Part shown: positions 1 through 32,686 of the stretch, piece by piece
How positions within the stretch are numbered: position 1 is the first letter of the stretch
Layout: each line of letters opens with the position of its first letter
From: an uncultured bacterium
Lineage (GTDB): Bacteria > CAZDME01 > JAYEMH01
Direction of reading: 5' to 3'
DNA: 32,686 nt
Assembly (NCBI GenBank): GCA_964506785.1
Contig: CAZDME010000008.1
Location: 1-32,686 of the forward strand
Translations under genes and position numbers: made by a program
Notes under the pieces: generated by a model
What the model was told of the DNA's origin: nothing
Databases searched by the model: none
The model's input: only the letters and a program-made list of their open reading frames with translations

Positions 1-71
1 AAATTTACGGTCCTAAGTCGGGTATCGTCAGCCAGACTTTTTAGGATCTGGCGTACCCGTTTAATCCGCAT
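1..71 (-). CDS. ArsR/SmtB-family transcriptional regulator, 5' part only (runs off the window)
   Basis: Manual translation from ATG at 71 gives MRIKRVRQILKSLADDTRLRTVNL, matching the ArsR N-terminal K-x-L-A-D-x-T-R-L-R pattern. Purine-rich RBS GAAAGGAAGGGAG upstream. Not in the ORF track because it is truncated. Confidence 0.75.
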   Translation of the reverse strand, partial: MRIKRVRQILKSLADDTRLRTVN

Positions 72-95
72 CGGCTTGTCTCCCTTCCTTTCAAC

Positions 96-148
96 CATAT
101 GCCCATATGTTCATATCTACTAATATATGAAAAACCTTAGCTTGTCAA
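96..148 (-). promoter_or_regulatory. Putative promoter/operator of the ArsR gene
   Basis: TTGACA on the minus strand at 143-148. Inverted repeat TTCATAT(110-116)/ATATGAA(125-131) plus repeated CATAT(G) units just downstream. The -10 box is ambiguous. Confidence 0.45.
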
Positions 149-277
149 GTTTTTTTAATATGAAAGGGGCCGGTATTTTGAAGGCTTCTAAAATTCCCGC
201 AGTTTAAGAAAACGGGATTTGGTCCTAAAACAAAGAATCGGCCTCACTTATATTTGGCCGAACATTCTAATTTCTAT

Positions 278-414
278 CCCCGATCTGAGCTTTACCCCGT
301 TAGAAACCCTTATCTACCCTCAGGTAGGTCTGCCAAAAGCGTGGTGTTTATTTGCGGCGGATTATTTCTAACGGGGTTTACGAAAGCCCTGCTCTGCCAT
401 TGAGCTGCCTCAGC
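278..414 (-). pseudogene. tRNA-Thr(CGT) pseudogene interrupted by a palindromic element and lacking a normal T-loop and 3' end
   Basis: Minus strand reads GCTGAGG-CA-GCTC-AATGGCA-GAGC-A-GGGCT-TTCGTAA-A[insert]. Removing the insert plus one TAAA restores the anticodon arm GGGCT/TTCGTAA/AGCTC, then AGATCGGGG. No TTCRA T-loop or CCA follows, and position 8 is C instead of T. Confidence 0.75.
295..376. mobile_element. Palindromic MITE-like element, copy 1 (82 bp)
   Basis: Perfect 12-bp terminal inverted repeats CCCCGTTAGAAA (295-306) / TTTCTAACGGGG (365-376), flanked by direct repeat TTTA (291-294, 377-380). Confidence 0.85.
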
Positions 415-423
415 CGATCTTCT

Positions 424-2280
424 TTACTCTACGGTGACACTTTTAGCTAAATTCCTGGGCTGGTCGACATCACAGCCTCTCTTTACGGCAATGTAATAGG
501 CTAAAAGCTGTAAGGGTAAAATGGCTAAAAGAGGTGTCAGCACCTCAATAGTTTCGGGGATATAAATGGTATAATCAACTTTTTTTTGGATGGCTTTATC
601 ACCTGCTGAACCGACGGCAATAACTAAACCGCCCCGGGCTTTTACCTCTTCAATATTTCCCAGAATTTTTTCATACCGCCTCCCCGGGAAAGCTAAAACA
701 AAAACCGGCATATTTTCGTCAATAAGGGCAATCGGGCCGTGTTTCATTTCTGCCGCCGGATAGCCTTCGGCATGAATATAAGAAACCTCTTTTAATTTTA
801 AAGCCCCTTCTAAGGCAATGGGGAAACCTTTGCCTCTGCCCAGATAGAGAGCATTATTCCTTTCATAGAGCCTCTCGCTTATTTGTTTAACCATCTCGGT
901 ATTTCCCAATATTTCCTTCATTTTATGCGGAATCTGGCGTAGATTCAAAATGAAGTCTTGAATCTTATCATGGGAAATGGTTTTCCTTATTCTTCCGAAA
1001 TGAAAGGCAAGAAGATATAAAATCAATAGCTGACAGGTAAAGGCCTTGGTTGAAGCTACCCCAATCTCAGGGCCGGCGTGAGTATAGATAAGGCCGCTTG
1101 AAAACCGGGTAATAGAGCTACCGACTACATTACAGATAGAAACTACTTTGGCCATGAGGCGGCGAGCTTCGTTTATGGCCGCAATGGTATCCGCCGTTTC
1201 TCCGGATTGACTGATGCCGATAACTAAGGTATTTTCGTCAATTATGGGATTCCGGTAGCGGAATTCAGAGGCATATTCTACCTCCACCGGGATACGGCCG
1301 AGTTCTTCTATTATAAACTCTCCCACTAAAGCGGCGTGCCAGGAAGTTCCGCAGCCGGTAATAATTATACGGTTGATATTTTTAATCTCTTTTTCCGTTA
1401 GATTAAGCTCATCTAAAATTACCTCTCCGCTATCCGGGGAAATTCTTCCTCTTAAAGTCTCTTCAATCGCCCGCGGCTGTTCGTTTATTTCCTTGAGCAT
1501 AAAATGAGGATATCCTGCCTTTTCGGCCATTTCCGCATTCCAATTTACCGTCGTCACTTTTTTCTCGGCCCTTTTGCCTTTATGGTCATATATCTCCACT
1601 CCCTGCCGGGTAAGAACAGCGATATCTCCGTCATTCAGATAAATAATCCGGCGAGTAGAAGAAAGGACTGCCGGAATATCAGAAGCAAGAAAATACTCTC
1701 CCTCGCCTAATCCAACTATCAATGGACTTTCCTTACGAGCGGCCACTAAAACATCAGGCTCCTGGCTGTAAAATACCCCCAGGGCATAGGAGCCTTTTAT
1801 TCTACTCAGGGCTTTCTGGACGGCTTGATGTAAATGCATATTGGCTGGCAAAATCATCCGGTGGGATTCTAAGTATTTTTCAATTAGATGGGCAATTATT
1901 TCCGTATCCGTTTCTGACCTGAATTTATGCCCCTCTTTCTCTAATTCCTCTTTCAACGAAAGATAATTTTCGATAATTCCGTTGTGGACGACAACTAATT
2001 GTTCGTGACAATCGGTGTGAGGATGGGCATTTTCTTCAGTGGGCTTTCCGTGAGTAGCCCAACGGCTGTGCCCAATTCCCAGTTTACCTGGGAGAAGGCG
2101 GCCTCCTAAATTGGCCTCTAAATTGGCAATTTTTCCCACACTACGGATAAGCTTCAATTCCCCTTGTGACAAAACGGCAATACCTACCGAGTCATATCCC
2201 CGGTATTCTAATTTTTTTAAACCTTCAATTAATATAGGCAATGCTTCTTTTTCCCCGATATATCCTATTATCCCGCACAT
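424..2280 (-). CDS. glmS: Glutamine--fructose-6-phosphate aminotransferase (isomerizing)
   Basis: N-terminal MCGIIG, EYRGYDS, HSRWATHG, SQSGETAD and C-terminal PRNLAKSVTVE. Confidence 0.99.
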   Translation of the reverse strand: MCGIIGYIGEKEALPILIEGLKKLEYRGYDSVGIAVLSQGELKLIRSVGKIANLEANLGGRLLPGKLGIGHSRWATHGKPTEENAHPHTDCHEQLVVVHNGIIENYLSLKEELEKEGHKFRSETDTEIIAHLIEKYLESHRMILPANMHLHQAVQKALSRIKGSYALGVFYSQEPDVLVAARKESPLIVGLGEGEYFLASDIPAVLSSTRRIIYLNDGDIAVLTRQGVEIYDHKGKRAEKKVTTVNWNAEMAEKAGYPHFMLKEINEQPRAIEETLRGRISPDSGEVILDELNLTEKEIKNINRIIITGCGTSWHAALVGEFIIEELGRIPVEVEYASEFRYRNPIIDENTLVIGISQSGETADTIAAINEARRLMAKVVSICNVVGSSITRFSSGLIYTHAGPEIGVASTKAFTCQLLILYLLAFHFGRIRKTISHDKIQDFILNLRQIPHKMKEILGNTEMVKQISERLYERNNALYLGRGKGFPIALEGALKLKEVSYIHAEGYPAAEMKHGPIALIDENMPVFVLAFPGRRYEKILGNIEEVKARGGLVIAVGSAGDKAIQKKVDYTIYIPETIEVLTPLLAILPLQLLAYYIAVKRGCDVDQPRNLAKSVTVE

Positions 2281-2309
2281 ATCGCTCCCATAACTCTATT
2301 AAAATAAAA

Positions 2310-2385
2310 TGGTGCCGAGAGACGGAATCGAACCGCCGACGCGCAGATTTTCAGTCTACCGCTCTACCGACTGAGCTATCTCGGC
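2310..2385 (-). tRNA. tRNA-Phe(GAA)
   Basis: GCCGAGATAGCTCAGTCGGTAGAGCGGTAGACTGAAAATCTGCGCGTCGGCGGTTCGATTCCGTCTCTCGGCACCA: full cloverleaf with encoded CCA. Confidence 0.97.
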
Positions 2386-2403
2386 ACCTTTTTTAAAACC
2401 TAA

Positions 2404-2432
2404 ATTTTATTCTTACTTTAAAAACTTGTCAA
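2404..2432 (-). promoter_or_regulatory. Sigma70-type promoter for tRNA-Phe (and probably glmS)
   Basis: TTGACA (2432-2427), 17-nt spacer, TAAAAT (2409-2404). Confidence 0.8.
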
Positions 2433-2457
2433 GCAGTTTCTCTAAAAAATCACCCTC

Positions 2458-2970
2458 TCATTTTAAGCGATTCCCTTTAACAGTTTCCCCTCTGAGTGCT
2501 GGCAAAATTGCCTCTACCTCTTCCTTCCATTTCTTTTCTTGATCCAGCTTGAGGTATCTTTCTAAAAAATCAACTGCTTCTTTCTTTCTGCCTTTTTCCT
2601 GATAAATTTTTCCTAATTGATAGCAAACATCGCTATCCTCGGGATTAATCGACAAAATTCGTTTGAATTCTTTAATTGCCTTATTACTTTTCCCCTGGAG
2701 CTGGTAAACCTTTCCCCGTTGAAAGTGCTGGTCGACAGCCAGGACCTCGGCCATTCCTGCAGATTCAAAGATGGTTGGTTTGTTATGTAGGTCAGGCCGG
2801 AGTTCAACCAGCCGATAAATCAAGACGGTGAAGGTTAAAATAAAAGAAGAGATGACTACGGTTAGGATCCAGGAACTATATGTGGAAAGGTTAAAAGATA
2901 TAAAAGCCACCCCGGCCAGGACCAGAGAAGAAAAAACTACGCCTCTTATATTTCTTCGAATTTTTCTCAT
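2458..2970 (-). CDS. Membrane-anchored TPR-repeat protein
   Basis: Two N-terminal hydrophobic helices; C-terminal TPR-like repeats (AIKEFKRILSINPED, YQLGKIYQEKG). Confidence 0.8.
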   Translation of the reverse strand: MRKIRRNIRGVVFSSLVLAGVAFISFNLSTYSSWILTVVISSFILTFTVLIYRLVELRPDLHNKPTIFESAGMAEVLAVDQHFQRGKVYQLQGKSNKAIKEFKRILSINPEDSDVCYQLGKIYQEKGRKKEAVDFLERYLKLDQEKKWKEEVEAILPALRGETVKGNRLK

Positions 2971-3016
2971 CGCTCCCTACCTGAATCCGGTCAGCTACGT
3001 TAATCGTTCTTCTAAT

Positions 3017-3214
3017 CTACTTCTTTTTAATTGTCTCCCAGATAAAAATAATAAACTTGCCCAAAATCCAGACAGCGAAAATAAAAAGAAAGACAATGAC
3101 CATAAAACGCAGGGACCAAACCATGAGCATCAACAAAGGGAAAAGTAAAACACCTACCCCGGCAAGAATAGCCACACCAATAAGAAAGATAAGCCCGATT
3201 AGAAAAGCTCTCAT
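3017..3214 (-). CDS. Small hypothetical membrane protein
   Basis: 65 aa, almost entirely hydrophobic, basic tail, RBS GGAGAGGG; same strand as its neighbours. Confidence 0.7.
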   Translation of the reverse strand: MRAFLIGLIFLIGVAILAGVGVLLFPLLMLMVWSLRFMVIVFLFIFAVWILGKFIIFIWETIKKK

Positions 3215-3262
3215 TCCCTCTCCTTCTTTCTTTCGCAGAATTTAAAACAACATTTACACCGC

Positions 3263-3616
3263 TTACTTACCTAAACTAGGCATACCGGATTGAACGACAA
3301 TCCGCAGGGCTTCCTCTTTGGTAAATCCGGCTTTCACCAGGGCAACATAATAATTTCTGGTAAAGGCGGCTAATTTCATCGCCGTTTCTTTCCTCGCCAG
3401 ATAGGTAAGCATCACATCCATCATCTGTCCCACCATTTTACTCATTGCCGGGCCCATCTGCCGCATCCCCTGCATCGCCATCTGCATCTCTCTCTGCGTT
3501 TGTTCAGGAGTCTCTTCTACTGGCTGCGATTGCTGCTGGCTGTTCGATATCTCCGGGAAAAAGAAAAACAAAGCCATACATAAAAATAAACCGAAGCTAA
3601 GTATTTTTTTAAGCAT
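3263..3616 (-). CDS. Hypothetical exported protein (Met/Gln-rich)
   Basis: Signal-peptide-like N-terminus, strong RBS GGAGGGGG, C-terminal LVKAGFTKEEALRIV segment. Confidence 0.75.
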   Translation of the reverse strand: MLKKILSFGLFLCMALFFFFPEISNSQQQSQPVEETPEQTQREMQMAMQGMRQMGPAMSKMVGQMMDVMLTYLARKETAMKLAAFTRNYYVALVKAGFTKEEALRIVVQSGMPSLGK

Positions 3617-3653
3617 TCATCCCCCTCCCTTCTTCGTTATCTTAAAAATGAAC

Positions 3654-3730
3654 TGGCGGGAGCGACGAGACTCGAACTCGCGGCCTCCAGATTGACAATC
3701 TGGCGTTCTAACCAACTGAACTACGCCCCC
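3654..3730 (-). tRNA. tRNA-Asp(GTC)
   Basis: GGGGGCGTAGTTCAGTTGGTTAGAACGCCAGATTGTCAATCTGGAGGCCGCGAGTTCGAGTCTCGTCGCTCCCGCCA. Confidence 0.97.
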
Positions 3731-3803
3731 TTATTAACAATCGGCAAATTATTAATTGCCAATGGATAATTATTAGCTATAAGCCGTTTACTATTTGCTA
3801 ATC

Positions 3804-3880
3804 TGGTGGGCGAAGCAGGACTTGAACCTGCAACCTCCCGGATGTAAACCGGATGCTCCAGCCAATTGAGCTATTCGCCC
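3804..3880 (-). tRNA. tRNA-Val(TAC)
   Basis: GGGCGAATAGCTCAATTGGCTGGAGCATCCGGTTTACATCCGGGAGGTTGCAGGTTCAAGTCCTGCTTCGCCCACCA. Confidence 0.97.
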
Positions 3881-3891
3881 ATTTCCGCTTA

Positions 3892-3920
3892 AATATATCA
3901 CACTAAAATACTAAAGTCAA
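3892..3920 (-). promoter_or_regulatory. Sigma70-type promoter for tRNA-Val/tRNA-Asp
   Basis: TTGACT (3920-3915), 17-nt spacer, TATATT (3897-3892) preceded by TGn (extended -10). Confidence 0.7.
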
Positions 3921-4744
3921 GATAAGGCTTTCTCCGCTTTAGCTTGTTTTAATTCCTCAACCAGGCGATAAGGCGCTTTAAACTTACCCAATAAAGCCTT
4001 CCCCCGGGCCAAACCGTGGCAGTCTGAACCCCCGGTCATTAAAAGATTATATTTATAGGCTAAGCGTTCATAATGAAGGGTAATTTGAGGATCCTGAAGG
4101 CTATAATAAACCTCTATGCCGTCTAAACCATCCTGGATAAATTCGGGAATCCATTCATCGTGATTTAATATATAGGGATGGGCCAGAACCGCCAGACCTC
4201 CAGCTTCCTTAATTAACTTAACCGCCTCCCGGGGCGACAATCTGAATTTTGCTATATAAGCGGGTTTCCCGGCACCAATAAAGCGCTGAAAAACCTCTTT
4301 AACAGAACCGGCATATCCATAGGAAATCATCATCCGGGCAATATGCAGCCTTCCCACCGAACCAGGTCCGGAAAACTTCAATAAATCGTTAAAGTCTATT
4401 TTCATGCCGAGTTTATCTAATTTCTCTAGAATCATTCGGACACGCTCTAAACGCACCTCTTGCAATAATTTAAGTTCGGTTTGAAATTTGGCCTCTTTCC
4501 AATCGATAAAATAACCCAGAATATGAATTTCCGTTCCCCTCATCTCGCTGGTTAACTCTACCCCGGGAATAATCTCTATTCTATCCCGGGCCAGGCTGGC
4601 TGCTTCGCCTATGGCCTCGACAGCATCATGGTCGGTTATGGCAATTGCCGACAACTGCCCGGCTACAGCCTTGTTTATTACCTCTTCCGGAGTGAACGTT
4701 CCATCTGAGATATAAGTATGAATATGTAAATCGGCGTATTTCAT
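3917..4744 (-). CDS. PHP-domain metal-dependent phosphoesterase (TrpH/YciV-like)
   Basis: [30 protein letters not shown] and GGSDCHG motifs. Confidence 0.93.
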
Positions 4745-5190
4745 TTTTTACCTCTAAAGCGGGATTTTCCTGTCTGCCCGGCAGGCAGGCCTGAGGTCTT
4801 GTTTATTCTATCCAGAATCCCGTTAACAAATTTCCCGGAATCTGCCGTGCTGTATTTCTTGGCAATTTCAATGGCTTCATTGATGCTAACTGCCGGCGGA
4901 ATATCTTTTAAGTATAAAAGCTCATAAGCAGCAAAGCGTAAAATATTGCGGTCGATTGCATTTAACCGTTCGATCTTCCAGTGTTCGCTATATTTACAGA
5001 TAAGAGGATCGATATCCTTTTGTTTATCGAGTGTCCCTTTGACTAACTCTTCTGTAAATTTCTTTGTCTCCGCCGGGATAATTTTCCCTCCCCAGAATTT
5101 TTTTGAATTCTTTCTAAACTTCTCCTTCGTCAAATCAATCTGGTAGAGAATTTGTAAAGCCAGTTCTCTGGCCTTTCTTCGACCGGACAT
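4741..5190 (-). CDS. nusB: Transcription antitermination factor NusB
   Basis: [40 protein letters not shown]; follows ribH as is usual. Confidence 0.97.
4769..4789. repeat. 21-bp palindrome CCTGTCTGCCCGGCAGGCAGG in the 3' end of nusB
   Basis: Near-perfect inverted repeat (one T/C mismatch) encoding LPAGQTG in the NusB C-terminal tail. Confidence 0.6.
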
Positions 5191-5211
5191 AGTCTCTCCA
5201 TTCTAAACCTC

Positions 5212-5328
5212 CCCCGTTAGAGATAGGCGCCCTTAAGCAACCGAAAATTACCCTTTATCGCCAAATAAAAGTTTTTATTCAGTAAGCATTTCGATTAAGC
5301 GCAAAAGCTCTTTTTATCTCTAAGGAAA
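5212..5328. mobile_element. Palindromic element, copy 2, decayed (ribH-nusB spacer)
   Basis: Left end CCCCGTTAGAGATA (5212-5225); right end TATCTCTAA (5315-5323) is its exact complement over 9 bp. The outer CGGGG is eroded (GGAAA) and there is no clear direct repeat. Confidence 0.6.
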
Positions 5329-5333
5329 GTTAG

Positions 5334-5801
5334 TTATTCTATCTGGCTATAAAGATTGACCATCTCAATGGCGGCTACAGCCGCTTTAAAACCCTTATTT
5401 CCTTCTTTCGTTCCGGCTCTTTCAATCGCCTGCTCAATCGTCTCGGCCGTAATCACCCCAAAAATAACCGGCAGGCCGGAATCTTGCGAGGTCCGGGCAA
5501 TGCCTTTGGCAGCTTCACCGGCAATATATTCGGCATGACTGGTATCGCCGCGGATAACTGCGCCCAAACCCAGAAGCGCGTCAAATTTTTTCCCTTCAGC
5601 TATCTTTTTAGCCAGATAAGGGATTTCAAAACAACCGGGCACCCAAAAAACTTCTATTTCTTCTTCCCTGGCGCCATGTCTTTTTAAAGCGTCGACTGCC
5701 CCGTCAATCAGCCTTTGGGTAATAAACTCATTGAACCGGCTGGCGATAATCCCGTAGCGTTTGCCCCGGCTGACCAATTCACCTTCAACAATTTTCACCA
5801 T
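5334..5801 (-). CDS. ribH: 6,7-dimethyl-8-ribityllumazine synthase
   Basis: SRFNEFIT, VPGCFEIP, GAVIRGDT, ERAGTKEGNKG. Start moved to ATG 5801 (MVKIVEG), which follows RBS AGGAGG. Confidence 0.97.
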   Translation of the reverse strand: MVKIVEGELVSRGKRYGIIASRFNEFITQRLIDGAVDALKRHGAREEEIEVFWVPGCFEIPYLAKKIAEGKKFDALLGLGAVIRGDTSHAEYIAGEAAKGIARTSQDSGLPVIFGVITAETIEQAIERAGTKEGNKGFKAAVAAIEMVNLYSQIE

Positions 5802-5822
5802 TTTTCCTCCTTCCTTCTTTTT

Positions 5823-5882
5823 CAGAAAACAGATGTCGGAAAACAAAAGCTAGAAAATCTGTTTTCGGTCCTCTGTTTTCTG
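5823..5882. repeat. Inverted array of degenerate 7-mers (CAGAAAA-type) forming a hairpin
   Basis: Left arm CAGAAAA-CAGATGT-CGGAAAA-CAAA; the right arm reverse-complements to CAGAAAA-CAGAGGA-CCGAAAA-CAGA. Confidence 0.7.
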
Positions 5883-5886
5883 TCTT

Positions 5887-7089
5887 CTAGTCTATATTCA
5901 ACAGGTGTCCTAATTTTTTTTTCTTGGTGGCCAGATAGCCTAAATTGTTCTTGTTTGGCTTTATCTCAATGGGAATACGCTCGGTTATTTTTAGCCCATA
6001 CCCTTTAAGCCCAATAATTTTCCGGGGATTATTTGTCAGTAATTTTATTTTTTTCAGCCCCAAATCAGCTAAAATCTGGGCCCCCAGGCCATAGTCCCTC
6101 AGGTCAGCTTCAAAACCCAAATGGATATTGGCCTCGACCGTATCTAAACCCTGATCCTGGAGCTCATAGGCTTTAAGCTTCGGCAGAAGCCCAATCCCCC
6201 TTCCTTCCTGCTGCATATAAAGTAGAACTCCTGTTCCCACATCAGCAATTTTTTTTAATGACTGCCGCAGCTGTTCCCCGCAATCACAGCGTTTAGAATG
6301 TAACACATCCCCGGTGAAGCATTCCGAATGGACCCGGACTAAAACATCCTCCTGGCTATTTATCTTCCCGGCCACTAAAGCGATATGGAGTGACTCATCG
6401 AGAAGAGACTGATAGGTAATCATTTGAAAATTGCCAAATTCGGTCGGAAGTCCCGTGGAGGATACTTTTTTAACTAACTTTTCCCTTTGTCTTCGATATT
6501 CAATCAAATCGGCAATAGTGCAGATTTTCAACTTGTGCCTAAGCGCAAATTTCTTAAGCTGGGGAAACCTGGCCATGGTGCCGTCATCATTCATAATTTC
6601 ACAAATTACTCCAGCCGGATATAACCCGGAAAGAACGGCTAAATCCACGGCTGCTTCAGTATGTCCAGCTCGCCTGAGCACCCCGCCTTCTTTACTTCTT
6701 AAAGGGAAAACATGGCCGGGAGAATAAAAATCCTCTTTGCGTGATTGTAGATTTAGAACCTTCTTAACCGTCAGGGCCCGGTCATGAGCGGAGATACCCG
6801 TAGTCGTCCCTTTTTTAGCGTCGATAGATGCGGCAAAATCGGTTTCCCGGGGATTAATTTGATGGCCACTCATTGGGTTGAGTCCCAGCTCGTCTAGCCT
6901 TTTGCCGGCTATGGCTAAACAAACCAGCCCCCGCCCATACTTAGCCATAAAATTAATCGCCTCAGGGCTTACTTTTTCAGCGGCTAAACAGAGGTCGCCT
7001 TCATTCTCGCGGTTCTTATCATCAACAACAATAATCATCTTTCCCTTTTTATAATCAGAAATTGCCTCAAGGATAGGCTGTCTATTCAT
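5887..7089 (-). CDS. ribBA: Bifunctional 3,4-dihydroxy-2-butanone 4-phosphate synthase / GTP cyclohydrolase II
   Basis: RENEGDL, GHTEAAVDL, VRVHSECFTGD, RCDCGEQL, QEGRGIGL, LLTNNPRK. Confidence 0.98.
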   Translation of the reverse strand: MNRQPILEAISDYKKGKMIIVVDDKNRENEGDLCLAAEKVSPEAINFMAKYGRGLVCLAIAGKRLDELGLNPMSGHQINPRETDFAASIDAKKGTTTGISAHDRALTVKKVLNLQSRKEDFYSPGHVFPLRSKEGGVLRRAGHTEAAVDLAVLSGLYPAGVICEIMNDDGTMARFPQLKKFALRHKLKICTIADLIEYRRQREKLVKKVSSTGLPTEFGNFQMITYQSLLDESLHIALVAGKINSQEDVLVRVHSECFTGDVLHSKRCDCGEQLRQSLKKIADVGTGVLLYMQQEGRGIGLLPKLKAYELQDQGLDTVEANIHLGFEADLRDYGLGAQILADLGLKKIKLLTNNPRKIIGLKGYGLKITERIPIEIKPNKNNLGYLATKKKKLGHLLNID

Positions 7090-7095
7090 TGGAAA

Positions 7096-7692
7096 TCACC
7101 TCTTCATTCGGTTCAAATGTTTTTGAACATACTTACCCAAATAATCCAGCTCCAGATTAAGCTCATCGCCAACTTTTTTCCTCCCCAGAGTGGTCTCTTT
7201 CAGCGTATAGGGGACAAGGGCCACTTTAAAAAAACCGGCTTTTATTTCGGCAACAGTTAAACTTACCCCTTCTAAAGCAATAGACCCCCGGGGAACAATC
7301 TGTTTTAACAATTCTAAATTTGTTTCGAGCCATAAATGAACTTCCTTGCTTAATTTTTGTTTTTTAATGATTCTGGCTATTCCGTCAATATGCCCCGAAA
7401 CCAGATGCCCTCCTAATCGCCCATCCAGTTTTACCGCTCTTTCTAAATTCACCTTATCTCCGCACTTCACCTTTCCTAAATTAGTTTTCTTTAAAGTCTC
7501 CTTGACTGCCTCAACCGTAAAATTACTTGAATTACACCTTACCAAAGTCAAGCAAACTCCGTTTATGGCAATACTATCCTTCACTCTTAAATCAGCTAAA
7601 ATCTTATCAGCCGTCACTTCAATCACTCTAAGGCCAAATTGAGAAGAAATCCTTTTTACTCCACCTAATTCCTCGATTATTCCCGTAAACAT
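7096..7692 (-). CDS. ribE: Riboflavin synthase (alpha chain)
   Basis: MFTGIIEE N-terminus, SIAINGVCLT, VNLERA, GGHLVSGHIDG. Confidence 0.97.
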   Translation of the reverse strand: MFTGIIEELGGVKRISSQFGLRVIEVTADKILADLRVKDSIAINGVCLTLVRCNSSNFTVEAVKETLKKTNLGKVKCGDKVNLERAVKLDGRLGGHLVSGHIDGIARIIKKQKLSKEVHLWLETNLELLKQIVPRGSIALEGVSLTVAEIKAGFFKVALVPYTLKETTLGRKKVGDELNLELDYLGKYVQKHLNRMKR

Positions 7693-7719
7693 TCTTTCCT
7701 CAAATCAAAAGGGCCAAGG

Positions 7720-8175
7720 CTATTTTTGCAAGGAACCATTTTTTACTATGGAATTAATAAAGTCCTTATTAAGTTCCCGGCATTCGTTTTCTTTAACCCC
7801 TAAACAGACTTCTATTCCCGCCTCTTGAAGAGCCTTAATCCCTCGGCCAGAATTTATTTGATTAGGGTCTATCATCCCAATGACTGTTTTTTGTATGCCG
7901 GCTTTAATAATTTCCGGCACACAGGGCGGTGTTCTGCCGTAATGGACACACGGTTCAAGGTTGACAAAAAGAGTTGCTCCCCGAGAATTTTTCCCGGCCT
8001 TCTTTAAAGCAGCGATTTCCGCATGTTCTCCGCCCAGATAGGCATGGTATCCTCTACCGACAATCCTTCCGTTCTTAACAAGCACTGCACCTACTAAAGG
8101 ATTAGGGCTAACCCGGCCCCTTCCCCGGCGAGCCAGTTCTATCGCTAATTGCATATATTTATCGTTATTGGTCAT
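7720..8175 (-). CDS. ribD: Diaminohydroxyphosphoribosylaminopyrimidine deaminase (RibD deaminase domain only, 151 aa)
   Basis: PNPLVGAVLV, HAE, LEPCVHYGRTPPC zinc motifs. Start moved to ATG 8175. The protein ends where the reductase domain would begin. Confidence 0.9.
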   Translation of the reverse strand: MTNNDKYMQLAIELARRGRGRVSPNPLVGAVLVKNGRIVGRGYHAYLGGEHAEIAALKKAGKNSRGATLFVNLEPCVHYGRTPPCVPEIIKAGIQKTVIGMIDPNQINSGRGIKALQEAGIEVCLGVKENECRELNKDFINSIVKNGSLQK

Positions 8176-8257
8176 AATTCCATTACCAATTGGGCAAAGG
8201 CGGATTTTAAAACCGCCAAAAATTCTTTTTGAGTCTTTTTTTTGCTTCGCCCAAGGC

Positions 8258-8290
8258 AAAAATAAAAATCCCGAAGATTTCTCTTCGGGG
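8258..8290 (-). terminator. Intrinsic terminator of the FMN riboswitch expression platform
   Basis: Minus strand CCCGAAGA-GAAA-TCTTCGGG then ATTTTTATTTTT. Its 5' arm is also complementary to the aptamer 5' end (TCTTCGGGG), giving an antiterminator alternative. Confidence 0.85.
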
Positions 8291-8310
8291 AAAAACTATC
8301 AAAGCTATTA

Positions 8311-8510
8311 AAATCTTCTCCCTTCTGGACTTTCACCCCGTTAGAAATCACCTTTAACGGTTACCGCCGGCAACCTATTTCTAACGGGGTTAACCATCGG
8401 CCCTGGATTCACACCAGGTCCATCCGCTCAAAGCTTCTAGCGGAGTTGCGGGCTTTCCTACTCTTACAGGACTACCGCCGGTCGGGAATTCCACCCTGCC
8501 CCGAAGATTT
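8311..8510 (-). ncRNA. FMN riboswitch (RFN element) containing a palindromic insertion
   Basis: Minus strand AAATCTTCGGGGCAGGGTGGAATTCCCGACCGGCGGT...AAGCCCGC...CCTGGTGTGAATCCAGGGCCGATGGT[insert]GAAAGTCCAGAAGGGAGAAGATTT, directly upstream of the rib operon. Confidence 0.95.
8336..8389. mobile_element. Palindromic element, copy 3 (54 bp), inside the FMN aptamer
   Basis: Perfect 13-bp inverted repeats CCCCGTTAGAAAT (8336-8348) / ATTTCTAACGGGG (8377-8389); flanks TTCA / TTAA. Confidence 0.85.
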
Positions 8511-8517
8511 CCGCTTT

Positions 8518-8545
8518 ATTCTAACACAAAAAAAAGAACTGTCAA
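8518..8545 (-). promoter_or_regulatory. Sigma70-type promoter of the rib operon
   Basis: TTGACA (8545-8540), 16-nt spacer, TAGAAT (8523-8518) with TGn extension, immediately before the riboswitch. Confidence 0.75.
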
Positions 8546-8577
8546 CTATTTTCTGCCGCTCGCCTGGATTCTGCCGC

Positions 8578-8802
8578 TTACGGCTTATTTCTTTTCAATT
8601 TCTTTATTAACTGCTTGATTCCCTTGGTTCTCTTTTTAGTCAATCTTCTGTTTATCGAGAACTCAAATTTTATGATATCTCCTTCTTTGGCCTCTTTTGG
8701 CAAATACTTCTCTGGGAAATTTATCTCCTGACCTTTTCTATCAAGTAAAACCGCCAGATTCTCTTCGAACCGGTCTATAACTAAATTAATTTTCCCCTTC
8801 AT
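8578..8802 (-). CDS. DUF3006-like small protein
   Basis: VIDRFEENLAVL...LPKEAKEGDII pattern with a basic C-terminal helix. Confidence 0.8.
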   Translation of the reverse strand: MKGKINLVIDRFEENLAVLLDRKGQEINFPEKYLPKEAKEGDIIKFEFSINRRLTKKRTKGIKQLIKKLKRNKP

Positions 8803-9464
8803 AATCTAATTACCATTCCCATCCTCGAAAGGATTATCTGAAGGCCCCAAAACATCAGAATCAAACCAGCAAAAATTTTCAAAACTTTTAAAAACTTTGT
8901 TTTTGGGATTTTCTGCGGGATGAATCCAGAGAACGCTCCTAGAACAAGCATGGGAGAAATAGTTGTTCCCAAGCCAAAGGCTAAAGTTAGAAGGACGCTT
9001 GAAATTAAATTAGTTGCCTTAATGAAAATATAGGCAAAAACAGCCATCAAAGGCCCGCAAGGGATAATCCCCATCAAAAGCCCCAGGATGAAAACCGTCT
9101 TCAGGTTATGCCTGGTCAATAATTTCCCTAATCCCGGACAAATATTTAATCTATGCTTTCCTAAAATTAGCAAAAAACCGATAAGGAAAATAAATAACCC
9201 GAAAAAAATCTGGAGTTCAAAATTAAACTGGCTTTCCAGGAAGCTATCCAGGTATATTTGTTTGCCTAAACCGAGGAGTAAACCGAATAAAATACAAATG
9301 GTAATTCTTCCCGCCGAAAAAATTAAAGTAGCCTGGAGTCCCTTTTTCCAATTTCCCGCAGTCCCTAAAACGAAGGGAAGGAGAATCGGCGCGCAAACCA
9401 ACAGACAGGTGCTTGAACCGACAAAAATTCCGCCTAAAAAAAGTTCTAAAAAATTTTTATTCAT
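8799..9464 (-). CDS. Sulfite exporter TauE/SafE / DsbD_2-like membrane protein
   Basis: About 6 TM helices with CxxxC (CLLVC), GR, PCG and AFGLGT motifs. Confidence 0.8.
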   Translation of the reverse strand: MNKNFLELFLGGIFVGSSTCLLVCAPILLPFVLGTAGNWKKGLQATLIFSAGRITICILFGLLLGLGKQIYLDSFLESQFNFELQIFFGLFIFLIGFLLILGKHRLNICPGLGKLLTRHNLKTVFILGLLMGIIPCGPLMAVFAYIFIKATNLISSVLLTLAFGLGTTISPMLVLGAFSGFIPQKIPKTKFLKVLKIFAGLILMFWGLQIILSRMGMVIRL

Positions 9465-11047
9465 CTCTTTTTTTCATGAAAAACCTGGGCGGTAAAAATA
9501 TACACCTCGGCATTTTCCCGCCAGGCCCCTCGAGGAAGTCCGGCTTTTTCACAAATTCTTTCTAAAAATTCGGCCCGGTCCCAGCCGTATTCGGCGGCTA
9601 CTTGAGGGAGAAGCAATCCAGAATAAATACCCCGGCGGATTACCAGTCCGTGTTTGCCTACTTCAATTCTATTTACATCGGCAATTTTTTCCAAAGGGGA
9701 CAAAACAGAAATTTCGATTTCAATATCCGGAAGTTCCTCCTTAGTCACCGGGGGAAAACGGTGATCTTTAAGGGCGGCTGACAGGGCTGCCTGAGAAACA
9801 GCCTGATAAAGAGGCAAAACTGCCTCGGGGAAACCGATGCATCCGCGCAACCTTCCGCTTTTATTTAAAGTGACAAACGCCCCGCCCAACTTTTTAAGAC
9901 CGTCACTTTTTACCTGAAACTCAGGGATATTCTCTCCTTCTAAAGCATTTTCAATAGATGCCCGGGCAATTTCTAAAAGAAGCCGTTGTTCTTCCTTATC
10001 TAAATCTGACAATTTTCCTTCCTCCTTTCTTACTTTCTCTGTTTTTTCTTCCCGGTAAAAAGCAATAGCGCTATAACCAACAACCCGTTCCTTATCTCTT
10101 AACCAAGGAGGGGCAGTATCTCCGGAATTGGCGTATTTTAAAATTCTCACCTTATCGGCTCCCAGCTCCTTGGCCACTTCCATAATTGTAAGTACACATC
10201 CGGCGCCGCACCATTCACATTGGCCTCTCTCAATGCTGTTATATAACCCCTGGATATCAAATCTCTTGATAAAACCGAGGCTTTTCTTATCAATAGCCGC
10301 GGCCTCTTCATAATTATGGTAATGGGACATATCCGAGCTGGCAATAAGAATAAAAGATTCCTCGGGCAGATTATTCAATATCGCCTCTTTTAAAATCTCA
10401 ACCATATCCCATTTATAACTTCCCATCAGAATCGGCACAATGGTAAACCCCGTTAGGGAATCCCCTTTTTCCCCGGCGCTAACTTTACTTGTGCTTTGTG
10501 GCCCCGACCAATTAATATTTTTTTCTAACGGGGTAAATTCATTTCCCCAAATTTTCTGCAAAAAAGGAAGTTGAACTTCAAGTGAGTGTTCACCGTAATG
10601 GGCTAAGGGGTGAGTTCTTATTTTATCGGAAAAATCCAAAAATCTCTGAGCTAATACTTCGTTAATCGGCACCTGGCCCAAAGGCGTTTCATACATTCCC
10701 CGGGGAAGAATTGAAATGTAATTATAACGAAACTGGTGGCTGGGGCCGATTAGAATTACGGTTTTTTTTGGCTTATTCTCAATTGCCTTGTAGGCATAGG
10801 CGGCTACCGCTCCAGAAAAAGTGTATCCGGCATGAGGAACGATTAAAGCAAGCACTTCTCCCTGAAGTTTTAAATCCGGTGCTTTACCTAAATAACTTTC
10901 CACTTCATTAGAAAGCTTCGCTTCTTCATCGGAATAGAATTGCCCAGCTACGGCCGGCTTCCTTATACGCATCTCCTGGGCGCCGGCAGACACTAATATA
11001 AAAAAAACTAAAATTAAAACGCTAATTGAAGTGATTAAGTCCTTCAT
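9461..11047 (-). CDS. AmmeMemoRadiSam system protein B (MEMO1-like) fused to protein A (AMMECR1-like), with signal peptide and a 30-aa in-frame insert
   Basis: RKPAVAGQFY, PHAGY, GPSH, EHSLEVQLPFLQ, SSDMSHY, VVGY (MEMO domain); then GAFVTL, LRGCIG, DHRFPP, EISVLS, GLLLPQVA (AMMECR1 domain). Confidence 0.93.
   Translation of the reverse strand: MKDLITSISVLILVFFILVSAGAQEMRIRKPAVAGQFYSDEEAKLSNEVESYLGKAPDLKLQGEVLALIVPHAGYTFSGAVAAYAYKAIENKPKKTVILIGPSHQFRYNYISILPRGMYETPLGQVPINEVLAQRFLDFSDKIRTHPLAHYGEHSLEVQLPFLQKIWGNEFTPLEKNINWSGPQSTSKVSAGEKGDSLTGFTIVPILMGSYKWDMVEILKEAILNNLPEESFILIASSDMSHYHNYEEAAAIDKKSLGFIKRFDIQGLYNSIERGQCEWCGAGCVLTIMEVAKELGADKVRILKYANSGDTAPPWLRDKERVVGYSAIAFYREEKTEKVRKEEGKLSDLDKEEQRLLLEIARASIENALEGENIPEFQVKSDGLKKLGGAFVTLNKSGRLRGCIGFPEAVLPLYQAVSQAALSAALKDHRFPPVTKEELPDIEIEISVLSPLEKIADVNRIEVGKHGLVIRRGIYSGLLLPQVAAEYGWDRAEFLERICEKAGLPRGAWRENAEVYIFTAQVFHEKKR
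10448..10533. mobile_element. Palindromic element, copy 4 (86 bp), in frame within the MEMO domain
   Basis: CCCCGTTAG(GGAA) ... (TTTT)CTAACGGGG with direct repeat TAAA (10444-10447, 10534-10537); 86+4 = 90 bp = 30 codons. Confidence 0.88.
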
Positions 11048-11056
11048 TTTTCATCT

Positions 11057-12181
11057 CTAATGGGGCCAAATTCCCGGGATGGCTTCCCCGCAAAACTTGC
11101 AAGCACCTTCTTTTATGTTATTCCGCACAATCAGGTAACCTTTCCGTTCAATAAGCAGCTTGCCGCACTTCGGGCAATAGGTGTTTTCCGCGGGATGTCC
11201 GGGAACATTGCCGATATAGACATAATGCAATCCAACTTCCTTGGCAATCCGGTATGCCTTTTCTAAAGTTTTTACCGGCGTCGGAGGCAAATTTCTTATT
11301 TTATATTCCGGGTGGAAACGGGAAAAATGAAGGGGAACATCCTTGCCTAAATTATCCTTAATCCAGATGCACATCTTTCTGATTTGCTCTGGCTCGTCAT
11401 TAAGAGTGGGGATAACTAAATTGGTTATTTCAATCCAGACCCCTTCGCTTTTTAGTATTTTTAGTGTTTCCAAAACTGGCTGAAGTTCAGCCGAACAGGC
11501 TTTTTGATAGAAATCTTTAGAGAATCCTTTTAAATCGACATTTCCTCCGTCTAAATACGGCGCAAGCCCCTTAAGCGGTTCAGGATTGATATATCCGCAG
11601 GAATGAAAAAGATTGAGTATTTTTTCTTTCCTGGCGGCTTTGGCTATGTCGAGCATATATTCATAGAAGCTGGTTGGCTCGGTATAAGTATAAGCAATTG
11701 AAGGACATTTTTTTCTTTTAGCCGCTGCCACCACTTCTTCCGGGGGTAAATTATAGTTATAGGTGTGTTCAGGAGTAGTTTGGGAAATAGTCCAATTCTG
11801 GCAAAATTTACATTTTAAATTACATCCGGCGCTGGCTATAGAAAAAACCGAACTTCCGGGGAGGACATGAAAGAGCGGCTTCTTTTCTACCGGATCGATA
11901 TGCCAGGTGCAAGGATAGCCATAGGTTAAGGTAAAAAGCTTTCCTCCCTTATTGATTCTTACCCTGCACCCCCCCCTTTGCCCTTCGGAAATTAGACAGC
12001 GCCGGGGACAAAGAAGGCATTTGACCATTTCATTATCTAATTTTTTATAAAAAGAGGCCTCTTTCAATTTAAAGAGGCCATAAAAAGATTCTTTTAAACC
12101 CTTAGCCAATACCCCTTCTGAGAAAAAAAGAAGTAAAGATAAGGAAATGATAAATAACCCGACTTTTTCTCTTCTCGTCAT
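11057..12181 (-). CDS. amrS: AmmeMemoRadiSam system radical SAM enzyme
   Basis: CLLCPRRC, DPVEKKPLFH, radical SAM motif CNLKCKFCQNW, YTYTEP, HFSRFHP, YVYIGNV, TYCPKC. Confidence 0.93.
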   Translation of the reverse strand: MTRREKVGLFIISLSLLLFFSEGVLAKGLKESFYGLFKLKEASFYKKLDNEMVKCLLCPRRCLISEGQRGGCRVRINKGGKLFTLTYGYPCTWHIDPVEKKPLFHVLPGSSVFSIASAGCNLKCKFCQNWTISQTTPEHTYNYNLPPEEVVAAAKRKKCPSIAYTYTEPTSFYEYMLDIAKAARKEKILNLFHSCGYINPEPLKGLAPYLDGGNVDLKGFSKDFYQKACSAELQPVLETLKILKSEGVWIEITNLVIPTLNDEPEQIRKMCIWIKDNLGKDVPLHFSRFHPEYKIRNLPPTPVKTLEKAYRIAKEVGLHYVYIGNVPGHPAENTYCPKCGKLLIERKGYLIVRNNIKEGACKFCGEAIPGIWPH

Positions 12182-12250
12182 TCTGCTTTGCCGAGTCTAA
12201 ATACATCTTTGTTTAAAATTTTTCTCTGTCCTTTTGATATTGGATTTTGC

Positions 12251-15200
12251 CTATGCTGAAGGAACAGCTTCTGAAGTCAAACTCGGTTCGGGCTTGCCTT
12301 GGGTAAGTTTAACTGAAACGATTTTGGAAATACCGGCTTCTTCCATAGTTATGCCGTAGATAATATCGCTGGAGGCAATCGTCTCTTTATTGTGAGTAAT
12401 GACGATAAACTGGGTTTTGTTAGCAAAATCTTTTAGGAGAGAGCCAAAACGGTGAACATTGGCCTCGTCCAAAGCGGCGTCAATTTCATCTAAAAGACAG
12501 AAAGGACTGGGTTTAACTTTAAAAAGGGCAAAAAGTAAGGCAACGGTGGTTAAAGCTTTTTCCCCCCCGGAAAATAAACTTATATTCTGTAATTTCTTCC
12601 CGGCCGGACTGGCGACTATTTCAATACCGGAAGTAAGAATATCCCCTTCATCTTGAAGGATTAGTCTGGCATCCCCGCCGCCAAAAAGAATCCGGAAAAT
12701 TTCAGAAAAATACCTTTGAATTTGAGAAAATGTTTCCATAAAAAGGGCTCGGGTAGTTTGATTAATCTCTTGAATCGCCTTAAGTAAAGATTCCTTGCTT
12801 TTTTTCAAATCTTCACTTTGGCTTTTAAGAAAATGAGAGCGCTCTTCCAGTTCTTTATGTTCGTCAATAGCTACCAGATTAACCGGTCCCATAGATTGCA
12901 ACCGCTCTTTTAAAAAGTCAACCCGGGATTTCAGTTCGTCTATATTCTCTACAGATTCCTCTGTCTTCTCTTCAGGCAAAGAAAATCCATAGGTATCTCT
13001 AAATCTCTCAACTAAATTTTTAGCTTCGGCTTCAATGGTGGCTATGTCCACATCTAAACTGTGGCTTTCCTCCCGGGACAATCCTTCTTCTTTCACTAAA
13101 GCCTTATAGAAAGCTTCGTTCTCATTTAAAATGTTTACTAATTTTCCCTTTTCCCCGCGAAACCCTATAATCTCTTTATCCAATTCTTCCGTTTCTTTAA
13201 GCTGTAAATCTATTTTTCCCTTTAAATTTTTTATATTCTTTTTCAGAGCCTCTTTTCGTTCTTTGCGCTTTTCTAAATCCTCTTCCCAGCGGCTTATCGA
13301 GCTAACGCTTTCTTCACTTGTTCCTTCAAGATGGCTGGTCATAAAAAAGAAAGAGGTTTCTTTCTCTTTTATAATTTTTAATTCGGCCTTTAAATTTACT
13401 ATGTTCCCCCGGATAGATTCCAGCTCGCTTTTTTTCCCCTCATATTCCAATTCTTTATTTCTAAGCTGAGATTCTACCTTCTTTATCGACTCCTCTTTTA
13501 TCTCAAGTTCGCCAAGCAGCTTATCCTTCTCGCCTTCCAACCTTTGGGAAATTTCTTCTTTTCGTTCTTTCTCTTCGTCCTCTATTGCTTTTAAATTCCG
13601 CTTTAAAGAGCCAAGTTCGTTTTCTATTTTTTTAAGCTCGTTTTCCCGAGAAATAATCTTTAATATCTCCGGCGGGCTTCCCCCGGAAACAAAACCAGGA
13701 ATTTTAATTAGTTCGCCCGTTAGGGCAACTATCTGCCAGGGTGAAGTTAAAAGGGTAGAGATTTCCTCCGCTGAATCAAAATCTTCCACCACCAAAACCC
13801 GGCCTAAAAGGTAATTGAAAAGAGGTCGGTGTTTGGTTTGGCAATCAATTAAATCTGAGGCTTTTCCGGTAACTTTTGGGTTCGCTGAAATCGAATCTGG
13901 AATTTTTATTTCAGTCTTTTCTGAGAGCTGCTCGAGAACGATAAATTCACCTCTCCCCATTTTTTCCTTTTTTATAATCCCCAGACCTCTTTTAGCTGAT
14001 GAAAAGTCTTCAACCACTAAGGTTGAAAGATAAACGGATAAAGCTGCTTCAATAGCCAGACGATACTCCGGCCTAACCTTGAAAATTTGCCCAACTTTTC
14101 CCTGCGTTTTATGAAAATAATCTTCAAGCCTTTCGGAGCCTTTTAACCTTTTAAGTTCTTCTTCTTTCAACTTAAGAGAGCTGGAAACTTCGGTTTTCCG
14201 GGCATAAATATTTAAGAATGAATCCTCTAAATCTTTATTAAGCCGGGCAGCTAAAAGCCCCAGCTTGTTTTTAATCTGACTGGAAGCCCTTACTAAATCA
14301 AAGATTTCCAATTTCATTTCTGAAAGTTCTTCTTTGAGTCCTTCGCCTTCTTTGGACTTTTGAGAAGCTTCCTCTTCCAGCAAGGATAAATCCTTTTCCT
14401 TTTCTTTCTCTTCGAGGGCTAAATCTTTTAGCTTCTCATTAGCGTCTGCTAATTCCTGGCCTCTTTCTTTCTCCTTCTGGCTTAAGAATTCTAATTGCAC
14501 CACTTTATTCTCTTCATCTTCCTTTATTTCATTTAAATAGCATTCGGAATCCTGAATTTTCTCTCTGAGGCCTTCCACCTCTTTCTTTTTAACTATATTT
14601 TGCGTTTCCTTTTTATTTAAATGGATATCTATTTCCGCTAAAGCCGGTCTTAATTTTTCGAGTTTTGCTTCTATCTGGCCAATTTTTTTTGCCAATTCCG
14701 CTTTTTTCTCCTGTACCTGAATATTCTCTTTATCTTTTTTCTTCAAAATAGATTCTAATTCGCGCCAGCGATTCTTGCCCAGCCTAATTTCTAAATCATC
14801 CAGTTCTTCTTTATATTTCTTATACCGCCGGGCCTTTTGAAAATGCCGGCTGATTGAATTAAGCTGCCGGTCAACTTCAGCAATAATATCGCCCAAACGG
14901 ACAAGATTTTGTTCCGTTCTTTCCAATTTACGCAGCGATTCTTCTTTCTTCACTTTATATTTCATAATCCCGGCTGCTTCTTCAAAAAGTATCCGCCTTT
15001 CCTCCGGAGAAGAACTAAGGATTAAATCCATCTTCTCTTGATCAATCAAAGAATAGGCCTTTTTGCCCAAACCCGTATCCATAAAAAGTTCCTCAATATC
15101 TTTCAACCGGCAAAGGTTTTTATTTATATAATACTCACTTTCACCGGAGCGAAAGAGCCTTCGTCCGACGCTTAATTCGCTAAATTGAATCGGGAAAATA

Positions 15201-15466
15201 CCCTGGCTGTTATCCAGGGTTAAGAAAGCCTCGGCTAAACCGAGAGGCTTCCGATTCTCGGTGCCAGAGAAGATTATATCTTCCATCTGGTTGCCTCTAA
15301 GCATTCGCGGGCTCTGTTCGCCTAAAATCCAACGGATGGCATCAGCGATATTAGTCTTACCGCTGCCATTAGGTCCAACAATAGCGGTAATACCCGGTTC
15401 AAAAATAATTTTGACCTTCTCGGGAAAAGACTTAAAGCCAAAAATTTCCAGTTTTCTAAAATACAT
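12251..15466 (-). CDS. smc: Chromosome segregation protein SMC
   Basis: GFKSF, Walker A GPNGSGKTN, coiled coils, hinge (ALTGELIKIPGFVSGG), signature FSGGEK, Walker B/D-loop LLDEIDAALD, ITHN. Confidence 0.97.
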   Translation of the reverse strand: MYFRKLEIFGFKSFPEKVKIIFEPGITAIVGPNGSGKTNIADAIRWILGEQSPRMLRGNQMEDIIFSGTENRKPLGLAEAFLTLDNSQGIFPIQFSELSVGRRLFRSGESEYYINKNLCRLKDIEELFMDTGLGKKAYSLIDQEKMDLILSSSPEERRILFEEAAGIMKYKVKKEESLRKLERTEQNLVRLGDIIAEVDRQLNSISRHFQKARRYKKYKEELDDLEIRLGKNRWRELESILKKKDKENIQVQEKKAELAKKIGQIEAKLEKLRPALAEIDIHLNKKETQNIVKKKEVEGLREKIQDSECYLNEIKEDEENKVVQLEFLSQKEKERGQELADANEKLKDLALEEKEKEKDLSLLEEEASQKSKEGEGLKEELSEMKLEIFDLVRASSQIKNKLGLLAARLNKDLEDSFLNIYARKTEVSSSLKLKEEELKRLKGSERLEDYFHKTQGKVGQIFKVRPEYRLAIEAALSVYLSTLVVEDFSSAKRGLGIIKKEKMGRGEFIVLEQLSEKTEIKIPDSISANPKVTGKASDLIDCQTKHRPLFNYLLGRVLVVEDFDSAEEISTLLTSPWQIVALTGELIKIPGFVSGGSPPEILKIISRENELKKIENELGSLKRNLKAIEDEEKERKEEISQRLEGEKDKLLGELEIKEESIKKVESQLRNKELEYEGKKSELESIRGNIVNLKAELKIIKEKETSFFFMTSHLEGTSEESVSSISRWEEDLEKRKERKEALKKNIKNLKGKIDLQLKETEELDKEIIGFRGEKGKLVNILNENEAFYKALVKEEGLSREESHSLDVDIATIEAEAKNLVERFRDTYGFSLPEEKTEESVENIDELKSRVDFLKERLQSMGPVNLVAIDEHKELEERSHFLKSQSEDLKKSKESLLKAIQEINQTTRALFMETFSQIQRYFSEIFRILFGGGDARLILQDEGDILTSGIEIVASPAGKKLQNISLFSGGEKALTTVALLFALFKVKPSPFCLLDEIDAALDEANVHRFGSLLKDFANKTQFIVITHNKETIASSDIIYGITMEEAGISKIVSVKLTQGKPEPSLTSEAVPSA

Positions 15467-15473
15467 CCCTAAA

Positions 15474-15520
15474 CCTCAATTTGTTGAGTCACACCAGGCT
15501 TTCGACACTATATATGGTAT
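15474..15520. promoter_or_regulatory. Tandem NrdR-box-like palindromes upstream of smc
   Basis: ACACTATATATGGTAT (15505-15520) and CCTCAATTTGTTGAGT (15474-15489), 31 bp apart, resembling the NrdR consensus acaCwAtATaTwGtgt. Confidence 0.6.
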
Positions 15521-15542
15521 ATAATCCGGGGGGAGGTGTCAA
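15514..15542 (-). promoter_or_regulatory. Sigma70-type promoter of smc
   Basis: TTGACA (15542-15537), 17-nt spacer, TACCAT (15519-15514). Confidence 0.65.
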
Positions 15543-15571
15543 GAAAAATTTCTCAGCGAAACAAAAAGTTG

Positions 15572-16411
15572 TTATTTTAAGCGAAGGGATACCCGTGAAG
15601 ATCTATCTAAAATAAAAAGCAGCGCACTGGAAAGTAAAACCAGGCCCAGGCTGATAAGCTGAGATAAAGTAAGTGAGAAAAAATAGAAATTGGCTTCATA
15701 GAAGCGGAATTTTTCGATAAAAAACCGGAACAGGCCGTAAAGAAAAATGAAAAACCAAAAAAGCATTCCATCTTTTTTTACCGCATATTTTTTAAATCTT
15801 TTATCATCTCTCAAAATGATTAGTCCGACAAAAATAAAAAGGCAAAATAACGAAGAGTAGGCTTGAGTGGGAATAACCGGCAGACTAAATTGGCTGCCAG
15901 GCTCTATTAATCCACGGGATATTTGTTCAAGGCATACCGGGGAATTTTCTTTACAGGGAAAGATAAGGCCGAATTTTTCCGAAATTCGGCCAAAACAACA
16001 GCCATTTAAAAAACAGCCAATCCGCCCGATGGCTAAACCTAAACTGACGCTTGGCGCCGTCAAATCGGCAAATTTCCAAACGGATATTTTGTTTTTTAAA
16101 AGAAAAATAACCGCGGTCAGGCTGGCAAAGATAAACCCCCCGTAAAAAATTAAGCCCCCCTGCCAGATTTTTAGAATCTCCCCGGGGTGGCTAAAGTAAT
16201 AGTCCCCGTAAATAAGAACATAAAAAATCCGTGCCCCCAGAAGGCCTGACAATAAAATACAGATGCTGGCATCAATAATTTTATCTGGATTAATCCCCTT
16301 TCTGGCAGCATTTTGCCAAGCCATATAAGTAGAAATAAAAAAAGCCAGGGCAACCATCACTCCATAAGAATAGATTGTCACGGGACCCAGACGAAATATT
16401 ATCCGGTGCAT
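15572..16411 (-). CDS. lgt: Prolipoprotein diacylglyceryl transferase
   Basis: IYSYG, GARIFYV, IWQGGLIFYGG, GRIGCFLNGCCFG, PTQ, RFFIEKFR. Confidence 0.95.
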   Translation of the reverse strand: MHRIIFRLGPVTIYSYGVMVALAFFISTYMAWQNAARKGINPDKIIDASICILLSGLLGARIFYVLIYGDYYFSHPGEILKIWQGGLIFYGGFIFASLTAVIFLLKNKISVWKFADLTAPSVSLGLAIGRIGCFLNGCCFGRISEKFGLIFPCKENSPVCLEQISRGLIEPGSQFSLPVIPTQAYSSLFCLFIFVGLIILRDDKRFKKYAVKKDGMLFWFFIFLYGLFRFFIEKFRFYEANFYFFSLTLSQLISLGLVLLSSALLFILDRSSRVSLRLK

Positions 16412-16809
16412 TATCGTTTTACCTTAGTCTTCCCCTTATCGATAGACTCTACTATCTTATCCCTTTTTCCCTCTTCGACATTAACAAAACATAGACGCAG
16501 ATAGTAGCTGTGAGTAGGGCTTTTTTCCGCTTTTACCAAACGGGCAAAAAGGCAAATAGGCTCTTGTTCCGGCAGTTTAATTTCAAGTTTTAATAGATTG
16601 TTACAGAGAAGCATCTCTTCTTTTAATTCGGAAACCTCTAGAAGCATTCCTCCTCCGCTTATATTCCGGCAGAGGCCTAAATAAGACAACTCTACCTCTA
16701 TATCCTTTAGAACCTTAGGGATAACCGTATATTGAACCGGGAATAAAACATTAACTCTAGAATACTTTCTTCTTTCATGCTTTTTCCAGGGTTTCGCTCT
16801 GAATACCAT
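16411..16809 (-). CDS. PilZ-domain protein (c-di-GMP receptor candidate)
   Basis: ERRKYSR (RxxxR) and NISGGG (D/NxSxxG) motifs. Confidence 0.85.
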   Translation of the reverse strand: MVFRAKPWKKHERRKYSRVNVLFPVQYTVIPKVLKDIEVELSYLGLCRNISGGGMLLEVSELKEEMLLCNNLLKLEIKLPEQEPICLFARLVKAEKSPTHSYYLRLCFVNVEEGKRDKIVESIDKGKTKVKR

Positions 16810-16895
16810 TTTACTACCCTCCCTTAATTTACTCTACCCCGACCCAGACTCAACCTCTGCGAAGCCGATAACCAGAGTATCCCGGCGAAATAGAG

Positions 16896-16971
16896 TGGCG
16901 TGCTCGGAGGGGGTCGAACCCTCAATCTTCGGCTCCGGAGGCCAACGCTCTATCCATTGAGCCACGAGCAC
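16896..16971 (-). tRNA. tRNA-Arg(CCG)
   Basis: GTGCTCGTGGCTCAATGGATAGAGCGTTGGCCTCCGGAGCCGAAGATTGAGGGTTCGACCCCCTCCGAGCACGCCA. Confidence 0.95.
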
Positions 16972-17033
16972 ATCCAGTAAGATTTCTCACAGCATCAAAC
17001 CCTTGTACCGAATATTCATTAGTCTATGGATGT

Positions 17034-18164
17034 TTATTTCCCCAGATCAGTTTTTATCCGCAGGAGATGCATAATATCCCGGCGGGTAATAATTCCCGCT
17101 AACCCATCCCCGTCAAGCACTGCCATACGCCCAATTCCTTCTTTGACCATCTGGTCTAAAACTTCTACTGCTTCCTCTTCGGGATGAACAGAAATTTGCG
17201 CTAACTCACGGTGCATTATTTCCCGAACCTCTACCTGAGACCAGCGTTCCGCCGGGACCTCTTTAACATCCTGTAAAGTTACCAAACCTAAAAAATGATT
17301 GTTTGAATCAACTACGGGAAAACTTTTAAAATGGTATTTTAGAAAAAATCTATCAACAAGTTGGGATAAAGACAAAGCAGCCGATACGGAAACAACCGGT
17401 TTCCGCATCATTTCTTGGACCTTGATTCCTTTAAGGATATCTTTAATCACCACCTGACGGTAACCGCTCTCCGCTGCCTGCTGCAAGAAAAATCCAATCA
17501 AAACTAACCAGAGTCCCTGTAAAGTATTTCTAAAAATAAAGGCATTCCAGAAACCGACAATAATTAAAAAAGCAGCAAATCCTTTGCCAATCCGGCTGGT
17601 TATTAAAGTCGCCAATTTTAAATTATTTTTTTTCTGCCAGATAGCCGCCCTGAGAAGCCTGCCGCCGTCAAGAGGAAAACCAGGGATAAGATTAAAAAAA
17701 AGTAACATACCGTTAATAACGGCCAGATACTGAACGATGGCTCTGGCTTCAAGTGGGCCGTTCCTGGCTTTAAGGAAAAATGTGAGCCAGGCAAAGAAAA
17801 TTAAAAGTGCCAGGCTGCAAAGAGGGCCGGCCCCGGCCATCATAAATTCCACCCTGGGATTTTTCGGCTCTTCAGCCAGCTGGGCTACCCCGCCAAAAAG
17901 AAAAAGAGTAATCTTTTTCATCGGCACGCCATTTTTTATCCCTACCAGCGAATGGCTCAATTCGTGGAGCAGCACGGAAAGAAAAAGAAGGAAGGAAGAA
18001 AGAAACCCCATTAGCCAATAAGAGAACCTGCTTAAACCAGGATAAAAAGAGGGAAAATAAAATTTGGAGAGACTTAAAGTAACCACGACAAAAATTATAA
18101 ACCAGGTATGGTGAACCTCAATGCTGATGCCAAAAACCTTTCCTAATTTTAGACCGCCATCCAT
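17034..18164 (-). CDS. Site-2 protease (peptidase M50) with tandem CBS domains
   Basis: HELSH zinc motif, LFGGVA, AGAGP, FNLIPGFPLDGGR; C-terminal CBS pair. Confidence 0.95.
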   Translation of the reverse strand: MDGGLKLGKVFGISIEVHHTWFIIFVVVTLSLSKFYFPSFYPGLSRFSYWLMGFLSSFLLFLSVLLHELSHSLVGIKNGVPMKKITLFLFGGVAQLAEEPKNPRVEFMMAGAGPLCSLALLIFFAWLTFFLKARNGPLEARAIVQYLAVINGMLLFFNLIPGFPLDGGRLLRAAIWQKKNNLKLATLITSRIGKGFAAFLIIVGFWNAFIFRNTLQGLWLVLIGFFLQQAAESGYRQVVIKDILKGIKVQEMMRKPVVSVSAALSLSQLVDRFFLKYHFKSFPVVDSNNHFLGLVTLQDVKEVPAERWSQVEVREIMHRELAQISVHPEEEAVEVLDQMVKEGIGRMAVLDGDGLAGIITRRDIMHLLRIKTDLGK

Positions 18165-18171
18165 TTTCCCG

Positions 18172-19149
18172 TCAGTCCTTTGGAGATTTTAAATCAGCAA
18201 TAACTCTTTCTCTGATAGTAGCCACAATTTTTTCCCTGTCTTCCTGAGAACTAAACCCGGCGGCCAAACTATGGCCTCCGCCTTGAAATAAACGGGCTAT
18301 TTCGCCGACATTAACCCTTCCGGTTGAACGCAGGCCTACTCTGAAAGTGCCCTCGGTTATCTCTTTTAAAAATACCGCCGCTTCCACATCTTTAACCGCC
18401 CGCAAAAAATCGATATAATTTTCTGTCTCGTGATATTCTATCTTAATTTTATCGAAATCCTTTCGAGTCAAATAGGAGGAAATAACTTTGCTCTTTTCGT
18501 CAAATTCCAGGCGGTCAATAACCAGAGAAAAGAGTTTCACGCTATTTAACGTCTGATTTTCAAAAATTTTTCTGAAAATCTGATATGGGTCAAGGCCGTA
18601 AGTAAGAAGTTCCTTGGCAATCTGAAGAATCTGGGGGGTGGTATTGCTGTATTGAAATCTGCCGGTATCGGTAATAACCCCCACGTATAAACAAAGAGCG
18701 ATAGAATAATCCAGGTCTATTCTCAGCCGATTAGCTAACTGAAAAATTAAAGCGCAAACAGCCGCACTTTCCGGATTGACCACATTGATATCGCCAAAAT
18801 TATCATTATCGGGATGATGGTCAATATTTACGAAAATACTGGCTTTATCAACTAAATTCTGTGTCACTCCCAGACGGCTTTGAGAGCCGCATTCTAAAGC
18901 AACAAAGACAAAAGGCGTCTGCAGATTAACCTTGGATTTCAGGCGGTTCACTCCGGGAAGAAAATCGTATTTAGAAGGTACCGCCGCCGGGTCAATAGCC
19001 ACTTCCACTTTCTTTCCCATTTTCTCCAGGATTAAACGCAAAGCCAGTACTGAGCCTAAAGCGTCGCCATCCGGGTTCTCATGCGCCGCCAGAATAAAAT
19101 TTCTATTTTTTTTGATACACTCGATTAATCTTTCCCAATCTTTAGCCAA
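18172..19149 (-). CDS. nrnA: DHH/DHHA1 phosphoesterase (NrnA-like oligoribonuclease / pAp phosphatase)
   Basis: HENPDGDALGS, NIDHH, DTGRF, GGGHSLAAG; TTG start. Confidence 0.9.
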   Translation of the reverse strand: MAKDWERLIECIKKNRNFILAAHENPDGDALGSVLALRLILEKMGKKVEVAIDPAAVPSKYDFLPGVNRLKSKVNLQTPFVFVALECGSQSRLGVTQNLVDKASIFVNIDHHPDNDNFGDINVVNPESAAVCALIFQLANRLRIDLDYSIALCLYVGVITDTGRFQYSNTTPQILQIAKELLTYGLDPYQIFRKIFENQTLNSVKLFSLVIDRLEFDEKSKVISSYLTRKDFDKIKIEYHETENYIDFLRAVKDVEAAVFLKEITEGTFRVGLRSTGRVNVGEIARLFQGGGHSLAAGFSSQEDREKIVATIRERVIADLKSPKD

Positions 19150-19164
19150 ACTGTTCTCCTCCCT

Positions 19165-20592
19165 TCAATTAATCTGCCGGATAAGCCTTTCAATTGTCTT
19201 TTCCTTGCCCAGCGCCGGCATAAATTCAATTAATTCCAACCCCTGAGACCGGCCGGTTAAAGCCAGCCGTAGCGGCTGATAGAACCTTTTCCCTTTGATT
19301 TCTATCTCTTCTTGAAGACGAATAAAGACCGACTTAATATTATCGGTGGTAAATTCGGATAATTCAGCTAATTTCTCCCTGAGCTTTTTGAAAATGAGCT
19401 GGCTATCGTCATTTTCAACCAATCTTTTCTCTTCGCCTTCAAGCTTTACCTCAACTAAGAAGTCTCTGAGATATCCAGGAATTTCGGAAAGCATTTTAAT
19501 ATAGGCCCGGAGAACCTCAATGATTTTCTTAAGGGGCTCTTTCCCTATTTTCAAGCCAGCTTGGTCTATAAAAGGTTTGGACAATTGATAGAGTCGGTTT
19601 AAATGAGCCTGCCGTATATGCCAGTTGCTTACCCAATTTAACTTTGCCAAATCAAAAATAGACGCCGATTTAGTCAATCTCTCGAGTGAAAAAGACTCAA
19701 GCAATTCATCAACGCTTAACAACTCCTTTTCTTCGGGATGTGACCAGCCTAAAAGGGCCAAATAATTTACTAAAGCCTCGGGTAAATATCCGCTCTGGCG
19801 GAAATGATTTATAGCCGTTGCTCCGTGCCTTTTACTTAAACGGCCTCCGTCGGGCCCTAAAGTCATAGACATATGGGCAAACCCGGGCAGAGGAAAATCT
19901 AAAGCCTCAAAGAGTAAAATATGCCGGGGCGTATTGGATAAATGGTCTTCCCCGCGGATAACGTGGCTTATCTTCATAAGAGCATCATCAACCACTACGG
20001 CAAAATTAAAAGTGGCCCGGCCGTCTGATTTAAGAATAATAAAATCACCAATGCTCTCTGTATCGAAAACGACCTCGCCTCGGACAATATCATGAATTTT
20101 AATTGTTCTTTTGGGAACCTTAAAACGTAAAGCCGGCTTCCGCCCCTCTTTTAAAAAGTCCTTTCTTTCTTCAAACGTTAATTTCCGGCAGCGATTATCA
20201 TAGCGGGGAGTTTCGCCTTTAGCTAAAGCTTCTTTTCTCCGGGCTTCCAGCTCTTCAGCCCTACAGAAACACTGATAGGCTTTCCCTTGACGAAGTAATT
20301 CTTCTGCATGCCTTTGATAAATATTCCCTCTTTCTGATTGCCGATAAGGGCCGAACTTTCCACCCGCATCAGGACCTTCATCCCATTTAAGCCCCAACCA
20401 GCTCAGGTCTTCCAGAATACTTCTTTCTGATTCTGGACTGGAACGAACTAAATCGGTATCTTCGATACGCAGAATAAATTTCCCTTTATACCTACGGGCA
20501 AAGAGCCAATTAAAAAGGGCTGTTCTGGTGTTTCCTATATGAAGCAATCCGGTTGGACTAGGGGCAAAACGAACGCGAATAGCATCTCTCAT
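19165..20592 (-). CDS. gltX: Glutamate--tRNA ligase
   Basis: RFAPSPTG, HIGN, RIEDTD, PYRQSER, HVIRGEDH, LSKR and an anticodon-binding domain. Confidence 0.97.
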   Translation of the reverse strand: MRDAIRVRFAPSPTGLLHIGNTRTALFNWLFARRYKGKFILRIEDTDLVRSSPESERSILEDLSWLGLKWDEGPDAGGKFGPYRQSERGNIYQRHAEELLRQGKAYQCFCRAEELEARRKEALAKGETPRYDNRCRKLTFEERKDFLKEGRKPALRFKVPKRTIKIHDIVRGEVVFDTESIGDFIILKSDGRATFNFAVVVDDALMKISHVIRGEDHLSNTPRHILLFEALDFPLPGFAHMSMTLGPDGGRLSKRHGATAINHFRQSGYLPEALVNYLALLGWSHPEEKELLSVDELLESFSLERLTKSASIFDLAKLNWVSNWHIRQAHLNRLYQLSKPFIDQAGLKIGKEPLKKIIEVLRAYIKMLSEIPGYLRDFLVEVKLEGEEKRLVENDDSQLIFKKLREKLAELSEFTTDNIKSVFIRLQEEIEIKGKRFYQPLRLALTGRSQGLELIEFMPALGKEKTIERLIRQIN

Positions 20593-20680
20593 AATTGATG
20601 AAAAACCCGAATGTGAGCCAATTATTCACCGATACCTCCACCTGCACGCTGGTGGCTTTACGCCGGGAAATTTCGAAAAT

Positions 20681-21295
20681 TCAATTTCGCTGCAGGGGAA
20701 AAATTTCTCTGATTCGATACCTAAATTTCCAAAAAAGCAACGAGGCAGAAAACATCTTAATGATATACCCGGGGATAAAAGGAAAAACGCCTAAAGAAAC
20801 TGCCTTTGAGAAATTTATTTTAGTTAAAAACATCAACTGGATTATTCCTAAAAGGTATAAAGCCAGACTGCCAAGAAAAACACTGAAGACTACCCAGGCA
20901 AACCCCAGGCGGTTAGAAAGTTTATCCAGAGGGATTAACTCGATAAGCCGGCCAATAATCCAGGTACAAGCGATAAAACCTAAAAGATATCCGCCGGTAG
21001 GGCCGGCTAAATAAAGCAAGCCTCCTCCCCCGGCAAAAACCGCTAAGCCTCCTAGGCCCAAAATAAGATAACCGATTTGACTAACAGCGCTCCATCTCCT
21101 GCCTAAAAAAAGCCCAGCCAAAAATACAAAAAAAGTCTGGGCGGTAATCGGTACCGGAGTAAAAGGCAGAGAGAAACGAATATAGGCCCCGAGAATAGTC
21201 AAAATTGTAAAGGCGGCCGTGCCGATAATAATACAGACAGTTTTGTCGGCAATCAGCTCTCTCTGCAGATTTCCTATCTTTGTTTCAACAGCCAT
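20681..21295 (-). CDS. bioY: Biotin transporter BioY
   Basis: PFTPVPITAQT, GLAVFAGG, GPTGGYLLGF, PFIPG. Confidence 0.93.
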   Translation of the reverse strand: MAVETKIGNLQRELIADKTVCIIIGTAAFTILTILGAYIRFSLPFTPVPITAQTFFVFLAGLFLGRRWSAVSQIGYLILGLGGLAVFAGGGGLLYLAGPTGGYLLGFIACTWIIGRLIELIPLDKLSNRLGFAWVVFSVFLGSLALYLLGIIQLMFLTKINFSKAVSLGVFPFIPGYIIKMFSASLLFWKFRYRIREIFPLQRN

Positions 21296-21349
21296 CTCTT
21301 ACCATTTATCCCGCTCGCCCCGTGCAAAAAGGACTCGCCACCCCCGCTT

Positions 21350-22936
21350 TTAACAGGGATTTTTGAGAGAACCTTTCTCTTTTTCCTTAATCAGCTTATA
21401 TTCAATACTGTCAATTAAGGCTTCACAGCTGGCTTCGATAATATTTTCGGAAACACCCACTGTGGACCAAAAAACCTCCTGGTCAGTCGATTCAATCAAT
21501 ACTCTAACCTTAGCAGCTGTTCCTGCCTTGGCGTCCAAAACTCTAACTTTAAAATCAGTCAGATGCATCCCTTCTAAACTGGGGAAAAATTTCTCCAAAG
21601 CCTTCCGCAAAGCGCTATCCAGGGCATTTACCGGCCCATCACCTTGAGCCTTAGTTATCTCTTTTTTCCCCTTAACCCTCAATGTGATTGTTGCTTCAGA
21701 AAGCAGCCCTCCGCCCTGATTGACTACTTTGACCTCAAAACCCTCCAGTTTAAAAAAAGGCTGATACTTTCCCATGGCTTTTTTGAGCAATAATTCAAGC
21801 GAAGCCTCAGCCGCCTCAAACTGATAACCTTGATATTCTAAGTTTTTTACCCTGTCTAAAATCTCCTGGGTCTCTGGTGTTTCTTTAGTCAAATCTAAAT
21901 TTAACTCTCTGGCTTTGACAAGGATATTGCTCTTTCCGGAAAGTTCGGAAACTAAAATTCTGCGGCGATTACCCACTAAACCGGGGTTGATATGTTCAAA
22001 AGAACGCGGATTTTTTTTTACCGCATCTACATGCGTCCCTCCCTTATGAGCAAAGGCGCTGTCACCCACATAAGGTTGATTCTCTACAGGGATAAGATTG
22101 GCTACCTCGTTGACAAAACGGGAAACTTCCCGGAGGTGCCGCAATTTTTCATCGTTCAGGCAGTCAACACCTAACTTCAACTTTAAATTGGGAATAATCA
22201 CACAGAGATCGGCATTCCCGCAGCGCTCTCCACAGCCATTAATTGTTCCCTGTACCTGAGTTACTCCTGCCTCGACGGCTGCCAGGCTGTTGGCTATGGC
22301 CATACCGTTATCATTATGAACGTGAATACCTAAAGGGACTTTAGTCATCTTCTTCACTCTGCTGACAATCCTTCGAATCTCCCCCGCTAAACTGCCGCCG
22401 TTAGTATCACAGAGAACCAGCCAATCAGCTCCGGCAGCCTCAGCCTTTTTTAAAGAACTTAGGGCATATTCTTCATTGTCTTTGTATCCGTCAAAAAAAT
22501 GTTCGGCATCATAAATAACCTCACGGCCATTCTTCTTTAAAAAAGCGATAGAATCATAAATCATCGAAAGATTTTCTTCTAAAGTAGTCTTAATCACCTC
22601 TTTAACATGTAAAATCCAACTCTTCCCAAAAATGGCAACCGCCGGGGTCTCTGCCTCCAGGGCTTTTTTTAAATTCCTGTCTTTTTCAGAAGTAATATTC
22701 GTCCTTCGGGTGCTGGTAAAAGCAACCAGCTTAGTATTTTCAAAAGATAACTTCTTGGCTTCCTTGAAAAAATCAATATCCTTGAGGTTGGAACCGGGCC
22801 AGCCTCCTTCGACGTAGTCAATCCCGAACTCGTCGAGTTTTTTCAGAATTCGAAGTTTATCCTTGACCGAAAAGGAAATTCCTTCGCTCTGGGCCCCATC
22901 GCGAAGAGTAGTGTCGTAAAGTTTAACTTTATTCAT
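21350..22936 (-). CDS. cimA: Citramalate synthase (LeuA/CimA family)
   Basis: [50 protein letters not shown]. Confidence 0.9.
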
Positions 22937-22940
22937 CTCT

Positions 22941-23420
22941 CTATTTTCCTAAATTGAATTTTCGATGTATTGACTGAACTGCCTTTTTTAACTCCCTTTC
23001 CCTGATTACACAAGAAATCTTTATTTCTGAAGTGCTGATCATCTCTATGTTAATCTTTTTGTCCGCCAGAGCTTTAAACATTTTCGCGGCCACTCCGGCA
23101 TGGGTACGCATCCCTACTCCGACCAAAGAAATTTTGGCTATTTTGTCGTCGGCAATCACCTGTTTCGCCTTAAGACGCTGTTTAACCTTTCTCATCACCT
23201 CTAAGGTCTTTTTTAAATCATCGCAGGATACGGTAAAGGAAATACTATTTTTCCCATTCTTACTGGCGCTTTGGATAATCATGTCGATATTAATATTTTT
23301 CTCGGTTAAAGCGCCAAACACATAAGCAGCAACCCCTGGCCGATCCGGAAGGTCAACAATTGAAATTTTCGCCTGATTCTTATCATAGGTAACACCGCTA
23401 ATAACCACCTTTTCCAGCAT
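22941..23420 (-). CDS. Aspartate kinase beta subunit from an internal in-frame start (159 aa)
   Basis: AGGAGG 10 nt before the in-frame ATG at 23420 (GGEKK-MLEK), at the kinase/ACT boundary. Confidence 0.7.
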
Positions 23421-24185
23421 CTTCTTTTCTCCTCCTATTAAAGTCCCCGGCCGGTTAATTTTTAAACTGGAACGAACATGAATAGGCACATTATACTTTT
23501 GGGCGAAACCTAAAGAGCGAGCCTGCATCACCTGCGCTCCGGAACTGGCCATTTCTAACATCTCTTCATAAGAAATCCGTGGAAGTTTTTTTGCCCCGGG
23601 CACAATTCGGGGGTCAGCGGTAAAAACCCCATCGACATCAGTAAAGATTTCACAACATTCGGCCTTAAGGACCGCGGTTAAAGCCACCGCGGTTAAATCT
23701 GAACCACCTCGTCCTAATGTGGTAATATCCTTTTTACTCTCGCCCTGGAACCCGGCCACAACAACGATATAATCTTCATCGAGAAGCTTCCTTATCCTCT
23801 CGGTATTTATCTTCTTGATTTTGGCTTTGGTATGAGATCTATCAGTCACGATACCCAACTGATGTCCGGTTAAAGAAATTGCCTTGGCCCCCAAATCATG
23901 CAGGGCCACGGTTAATAAAGAAATAGAGATTTGTTCACCGGTTGAAAGCAGCATATCCAATTCCCGGGACGAAGGGATGGAATTACCCGCGGTGACTAAA
24001 GCCGCTGAATATAAATGATCGGTCATTTTCCCCGGTGCGGAAACAACTACCGCTACTTTATAGCCCTTTTTGCGGGTCGAGATAATCTTCCGGGCCACCT
24101 TTTTTATTCTCTGAGGATTAGGATTAGTCAGAGAATCAATATCCATCGACGACCCGCCGAATTTCTGAACAATCACTTTCATCAA
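22941..24185 (-). CDS. lysC: Aspartate kinase (alpha subunit, two ACT domains)
   Basis: [46 protein letters not shown]. Confidence 0.96.
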
Positions 24186-24192
24186 TATCCCT

Positions 24193-25473
24193 CTATCGGC
24201 GTTTTAAGGTGACAAAATAAGACATCAGATTATACCCCTTATTAAAGCGGATACGGCTAAGGTGAGCCTGCCTTTCTGAAAAAGCTTGAAAATTGTTTTT
24301 CTTCACCCCGTCTCCCCAGATAACAAAAGGCACGGCATCCCGGGTATGGGTCCTGAGGGCAATTGGGGTGGGATGATCGGGTAAAACCATAATCCGGGAA
24401 TGACGAAACTTTCCCAGGCCGGCTAAGATTTTTCCCAATAGCCTCCGGTCAAAATCCTCGATGGTTTTTATTTTGGCTACAATATCTCCATTATGCCCGG
24501 CTTCATCCGGGGCTTCAACATGAACAAGAACAAAATCAGTTTTGACAAGACCGTTTAAAGCTGCCTCAGCTTTACCTTCATAATTGGTATTGTAATAACC
24601 GGTGGCTCCGGGCACGTTAATTACCTTAAGGCCGAGAAATTTAGCCAGACCTTTTATTAAATCTACCGCGGAAATTACCCCGCCTCGCAAGCTGTATTTT
24701 TCCCAGAAACTGGGAAGTTTCGGAGCTTGCCCCTGTCCCCAAAGCCAGATCATATTGGCTGGATTTTCACCCAAATCAATCCTCACCCGATTTATATCAT
24801 GATTCTCTAGAAGCTCTCGGGAACGCTCGGTAATTTTTCTGATTATAGCCGCGTTTTCCCCTTGAGGCAAAAATTCTTTATAGGGCTGATTTAAAATATC
24901 ATGGGGCGGATAACATTTTATTTTTTCGATAGCATTTTTTTCTTTTTTAATTTTTTTAAAAATTTTATCCTTTAGCAATCTTTCCTGATTAGGAGAATCT
25001 TCCTCAAAAACCCTCCTTTTGATAATCATTAGATTTCGGTAGCTCACCCCGGGGTAAAAACGGATATCTTTGCTTCCTAAATTTTTATTAATCATCTTAA
25101 TTAAAATCTGCGCTTCTTGGTCCTGAATATGACCGCCGCTATAATCAGTCAAAAATTCATGGTCAACGGTGACCAAATTACAGCGAAAAGCTAATTCTTC
25201 ATCACTTAACTTTATCCCATGACTGGCCGCCTCCAGTGGCCCCCGGCCGCTATAATACTTAACTGGATTATATCCCAAGAGAGAAAGAGTAGCCACATCG
25301 CTTCCGGGTGTCATTCTCGCTGGAACATTCTTTGAGGTCCCAATCTGTCCTTCCCGGGCAAGTTTATCCAGGTTAGGCGTTTTCGCTACCTCAAGCGGCG
25401 TTTTGGAATTTAGCGCCTTCAAAGGATAATCAGCCATCCCATCTGGAATAAGAACCACAAATTTAGTTTTCAT
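24193..25473 (-). CDS. ApgM-like cofactor-independent phosphoglycerate mutase family protein, probable homoserine kinase substitute
   Basis: DGMAD, TPLEVA, PGSDVA, GRGPLEA, SAVDL, HVEAPDEAGH, PDHPTP; located between thrC and aspartokinase. Confidence 0.85.
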   Translation of the reverse strand: MKTKFVVLIPDGMADYPLKALNSKTPLEVAKTPNLDKLAREGQIGTSKNVPARMTPGSDVATLSLLGYNPVKYYSGRGPLEAASHGIKLSDEELAFRCNLVTVDHEFLTDYSGGHIQDQEAQILIKMINKNLGSKDIRFYPGVSYRNLMIIKRRVFEEDSPNQERLLKDKIFKKIKKEKNAIEKIKCYPPHDILNQPYKEFLPQGENAAIIRKITERSRELLENHDINRVRIDLGENPANMIWLWGQGQAPKLPSFWEKYSLRGGVISAVDLIKGLAKFLGLKVINVPGATGYYNTNYEGKAEAALNGLVKTDFVLVHVEAPDEAGHNGDIVAKIKTIEDFDRRLLGKILAGLGKFRHSRIMVLPDHPTPIALRTHTRDAVPFVIWGDGVKKNNFQAFSERQAHLSRIRFNKGYNLMSYFVTLKRR

Positions 25474-25477
25474 CTCT

Positions 25478-26560
25478 CTATCCCTTAATTCCGATTTCTT
25501 TCATTACTGCTTTTAACCGAGCCGGGATAACCCTGGGCTGCTCAACAGTTTTTATCGCCCGGTCCGGATCCTTCAAGCCGTGTCCGGTTAGAATACAGAC
25601 AACCACTGGCTTTCTGCCCAAACGAACGGCCTCCTTCTTAAAATATTGGCTCTTTTTTAATTTAATTACGCCGGCTAAAGAAGCCGCCGAAGCCGGTTCA
25701 ACAAAAATCCCTTCAAATTTGGCTAAAAGTTTATAAGCTTCAACAATCTCCTCGTCAGTAACTTTATCGATTAATCCAGCCGATTCATCACGAGCCGCTT
25801 CGGCCCGCTTCCAACTGGCCGGATTGCCGATTCTAATAGCCGTGGCAATCGTCTCTGGATTTTTAACTATCTTTCCTTCGACAATCGGAGCCGCACCCGA
25901 GGCTTGAAAACCTAACATTTTAGGCAGCCCTTTTATTTTACCCTTCTTACGGTACTGTTTATACCCCATCCAGTAAGCAGTAATGTTTCCCGCATTACCC
26001 ACCGGTATAGCTTGAAAATCAGGCTCCGTTTTTAAGTGGTCGCAAATTTCGAAAGCAGCCGTTTTCTGTCCTTCAATTCGATTAGGATTAAGAGAATTTA
26101 CCAAAGTTATCGGATATCTTTCGGTAATTTCCCTCACCAGCGAGAGAGCTTCGTCAAAATTACCCTCAATGGCTAAAACCTGAGCCCCATGGATCAAGGC
26201 TTGGGCAAGCTTCCCCAAAGCAATGGCCCCTTTAGGAATCAAAACGATGCATTTCATTTCCGCTTGAGCCGCATAGGCGGCTGCCGATGCCGAAGTATTG
26301 CCGGTCGAAGCGCAAATTACCGCTTGTCTTCCCTCTTCTTTCGCTTTAGAAATAGCTACCGTCATCCCCCGGTCTTTAAATGAACCGGTGGGGTTTAATC
26401 CTTCGTATTTAAGATAAAGATTAATCTCCCCTTCTAAATATTGAGATAATTTGCCCGCTGGTATAAGCGGCGTATTTCCCTCCTGCAAAGTAATAACAGG
26501 GGTTTTTTCGGTAATCGGCAAAAACTCTTTATAATGTTTAATCACCCCTGGCCAAAGCAT
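25478..26560 (-). CDS. thrC: Threonine synthase
   Basis: [16 protein letters not shown] (PLP lysine), [23 protein letters not shown]. Start at ATG 26560 after AGGAG. Confidence 0.96.
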
Positions 26561-26632
26561 TCTATCTCTCCTACGCACACCACCTTACAGATTTTACCTG
26601 CAACTTCATCATACTTAGCAATTAACATCTTC

Positions 26633-26719
26633 TGTTTTATGTGTTATGTGTAAAGTGTTATGTATTTTTGAAAAAATATTCAAATTTTTCATTACACATT
26701 TCACATTACACATCACACA
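26633..26719. repeat. Inverted array of degenerate 7-mers (TGTTATG / CATTACA) around a small central hairpin
   Basis: Left TGTTTTA-TGTGTTA-TGTGTAA-AGTGTTA-TGT; right CATTACA-CATTTCA-CATTACA-CATCACA-CA; centre TTTGAA-aaaata-TTCAAA. Confidence 0.75.
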
Positions 26720-26724
26720 ATCTT

Positions 26725-27159
26725 TTAGTACGGCAATTCATGGTCATCAAACAAATCTTCGCTATCATTAGTACCTATACTGCAGGTTGGGTTTTCACTT
26801 ACTGTTCCCAGGGTATATTCTCCTTCGGACGGACAAACCGGCGCTATCTTTATAAAATCTGACACTAAATCTGACATATAAACCTCTGTGGCCAATCCTG
26901 CCCCGGATGACCAAGCCCAGCGCTCCTTGGCCGTTTCCATTTGTCTAAGCTTGGCTACACAAAGTTTGGCACTGGCCTCTTCTCTCGCCCTCAAAAAATT
27001 AGGCAAAGCCACCGCAACAATTAAAGCAAGGATACAGACAACAATCATTGTTTCAACTAAAGTCAACCCCGCATCTAATGAAGGGGGGTTCTTGCTTTTC
27101 AATCTTTTACCATCCAGATGGATAAGAAATCTGCCCTTTACTTTTGACATTTTTATCAT
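26725..27159 (-). CDS. Type IV pilin / pseudopilin with prepilin cleavage motif
   Basis: G|LTLVETMIVVCILALIVAVALPNFLRARE with E5, plus C-terminal cysteines; the start codon is uncertain. Confidence 0.88.
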   Translation of the reverse strand: MIKMSKVKGRFLIHLDGKRLKSKNPPSLDAGLTLVETMIVVCILALIVAVALPNFLRAREEASAKLCVAKLRQMETAKERWAWSSGAGLATEVYMSDLVSDFIKIAPVCPSEGEYTLGTVSENPTCSIGTNDSEDLFDDHELPY

Positions 27160-27196
27160 CTGCTCTTTTTAAAAAATAGGGCTATCCGGTATTTTT

Positions 27197-28495
27197 TTAA
27201 ATTTCCTCTACTCGGATAGAAACTGTTTTACCTTTAACCACATTAAGCTTATTTATTGCTTCTAAGGCCTGCCGCATATTTTCTTCAAAAGCCTGATGAG
27301 TCATCATCACAATTGGAACCGTCCGCCCCTCTCTTCTTTCCTTTTGCATCACTGAGGCAATACTAATATTTTTTTCACCCAAAATTCGGGAAATTTTAGA
27401 CAAGACTCCGGGTTTATCCAGGGTACTAAACCGGATGTAATAACGTAATTTCAATTTGTCTATACTGGTTGCTGTTTTAGAAGGTAAATTATAGAAAAAA
27501 GAGTTGGCTTTCCTATCTTTTCCGAAAGCCAGGGTTTTAGCAATACTGCAAATATCACTGACTACCGAACTGGCTGTCGGCAGTTGTCCGGCTCCGGCCC
27601 CATAAAAAATAAGTTCGCCGACCTTATCTCCTTTAAGGGAAACGGCATTAAAAATTTGTTTTACCGAAGAAAGAAGATGCCCAGCCGATAATAAGACCGG
27701 ATGAACCCGGGCTTCAATCTGGCTGCCTTTTTGTTTGGCAATGGCTAAAAGTTTAATCACGTACCCCAGCTCCCGGGCATACTGGATATCTTTTGGGGTA
27801 ATGAAATCAATCCCCTCAACATAAATATCGTCTAAACTAATGAAACTCCCAAAAATTAATGAAGCCAGAATTACTAACTTATGAGCCGAATCTAACCCGC
27901 TGATATCTAATGAGGGGTCAGCTTCGGCATATCCCTGTCTTTTTGCCTCCTCTAAGGCTTCGGCGAAGGAATACTTTTTTTCCTCCATCTGGGTAAGGAT
28001 ATAATTAGAAGTGCCGTTAATTATTCCCTCCAATTTTTCAATCCTGTTCGCCAGCAGACCTTCTTTGATAGAGAGGACTAAAGGGATCCCTCCGGCGACA
28101 CTGGCTTCAAAACCAATCTCGGCATTATTTTCCCCGGCTAATCTGAAAATTTCTTTTCCATGCTTCGCCAATAAGGCTTTATTGGCGGTTACGACCGCTT
28201 TCCCCTTTTTCAAAGCAGTCGTTATATATTGCTGGGCAGGCTTTTCTCCTCCGATTAATTCGACGACAATATCTATCTCGGGATCAGAAAGCACCTTTTG
28301 AACATCCCGGCTTAAGATTTTTTTATCAACCTTAACCGGCCTTTCCCTTTTCAGGTTTATATCCACGATAGACTTCAGGCAAATATCGGCGCCTGCTCTT
28401 TTCGAAAGATATTTCTGCCTTTCCTGCAGAATTTTTACCACACCGACTCCAACTGTCCCCCAGCCGATTAAACCGATGTTGATTTTTTTCTTCAT
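27197..28495 (-). CDS. hom: Homoserine dehydrogenase with ACT domain
   Basis: [55 protein letters not shown]. Start moved to ATG 28495 because the longer ORF overlaps tRNA-Pro. Confidence 0.97.
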
Positions 28496-28537
28496 CTTCT
28501 CTCCCGTTTTAAAAACAGACAGCTGTCTAATTTTTTC

Positions 28538-28614
28538 TGGTCGGGGCGATCCGATTCGAACGGACGGCCTCTCCCACCCCAAAGGAGTGCGCTGCCAAGC
28601 TGCGCTACGCCCCG
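28538..28614 (-). tRNA. tRNA-Pro(GGG)
   Basis: CGGGGCGTAGCGCAGCTTGGCAGCGCACTCCTTTGGGGTGGGAGAGGCCGTCCGTTCGAATCGGATCGCCCCGACCA. Confidence 0.95.
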
Positions 28615-28620
28615 CTGTTT

Positions 28621-28977
28621 CTATTTTGCCGGCGATAACATCCCTTCAATAAATTTCAATCCTCTTCTTACCCGCAAGAGCAAACTCTTATAGTCGCTAT
28701 CTCCCCCCTCCTTCTCATTCCTGTTTCCTTGAGCTATCTTCTTCTTTGCTCCGGCTAAACTATAGAGTTCGTCATATAAATACCCTTTAATCCTTAAAAA
28801 TTTCTCAAGCTCTCCCCGGTGATATTTCTGGGAGGGCCTTCTTTTCCTGCCTTTTTTTCTAACCTTAAACTCTTTATCCCAGTATCTGAGGACATAAGGT
28901 TTTACCTCTAAAAATTGACTTGCTTCTCCTAAGGTATAATATAGCTTTTTAGGTAAATTTTTCTCTATTTTTCTCAT
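28621..28977 (-). CDS. MerR-family HTH protein
   Basis: [38 protein letters not shown]; this subfamily commonly precedes tRNA-Pro(GGG). Confidence 0.85.
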
Positions 28978-29978
28978 TCTTTTTCCGGCTTAGCCCGGCG
29001 GGTCATTAAATCTTTAACCGCCTGCCGCGGAGACTTCCCTTCAAAAAGCACCGCTTGAACTTCGGCGGTTATCGGCATTTCGATTCCTAACTTCCGGGAA
29101 AGTTCATAAGCTGCCCGGCTGGTATTTACTCCTTCAACAACCATCTCTGTCCCGGCCAGAACCTGCTTAAGAGTTTTCCCCTGCCCTATTTCTTCTCCAA
29201 GCCGCCGGTTACGGCTGTAGGGACTGATGCAGGTAGCAATCAAATCTCCGATGCCGGAAAGCCCGTTAAAGGTGGCTGAAGCAGCTCCTAAAGCTACCCC
29301 CAGTTTTCTTATCTCCACTATTCCCCGGGTTAAAAGAGCCGCTTTGGTATTGTCTCCAAATCCCAATCCGTCAGATATTCCCGCCGCCAGGGCCACAATA
29401 TTCTTAAGGGCTCCTCCTAATTCGACACCGGTCATATCTGAACTGGTATAAACCCGGAACTTTTCCGTCATAAAAAGTCTTTGAACAATTTCGGCGCACT
29501 CTAAAGATTGAGAAGCGGCCACTACCGAAGTAGGAATTTCCCGGCTAACCTCTTCGGCATGGCTTGGCCCGGATAAGACGGCCAAATTCCCCTTGCCTAA
29601 TTTCTCCTGAATAATCTCGCTTAATCTTTTCTTGCTATCTAAGTTTAATCCCTTGGAAACAGAAACTAAGAAAATACCCTTTTCTAACTTTTCCTGAACC
29701 AGCCTTTGAGAAATTTCTTCTACCGCAAATGAAGGCACGGCAATAACAATAACTTCAGCTCCATCTAAAGATAATCGGATGTCGGAGTGAATCGAAATAT
29801 CCTGCGGGATTTTTATTCCGGGAAGAAATTTCGGATTTTCTCTTTTTTCGTTTAGAACTTTAGCGTAATCGCTGAATTTCTCCCAGAGCGAAACCTTATT
29901 TCCCTTTTTATGAAGAAGAATTGCCAGGGTAGTTCCCCAGCCGCCGGCTCCTAAAACACAAATTTTATATTTAGCCAC
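28974..29978 (-). CDS. gpsA: NAD(P)H-dependent glycerol-3-phosphate dehydrogenase
   Basis: GAGGWG, SKG, LSGPSHAEEV, GGALKN, GIGDLIATC, SRN, VEG. Confidence 0.97.
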   Translation of the reverse strand: MAKYKICVLGAGGWGTTLAILLHKKGNKVSLWEKFSDYAKVLNEKRENPKFLPGIKIPQDISIHSDIRLSLDGAEVIVIAVPSFAVEEISQRLVQEKLEKGIFLVSVSKGLNLDSKKRLSEIIQEKLGKGNLAVLSGPSHAEEVSREIPTSVVAASQSLECAEIVQRLFMTEKFRVYTSSDMTGVELGGALKNIVALAAGISDGLGFGDNTKAALLTRGIVEIRKLGVALGAASATFNGLSGIGDLIATCISPYSRNRRLGEEIGQGKTLKQVLAGTEMVVEGVNTSRAAYELSRKLGIEMPITAEVQAVLFEGKSPRQAVKDLMTRRAKPEKE

Positions 29979-30627
29979 TTTTCGAAAAGGTGAGTTTCCT
30001 TTCTTGGTGCCGAAATAACCTTTTGATATTTTCCTGGTGCCGCCAAAGGATAAATATTCCTAAAATCAAACCGTATCCTATTAGGTGCTTGCCATCTAAC
30101 CAGGAAAAGTACAGCCAGATGAAAAAAGGCAAAGCTATCGCGGAAACGACTGAAGCCAGGGAAACATACCGGCTCAAAACCAGCACCAAAAACCAGACTA
30201 ACATTACTGATAGCGCCACCTGGGGAAAAAGGGCTAATAAAACTCCTAAGGTAGTCGCCACCCCTTTACCGCCCTTGAATTTAAGAAAAATAGGCCAATC
30301 ATGGCCGGTTACCGCGGCCAACCCAGTTAATAGAGATAAAGTTTCCAATTTGGGTAAATATCCGATTCCCCATGTCTGGAATCTGTACTTAGATAACCAG
30401 GCTACCAATAAAACCGCCAGGAAACCCTTAGCCATATCAATAATCAGTGTAATTAAGCCTGGTAAAAGCCCCAAAACACGCAGGGCATTGGTCGCTCCGA
30501 CATTACCGCTGCCGAGTTTACGAATATCCGTATGACTAAACAGTTTGCCAATAACATAGGCAGTGGGAAAAGCGCCGGCAAAATAGCCAAAAAGCGCCGC
30601 CAATAAAGCCGAAAAGGATACACTCAT
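29971..30627 (-). CDS. plsY: Glycerol-3-phosphate acyltransferase
   Basis: GSGNVGATNALR, DMAKG, GHDWP, GGKGVAT, RHQENIKRL. Confidence 0.96.
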   Translation of the reverse strand: MSVSFSALLAALFGYFAGAFPTAYVIGKLFSHTDIRKLGSGNVGATNALRVLGLLPGLITLIIDMAKGFLAVLLVAWLSKYRFQTWGIGYLPKLETLSLLTGLAAVTGHDWPIFLKFKGGKGVATTLGVLLALFPQVALSVMLVWFLVLVLSRYVSLASVVSAIALPFFIWLYFSWLDGKHLIGYGLILGIFILWRHQENIKRLFRHQERKLTFSKSG

Positions 30628-31166
30628 TTATTTTCGTTCAGCAGTTTACTTCCCTGATAGATATAGTTGAGCCCGGAAAGAACAGTAAACAATACCGCCA
30701 GATACCAAAAAAGATAAGAAAATCCAAAATTTAAGAGGATACTGATTACTGTCGCCATTTGAAAAAAAGTAGTAATTTTCCCTAAATGACTGGGATGAAC
30801 ATCCAGATGCCCGGTAATAAATTGAATTACCACCGCTCCCAAAACAATAATTATATCCCGGCTAATCACGGTTATTACCACCCAGTCAGGTAAAACTACC
30901 GTTAGTTTCGACTGGCTTAACGAAATAAAAGCGGTAATCAAAAGAATCTTATCGGCTAAAGGGTCGAGGATACTCCCTAATTTTGTTTTTTCCCTTTTTG
31001 CCCGGGCAATTATTCCGTCGATAAAATCAGTCAACACCGCTGAACAAAAAATAAGTAAAGCGATTATTCTAAGGTGCTCTTCGCCCGGCCCGTAATAGAT
31101 GATACAGGTAAGGAAAAAAGGCACTAAAAGTATCCTTAAAACAGTGAGCTTATTGGCTAACCGCAT
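30624..31166 (-). CDS. pgsA: CDP-alcohol phosphatidyltransferase (PgsA-like)
   Basis: ANKLTVLR, TDFIDGIIAR, GSILDPLADK, GKITT. Start moved to ATG 31166. Confidence 0.88.
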   Translation of the reverse strand: MRLANKLTVLRILLVPFFLTCIIYYGPGEEHLRIIALLIFCSAVLTDFIDGIIARAKREKTKLGSILDPLADKILLITAFISLSQSKLTVVLPDWVVITVISRDIIIVLGAVVIQFITGHLDVHPSHLGKITTFFQMATVISILLNFGFSYLFWYLAVLFTVLSGLNYIYQGSKLLNENK

Positions 31167-31170
31167 TTTT

Positions 31171-31581
31171 CTACCGATAAAAAGCAAGCACCTCTCTTAA
31201 TTTATTCCCATCTAATTCCAATTCAACCATAATCTTGTTGCCTGATAGATACTTCTTTCTTCTTACCCGGGCTTGCTGGATTAAATTAAGAACCTCAAGT
31301 TTTACCTGCGGTTTTTTTCTCATGATAGTGCCGACTCGACGCCAGGGGGTAATATACATATCTTCAATTTTCGCCATCAGGTTGAAAACGGCTTCATTAA
31401 AAGCCTCTTCGTCGGCTAAACGGCGCGCCTGTTCAGCATTATCCATTTGAAGATGAGCCACTGCTTCCCCTTGCGCCCTGATTTTTGAAGGGATAGCTTC
31501 CTTAAATGTATAAGCCAAAGGAATACAACCCTGCGTAAAAACAATCAGGAAAAAAAGTGATTTAAGTTTTAATTTATTCAC
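31171..31581 (-). CDS. Hypothetical lipoprotein
   Basis: Basic/hydrophobic signal ending in a lipobox-like TQGC; in operon context; GTG start. Confidence 0.7.
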   Translation of the reverse strand: MNKLKLKSLFFLIVFTQGCIPLAYTFKEAIPSKIRAQGEAVAHLQMDNAEQARRLADEEAFNEAVFNLMAKIEDMYITPWRRVGTIMRKKPQVKLEVLNLIQQARVRRKKYLSGNKIMVELELDGNKLREVLAFYR

Positions 31582-31585
31582 TGGT

Positions 31586-31855
31586 TTAAATACCTACCAG
31601 TTTTGATAAATGCTCTTCCGCCGGTTTAAATTTCGGGTCAAGTTCTAATGTCTTGGTAAACATCTCTTTAGCTTCAAGCAAAAGGTTTTTACCCTCATAA
31701 ACCAGACCTAGATTATAATATCCCTGCGGATTTTCCGGTTCTAATTCAATTGCTTTTTTAAAAGCTGACAGGGCTTCCTCATATCTCTGATTAAGGAAAT
31801 AAAGCTTGCCTAAATCCAGGTAATCTTCAGCCTTTTTAACTTCCTTCTTGTCCAT
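31586..31855 (-). CDS. Small TPR-repeat protein
   Basis: YLDLGKLYF..YEEALSAFKKAIELEP and YYNLGLVY..TLELDP. Confidence 0.88.
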   Translation of the reverse strand: MDKKEVKKAEDYLDLGKLYFLNQRYEEALSAFKKAIELEPENPQGYYNLGLVYEGKNLLLEAKEMFTKTLELDPKFKPAEEHLSKLVGI

Positions 31856-31857
31856 TT

Positions 31858-32031
31858 CTATCTTTGCTTTCCTGGCCGGCTGGTTTTTGCCCGTCGTTTT
31901 CTTTCGCTGGGCTTTTCATAATGCTCATGCCTTTTAATCTCTTGGATTATTCCTTCGCGGTCCACCTTCTTTTTAAAGCGGCGCAAAGCCCTCTCTAAAG
32001 GCTCATTGGGCCTTAATTCTACTTTAGACAA
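31858..32031 (-). CDS. rpsU: 30S ribosomal protein S21
   Basis: [32 protein letters not shown] start at 32031 after RBS AAGGGGTG. Confidence 0.95.
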
Positions 32032-32296
32032 TTTTCTTAACACCCCTTTCTTAAATATACCATCCACAAATTGCAATAACCTCATCTGCCGTCATACAAA
32101 TGATAATTAAGCTATCAGGTTGCCGGGAGCTCAAACATTCTTCATCAAAATACCAGCTTATCGGGGTTTTCCTGATTTCCTAATTTCCCGACATCCTTCA
32201 TTCCTACTTACTGATAATCCAATATCCCCACTTTCCCGGTAATTCAATCATTGTGGATTAACGGCGAGATTTTAATCCATATATCATTAATAGCAT

Positions 32297-32325
32297 AATA
32301 TAGCATAGTTCGTTCCCTTTGTAAA
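32297..32325 (-). promoter_or_regulatory. Putative sigma70 promoter for the rpsU operon
   Basis: TTTACA (32325-32320), 17-nt spacer, TATATT (32302-32297) with TGn extension. Confidence 0.55.
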
Positions 32326-32460
32326 GGGATGAATTTTTGCAGTTATGTCAAGATAATTGGGCGCTTTCATATTGAAGCTTTCTGATTTTAGGCTCTTTGA
32401 TAAAGGCAAATCTGTAATCAGGCATATCCTTTTCTGGCTGTTGTCCCTGCCTAAATTGAC

Positions 32461-32673
32461 TTATGATACCATATACCCAAAGAGTAAGGCTTTGTTCCGA
32501 TTTAAAATACCCTTGACCTTTATCCGTCTCCTGATTTCTTCCAACTCTCGCTCTAAGTGGTTGGTGGTGCTGATAAAATCCTTATCATCACTAAAATCAT
32601 ATTTGTATATCTTGCTTGCCTGAAACATCATCTCCCGCCGATTCTTTGCTTTATGTCTAATACTTTTAGACAC
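32461..32673 (-). CDS. Hypothetical protein or gene fragment
   Basis: 70-aa ORF on the same strand as all other genes; no recognisable motif. Confidence 0.3.
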   Translation of the reverse strand: MSKSIRHKAKNRREMMFQASKIYKYDFSDDKDFISTTNHLERELEEIRRRIKVKGILNRNKALLFGYMVS

Positions 32674-32686
32674 ATCCCTAAGTTTA

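What the first reader, a model, noticed from the sequence alone, without database searches (positions are those of the whole stretch)
291..10537. Dispersed palindromic element family: constant ends, unrelated interiors, inserted into tRNA, riboswitch and protein genes
Seen: four loci (295-376, 5212-5328, 8336-8389, 10448-10533) share ends CCCCGTTAG(A)...(T)CTAACGGGG. Flanks are TTTA/TTTA, TTCA/TTAA and TAAA/TAAA (eroded in copy 2). Lengths are 82, about 117, 54 and 86 bp, and by eye the interiors share no similarity. In three cases, deleting the element plus one 4-bp flank restores the expected host sequence. Known: MITEs and Rickettsia palindromic elements insert into genes, but copies within a family are normally homologous along their length. 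Inference: a non-autonomous mobile system where only about 9-13 bp ends are conserved and the cargo is variable (captured or rapidly replaced DNA), targeting T..A tetramers and mobilised in trans. No transposase is present in this window.
Basis: partly seen in the sequence, partly recalled or inferred. Interest (0 to 1): 0.9.

Follow-up and report, generated by a model that had tools for sequence, protein, structure and literature searches.

The report
Tiny nuclease-linked jumping DNA elements
The four loci are real copies of a family of very short mobile DNA elements whose constant ends are the same as those of a widespread 278-base unit that carries only one small nuclease gene, which may be a new and unusually small kind of transposon.

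Summary
Three loci (295-376, 8336-8389, 10448-10533) have exact CCCCGTTAG...CTAACGGGG ends. The fourth (5212-5328) keeps only the left end. The genome has 12 exact pairs, against 0 for 30 permuted motifs, and about 28 copies when mismatches are allowed. Flanking 4-mers are identical in 12 of 28 copies (chance 0.7%). Relatives show empty sites for the Memo-AMMECR1 gene and the FMN riboswitch. The "tRNA" is only a 44-nt 5' fragment of tRNA-Thr(CGU); the intact gene lies elsewhere. All 5 copies inside long ORFs are in frame.

New here: the same ends bound a 275-281 bp unit that holds nothing but an 86-aa single-domain GIY-YIG nuclease ORF. Of the 80 best relatives of that ORF, from many phyla, 45 have exact ends on both sides. 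Of 82 stretches of that size bounded by these ends in metagenomes, 61 encode it.

Best reading: these are MITE-like, non-autonomous derivatives mobilised in trans by this nuclease family. That they are mobile insertions is well supported. That the nuclease moves them is inferred. This genome's assembly holds no such unit.

The closest known system is the Ssn nuclease/hairpin-repeat system, but its repeat motif is absent here. I rate it a new variant of a known kind.

The parts
291..380 (.). Copy 1. The element is 295-376 (82 bp), with exact ends and TTTA on both sides (291-294 and 377-380).
   Evidence: As single-stranded DNA it folds with the 13-nt arms paired (-18.1 kcal/mol, z -4.4).
285..414 (-). 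Host of copy 1: a 5' fragment of tRNA-Thr(CGU) (acceptor, D arm and anticodon arm) with no T arm. The insertion sits at TAAA, which spans anticodon position 36 to stem position 39 by my own hand numbering.
   Evidence: after removal, 42 of 44 nt match the intact tRNA-Thr(cgt) at G000:C30:11775-11849. Searches find no tRNA here. One search shows a paralogous copy carrying the same insertion at C30:13422-13612 (153 of 194 identical).
5212..5328 (.). Copy 2, decayed. It has an exact left end, a right end reduced to ATCTCTAAGG and no flank repeat. It lies between nusB (4741-5190) and ribH (5334-5846).
   Evidence: The fold is not better than shuffles (z -0.7).
8332..8393 (.). Copy 3. The element is 8336-8389 (54 bp), with exact ends and flanks TTCA/TTAA.
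   Evidence: Fold z is -5.2.
8311..8512 (-). FMN riboswitch aptamer, interrupted in the loop of its last hairpin (P6) by copy 3. It lies upstream of the riboflavin operon (ribD-like 7720-8259, ribBA 5887-7089, ribH).
   Evidence: RF00050 at 73.1 bits, where the model's 3' end is forced into the element. Read by eye, the true 3' part (AGUCCAGAAGGGAGAAGAUUUU) follows the element; the syntenic riboswitch in G002:C10:11357-11494 is uninterrupted (81.8 bits).
10444..10537 (.). Copy 4. The element is 10448-10533 (86 bp), with TAAA on both sides. 86+4 = 90 bp, so it is in frame.
9461..11047 (-). Memo-AMMECR1 fusion gene (528 aa) that reads through copy 4 and gains 30 residues (TPLEKN...DSLTGF).
   Evidence: PF01875 and PF01871; the orthologues in G001:C17 and G002:C10 (76% and 69% identity) lack query residues 172-200. 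The empty site GAGTTTACTATC compares with GAATTTA[86 bp]TTTACCATT in the window.

Best explanation
The loci are short, non-autonomous inverted-repeat elements (MITE-like). Their 13-nt ends (CCCCGTTAGARAY / its complement) are the ends of a 275-281 bp unit found in many bacterial phyla. That unit consists only of these ends and one 86-aa single-domain GIY-YIG nuclease ORF. The last seven codons of the ORF (RFLSLTG) are the right end itself, and its stop codon is supplied by the flanking DNA.

Shown:
- The elements insert at T-N-N-A tetramers, mostly TTTA/TAAA, with a 4-bp duplication.
- Related genomes hold empty sites.
- Copies that persist inside genes are in frame and free of stops, so they are translated as 19-35 extra residues.
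- The ends and the nuclease ORF are coupled in both directions of search.
- The two arms co-vary.

Inferred:
- The nuclease, supplied in trans, recognises the paired or symmetric ends and cuts within the flanking TNNA, both at the element and at the target.
- Cohesive short overhangs would then let the host ligase paste the element in. They would also allow scarless excision when the two flanks are identical.
- An element would carry the central two bases of its donor flanks with it. This would explain the recurrent non-identical flank pairs around nuclease units.
- The copies in this genome are either relics or are served by an unassembled unit or by one of three more distant GIY-YIG paralogues.
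For: Mobility:
- 12 exact pairs against 0 in 30 permuted controls.
- Identical flanking 4-mers in 12 of 28 curated copies, and in 8 of the 12 exact-end copies, against a chance rate of 0.7%.
- Identical flanks in 14 of 20 copies in sister genome G001. These include five 111-113 bp homologous copies at five different sites, each with a perfect duplication.
- Empty sites for the Memo gene and the FMN riboswitch in relatives, and for the tRNA-Thr fragment in its intact paralogue.

Selection in genes:
- 5 of 28 copies lie in long ORFs (Memo, NfeD, HPPK, a GATase and HisA/F). All 5 have (length+4) divisible by 3.

Link to the nuclease:
- Units in G002 and G012, which are different families, align over their whole length. 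Their ORFs are 73% identical.
- Of the best 80 of 311 relatives of the ORF in genome contigs, 45 have exact 10-mers on both sides and 16 have one mismatch on each side.
- Of 68 anchored units, 58 have perfectly complementary 13-nt arms. There are 52 compensatory double changes against 12 one-arm changes.
- In the reverse direction, 61 of 82 stretches of 270-295 bp bounded by exact ends in metagenome contigs encode the ORF. The other 21 look like arrays of shorter elements.
- All 6 of the 41 genomes that hold end pairs also have a related GIY-YIG ORF at E<=1e-8, against 2 of the other 35. Kin are not independent.
- Units of the same size (277 bp) but with different inverted ends exist in G009.
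- The Pfam GIY-YIG match is strong (E 1e-14 to 1e-20).
Against: - No biochemical or genetic evidence shows that this nuclease moves anything. GIY-YIG enzymes are not known transposases, and the full-text search for 'GIY-YIG transposase' found 0 papers.
- The window's genome (91% complete) has no unit with these ends. Its three small GIY-YIG ORFs are 34-47% identical to the unit's ORF and are not flanked by the ends. G001, with 22 exact pairs, also showed none.
- Flanks of the nuclease units are identical in only 25 of 68 and 15 of 60 units, so a simple duplication model does not fit them.
- Co-varying arms are expected for any transposon and do not show a hairpin.
- Contigs of four sequencing runs (3 studies) carry the window's copies unchanged, with no empty allele. 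Contigs drop rare variants.
- The homogeneous 93-94 bp copies in G012 share their flanks too, so they are copies of a larger repeat and not independent insertions.
- I checked only two transposase families.
Confidence: 0.6

Rival explanations
1. The short elements are moved by a conventional (DDE-type) transposase that has not been seen because insertion sequences are poorly assembled in these metagenome genomes. The GIY-YIG gene is only the most successful passenger between the ends.
For: A 4-bp duplication with short inverted ends is the classical signature of DDE transposases (established knowledge). Fragments matching IS1380-type and DDE_Tnp_1 models exist in G009 and G012, some at contig ends, and one lies 72 bp from an element. 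Neither G000 nor G001 shows a nuclease unit with these ends.
Against: - None of the transposase fragments is bounded by the ends.
- G000 and G001 have no PF01609 or IS1380 match at all.
- No pair of ends 200-6000 bp apart in G000 has matching flanks.
- The ORF's C-terminus is encoded by the end itself, and the ORF-plus-ends unit is kept at 275-281 bp across phyla. That is hard to reconcile with a passenger.
- Only two transposase families were searched.
Confidence: 0.2
2. The short palindromes came first. The GIY-YIG gene is a homing endonuclease gene that cuts in the middle of a minimal palindrome (24-31 bp copies exist) and copies itself there. Other interiors are repair filler. The palindromes themselves spread by another route.
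For: Minimal copies of 24-31 bp, consisting of little more than the two arms, exist in G000, G001 and G004. The weak NCBIfam match is to group I intron endonucleases, at 26.7 and 31.9 bits, below the cut-off. Several copies have a second, decayed end inside or beside them (C1:20494, C17:16989, C89:3059).
Against: Empty sites show that the whole element, arms included, is absent, not only its interior. The 86-aa protein has no separate DNA-binding domain of the kind homing GIY-YIG enzymes carry (established knowledge, as stated in PMC11893778, Discussion). Interiors do not match other DNA of the genome.
Confidence: 0.1
3. The repeats are host-serving sequence signals, as proposed for the Neisseria NTS repeats cut by SsnA during transformation, and are not currently mobile. 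The nuclease acts on incoming or single-stranded DNA that carries them.
For: Single-domain GIY-YIG nucleases flanked by, and co-occurring with, genomic hairpin repeats cut single-stranded DNA next to those repeats and modulate transformation in Neisseria meningitidis (PMC11893778; I read Results sections 6-10 and the Discussion). Here, 8 of 80 units sit in the leader of type IV pilin-like genes, which belong to the DNA-uptake and secretion machinery.
Against: Duplications, empty sites and insertions that disrupt a riboswitch and conserved enzyme domains are the marks of insertion events, not of selected signals. The published repeat motif is absent: 0 of 28 copies and 0 of 71 loci. This reading could hold in addition to mobility rather than instead of it.
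Confidence: 0.07

Closest known systems
Ssn nucleases and their NTS/SRM hairpin repeats (Chenal et al. 2025, Nat Commun, PMC11893778; I read Results sections 6-10, the Discussion and passages of the Methods)
   Same: A single-domain GIY-YIG protein of about 90 aa is flanked by inverted-repeat DNA, and that DNA is also scattered through the genome in many copies. The authors note that the gene-between-repeats layout looks like an insertion sequence.
   Different: - There, each flank is a complete 20-50 nt hairpin. [quoted passage not shown]
- Here, the two flanks are the two arms of one inverted repeat, and copies carry 4-bp duplications and sit in genes.
- The published SRM search motif matches 0 of 28 copies and 0 of 71 nuclease loci.
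- Whether the ORF belongs to the same subfamily (cd10448) could not be tested.
- That paper's supplementary tables, which I could not see, may list such loci.
MITEs of bacteria and plants (for example Correia, RUP, Stowaway and Tourist; recalled)
   Same: They are short, have terminal inverted repeats and a target duplication, carry no ORF, occur in many copies and share ends with a longer coding element. At the superfamily level, subfamilies share only their ends.
   Different: The partner element carries a GIY-YIG nuclease rather than a DDE transposase, and at about 278 bp it is itself no larger than many MITEs.
Rickettsia palindromic elements (recalled)
   Same: These are palindromic elements found inside protein-coding genes, in frame and translated. 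All 5 in-ORF copies here are in frame.
   Different: No sequence relation was tested. RPE copies of one family are alike along their whole length, and a nuclease partner has not, to my knowledge, been shown. PMC11893778 lists Rickettsia among the genera rich in Ssn-related repeats.
REP/REPIN sequences with RAYT transposases, and IS200/IS605 (recalled; also cited in PMC11893778)
   Same: One small enzyme gene is flanked by the same palindromic sequences that are scattered through the genome as non-autonomous copies. Both may act on folded single strands.
   Different: Those enzymes are HUH/Y1 transposases and leave no target duplication. Here the enzyme is GIY-YIG and 4-bp duplications are the rule for the short copies.
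piggyBac / IS1380 (recalled)
   Same: A 4-bp T..A-type target is duplicated, the inverted ends are short, and scarless excision is possible.
   Different: No IS1380-type gene is bounded by these ends.

Membership tests
MITE (non-autonomous inverted-repeat element) | Terminal inverted repeats | tested here: met
   The 9-13 nt arms are exact in 12 pairs in G000.
MITE (non-autonomous inverted-repeat element) | Target-site duplication and empty sites in related genomes | tested here: met
   Flanking 4-mers are identical in 12 of 28 copies (chance 0.7%) and in 14 of 20 copies in G001. Empty sites are shown.
MITE (non-autonomous inverted-repeat element) | Short, with no coding capacity of its own, and multicopy | tested here: met
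   Copies are 24-126 bp, and about 28 are present in 1.38 Mb.
MITE (non-autonomous inverted-repeat element) | A longer coding element with the same ends in the same genome | tested here: not met
   None is present in the G000 assembly, which is 91% complete. Such units exist in G002, G012 and many other genomes.
Ssn / SRM system (PMC11893778) | Single-domain GIY-YIG protein of about 90 aa | tested here: met
   The ORF is 86 aa and PF01541 is its only domain.
Ssn / SRM system (PMC11893778) | Membership of CDD subfamily cd10448 | not testable with these tools
   No CDD library is available here. The nearest solved structures are UPF0213 proteins 1zg2 (E 5.7e-5) and 1ywl.
Ssn / SRM system (PMC11893778) | The gene is flanked by repeats that match the published SRM motif | tested here: not met
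   The motif hits 0 of 71 nuclease loci and 0 of 28 copies, with 2 hits in the whole genome.
Ssn / SRM system (PMC11893778) | Sequence-specific cutting of single-stranded DNA only | not testable with these tools
   This needs an enzyme assay.
IS1380 / DDE insertion sequences | A transposase gene bounded by the same ends | tested here: not met
   PF01609 and NF033539 give no match in G000 or G001. The fragments in G004, G009 and G012 lack the ends. Other transposase families were not searched.
IS200/IS605-type single-strand elements | No target duplication, and a Y1 transposase | tested here: not met
   Duplications are present. A Y1 gene was not searched for.
Insertion in a functional tRNA gene / tRNA intron | A complete cloverleaf is restored on removal | tested here: not met
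   ARAGORN finds no tRNA before or after removal. Only 44 nt of the 5' part match. The intact tRNA-Thr(cgt) is at C30:11775-11849.

The most novel reading that the evidence does not exclude
The 275-281 bp unit of two 13-nt inverted ends plus an 86-aa GIY-YIG nuclease is an autonomous DNA transposon of a new class. It would be the smallest known, with a GIY-YIG enzyme as its only protein. It would move itself and its even shorter derivatives by cutting at T-N-N-A and pasting through short cohesive ends.

Its ends are also coding sequence. The right end plus a TTTA target reads L-T-G-F-T. Insertion into the leader of type IV pilin genes therefore yields a nuclease-pilin fusion with an intact prepilin-peptidase site. 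Insertion at ATGAA start sites leaves the host gene's start codon overlapping the nuclease's stop.
Probability: 0.4. Interest if true: 0.9.

Novelty: new variant of a known kind. Interest (0 to 1): 0.72.

Why it matters
If the nuclease does move these elements, it adds a new enzyme class to the short list of transposase chemistries. It would also define a self-contained mobile element under 300 bp, spread across Omnitrophota, Patescibacteria, Planctomycetota, Nitrospirota, Thermodesulfobacteriota and other phyla.

It would give the large, uncharacterised family of small GIY-YIG proteins a function that can be tested directly, using one small protein and one 30-nt substrate. It would also explain unexpected in-frame peptides and interrupted RNA elements in metagenome genomes.

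For annotation, it means that extra loops of 19-35 residues beginning PVR or TPLE and ending SNGV or LTGF in proteins of these lineages are element insertions, not native sequence.

Tried and rejected
- tRNA gene or intron reading: ARAGORN, with and without the intron option and after removing the element, and Rfam at E<=10 found no tRNA at 150-520. Removing the nuclease unit from 68 loci restored no tRNA.
- IS1380/piggyBac-type and DDE_Tnp_1 transposases as partners: no gene is bounded by the ends.
- Long elements in G000: 24 end pairs lie 200-6000 bp apart, and none has matching flanks.
- Interiors as captured host DNA or remnants of the nuclease gene: no BLASTN hit to the rest of the genome or to the 80 nuclease loci.
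- Published SRM motif: absent.
- Vehicles: there was no tblastn match of the ORF in the plasmid or phage collections at E<=1e-5 and no unit in viral contigs.
- Population polymorphism: contigs of 4 runs show the copies in place. One joint, 8289-8474 in one run, does not coincide with the element and probably comes from another organism's riboswitch.
- Expression: no RNA holder was listed for the window.
- The G012 93-94 bp family as evidence of a recent burst: rejected, because the copies share their flanks.
- Literature: full-text searches for GIY-YIG combined with MITE, inverted repeats and duplication, pilin, palindromic elements, 'GIY-YIG transposase', and Omnitrophota/Patescibacteria found only PMC11893778 as relevant. 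In PMC12455944 I saw one passage, which lists a GIY-YIG protein among transferred genes.
Full report
**1. The observation**

The window is contig C8 of a 1.38-Mb genome in 112 contigs, 42% G+C and 91% complete.

CCCCGTTAG occurs exactly at 295, 5212, 8336 and 10448. Its complement ends exactly at 376, 8389 and 10533 (sequences read). The locus at 5212 has only a decayed right end and no flank repeat.

- The 9-mer alone, with one mismatch allowed, is not remarkable in the window: 12 matches against 6.2 expected.
- The paired arrangement is remarkable. The genome has 19 left and 25 right ends and 12 exact pairs within 10-130 bp. Each of 30 permuted 9-mers gave 0 pairs, and the backwards pattern gave 0 in 41 genomes.
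- A relaxed scan gave 49 overlapping candidates, from which I curated 28 copies of 24-126 bp. That scan is noisy: permuted motifs gave 0 to 58. I rest statistics on the exact pairs where possible.
- Interiors are unrelated, after trimming 13 nt per end from the copies longer than 50 bp and using BLASTN with word 7. The one exception is C8:295 and C30:13504, which are two paralogous copies of one insertion together with its flanks.

**2. They are insertions**

- Flanking 4-mers are identical in 12 of the 28 copies and differ by one base in 6. Among the 12 exact-end copies, 8 are identical and 2 differ by one base. The chance rate is 0.7%.
- In the sister genome G001, 14 of 20 copies have identical flanks. 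Five homologous copies of 111-113 bp lie at five different sites, each with a perfect duplication.

Three empty sites were found.

- *Memo-AMMECR1 gene (9461-11047, minus strand).* It reads through copy 4 and gains 30 residues. The orthologues in G001 and G002 (76% and 69% identical) lack exactly query residues 172-200 and have a single TTTA at the site.
- *FMN riboswitch.* The aptamer is interrupted in the loop of its last hairpin. By eye, its true 3' part follows the element. The syntenic riboswitch of G002 is intact at 81.8 bits.
- *The 'tRNA'.* After removal of copy 1 plus 4 bp, the minus strand matches 42 of 44 nt of the 5' part of the genome's intact tRNA-Thr(cgt) gene at C30:11775-11849. 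No T arm follows, and ARAGORN and Rfam see no tRNA. The host is therefore a tRNA fragment, and the intact gene serves as the empty site.

**3. In genes, only in-frame copies persist**

Five of the 28 copies lie in open frames that extend at least 40 codons on both sides. The hosts are Memo, an NfeD-type protease, HPPK, a glutamine amidotransferase and HisA/F. In all five, length plus 4 is divisible by 3, against 13 of 28 overall. The end sequences are read as xPVR...SNGV in four copies and as TPLE...LTGF in one.

In the Pfam matches for HPPK and HisA/F the domain match is split into two stretches. For the NfeD gene the orthologues align only from just after the insert, which is consistent but not decisive. 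For the amidotransferase no orthologue was found.

**4. The partner**

The same end pairs occur in 5 of 40 other genomes searched. These include both other species of this small candidate phylum (3 of 3) and three genomes of unrelated families.

In G002, a 279-bp stretch bounded by the ends and by TTTA encodes an 86-aa GIY-YIG protein. G012 holds a 278-bp counterpart, alignable over its whole length, whose protein is 73% identical. The right end encodes the last residues (RFLSLTG), and the flank supplies the stop codon.

*Search starting from the protein.* It found 311 relatives in the species-representative genome collection. Of the best 80, from Omnitrophota, Patescibacteria, Planctomycetota, Nitrospirota, Thermodesulfobacteriota, Clostridia and Gammaproteobacteria genome bins:
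- 45 have exact 10-mers on both sides;
- 16 have one mismatch on each side.

Of 68 units that could be anchored:
- 58 have perfectly complementary 13-nt arms;
- changes are compensatory 52 times and one-sided 12 times;
- lengths cluster at 275-281 bp;
- over all 80 loci, 70 show no stop in the matched stretch.

In the 80 loci returned:
- 61 of 82 such stretches encode the protein;
- the other 21 look like arrays of shorter elements, and some are duplicates.

*Co-occurrence.* All 6 of the 41 genomes with end pairs have a related ORF at E<=1e-8, against 2 of the other 35. Kin are not independent. G009 has units of the same size (277 bp) with quite different inverted ends. This points to a wider superfamily in which ends and enzyme evolve together.

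**5. What speaks against the nuclease as the mover**

- The window's genome has no unit with these ends. Its three small GIY-YIG ORFs are 34-47% identical to the unit's ORF and are unflanked. G001 shows none either.
- Around nuclease units both flanks obey T-N-N-A, with T in 54 and 62 of 68 units and A in 56 and 59 of 68. They are identical in only 25 of 68 and 15 of 60 units. The pairs TTTA...TGAA and TTCA...TAAA, which are one configuration read on either strand, recur at unrelated sites.
- I can explain that pattern only by inference. If the enzyme cuts inside TNNA and leaves two-base overhangs (the chemistry of homing GIY-YIG enzymes, recalled), an element would carry the middle bases of its donor flanks. 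Right flanks reading TGA or TAA would then be selected, because they end the ORF. The right flank starts with a stop in 48 of 68 and 35 of 60 units.
- Contigs of four runs from three studies show the window's copies in place with no empty allele. Contigs hide rare variants.
- The 93-94 bp copies of G012 share their flanks, so they belong to a larger repeat.
- Only two transposase families were excluded.

**6. Comparison with what is known**

The closest published system is the Ssn family (PMC11893778; I read Results sections 6-10, the Discussion and passages of the Methods). These are single-domain GIY-YIG nucleases of about 94 aa that cut single-stranded DNA next to hairpin repeats. The repeats flank the gene and are scattered through the genome, and the authors remark that the layout resembles an insertion sequence.

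The system here differs in several ways:
- the two flanks are the arms of one inverted repeat;
- short copies carry duplications and sit inside genes and a riboswitch;
- the published repeat motif is absent.

The nearest solved structures are UPF0213 proteins.

The behaviour resembles that of MITEs, of Rickettsia palindromic elements (in-frame copies in genes) and of REPIN/RAYT pairs (all recalled). Full-text searches found no description of a GIY-YIG gene between inverted ends with duplications, and none of a 'GIY-YIG transposase'.

**7. Verdict**

That the four loci are mobile, non-autonomous inverted-repeat elements is well supported. That they derive from, and are moved by, the 278-bp GIY-YIG unit is the best-supported explanation (about 0.6), but it rests on association only. 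I rate it a new variant of a known kind. If the enzyme is shown to be the transposase, it would be a new class of transposon.

Noticed in passing
L039, L043, L050, L056, L065, L071, L074, L076 (about 701-1460 in each locus; 76-897 in L050): In 8 of 80 nuclease units the ORF runs through the right end, in frame, into a type IV pilin-like gene exactly at the prepilin cleavage motif (...SLTG|FTLIE plus a hydrophobic helix). Two are T2SS protein G pseudopilins, and five have an N_methyl motif match. In G002 the pilin's own start codon is left upstream as a 13-codon ORF. The pilin sequence around the site matches, by my hand count, 22 of 26 bases of the right end-TTTA-left end junction seen in tandem copies.
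   Followed up: partly
L061, L073, L092, L097, L099, L100, L102, L107, L112, L114, L116 and others (flanks of the unit): In 12 of 68 units the left flank ends in ATGAA, GTGAA or TTGGA and the right flank begins with TGAA. The unit therefore sits on a host start codon, and the nuclease's TGA stop overlaps a re-created ATG (ATGA). This is mostly seen in Patescibacteria.
   Followed up: partly
G000:C43:560-990 (also G001:C14 and G002:C18, loci L030 and L017): A different small GIY-YIG ORF (47% identical to the unit's ORF) lies directly upstream of an intact tRNA-Arg(tct). It reads into the tRNA's first bases. An 18-nt copy of the tRNA's 5' end lies upstream of the ORF. A tRNA 3' end lies near the ORF in all three genomes of the phylum.
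   Followed up: partly
G000:C27:3653-5253 (L141:254-1854): An AbiEii-type nucleotidyltransferase ORF and a partner ORF lie between ACCCGTTAGA and TCTAACGGGT, whose outermost bases are changed in a compensatory way. The flanks are AAAA/TTTA. About 0.2 such pairs are expected by chance on my rough estimate, so a chance pairing is not excluded.
   Followed up: partly
window 217-405 and G000:C30:13422-13612: Two paralogous stretches of about 190 bp (153 of 194 identical) each hold the tRNA-Thr 5' fragment with the same element inside it, followed by a conserved CGGCC...GGCCG hairpin. The C30 copy lies 1.6 kb from the intact tRNA-Thr(cgt) gene.
   Followed up: partly
L025 (G009:C122) and L133 (G009:C76): These are nuclease units of the same size (277 bp) with other inverted ends: CCCAGCACCTC with TGAA/TGAA flanks, and CCCTGTGAAATAA with TTTA/TGAA flanks.
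   Followed up: partly
L042, L044, L045, L047, L055 (one site); L054, L084, L091 (other sites): Several nuclease units from different phyla lie in homologous copies of one host ORF family (...FDAIRQL|MAPPEP...IGF...). At the first site the downstream part restarts at its own ATG directly after the nuclease's stop. L042 and L044, labelled as different phyla, have identical flanks.
   Followed up: no
L263-L282 (G012): The 11 copies of 91-94 bp share at least 10 bp of flank on each side (TGTATGTTYA...TTTATATGCT). Several lie at contig ends. They are therefore part of a larger, unassembled repeat.
   Followed up: partly
G000:C1:20494-20538, C17:16989-17048, C89:3059-3158: In these copies one left end is followed by two right ends, 16 to 47 bp apart. 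This could arise by nested insertion or by use of a more distal end, and it is one possible route to new interiors.
   Followed up: no

Follow-up and report, generated by a model that had tools for sequence, protein, structure and literature searches.

Can the aptamer of a riboswitch take up a mobile element in one of its loops and still work? This question is raised by the leader of a riboflavin operon in a DNA stretch of 32,686 nucleotides from an uncultured bacterium (hereafter, the window). Sequence reading and folding identify positions 8510 to 8311 of its minus strand as a complete FMN riboswitch, with helices P1 to P6, carrying an insert in loop L6.

The locus is a genuine FMN riboswitch. 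P1 is paired at all eight positions, P2 to P5 are present, P6 is formed by UGG/CCA, J6/1 contains GAAGGGAGAAG, and the whole aligns with an orthologous riboswitch in a sister genus. An expression platform and flavin genes follow: on the minus strand, the antiterminator UCUUCGGGG (8507-8499), overlapping the P1 5' strand, is complementary to CCCCGAAGA (8290-8282) in the terminator, beyond which lie ribD, ribE, ribBA and ribH, all of them open (Table 1). Judged from these sequence features, control of ribD-ribE-ribBA-ribH by transcription termination would best explain the arrangement. A promoter search returned a single site upstream of the aptamer, against 0.5 expected in shuffled sequences. 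RibD is split in this genome: its reductase domain, RibD_C, has a frame of its own (230 aa) on a different contig (C42:347-973), and the riboflavin pathway therefore looks complete. A previous reading of the window from its sequence alone had described the aptamer outside the insert, the terminator and the antiterminator complementarity as intact, and our analysis agrees (P1 8/8, terminator 8289-8270).

Table 1. Features of the FMN riboswitch locus, its operon and copies of the inverted-repeat element (window positions unless a contig, C, of the same genome is given)
Feature	Position	Strand	Basis or remarks
Sigma-70-type promoter, TTGACA-16-TAGAAT, TG ahead of -10	8518-8545	-	11/12 consensus matches
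FMN aptamer, P1 5' strand to P1 3' strand, including the insert	8311-8510	-	RF00050 match; minimum free energy (MFE) fold; orthology with the sister genus (G002)
P1 5' strand AAAUCUUC	8503-8510	-	Pairs with GAAGAUUU, 8/8 Watson-Crick
P2 and T-loop L2, GGG-UGGAAUU-CCC; docking partner L6	8484-8496	-	Rfam alignment, reading; role from excerpts of preprint 10.1101/2022.12.26.521914
P3 with internal-loop receptor and extra hairpin, UAG-UCCUGUAAGAGUAGGA-AAGC	8448-8478	-	Rfam alignment, folding, reading
P4 hairpin	8423-8444	-	Folding, reading
P5 and T-loop L5, CCUGG-UGUGAAU-CCAGG	8402-8418	-	Rfam alignment, folding, reading
P6 5' strand UGG	8394-8396	-	Pairs with CCA 8326-8328; UGG/CCA also in G002
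UUAA (TTAA), 5' copy of the 4-bp target duplication	8390-8393	-	Flank comparison
54-bp inverted-repeat element	8336-8389		Arms 8377-8389 and 8336-8348 (13/13), inner hairpin 8359-8375
Receptor loop UGAAAGU, intact; first four bases UGAA, 3' duplication copy	8329-8335	-	Reading; consensus from excerpts of the same preprint
P6 3' strand CCA	8326-8328	-	Reading
J6/1 GAAGGGA and P1 3' strand GAAGAUUU (8318-8311)	8311-8325	-	Motif also in G002 and sampled riboswitches
Intrinsic terminator, 8-bp stem 8270-8289, T-run 8258-8269	8258-8290	-	5' arm CCCCGAAGA (8282-8290), antiterminator partner
ribD, deaminase domain only, 151 aa	7720-8175	-	Open frame
ribE 7096-7692, ribBA 5887-7089, ribH 5334-5846	5334-7692	-	All open
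In-frame element copies in HPPK, HisA/F, GATase gene and after two ATGA start/stop overlaps	C28:12338-12438, C52:4001-4083, C32:9784-9836, C32:12232-12284, C32:13563-13657 (G000)		
Element copy in Memo-like/AMMECR1 fusion gene (ORF 9461-11047, -)	10448-10533		TAAA/TAAA duplication; one arm with 3 mismatches; 90 nt, frame kept
Intergenic element copy, 82 bp, arms 13/13, TTTA/TTTA duplication	295-376		Distance to the end of ORF 424-2280: 46 nt

Read on the minus strand, the two strands of P6 are separated by TTAA (8393-8390), the element CCCCGTTAGAAAT...ATTTCTAACGGGG (8389-8336) and TGAAAGT (8335-8329), which gives in the transcript an L6 of the form U-UAA-CCCCGUUAGAAAU...AUUUCUAACGGGG-UGAA-AGU. 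This loop is 65 nt long and would have 7 nt, 58 fewer, without the insert. The size of the element, its perfectly complementary 13-nt arms and its inner hairpin GGTTGCC-GGC-GGTAACC (8375-8359) are as originally described. So is the outcome of deleting in silico the element together with one 4-nt flank (58 nt in all), namely GCCGATGGTGAAAGTCCAG with a loop UGAAAGU. The flanks of this copy, TTAA and TGAA, form a 4-bp repeat with one mismatch. The T-loops L2 (UGGAAUU) and L5 (UGUGAAU) and the internal-loop receptor of L3 are present, and the receptor sequence UGAAAGU of L6 is itself intact, parted by the insert from the 5' strand of P6. The inner hairpin (8359-8375) includes a 9-nt segment, CCGGCGGTA, that recurs identically in J2/3-P3 of this aptamer (8472-8480), which may be a coincidence (about 1% by rough estimate) or reflect a locally templated filler.

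The insert is predicted to fold by itself. The isolated 54-nt element has a calculated energy of -28.4 kcal/mol, and the MFE structure of the whole aptamer recovers P1 to P5 with the insert as a separate hairpin. In thermodynamic folding, the pair probability of P1 is 0.98-1.0 with and without the insert and the other helices are unaltered; the 3-bp P6 declines from about 0.45 without the insert to about 0.30 with it. Alignment to the Rfam FMN model (RF00050) gave a mixed answer as to the placement of the insert within the aptamer. The natural sequence passes the gathering cut-off (73.1 versus 66.2 bits), but the match stops at 8369, within the insert, with model positions 108-138 laid on 8399-8369 and pairs of P1 and P6 marked as non-standard, such that Rfam does not by itself confirm the placement. 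The true 3' part of the aptamer is 8335-8311, because this segment provides the perfect P1, contains the conserved AGUCC-GAAGGGAGAAG and aligns with the sister-genus ortholog; the low Rfam score arises from the misalignment that the insert causes.

It is the sister genus (G002) that places the insert inside the aptamer, in L6, as had been proposed. Its orthologous riboswitch shares the terminator and the UGG/CCA of P6 but has a plain L6, GGUACAGUCC (loop GGTACAGTCC), which implies that the L6 element is an insertion. The same genome offers a second empty site, an HPPK ortholog without the element copy, whose absence leaves a gap of 36 aa when the two proteins are aligned. The sister-genus riboswitch (L039:1462-1640) has a peculiarity of its own, a unique 39-nt hairpin in the T-loop of L2; its Rfam alignment begins inside that L2 insert and misses the true P1 5' strand. 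In the third genome of the phylum (G001, 88% complete) no FMN riboswitch match was found even at E<=1. With a single riboswitch-bearing relative, covariation is not available for this lineage.

The insert is also found in other sequence data. Two metagenome contigs, mutually identical over the 451 nt compared, match the window by eye across the riboswitch including the insert. The insert is likewise covered by contigs of four DNA runs, which come from three studies; they show 0 differences from the window, and none bridges an empty L6. The runs listed for the locus included none of RNA. One contig joins 8289 directly to 8474; this joint most likely comes from the riboswitch of another organism, because dozens of foreign contigs stack on the conserved segment 8473-8509. 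A metagenome scan for nearer relatives yielded two contigs, both identical to the window, and no intermediate forms.

The 54-bp insert is a member of a dispersed mobile inverted-repeat family. With up to two mismatches, its 14-nt arm occurs six times in the window, where 0.36 occurrences are expected, and none of 100 shuffled windows reached six. With up to one mismatch, the whole genome (G000) has 35 matches to the 14-nt arm, as compared with two for the reversed control, and 45 matches to a 13-nt arm, as compared with seven. Across the three genomes of the phylum within our collection, each from a different genus, the arm has 35, 17 and 15 copies at the same threshold, against one or two for the reversed control. 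In this genome, the arms form 22 paired copies, 29-126 bp in length when measured between the outermost arm bases. The 4-bp direct repeats at their ends are perfect in ten copies and have at most one mismatch in 16. Their sequences vary among copies (TAAA, CAAA, TGAA, TGAG, TAGA, CTAA), the signature of target-site duplication. Six copies are intragenic, and in all of them the element plus one duplication amounts to a multiple of three (105, 87, 57, 90, 57 and 99 nt, the last two frame calls made by reading flanks). The intragenic arms translate to NPVR(N/D) and ISNGV. The Pfam Memo match of ORF 9461-11047 covers 298 residues over 267 profile positions.

The copies of this family have little in common other than their arms. 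The 13-bp arms, in many cases perfect, recur in the three genera, whereas the interiors (27-100 nt) are unrelated: those of 17 copies showed no significant mutual similarity, and those of 21 copies had no match below about E 0.02 in the rest of the genome. For this latter reason, we rejected the idea that the interiors are filler DNA copied from elsewhere in the genome. Some interiors seem to contain degenerate direct copies of the arm. Concerning the mobilising system, we searched for one transposase family, Y1_Tnp, and found two genes resembling it in the genome; no element copies flank either of them. This and the presence of target duplications led us to discard a REP/RAYT system, as Y1 enzymes are not known to make such duplications. 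Two other interpretations were also rejected. Hairpins following stop codons (SECIS-like or coupling hairpins) do not fit, as most of the preceding TAA, TGA or TAG triplets end no long ORF and belong to the target duplication, and attC-like sites would require another order of the core motifs.

What can be expected of a helix in L6 depends on the role of this loop. According to excerpts of a preprint on T-loop receptors (10.1101/2022.12.26.521914), L2 and L5 of the FMN riboswitch are T-loops with L6 and L3, respectively, as their receptors, UGAAAGU being the consensus 7-nt receptor. The earlier analogy between the insert and the helix carried by L3 is therefore well founded, L3 and L6 being the two T-loop receptors. 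The same excerpts state that a helix-bearing internal-loop receptor was never observed at L2-L6 in the curated alignments of Rfam 14.0, even though a helix there would cause no steric clash; they argue that L2-L6 needs a terminal loop owing to a demand for folding or stability, possibly folding speed, and report that internal-loop receptors underperformed in a cobalamin test system (10.1101/2022.12.26.521914). They also note that position 2 alone is missing from the shorter receptor of 6 nt, and that its contact is unimportant. The part of Barrick and Breaker (2007) that deals with intervening helices mentions them in the loops capping P2, P3 and P5 and does not name P6 there (PMC2258182). A search of the full-text literature yielded nothing on FMN riboswitches with an extended P6/L6, nor on a MITE within a riboswitch aptamer.

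Natural FMN riboswitches with long L6 helices do exist. We scanned contigs from one genome per species with a pattern anchored on P5, P6 and J6/1 that allowed an L6 gap of 35-65 nt, a pattern that the window locus itself fits, and retrieved 112 species genomes. A further case (G006) has a 57-nt insert. By record title, the matches comprise 19 Micromonosporaceae, 11 Omnitrophota, eight Deinococcus loci, about 45 Clostridia, five Anaerolineae/Chloroflexi and single cases in several other phyla. All but one of the 112 loop sequences are distinct, the hairpins are unrelated to the window element, and all inserts are predicted to fold (-8.1 to -50.7 kcal/mol). When the same pattern with a gap of 1-31 nt was applied to a broad sample of 401 genomes, 30 matched, with L6 loops of 6 nt (18) or 7 nt (12) and no inserts of 4-31 nt; inserts of 32-34 nt or above 65 nt fall outside both gaps. 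Very roughly, long L6 helices would thus occur in ~0.8% (about 1%) of pattern-matching riboswitches (112/(185,579 x 30/401)), an estimate that combines two collections sampled differently. Long L6 helices are therefore rare. The initial suggestion that the insertion had created a new aptamer variant at this locus does not hold as worded, since such helices occur in many phyla and are unrelated to the element; this goes part of the way towards the refutation named in that reading, for which they would also have to be common.

Several properties of these L6-extended riboswitches speak for tolerance of a helix in L6. A recognisable rib gene was present in the 300-400 nt of downstream flank in 57 of the 112, and a terminator-like hairpin with a T-run lay within 140 nt in 68 of the 112, compared with 10 of the 112 in shuffled flanks. 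Among 12 Micromonosporaceae sequences, compensatory changes affect five of the 19 pairs proposed by RNAalifold for the segment from P5 to J6/1, all five of them in the L6 helix. The Rfam cut-off was passed by 18 of 20 L6-extended loci (68.7-100.7 bits), one of the 18 being misaligned in the same manner as the window.

The survey also shows where the helices enter the receptor. Like the window loop (AAAGU), 78 of the 112 loops retain the 3' ending A-N-A-G-U. In 66 of the 112, this ending goes together with a 5' side other than U-purine-A, the helix replacing receptor position 2; 26 fit the canonical internal-loop arrangement URA...RA-GU. The window loop, UUA-helix-G-AAAGU, has UUA as 5' strand and GAAAGU as 3' strand, departs from the canonical URA/RA receptor and belongs to the larger, position-2 group. 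The UUA start recurs in nine other loops, and 14 combine a U-pyrimidine-A start with a kept ANAGU.

A Synechococcus MAG (L141) and a Burkholderiaceae MAG (L062) carry perfect L6 palindromes of 52-56 nt. Both are single-copy in their own genomes, so that neither of the two is a dispersed repeat; a dispersed-element origin with target duplication is seen for the window insert only. In an Elusimicrobia MAG (UBA5214, L116:393-592), near-identical hairpins of about 37 nt occupy both receptor loops, L3 and L6. Their arms (CACCCCGUAGARAGCC...) resemble the arm of the window element, and the riboswitch is followed by a terminator and ribD. In that genome, which contains two further small copies, the arm motif shows hardly any enrichment (9 versus 3).

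Taken together, these data suggest that the insert is probably tolerated as an extension of P6, with L2-L6 docking, FMN binding and control of termination all kept, perhaps with less efficiency. Its position points in this direction: like most of the natural L6 helices, it is placed at receptor position 2 with AAAGU preserved, and the hairpins of 35-65 nt found in L6 in 112 other species make the tolerance first proposed from sequence plausible. The absence of position 2 from the 6-nt receptor, and the unimportance of its contact according to excerpts of the preprint, would provide a structural reason for tolerating a helix there (10.1101/2022.12.26.521914). We envisage the following course of events. 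The transposase of the element would cut a T-purine-A-A-like target such as that offered by the receptor loop (UGAA or UUAA), inserting the hairpin just after the first U of UGAAAGU and duplicating 4 bp of the loop, so that the whole receptor sequence would survive on the 3' side of the insert. In the transcript, emergence of the 3' arm would at once allow the two arms to close a 14-bp stem; the stem would point away from the core and return the 5' strand of P6 next to the intact receptor and the 3' strand of P6. P6, the L2-L6 contact and P1 could then form, and the RNA would still dock and respond to FMN, which would favour termination at 8258.

A competing possibility, tentative but serious, is that the insert breaks or weakens the contact between the L2 T-loop and its receptor. 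P1 would then no longer be stabilised by FMN, the antiterminator would win and the rib operon would be constitutive or leaky, the riboswitch being a recently disabled relic. The 5' side of the receptor, UUA instead of the canonical URA, speaks for such a loss and against tolerance, and it might also mask the receptor by pairing with its GAA (an A.G mismatch and two A-U pairs). P6, only 3 bp long, becomes less probable with the insert; the preprint excerpts, as seen above, know of terminal-loop receptors only at L2-L6 and of poorer internal-loop ones in the cobalamin system (10.1101/2022.12.26.521914). Moreover, the arms still match at 13 of 13 positions, and if the insertion is recent, the intact aptamer sequence is uninformative about selection. 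The Rfam score of just 73.1 bits could be added to this list, but it stems from the alignment and lies within the range of the other L6-extended members. Against a broken contact stand those same 112 natural riboswitches, many with rib genes and terminators downstream and one family with a covarying L6 helix, the AAAGU that the insert leaves free as in most of them, and the presence of the insert in all contigs covering the locus in four runs of three studies.

A tolerated hairpin might, in addition, have acquired a function, its 13/14-bp arm being the target of a factor acting in trans (RNase III or a hairpin-binding protein, for instance) that would tie the processing or stability of the rib mRNA to that factor. 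The conservation of the arms in three genera around unrelated interiors and the related arm in both receptor loops of the Elusimicrobia riboswitch are compatible with it, but arm conservation is also expected if a transposase must recognise the arms, and target duplications and in-frame intragenic copies fit selfish spread better; we consider this role improbable. A more elaborate version, also improbable, is that a host factor recognises the arm as an RNA or DNA hairpin and that the element prefers the T-loop-receptor target U(G/A)AA, thereby adding a regulatory handle to a working FMN riboswitch. If this were true, a mobile element would have built a composite switch responding to a ligand and a factor. 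Finally, the genome is a metagenome bin of 112 contigs, a circumstance in which an assembly artefact or a chance palindrome might be suspected; the recurrence of the insert in two metagenome contigs and in contigs of four runs from three studies, the enrichment of the arm far over controls and the target duplications of the family allow us to discount this almost completely.

The locus is of wider interest in two respects. The L2-L6 receptor, described in the preprint excerpts as never helix-bearing and taken there to reflect a special folding demand (10.1101/2022.12.26.521914), does carry helices here and in 112 other cases. Most of the natural L6 helices are at receptor position 2 and some are canonical URA/RA. 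As terminators are often present in these riboswitches, the proposed constraint becomes testable on natural sequences. The locus can be regarded as a dated snapshot of how a peripheral helix originates, combining a mobile element, a visible duplication, an empty sister site and a probably tolerant RNA position, in a family of elements that also inserts in frame within proteins. The insert further explains why covariance models under-score or misalign such members, which is relevant to annotation.

Among known mobile elements, the family resembles MITEs in its terminal inverted repeats (13/13), target duplication, dispersed copies and empty sites in a relative, but its copies in this genome, unlike those of a MITE family, share no parent-derived interior. 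Correia/NEMIS and ERIC elements are bacterial MITEs transcribed as RNA hairpins. The element has in common with them terminal inverted repeats, target duplication, lack of coding capacity and co-transcription with neighbouring genes; it differs in the unrelated interiors of its copies and in that the Y1_Tnp search gave no parent transposase. It shares with REP/RAYT systems the dispersed hairpin repeats and the presence of two Y1-transposase-like genes in the genome, but has 4-bp target duplications and does not flank the Y1 genes. The available excerpts on Rickettsia palindromic elements describe short palindromes that occur in intergenic DNA and also within coding sequences, whose reading frame continues through them (PMC1779305). 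The present copies in HPPK, HisA/F, the GATase gene, the Memo-like gene and two gene starts behave likewise, although they share only the 13-bp arms, whereas the Rickettsia elements have their whole sequence in common within a family (PMC1779305), and the present host belongs to a different phylum.

As for the RNA, the locus has the six-helix junction with its conserved nucleotides, T-loops, receptors, expression platform and rib operon of a canonical FMN riboswitch (RFN element, RF00050; 3F2Q from F. nucleatum, cited in the excerpts of 10.1101/2022.12.26.521914), with a 65-nt L6 in place of the 6- or 7-nt terminal loop. Its L6 resembles the internal-loop receptors (URA/RA) of FMN L3, including its own, and of cobalamin riboswitches, in which an extra helix projects outward from the receptor; whereas the canonical form given in those excerpts has URA as its 5' strand and takes up the helix between positions 3 and 4 (10.1101/2022.12.26.521914), here the 5' strand reads UUA and the helix enters after position 1.
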